From a virus (taxonomy: Duplodnaviria; Heunggongvirae; Uroviricota; Caudoviricetes), in IMG/VR virus record IMGVR_UViG_2711768072_000007, positions 1 to 5,596 of that record: a DNA stretch of 5,596 nt. One strand, written 5' to 3'. Below the pieces are notes generated by a model. That model saw nothing but the letters and a program-made list of their open reading frames with translations, made no database searches and had not been told where the DNA came from. Each line of letters starts with the position of its first letter. The stretch's first letter is position 1. A program made the position numbers and the translations under genes. Positions 1 to 5,596 of this stretch are shown here, one piece after another.

Positions 1-1
1 G

Positions 2-2029
2 AGTGAGTCACTGGCAGCCCTGGTGAATGCCGGTGTGCGTGGTGGTGAACAGTTTGATGCCATCAACCAGAGTGTCGCGCGTTTTGCTTCTGCATCCGGT
101 GTGGAGGTGGACAAGGTTGCAGAGGCTTTCGGAAAACTGACCACCGACCCTACGTCGGGGCTGATTGCGATGGCGCGCCAGTTCCGTAACGTGACGGCAG
201 AGCAGATTGCGTATGTTGCGCAGCTGCAGCGTTCCGGTGATGAGGCCGGGGCCTTACAGGCGGCGAACGATATCGCCACGAAAGGCTTTGATGAGCAGAC
301 CCGTCGCCTGAAAGAAAACATGGGGACACTGGAGACCTGGGCGGATAAAACCGGGAAGGCATTCAAATCGATGTGGGATGCCATTCTGGATATCGGTCGT
401 CCTGAGTCCTCAGCGGATATGCTCGCCAGTGCGCAGAAGGCATTTGATGAGGCGGATAAAAAATGGCAGTGGTACCAGAGCCGGAGCCAGCGCCGCGGTA
501 AAACCTCCTCTTTCCGGGCCAACCTTCAGGGCGCATGGAATGACCGGGAAAATGCCCGTCTGGGGCTGGCAGCGGTCACGCTGCAGTCGGATATGGAAAA
601 AGCCGGTGAACTGGCCGCCAGGGACCGGGCCGAACGGGACGCATCACAGCTGAAGTATACCGGAGAGGCGCAGAAGGCGTATGAGCGTCTGCTGACGCCG
701 CTGGAGAAATATACCGCCCGTCAGGAAGAACTGAATAAGGCACTGAAAGACGGAAAAATCCTGCAGGCAGATTACAACACGCTGATGGCGGCGGCGAAAA
801 AGGACTATGAAGCGACGCTGAAAAAGCCGAAACAGTCCGGCGTGAAGGTGTCTGCGGGCGATCGTCAGGAAGACAGTGCTCATGCTGCCCTGCTGACGCT
901 TCAGGCAGAACTCCGGATGCTGGAGAAGCATGCCGGAGCGAATGAGAAAATCAGCCAGCAGCGTCGCGATTTATGGAAAGCGGAAAATCAGTATGCGGTC
1001 CTGAAAGAGGCAGCCACGAAACGGCAGTTATCTGAGCAGGAAAAATCCCTGCTGACCCATGAGAAAGAGACGCTGGAGTACAAACGCCAGCTGGCTGAGC
1101 TGGGAGACAAAGTTGAACACCAGAAACGGCTGAATGAGCTGGCACAGCAGGCTGCGCGGTTTGAGCAGCAGCAGGGCGCGAAGCAGGCGGCCATCAGCGC
1201 AAAAGCCCGCGGCCTCACCGACCGTCAGGCGCAGCGGGAGTCGGAAGAGCAGCGCCTTCGTGACGTGTACGGTGATAATCCGGATGCGCTGGCGAAGGCC
1301 ACATCTGCACTGAAGAACACCTGGTCTGCGGAGGAGCAGCTTCGTGGAAGCTGGATGGCCGGTCTGAAGTCCGGCTGGGGCGAGTGGGCAGAAAGTGCGA
1401 CGGACAGTTTTTCGCAGGTTAAAAGCGTGGCCACGCAGACCTTTGACGGTATTGCACAGAATATGGCAGCGATGCTGACCGGCAGCGAACAGAACTGGCG
1501 TGGTTTCACCCGTTCTGTGCTCTCCATGCTGACAGAGATTTTTCTGAAGCAGGCAATGGTGGGGATTGTCGGGAGTATCGGCAGCGCCATTGGCGGTGCT
1601 TTCGGTGGTGGTGCGTCTGCCTCCACGGGGACGGCCATTCAGGCTGCGGCGGCGAACTTCCATTTCGCGACCGGGGGATTTACGGGGACGGGGGGTAAAT
1701 ATGAACCTGCGGGAATTGTTCATCGCGGGGAGTTTGTCTTCACGAAGGAGGCAACCAGCCGGATTGGCGTCGGCAACCTGTATCGTCTGATGCGCGGGTA
1801 TGCGGAAGGTGGTTATGTGGGCGGTGCCGGAAGTCCGGCGCAGATGCGGCGGACGGAAGGCATTAATTTTAATCAGAACAATCACGTGGTGATTCAGAAC
1901 GACGGCTCCAACGGACAGGCGGGGCCGCAGCTGATGAAGGCGGTGTATGACATGGCCCGCAAGGGGGCGCAGGATGAGATTCAGGCGCAGATGCGTGATG
2001 GCGGCGTCTTTTCCGGAGGCAGGCGATGA
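2..2029 (+). CDS. H: Tail tape measure protein (lambda gpH-like), C-terminal ~675 codons; 5' end lies upstream of the window
   Basis: Reading frame is open from window position 2 with no stop until TGA at 2027-2029; the ATG at 23 in the ORF track is an internal Met, not the start. Translation shows a long charged, coiled-coil-like Q/E/K/R/A-rich stretch, then a Gly/Ala-rich hydrophobic segment (MVGIVGSIGSAIGGAFGGGASASTGTAIQAAAANF), typical of tape measure proteins. It sits directly upstream of M-L-K-I-J with an ATGA stop/start overlap with M. Confidence 0.9.
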   Translation, partial: SESLAALVNAGVRGGEQFDAINQSVARFASASGVEVDKVAEAFGKLTTDPTSGLIAMARQFRNVTAEQIAYVAQLQRSGDEAGALQAANDIATKGFDEQTRRLKENMGTLETWADKTGKAFKSMWDAILDIGRPESSADMLASAQKAFDEADKKWQWYQSRSQRRGKTSSFRANLQGAWNDRENARLGLAAVTLQSDMEKAGELAARDRAERDASQLKYTGEAQKAYERLLTPLEKYTARQEELNKALKDGKILQADYNTLMAAAKKDYEATLKKPKQSGVKVSAGDRQEDSAHAALLTLQAELRMLEKHAGANEKISQQRRDLWKAENQYAVLKEAATKRQLSEQEKSLLTHEKETLEYKRQLAELGDKVEHQKRLNELAQQAARFEQQQGAKQAAISAKARGLTDRQAQRESEEQRLRDVYGDNPDALAKATSALKNTWSAEEQLRGSWMAGLKSGWGEWAESATDSFSQVKSVATQTFDGIAQNMAAMLTGSEQNWRGFTRSVLSMLTEIFLKQAMVGIVGSIGSAIGGAFGGGASASTGTAIQAAAANFHFATGGFTGTGGKYEPAGIVHRGEFVFTKEATSRIGVGNLYRLMRGYAEGGYVGGAGSPAQMRRTEGINFNQNNHVVIQNDGSNGQAGPQLMKAVYDMARKGAQDEIQAQMRDGGVFSGGRR

Positions 2030-2355
2030 AAACATTTCGCTGGAAAGTGAAGCCGGATATGGAGGTGAACTCGCAGCCATCGGTGCGTGAAGTGCGTTTT
2101 GGTGACGGGTATTCGCAGCGTATGGCGGCGGGGCTGAATGCTGACCTGAAAACATACCGTGTGACGCTTTCCGTGACCCGGGAGGAGGCCCGGCATCTGG
2201 AAGCGTTCCTGGCAGAGCACGGAGGCTGGAAGGCATTTTTGTGGAAGCCACCCTATGCATACCGGCAGATAAAGGTGACCTGTGCCGGGTGGTCTGCGCG
2301 GGTCGGGATGTTGCGCGTTGAGTTCAGCGCGGAGTTTAAGCAGGTGGTGAACTGA
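2026..2355 (+). CDS. M: Minor tail protein M (lambda gpM-like), 109 aa
   Basis: ORF 2026..2355 begins MKTFRWKVKP and ends SAEFKQVVN, closely matching lambda gpM as I recall it (109 aa, same length). Start overlaps the H stop (ATGA). Confidence 0.9.
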   Translation: MKTFRWKVKPDMEVNSQPSVREVRFGDGYSQRMAAGLNADLKTYRVTLSVTREEARHLEAFLAEHGGWKAFLWKPPYAYRQIKVTCAGWSARVGMLRVEFSAEFKQVVN

Positions 2356-3053
2356 TGCAGGATATTCACGAAGAAAGTCTGAACGAGTCGGTTAAATCAG
2401 AGCAGTCACCGCGGGTGGTACTCTGGGAAATCGACCTGACGGTACAGGGTGGTGAGCGGTATTTTTTCTGCAATGAGCTGAATGAAAAAGGGGAGCCGGT
2501 GACCTGGCAGGGGCGGCAATATCAGGCATACCCGATTGACGGCAGTGGCTTTGAGATGAACGGGAAGGGCAGCAGTGCCCGCCCGTCGCTGACGGTGTCG
2601 AATCTGTTCGGTCTGGTCACCGGGATGGCGGAGGACCTGCAGAGCCTGGTGGGGGCCACGGTGGTCCGCCGCCGGGTGTATGCCCGTTTTCTGGATGCGG
2701 TGAATTTTGTGGCGGGCAATCCGGAAGCGGACCCGGAGCAGGAGCTGAGCGACCGCTGGGTGGTGGAGCAGATGTCAGAGCTGACGGCCATGACGGCCTC
2801 GTTTGTGCTGGCAACACCGACGGAGACGGACGGAGCGCTGTTTCCTGGTCGCATCATGCTGGCGAACACCTGTATGTGGGATTACCGGGGAGATGAATGC
2901 GGGTATAACGGTCCTGCGGTGGCGGATGAGTTCGACAACCCCACCACGGATATCCGTAAGGACAGATGCAGCAAGTGCATGCGCGGGTGTGAGATGCGCG
3001 GCATGGTGGCTAATTTTGGCGGTTTCCTTTCCATTAACAAACTTTCGCAGTAA
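2355..3053 (+). CDS. L: Minor tail protein L (lambda gpL-like), 232 aa, with C-terminal cysteine cluster
   Basis: ORF 2355..3053; the ATG shares its A with the M stop codon (TGATG). Translation begins MQDIHEESLNE and ends FGGFLSINKLSQ, matching lambda gpL in length and termini; the C-terminal region carries several Cys (CMWDYRGDECGYNG...CSKCMRGCEM). Confidence 0.9.
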   Translation: MQDIHEESLNESVKSEQSPRVVLWEIDLTVQGGERYFFCNELNEKGEPVTWQGRQYQAYPIDGSGFEMNGKGSSARPSLTVSNLFGLVTGMAEDLQSLVGATVVRRRVYARFLDAVNFVAGNPEADPEQELSDRWVVEQMSELTAMTASFVLATPTETDGALFPGRIMLANTCMWDYRGDECGYNGPAVADEFDNPTTDIRKDRCSKCMRGCEMRGMVANFGGFLSINKLSQ

Positions 3054-3058
3054 ATCCA

Positions 3059-3802
3059 ATGACACAGACAGAATCAGCGATTCTGGCGCATGCCCGGCGG
3101 TGTGTGCCTGCGGAGTCGTGCGGCTTCGTGGTGAGAACGCCGGAGGGGGAGCGGTATATCCCTTGTGTGAATATCTCTGCAGAGCCGGAGGCGTATTTTC
3201 GTATTGCACCGGAAGACTGGCTGCGGGCAGAGATGCAGGGGGAGATTGTGGCGCTGGTTCACAGTCATCCCGGTGGTCTGCCCTGGCTGAGCGAGGCCGA
3301 CCGGCGGCTGCAGATAAAAAGTGCACTGTCCTGGTGGCTGGTCTGCCGGGGGGAAATTCATAAATTCCGCTGTGTGCCACATCTGACAGGACGGCGCTTT
3401 GAGCACGGGGTGACGGACTGTTACACGCTGTTCCGGGATGCCTACCATCTGGCGGGAATTGATATGCCGGATTTTGAGCGTGAGGATGACTGGTGGCGCA
3501 ACGGTCAGAACCTTTACCTGGACAATATGGAGGCGACTGGTTTTTACAGGATTTCCCTGCCTTCCGCACAGCCTGGCGATATCCTGCTGTGCTGCTTTGG
3601 CGCATCGGTGGCCAATCATGCCGCCATATACTGCGGCAACGGTGAGCTGCTTCACCATCTGCCTGAACAACTGAGTAAACGGGAGAGGTATTCCGAAAAA
3701 TGGCAACGACGAACGCATTCTGTCTGGCGTCACCGCCACTGGCACGCATCTGCCTTCACGGGGATTTACAACGATTTGGCCGCCGCCTCAGCCTGTATGT
3801 GA
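3059..3802 (+). CDS. K: Tail assembly protein K (lambda gpK-like), 247 aa; N-terminal JAB/MPN (JAMM) domain plus C-terminal NlpC/P60-like Cys/His domain
   Basis: ORF 3059..3802 starts 5 nt after the L stop. Translation contains a canonical JAMM motif HSHPGGLPWLSEAD (H-x-H-x7-S-x2-D), a downstream conserved Cys (GVTDCYTLFRDAYH) and His (NHAAIYCG). Overlaps the start of I by 103 nt in another frame, as in lambda K/I. Confidence 0.9.
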   Translation: MTQTESAILAHARRCVPAESCGFVVRTPEGERYIPCVNISAEPEAYFRIAPEDWLRAEMQGEIVALVHSHPGGLPWLSEADRRLQIKSALSWWLVCRGEIHKFRCVPHLTGRRFEHGVTDCYTLFRDAYHLAGIDMPDFEREDDWWRNGQNLYLDNMEATGFYRISLPSAQPGDILLCCFGASVANHAAIYCGNGELLHHLPEQLSKRERYSEKWQRRTHSVWRHRHWHASAFTGIYNDLAAASACM

Positions 3803-4380
3803 ACACGGCAGCGGAAGCCATTCGCGCCCTGTCGATGCAGATGCCGGGCTTTCGCCGTCAGATGAACGAAGGCTGGTACCAGATACGTATTGCCGGTGAT
3901 GACACGGCACCGGAGGCGGTGTACGCCCGTCTTCACGAACAGCTGGGTGAGGGAACGGTCATCCACATTGTGCCGCGACTGGCCGGGGCCGGAAAGGGTG
4001 GACTGCAGATTGTGCTGGGGGCGGCAGCCATCGTGGGCTCTTTCTTCACTGCCGGAGGCTCGATGGCGTTATGGGGTACAGCCCTGAGTGCCGGTGGTTT
4101 TTCTGCCACCACGATGCTGTTTTCACTGGGTGCCAGTATGATTCTGGGCGGTGTGGCCCAGATGCTGGCCCCGAAGGCAAAAACACCGGATTACCGCGCA
4201 ACGGATAACGGCAGACAGAACACGTATTTTTCGTCACTGGACAACATGATTGCCCAGGGTAACCCGATGCCGGTGCCTTACGGGGAAATGCTGGTTGGCT
4301 CCCGCCGTATATCCCAGGACATCAGCACCCGTGATGAAGGCGGGGGCGGAACGGTCGTGGTTATCGGGCGACAGGGATAA
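3700..4380 (+). CDS. I: Tail assembly protein I (lambda gpI-like), 226 aa; N-terminal ubiquitin-like fold, Gly/Ala-rich hydrophobic C-terminal half
   Basis: ORF 3700..4380; translation begins MATTNAFCLASPPLARICLHGDLQRFGRR and contains GAAAIVGSFFTAGGSMALWGTALSAGG and NTYFSSLDNMIAQGN, matching lambda gpI as I recall it. Position between K and J and the 103-nt overlap with K are as in lambda. Confidence 0.9.
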   Translation: MATTNAFCLASPPLARICLHGDLQRFGRRLSLYVNTAAEAIRALSMQMPGFRRQMNEGWYQIRIAGDDTAPEAVYARLHEQLGEGTVIHIVPRLAGAGKGGLQIVLGAAAIVGSFFTAGGSMALWGTALSAGGFSATTMLFSLGASMILGGVAQMLAPKAKTPDYRATDNGRQNTYFSSLDNMIAQGNPMPVPYGEMLVGSRRISQDISTRDEGGGGTVVVIGRQG

Positions 4381-4383
4381 AAC

Positions 4384-4418
4384 ATAAAAAAATCCCGCAG
4401 TGATCGCGGAGCTGCGGG
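4384..4418 (-). terminator. Intrinsic (Rho-independent) terminator-like hairpin oriented for the minus strand
   Basis: Plus strand reads A7 (4386-4392) T CCCGCAG (4394-4400) - 11-nt loop - CTGCGGG (4412-4418). On the minus strand this is a GC-rich 7-bp stem followed immediately by ATTTTTTT. On the plus strand the run is on the wrong side (A-tract upstream, no U-tract downstream), so it is not a terminator for I. Confidence 0.6.
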
Positions 4419-4483
4419 GACAGACAAATGAAGATCAATGTTAAGGAGTTGTTTTTGTTACTCGGGCAAAAAAACACTAACGC
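4386..4483 (-). ncRNA. Candidate small RNA (~100 nt) antisense to the tail operon, defined by the minus-strand promoter and terminator
   Basis: Interval bounded by the perfect TATAAT -10 (minus strand) and the hairpin plus U7 terminator (minus strand). A+T-rich; no convincing ORF on the minus strand within it. Predicted RNA (5' to 3', approximate ends): CGCUGCGUUAGUGUUUUUUUGCCCGAGUAACAAAAACAACUCCUUAACAUUGAUCUUCAUUUGUCUGUCCCCGCAGCUCCGCGAUCACUGCGGGAUUUUUUU. Purely a sequence-based prediction. Confidence 0.3.
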
Positions 4484-4489
4484 AGCGAA

Positions 4490-4519
4490 ATTATAAGCGC
4501 CACAGTCAGTGTGTGAAAA
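4490..4519 (-). promoter_or_regulatory. Candidate sigma70-type promoter on the minus strand (-35 TTTTCA, 18-nt spacer, -10 TATAAT)
   Basis: Minus-strand sequence attTTTTCAcacactgactgtggcgctTATAATttcgc. The -10 is a perfect consensus hexamer (plus coordinates 4495..4490); the -35 matches TTGACA at 4 of 6 (plus 4519..4514). Predicted start near plus coordinate 4483, reading leftwards toward the minus-strand terminator at 4384-4418. Confidence 0.3.
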
Positions 4520-4583
4520 TGTGAAGATATTCAGAATTTTTATGCCATTACCGGTTTTAACCAACAGGATTATCGGTGGGCAT

Positions 4584-4625
4584 GAAAGAAAACCCCGGTA
4601 TCTGCTGATACCGGGGTTTCTCTTT
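4584..4625. terminator. Bidirectional intrinsic terminator-like hairpin (perfect 10-bp stem, 4-nt loop, flanked by A-rich 5' and T-rich 3' tracts)
   Basis: GAAAGAAAA (4584-4592) CCCCGGTATC (4593-4602) TGCT GATACCGGGG (4607-4616) TTTCTCTTT (4617-4625). The stem is a perfect inverted repeat read directly from the sequence. The plus strand has a U-rich tail after the stem and the minus strand has UUUUCUUUC after it. Confidence 0.65.
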
Positions 4626-4722
4626 AGCATGGCAGAAATGTGTTTCATGCTTTTCGGGCGAAGGATATCCGACTTCTGTACGGAATGGCAAGTGGCGGTT
4701 AATTTATTCAGGGGAAGGCTGT

Positions 4723-5596
4723 ATGGGAAAAGGTGGCGGTAAGGCACACACGCCTCGTGAGGCGAAGGATAATCTCAAATCCACGCAGATGATGAGCGTG
4801 ATTGATGCGATTGGTGAGGGACCGATAGAAGGCCCGGTGAAAGGCCTGCAGAGTATTCTGGTGAACAAAACCCCGCTGACGGGCACGGACGGTAATCCCG
4901 TGATACACGGTGTGACGGCGGTCTGGCGCGCCGGGGAGCAGGAGCAGACACCACCTGAAGGCTTTGAGTCCTCCGGAGCTGAAACCGGACTGGGCGTGGA
5001 AGTGACGAAGGCAAAACCGGTGACGCGCACCATTACGTCCGCGAACATTGACCGCCTGCGGGTTACCTTCGGGGTGCAGTCACTGGTGGAGACCACCTCA
5101 AAGGGTGACCGTAACCCGGCATCCGTCCGCCTGCTGATTCAGTTACAGCGTAACGGTAACTGGGTGACAGAAAAGGACGTCACCATTAACGGCAAGACCA
5201 CCTCACAGTTCCTGGCCTCGGTGATTCTGGATAATCTGCCTCCCCGGCCCTTTAACATCCGGATGGTCAGGGAGACGGCGGACAGCACCACGGACCAGTT
5301 GCAGAACAGAACGCTCTGGTCATCGTACACTGAAATTATCGATGTGAAACAGTGCTACCCGAACACGGCCATTGTGGGGCTGCAGGTGGATGCGGAGCAG
5401 TTTGGCGGTCAGCAGATGACGGTGAACTACCATATCCGAGGTCGCATCATCCAGGTGCCGTCAAACTATGACCCGGAAAAACGCACGTACAGCGGCATCT
5501 GGGACGGCAGCCTGAAACCGGCATACAGCAACAACCCGGCCTGGTGCCTGTGGGACATGCTGACTCACCCGCGCTACGGCATGGGAAAACGTCTGG
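4723..5596 (+). CDS. J: Central tail fibre / host specificity protein J (lambda gpJ-like), N-terminal ~291 codons; continues beyond the window
   Basis: ATG at 4723 preceded by GGGGAAGG (4711-4718). Frame is open to the window end, which is why it is absent from the supplied ORF track. My translation begins MGKGGGKAHTPREAKDNLKSTQMMSVIDAIGEGPIEGPVKGLQS, very close to the lambda gpJ N-terminus as I recall it. Last complete codon ends at 5595. Confidence 0.9.
   Translation, partial: MGKGGGKAHTPREAKDNLKSTQMMSVIDAIGEGPIEGPVKGLQSILVNKTPLTGTDGNPVIHGVTAVWRAGEQEQTPPEGFESSGAETGLGVEVTKAKPVTRTITSANIDRLRVTFGVQSLVETTSKGDRNPASVRLLIQLQRNGNWVTEKDVTINGKTTSQFLASVILDNLPPRPFNIRMVRETADSTTDQLQNRTLWSSYTEIIDVKQCYPNTAIVGLQVDAEQFGGQQMTVNYHIRGRIIQVPSNYDPEKRTYSGIWDGSLKPAYSNNPAWCLWDMLTHPRYGMGKRL

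Follow-up and report, generated by a model that had tools for sequence, protein, structure and literature searches.

Phage morons, as described by Juhala and Hendrix with reference to HK97 and HK022, are stretches of extra DNA lying between genes that are adjacent in lambda, furnished with their own promoter and terminator, lower in G+C than their surroundings, and expressed from the prophage. One of them, the sodC moron, is found in O157 and Gifsy-type prophages. Lambdoid prophages of pathogenic E. coli also encode short Hfq-binding sRNAs, among them the anti-sRNAs AgvB and AsxR (Rfam RF02702 and RF02703), whose locus lies 3' of PR', downstream of stx or of a moron site.

A further sRNA of this kind is PasB (pathogenicity-associated sRNA B), encoded in prophage PP6 of EPEC E2348/69 (Pearl Mizrahi et al. 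2021, PMC8550237). Table S6 of that paper places PasB at NC_011601.1 1466343..1466261, on the minus strand, with a length of 83 nt and a Northern probe of sequence AATCCCGCAGTGATCGCGGAGCT. Northern blots and RNA-seq showed that PasB is expressed in the lysogen, and Northern blots that its stability depends on Hfq; in a comparison in Table S2, read here as delta-hfq versus wild type, pasB RNA is lowered, with log2 values of -6.8 and -2.4 (PMC8550237). PasB is more abundant in LB (the non-activating condition) than in DMEM (the activating condition), and in the RIL-seq entries consulted for E2348/69 its chimeric fragments number 1820 in the non-activating and 258 in the activating condition (PMC8550237). 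Those entries give 37 unique partners, 30 of them coding sequences or 5'UTRs and none an sRNA, with PasB as the second RNA of the chimera in fractions of 1.0 and 0.987 (PMC8550237). Earlier, EcOnc22, EcOnc23 and EcOnc24 of the Sp15, Sp14 and Sp11 prophages of O157:H7 Sakai had been reported as Hfq-CRAC peaks with a Northern band of about 85 nt that is destabilised in a delta-hfq strain (Tree et al. 2014, PMC4104026, Table S2).

Organization of the I-J junction

The DNA analysed here, referred to as the window, is a 5,596-nt stretch of viral DNA carrying a lambda-type tail module, in which the ORF list gives H (tape measure, 23-2029), M, L, K (3059-3802), I and J. The K product has JAB and NlpC/P60 domains by Pfam, I matches Pfam Lambda_tail_I (E 1.7e-16), and J contains the Pfam GpJ FNIII-A domain; the names I and J agree with the RefSeq annotation of loci that are 95-97% identical. 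The features around the I-J junction are as follows.

3700..4380, plus strand: tail assembly gene I, as the longest ORF (RefSeq homologues begin near 3799), with TAA at 4378-4380.
4386..4419, minus strand: pasB intrinsic terminator, stem 4418..4412 / 4400..4394 with an 11-nt loop, then A and U7 (4392..4386), from scan and fold.
4386..4483, minus strand: PasB sRNA; the published 83-nt form corresponds to 4468..4386, and the promoter-predicted 5' end at G4483 gives 98 nt.
4490..4517, minus strand: pasB sigma-70 promoter, -35 TTCACA (4517..4512), 16-nt spacer, -10 TATAAT (4495..4490), 11 of 12 consensus matches.
4517..4543, no strand assigned: near-invariant block preceding the pasB -35, with constant spacing to the -10 and with the CRP-like TGTGAagatatTCAGA inside it.
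4547..4722, no strand assigned: J-proximal cassette (cass2), 176 nt, in place of the 74-85 nt cassette of most relatives.
4590..4619, no strand assigned: palindromic hairpin, perfect 13-bp repeat 4590-4602 / 4607-4619 with a 4-nt loop and tails UUUCUCUUU (plus strand) and UUUUCUUUC (minus strand).
4662..4691, minus strand: weak candidate promoter TTGCCA-18-TATCCT, 9 of 12 matches and near chance level, which with the hairpin would give a hypothetical RNA of about 70 nt.
4711..4725, plus strand: J Shine-Dalgarno sequence GGGGAAGG (4711-4718) and ATG at 4723, from the sequence and from homology to annotated gpJ starts.

The gap between the I stop codon and the J start codon (4381-4722) is exactly 342 nt, where lambda has 60 nt (I ends at 15444, J starts at 15505). 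An earlier note, made from the sequence of the window alone, had read this difference as a moron-like insertion, and both of its lengths hold, as does its hand-counted fall in G+C from about 62% (4321-4380; computed 0.617) to about 38% (4421-4520; computed 0.380). G+C over the entire gap is 0.436, against 0.585 in the upstream sequence and 0.580 in J; part by part it is 0.40 in the pasB module, 0.47 in the cassette and 0.58-0.60 in the flanks. All signals that form a coherent unit within the gap lie on the minus strand. A promoter scan of the gap region gave three promoter-like hits where 0.8 were expected, and a search for tRNA and tmRNA genes gave none.

Alignment of the I-J junction to lambda and lambdoid tail modules, which the note had proposed as a check, gave clear boundaries and a wide distribution, but not a single 342-nt insertion. 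Homology to eight relatives (E2348/69 and seven other phages) ends at 4543-4546 and resumes at 4723/4724, the start of J. On these alignments the gap consists of two modules whose histories differ: one is the pasB module (4381-4546), the other a cassette linked to J (4547-4722). Because a pasB-containing gap of about 240 nt is the norm in this lambdoid lineage, only about 100 nt are extra in the window.

Over its full length the window reaches no more than 96.6% identity with any of the complete E. coli genomes collected, although more than 800 of these contain its I-J gap at 100% identity; the tape-measure part (1-2335) has no blastn match to the E2348/69 or PPompW loci. By sequence comparison, this is typical lambdoid mosaicism.

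The pasB gene and its transcript

The segment 4381-4546 is, as identified by sequence, the pasB locus, oriented on the minus strand and thus antisense to the late operon. The Northern probe AATCCCGCAGTGATCGCGGAGCT matches exactly at 4391-4413, with 0 matches expected by chance; since the match is to the plus strand, the PasB RNA is on the minus strand. From 4361 to 4546 the alignment with the I-J gap of E2348/69 PP6 contains two mismatches, one of them within PasB, so that 82 of 83 nt of the RNA are identical, position 27 being A here and C there, a change that fits 'PasB-2' (Zhu, Shabalina & Storz 2026, bioRxiv 10.64898/2026.05.13.724894). In E2348/69, PasB likewise sits between the tail assembly gene and gpJ, and its strand relative to the tail operon, terminator and promoter region are all as in the window; what differs is the stretch from the promoter block to J, which is 74 nt there and an unrelated 176-nt cassette here. 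In every sequence-level feature of PasB the window element agrees, the 5' end counted apart. The earlier note had named lysogenic-conversion factors and regulatory sRNAs as frequent cargo of morons, which it described as active in the lysogen; the match points to the second kind of cargo, and the published work on the E2348/69 allele bears out the activity.

Both terminator-like hairpins that the note had counted in the gap are present, one at 4394-4418 and the other being the 13-bp palindrome at 4590-4619. The stem of the former, CCCGCAG (4394-4400) paired with CTGCGGG (4412-4418), is flanked on the plus strand by an A7 run (4386-4392), so that, read on the minus strand, the hairpin forms an intrinsic terminator. 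Its end is 6 nt away from the I stop codon, and its run of seven is the longest U tract in PasB.

The published 5' end (4468), derived from RNA-seq coverage, is 15 nt downstream of the predicted +1 (4483); either PasB is processed, or the RNA-seq-based end is imprecise. Given the position of the promoter and the GCGUUA at 4483, conserved at the 5' end of all 27 distinct RNA alleles collected, we suspect that the primary 5' end is the upstream one. The fold of PasB is no better than that of shuffled sequence (z = -0.97). Among the covariance models of Rfam 15, which include AgvB (RF02702) and AsxR (RF02703), none matched pasB, and the sole hit with E<=1 was a chance snoRNA in J. An AgvB or AsxR identity for the gap was rejected on this result and on the different locus of those RNAs. 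PasB resembles them as a short Hfq-binding sRNA of lambdoid prophages in pathogenic E. coli, yet it occupies the I-J position, has no sequence similarity to them and, in the RIL-seq entries consulted, pairs mostly with coding sequences and 5'UTRs and with no sRNA.

The pasB promoter and its upstream block

The consensus -10 element that the earlier note had reported, giving no strand, is the TATAAT at 4495..4490 on the minus strand, with TTCACA at a spacing of 16 nt. Across pasB alleles the -10 always keeps its A2 and T6, whereas the -35 varies. In spite of this variable neighbor, the block 4517-4543 is invariant in 37 alleles of the pasB module; it coincides with the left edge of the mosaic breakpoint, where the homology of relatives ends. 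An invariant block at a fixed spacing from the -10, combined with a -35 that is not conserved, suggests that pasB depends on an activator.

Within the block, TGTGAagatatTCAGA (4520-4535) matches 9 of the 10 core positions of TGTGA-N6-TCACA and is invariant across alleles, a match weakly above chance (0.17 expected per window). Its center lies at about -44.5, and class II CRP-activated promoters have theirs near -41.5. A CRP-like site would fit the difference in PasB level between LB and DMEM, and is offered as a lead only.

Relatives of pasB in the I-J slot

Among 5426 complete E. coli genomes, 1813 contain matches to the pasB module, at 5544 places in total and with identities between about 70% and 100%; this exceeds the 1158 near-identical PasB hits reported earlier. 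The module also matches 147 phage records, mainly of Stx-converting phages. Every allele examined (90 loci; more than 1800 E. coli genomes) occupies the same site in the same antisense orientation. The alleles differ by indels, and their -35 and 5' hairpin vary; kept across them are the -10 A2 and T6, the 5' GCGUUA, a U-run, ACUCCUU, AUCUU(C) and the terminator. No covariation was found in helices of the pasB family, the sole consensus helix being the terminator. Because that stem is invariant among 18 diverse alleles, the result says nothing for or against a PasB structure.

Alleles of pasB with 74% identity lie in 240-nt I-J gaps of Sakai Sp15, Sp14 and Sp11 (NC_002695.2; loci L093, L094 and L095; L003:601-759), and the EcOnc22/23/24 Northern probe of Tree et al. 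(2014) maps within the PasB-like body of these alleles. EcOnc22/23/24 are, on sequence grounds, diverged PasB alleles, so that a single family occupies the I-J slot. They have in common with the window pasB the I-J site, the antisense orientation, the terminator stem and the upstream block, as well as a 5' GCGUUA/GCAUUA and the UCC and AUCUU motifs, and like PasB of E2348/69 they are Hfq-dependent and about 85 nt long. They differ in having about 74% identity over the module, another 5' hairpin, a -35 that is not conserved, and linkage to the usual 83-nt J-proximal cassette. The row for PasB in Table S6 of PMC8550237 lists no EHEC homologue, and the term 'EcOnc' is absent from the main text of the 2026 preprint. 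Compared with NC_002695.2, the 2014 table seems to give the EcOnc coordinates with an offset.

The exact I-J gap of the window is carried by Sakai Sp12 (NC_002695.2 2217392-2217732, the cassette being 2217392-2217567) and by EDL933 (NZ_CP008957.1 2301757-2302097); the minus strand of the phage is there the plus strand of the chromosome. The Hfq-CRAC peak listing for Sakai (Tree et al. 2014) contains none at Sp12, although its allele is identical to that of the window. Escherichia albertii NBRC 107761 (L098) has an 82% PasB-like allele together with the 176-nt cassette; for E. albertii only PasA has been reported (Zhu et al. 2026, bioRxiv 10.64898/2026.05.13.724894). Neither the hairpin nor the probe sequence turned up in a full-text literature search.

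In a third type of I-J junction (L088:350-1200; also L032, L069, L075, L084 and L089) the gap measures 851 nt and its minus strand encodes sodC (Cu/Zn superoxide dismutase, Pfam Sod_Cu), so that the sodC moron uses the same slot and the same antisense orientation as pasB. There, sodC and a hairpin of its own are followed by a PasB-like body and terminator identical to the allele of a Stx2c phage, and the pasB -10 region is replaced; from this arrangement, the PasB-like RNA could be a 3'UTR product of sodC. Among the collected loci, I-J junctions identical to lambda in assemblies labelled Streptomyces, Pseudomonas, Shewanella, Bradyrhizobium and others (L102-L132) are most likely lambda DNA contamination, and one assembly labelled Streptomyces flavalbus (L097) carries a piece of an E. 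coli prophage that includes the 176-nt cassette.

The J-proximal cassette

Of 5426 complete E. coli genomes, 1445 have the cassette at 99-100% identity, and in all loci but one (L022, 89%) it co-occurs with a J start that is 99-100% identical. It is found with two pasB alleles, one 100% and the other about 81% identical, which places the mosaic joint within the invariant block, at 4517-4546. The only polymorphisms are 1-nt and 5-nt indels at 4620-4626, in the U-tract. A distant BLAST search for diverged copies in phages and E. coli (80 viral and 37 genome loci) recovered only sequences 97-100% identical. Such near-clonal identity points to recent spread, so conservation of the cassette says little. 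An apparent second place of the cassette in phage records was discounted, as it is most likely the palindrome matching itself on the opposite strand.

The cassette hairpin, at about -27 to -30 kcal/mol, is followed by a U-rich tail on either strand and so looks like a bidirectional intrinsic terminator. The usual 74-85 nt cassette has a plus-strand hairpin followed by a U-run, ACAGGCACCC...GGGTGCCTGT TGTTTTT (L003:770-800), and the 60-nt gap of lambda has an unrelated plus-strand hairpin, also followed by a U-run (15469-15499; L010:770-800). A hairpin and U-run just upstream of J are thus common to three I-J spacers that are not homologous, but the sodC-type junction lacks a hairpin of this kind before J. 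By anatomy and by analogy with these spacers, we infer that the cassette is a J leader carrying a bidirectional terminator or stabiliser hairpin.

Two further similarities involve the cassette. The sequence TCATGCTTTTCGGGCGAAGGATA at 4645-4667 resembles the last 25 nt of I (4355-4379; p ~0.014 by shuffling) and may be what illegitimate recombination has left of an older I 3' end. An exact 11-nt repeat, GGCGAAGGATA, occurs at 4657-4667 and at 4761-4771.

Function of PasB and alternative readings

The reading that best explains the gap, to which we assign a probability of roughly 85%, is that it holds the prophage sRNA gene pasB and a variant J leader cassette. PasB identity, promoter and terminator anatomy, module borders and distribution come from the present analysis; expression, Hfq dependence and RIL-seq come from the literature on the E2348/69 allele. 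Under this reading, pasB would be transcribed against the late operon from its own near-consensus sigma-70 promoter and would end at the U7 terminator just past the I stop codon, giving an Hfq-binding, trans-acting, base-pairing sRNA made in the lysogen. The family-conserved ACUCCUU and AUCUUC fall in a stretch that is unpaired in the PasB fold, between the variable 5' hairpin and the terminator. ACUCCUU is complementary to the Shine-Dalgarno sequence UAAGGAG, which suggests that PasB occludes ribosome-binding sites; as deduced from these motifs, the two would act as seed and anti-Shine-Dalgarno elements, pairing with the 5'UTR or start regions of host and accessory mRNAs and most likely repressing translation. 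The cassette hairpin would most likely serve as a terminator or RNA-stability element that shields pasB and J from read-through in both directions.

The observation that every allele lies at the same site in the same antisense orientation could also be explained if PasB acts mainly in cis, with RNase III cleavage or transcriptional interference reducing or uncoupling the expression of J, as well as of lom and downstream cargo, and with host mRNAs left aside. Along its whole length the RNA is, by construction, the complement of the I-J intercistronic stretch of the late mRNA, and the pasB promoter faces late transcription head-on. However, plain inheritance could account for the conserved position, PasB is abundant in the lysogen, where the late operon is silent, and its 37 trans partners and near-constant place as second RNA in the RIL-seq chimeras are the signature of a trans-acting Hfq sRNA. 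A mainly cis role is thus quite unlikely, although the cis and trans modes are not mutually exclusive. That the gap is a drifted, non-functional spacer with chance hairpins might be argued from the unexceptional PasB fold and the lack of helix covariation; it is scarcely credible beside an 82/83 match to an experimentally validated sRNA and an exact match to its probe, the retention of promoter, 5' end, seed motifs and terminator across alleles only 74% identical overall, and the published Northern blots and RIL-seq for the E2348/69 and Sakai alleles. A small protein is also highly improbable. The ORF list does contain a 77-aa ORF on the plus strand (4509..4742) and a 128-aa ORF on the minus strand (4361..4747), but both pass through terminator hairpins and the pasB promoter, a convincing ribosome-binding site is lacking in each case, the natural indels of 1 nt and 5 nt at 4620-4626 put both out of frame, and the pasB module itself varies by indels among alleles.

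The cassette raises a different question, namely whether it encodes a second sRNA on the minus strand, some 70 nt long and spanning about 4655 to about 4582, in tandem with pasB. Such an RNA would start from the TTGCCA-18-TATCCT promoter, begin with a 5' hairpin AGCAUG...CAUGCU, and end at the palindrome and UUUUCUUUC. The minus-strand fold of the cassette is far more stable than that of shuffled sequence (z = -3.9), the hairpin has a U-rich minus-strand tail, and the sodC-type junction offers a precedent for minus-strand cargo upstream of a PasB-like body in the same slot. Yet the promoter-like site, though present, has 9 of 12 matches with a poor -10, at chance level (0.8 hits per region), and the U-tail is broken up and in part base-paired within the stem. 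The near-invariance of the cassette in 1445 genomes is what recent spread would produce, Sakai Sp12 has the cassette with no Hfq-CRAC peak listed there, and the hairpin sequence was found printed in no paper by full-text search. We therefore regard a second sRNA as unlikely. A broader proposal, which is tentative and improbable as a whole, would treat the I-J junction as a two-slot antisense cargo site, in which the cassette has a function of its own, be it as a further sRNA on the minus strand or as a terminator that works in both directions and insulates pasB, and pasB depends on an activator at the CRP-like block 4517-4543.

Conclusions

The pasB unit of the window shares with the morons of Juhala et al. 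(2000) extra DNA between genes adjacent in lambda (342 versus 60 nt), its own promoter and terminator (here on the minus strand), deviant G+C and, from the literature on the E2348/69 and Sakai alleles, expression from the prophage; it differs in that its cargo is a non-coding RNA of less than 100 nt and not a protein. The moron-like island of the earlier note thus stands as to promoter, terminator, G+C and absence from lambda, and needs amending in that it is antisense to the late operon and did not arrive as one insertion. The element is a moron-like autonomous sRNA unit that is already known: the structural reading of the note was largely right, and its claim of an undescribed function was not, pasB having been published in 2021 and its relatives EcOnc22/23/24 seen in 2014. 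Since a published sRNA explains the gap, no new function is opened.

What the analysis adds to the two PasB papers is that PasB and EcOnc22/23/24 form one family in the I-J slot, that the same slot also carries sodC, and that, as judged from sequence conservation, the block upstream of the promoter and the J-proximal cassette appear as conserved units. Leads to the role of PasB are its anti-Shine-Dalgarno motif and its higher level in LB than in DMEM. If the two-slot, activator-dependent arrangement were true, it would tie the pasB family, EcOnc22/23/24 included, to carbon-source signalling.

Follow-up and report, generated by a model that had tools for sequence, protein, structure and literature searches.

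The stretch of viral DNA analysed here (5,596 nt at its full length, hereafter the window) carries, between the tail genes I and J and on the strand opposite the tail operon, a unit that quite probably constitutes an independently transcribed small RNA (sRNA) gene, a moron of the EcOnc22/23/24 family whose product would act by Hfq-dependent base-pairing in trans. Judged by its sequence, the predicted sRNA is the Sp12-type variant of this published family, and is of a kind already known. Because its homologues are EcOnc22, EcOnc23 and EcOnc24 of Tree et al. 2014, the unit is not a new discovery. A preliminary description of the window had proposed a compact minus-strand sRNA gene opposing the tail operon and had speculated on a link to GcvB. 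The promoter and terminator that it noticed are confirmed, its interpretation of them as an sRNA gene is essentially right, with homologues that have been seen experimentally as Hfq-bound sRNAs, and the speculation on GcvB is not supported.

According to the ORF scan, the window is filled by the distal part of a tail operon of lambdoid type on the plus strand (Table 1). The genes that flank the unit are identified as those of tail assembly protein I and host specificity protein J by the annotation of matching phage and E. coli records. The spacer between them measures 60 nt in phage lambda (I ends at 15444 and J starts at 15505) versus 343 nt in the window, which thus contains approximately 280 nt of extra DNA, and the sRNA unit (4386-4517, minus strand) can be regarded as a self-contained insertion ("moron") at this junction. 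Since the 3' end of the predicted sRNA is 6 nt from the stop codon of I, the transcript overlaps no coding sequence.

Table 1. Features of the tail operon and of the sRNA unit, in window coordinates.
Feature	Position	Strand	Basis or remarks
Tape-measure-like ORF	23-2029	+	ORF list
M	2026-2355	+	ORF list
L	2355-3053	+	ORF list
K	3059-3802	+	ORF list
I	3700-4380 (stop codon 4378-4380)	+	ORF list, matching records
I-J intergenic spacer	4381-4723 (343 nt)	.	gene ends
Rho-independent terminator	4386-4418	-	7-bp stem, 11-nt loop, A and U7
Predicted sRNA transcript, ~98 nt	4386-4483	-	predicted start (TSS) 7 nt past -10, 3' end at U7
Central, mostly unpaired segment UCCUUAACAUUGAUCUUCAUUUGUCUGUC, candidate seed	4419-4447	-	accessibility, conservation
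Family core (A/G)AUCUUC(A/G)U, inside central segment	4436-4428	-	alignments
(A-R-N)5 run AGUAACAAAAACAAC, putative Hfq distal-face motif	4448-4462	-	triplet count vs shuffles
-10 hexamer TATAAT	4490-4495	-	promoter scan
-35 hexamer TTCACA, 16-nt spacer to TATAAT	4512-4517	-	11/12 consensus match
TCTGA-N6-TCACA dyad, CRP-like	4520-4535, A/T-rich flanks to ~4545	-	57/57 promoter-bearing units
J	start 4724, extends past window end	+	ORF list, matching records

The best promoter-like site of the window, near the sigma-70 consensus, is TTCACA-16-TATAAT (4517-4490, minus strand). The TATAAT of the preliminary description was found again, whereas the -35 hexamer with which it had been paired (TTTTCA, 4519-4514, 18-nt spacer, a 10/12 match together with the -10 hexamer) is bettered by TTCACA at 11/12. 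Promoter-like sites as such are not enriched in the window (three found versus 2.1 expected), so that the significance of the unit lies in its conservation and in the experimental detection of its homologues. The -35 hexamer is variable across the family (TTCACA, TTCTGT, TTCCGG, TTCGCA and others), and the promoter of the window is nearer to consensus than that of EcOnc22, which has AATAAT and a weak -35. Roughly 98 nt downstream of the promoter on the minus strand, the GC-rich hairpin and U7 tract noticed in the preliminary description were reproduced by folding: CCCGCAG (4418-4412) pairs with CUGCGGG (4400-4394) in a 7-bp stem that is followed by A and U7 (4392-4386). The -10 element and the terminator are kept among homologous prophages, a point on which the earlier proposal had been made to depend. 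The -10 element occurs in a fixed place as nATAAT or TATCAT in 57 promoter-bearing units among the 63 distinct units compared, and the terminator stem is invariant with a variable loop. On account of this invariance, the stem gives no covariation support.

Upstream of the promoter is a dyad, TCTGA-N6-TCACA, the half-sites of which are invariant in all 57 promoter-bearing distinct units around five different N6 spacers. Its core matches TGTGA-N6-TCACA, the core of CRP sites, at nine of ten positions, and only 0.03 matches to the dyad would be expected by chance in the window. Conservation of the half-sites while the spacer varies suggests a dimeric activator, and the presence of the dyad beside a variable -35 hexamer suggests that transcription from the sRNA promoter may be activator-dependent. 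With its axis at about -44.5 relative to the predicted start, the dyad departs from the canonical -41.5, so that CRP can be named as the putative regulator only tentatively.

The remainder of the spacer contains other elements near J. A strong hairpin of CCCCGGUAUC and GAUACCGGGG at 4590-4619 (z = -4.44), just upstream of J, is followed by UUUCUCUUU on the plus strand and is terminator-like on the minus strand too. In the same relative place, lambda has the hairpin ACCGCC-UGCG-GGCGGU followed by UUUG (positions 762-790 of L223), and spacers of the Sakai type (L016-L018) have a different hairpin, ACAGGCACCC...GGGUGCCUGU, followed by UGUUUUCU. As lambda, the Sakai-type spacers and the window differ in the hairpin and not in its place, lambdoid I-J junctions in general appear to carry a terminator-like structure on the plus strand ahead of J, whether or not the sRNA has been inserted. 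Upstream of the 4590-4619 hairpin in minus-strand sense, within a segment of approximately 100 nt that is found only in the long (343-nt) type of spacer, is a weak match to a promoter (TTGCCA-18-TATCCT, 4691-4662, 9/12). In principle it could drive another RNA from the minus strand (region 4583-4691), ~70 nt long and antisense to the leader of J.

The family was first reported as three Hfq-CRAC peaks, EcOnc22, EcOnc23 and EcOnc24, on the strand opposite tail genes in the Sp15, Sp14 and Sp11 prophages of the Sakai strain (Tree et al. 2014, PMC4104026), where EcOnc22 is also listed with a '~85nt' northern band and as 'Destabilised' in the delta-hfq mutant (Table S2, PMC4104026). After correction of the published coordinates, which are those of NC_002695.1, by an offset of ~140 nt that was verified with AgvB1, the corresponding positions were fetched from NC_002695.2, and all three are in I-J spacers with a homologous unit, between ECs2944 and ECs2945, ECs2720 and ECs2721, and ECs2161 and ECs2162. 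The identification is unambiguous because two independent kinds of published sequence match the body of the Sakai unit: the northern probe for EcOnc22/23/24 (GGGAGAGAACGATGAAGATTAAC..., PMC4104026) is its reverse complement, and RNase E-CLASH reads annotated as EcOnc22/23/24 read GCCTGAAAAATAACTCCATAACGTTAATCTTCATCGTTCTCTCCCGCAGC, within it (PMC5286369 supplements). One of the PMC5286369 supplements labels an EcOnc locus 'asxR2', probably as a find-and-replace artefact in which EcOnc2 became asxR.

The unit of the window agrees with the three Sakai loci in the location and strand that it occupies within the spacer and is homologous to them over promoter, body and terminator. Common to all are the I-J slot opposite the tail operon, the TCTGA-N6-TCACA dyad, the -10 element, the CCCGCAG/CUGCGGG-U7 terminator, a 5' end of GCGUUA or GCAUUA, an A-rich run and the AAUCUUCAU core, and the predicted RNA is 73% identical to EcOnc22 over its full length. 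Differences are found in the 5' half and the linker (for example, GUAACAAAAACAACUCCUUAACAUUG versus GCCUGAAAAAUAACUCCAUAACGUUA), and the window has a longer RNA (~98 nt versus ~91 nt in EcOnc22/23/24), a stronger promoter and a spacer longer by about 100 nt. A copy that is 100% identical to the window unit is present in the I-J spacer of Sakai prophage Sp12 (2217392-2217732). None of the 63 Hfq-CRAC candidates listed by Tree et al. 2014 corresponds to this Sp12 copy, and no sequence specific to the window variant was found in the searchable CLASH tables, so that the expectation that this variant is expressed derives from its family.

The preliminary description had assigned the locus to no named sRNA, but a name had already been published. 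A 2021 review enters EcOnc22, with the synonyms EcOnc23 and EcOnc24, as 'Northern probing; Hfq-CRAC; targets unknown' (PMC7873438). Full-text searches for the three names found no later literature on them, searches of the literature by sequence strings found unrelated primers only, and a keyword search for a characterised tail-spacer sRNA found nothing. The Rfam covariance scan that had been recommended was run on the whole window and gave no match in 4381-4723 at E-values up to 1. EsrF and Esr055 are at different loci.

A blastn search finds the 147-nt unit, at 72-100% identity and in up to eight copies per genome, in 1805 of the 5426 complete E. coli genomes, and also in 129 phage records, all of Escherichia or Stx-converting phages. 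Among the records listed, none has a RefSeq feature over the unit. The variant of the window is the commonest one, found at an identity of at least 99% in 886 E. coli genome records (chromosomes or plasmids). A search of genome contigs based on gpI returned near-identical E. coli-type sequences only; some of these E. coli prophage tails come from assemblies under the names of Streptomyces flavalbus, Parendozoicomonas haliclonae and a Clostridiales MAG (L002, L004 and L005), where they are most likely contamination. In several contigs, two units stand in tandem and point the same way, and both have a promoter-like region and a terminator (L010, L012, L055 at 4420-4692, and L064 at 324-1042). 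Promoterless copies also exist (L015 at 451-632 plus flank; units U05, U06, U10, U28, U48 and U57), in which the dyad and the -10 element have been replaced, and a co-oriented sodC moron with its terminator immediately precedes the sRNA body and terminator. These promoterless copies could be relics, or they could be expressed by read-through from sodC.

Within the transcript, GCGUUA at the 5' end is nearly invariant in the family, and the 5' half is divergent among variants, always with a run of A-R-N triplets at nt 21-36. The window RNA has five consecutive A-R-N triplets versus 1.4-1.5 in shuffled sequences (p ~0.004), and, of 50 distinct variants, 46 have three or more such triplets at that position despite their differing sequences. 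The preliminary description had drawn attention to a single-stranded C/A-rich stretch in this RNA. Such a stretch exists, but its A-run pairs with an upstream U-run in the MFE fold, and its unpaired probabilities are ~0.3-0.6. It is better read as the five A-R-N triplets, a putative motif of the Hfq distal-face type that is kept in position across variants. The most accessible stretch upstream of the terminator is instead the family core, with an unpaired probability of ~0.6-0.8. Its AUCUUC is invariant in 11 BLAST-derived copies and also in a larger alignment. The larger set consists of 136 copies from viral contigs (63 distinct units) collected with a search pattern that required ATCTTC, CCGCAG and CTGCGGGATTTTT, so that the conservation of AUCUUC and of the terminator within it is partly ascertainment; the same conservation of both is found in the independent BLAST-derived set of 11 sequences. 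As a whole, the predicted RNA is not unusually stable (z = -1.14). A conserved 5' hairpin or covariation was sought and not found, as RNAalifold returned the invariant terminator only and the individual folds disagree.

These features point to an Hfq-dependent base-pairing sRNA as the most likely mechanism. Class II Hfq-dependent sRNAs such as ChiX and MgrR have a U-rich intrinsic terminator, an internal ARN run and an unstructured seed, and the window RNA, with its candidate seed, is like them in this layout, with no sequence relationship. Its intrinsic terminator ends in U7, longer than the six U residues looked for in the tails of Hfq-binding sRNAs, and the U7 tail and the (ARN)5 run together give it the sequence features expected for Hfq binding. 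Action in trans is supported by the Hfq dependence of EcOnc22 and by the occurrence of a short conserved core in a variable body. In the inferred course of events, from Hfq binding to action in trans through positions 4419-4447, the RNA would be made in the lysogen from its own promoter, possibly aided by an activator at TCTGA-N6-TCACA; the (ARN)5 run and the terminator U-tail would contact Hfq; the central segment, which is unstructured and surrounds the AUCUUC core, would pair with target RNAs in trans; and the divergent 5' half may contribute added specificity that is particular to each variant.

Candidate targets are few. CLASH chimeras of EcOnc22/23 with yjbJ, ECs5349 and ECs4701 are represented by one or two reads each and are non-significant (p 0.1-0.37). 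The yjbJ chimera pairs through the region of EcOnc22 that is equivalent to the central segment of the window RNA, and this pairing (CCAUAACGUU with AACGUUAUGG) would have two mismatches if made by the window variant. In the 50-kb Sp12 prophage, the cis site is the only complement of the seed that was found, and the flanks of ~120 viral contigs yielded no recurrent match of 10 nt or more. All four of the EcOnc22/23/24 CLASH fragments that include the part of the RNA at GCCUGAAAAAU start there, a fifth fragment further 3' starts at UAAUCUUC, and one chimera joins the GCCUGAAAAAU start to a family-type CUGCGGGAUUUUUUU 3' end that is mapped antisense to ECs1805. The shared GCCUGAAAAAU start may be an RNase E processing site in EcOnc22, the use of which would free the ARN run.

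The main rival to a trans-acting sRNA is cis-antisense action on the tail mRNA, which is possible but rated as clearly the less probable. The RNA would form a perfect duplex with the late tail mRNA at the I-J spacer, whether that mRNA comes from its own phage or from a superinfecting or co-resident lambdoid phage with the same variant, and cleavage by RNase III or RNase E might then lower the expression of J and the downstream tail-fibre genes, as an exclusion or dampening device. The RNA is indeed fully complementary to the spacer part of the late transcript, EcOnc22 at least is expressed in uninduced lysogens (PMC4104026), and seed-complementary sites other than the cis site were not found in the 50-kb Sp12 prophage or in flanking phage DNA; the many variants, several of them co-resident and with as many as eight copies in one genome, would fit specificity groups. 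A precedent is STnc6030 of the Salmonella prophage BTP1 (PMC7067206). STnc6030 resembles the window RNA in being antisense to a late structural operon near a host-recognition gene, and it is expressed from the prophage in lysogeny and offers a plausible model for RNA-mediated exclusion; it differs as an RNA of more than 700 nt that overlaps coding sequence, is unrelated in sequence and belongs to a P22-like podovirus, and no Hfq dependence is reported for it in the passages covered (PMC7067206). However, perfect-match antisense RNAs are usually Hfq-independent, yet EcOnc22 is Hfq-bound and Hfq-dependent. The window RNA covers untranslated spacer only and includes no ribosome-binding site, the start of J being 240 nt away, and antisense function alone would not account for the conservation of a short core and of an ARN run amid a variable remainder. 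Two further alternatives were weighed. The window copy might be silent, its promoter and terminator having been kept only by recent common descent with expressed copies of the EcOnc22 type; this is improbable, for although the absence of the identical Sp12 copy from the 63 Hfq-CRAC candidates and the searchable CLASH tables fits, absence from a thresholded peak list is weak evidence, the window promoter (TATAAT and TTCACA, 11/12) is nearer to consensus than that of the detected EcOnc22, and the variant is the commonest of all (886 records at 99% identity or above). There is scarcely any likelihood that the conserved sequence serves the plus strand, whether by encoding the small protein MKINVKELFLLLGQKNTNAAKL (4429-4497) or by acting structurally within the tail mRNA. 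A 22-codon ORF exists in the window and related peptides are encoded by some variants, but 62 of 136 copies have ACG in place of the start codon, and the ORF ranges from 6 to more than 50 codons with changes of frame. The small protein was rejected as a candidate, its ORF not being conserved among the 136 copies, and neither plus-strand function accounts for a -10 element and a dyad that are conserved on the minus strand, or for northern and CRAC signals that are strand-specific.

A trans-acting RNA could also be an anti-sRNA sponge like AgvB and AsxR, in which an mRNA-like distal-face motif is combined with a decoy for a core-genome sRNA. ARN runs are typical of mRNAs and of the AgvB/AsxR sponges (PMC4104026), the window RNA has its (ARN)5, and prophage sponges are known in the same strains. 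The preliminary description had gone further in this direction, suggesting that the C/A-rich stretch acts as a seed or mimics GcvB targets. Pairing with GcvB was assessed at R1, with AgvB as the positive control, as whole-length duplex folding is uninformative. The duplex of the window RNA with R1 (-18.2 kcal/mol) is within the range of shuffles (-14.7 +/- 3.3 kcal/mol), 14% of which are as good, whereas that of AgvB (-23.7) is clearly better and its value is reached by 0 of 500 shuffles. CACAACA is absent, the C/A-rich stretch differs completely in sequence in other family members, and the suggested mimicry is not supported. No sRNA chimera occurs in the EcOnc22-24 CLASH lines that were retrieved. 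A sponge function is given a low probability.

AgvB, AsxR and EcOnc03 bind Hfq, as the window RNA would, and are like it in being short and prophage-encoded, with a variable 5' part that contains ARN triplets and a conserved 3' part with a terminator. They are unlike it in their length of 51-60 nt and in their lysis-gene neighbourhood, which is not the tail region; AgvB is downstream of the Q-dependent PR' promoter, beside the lysis or stx genes (PMC4104026). Their 3' module of ~42 nt (GUAUCUCAUGCnAUUGCCCGAACCCAYUCGGGC, or GUAUCUCAUGC...GCCCGAACCCAYUCGGGC) has no similarity to 4386-4483 and is unrelated to the window RNA. Membership of the AgvB/AsxR family was rejected on sequence, on location and on complementarity to the GcvB seed.

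The preliminary description, working from raw sequence alone, had rediscovered an sRNA family known from experiments since 2014, and the advance over the literature on EcOnc22/23/24 is incremental. The family proves to be far wider than its EHEC-centred description, occurring in about one third of complete E. coli genomes, often with several variants side by side, and in the majority of long-tailed Stx phages, while being unannotated in RefSeq and absent from Rfam. Comparative anatomy supplies handles on its function: an invariant dyad beside a variable -35 hexamer, an ARN run that is conserved in position, a short accessible core, a variable 5' half, and tandem and promoterless copies. As a long shot, the variants might represent RNA 'immunity types', such that Hfq-assisted antisense pairing leads to cleavage of the late tail mRNA whenever an incoming or co-resident lambdoid phage (Stx phages included) has the same variant, an induced prophage silences its own copy through convergent late transcription, and the CRP-like site tunes the output to carbon status. 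If this were true, a widespread RNA-based layer of competition between phages would exist in about a third of complete E. coli genomes.
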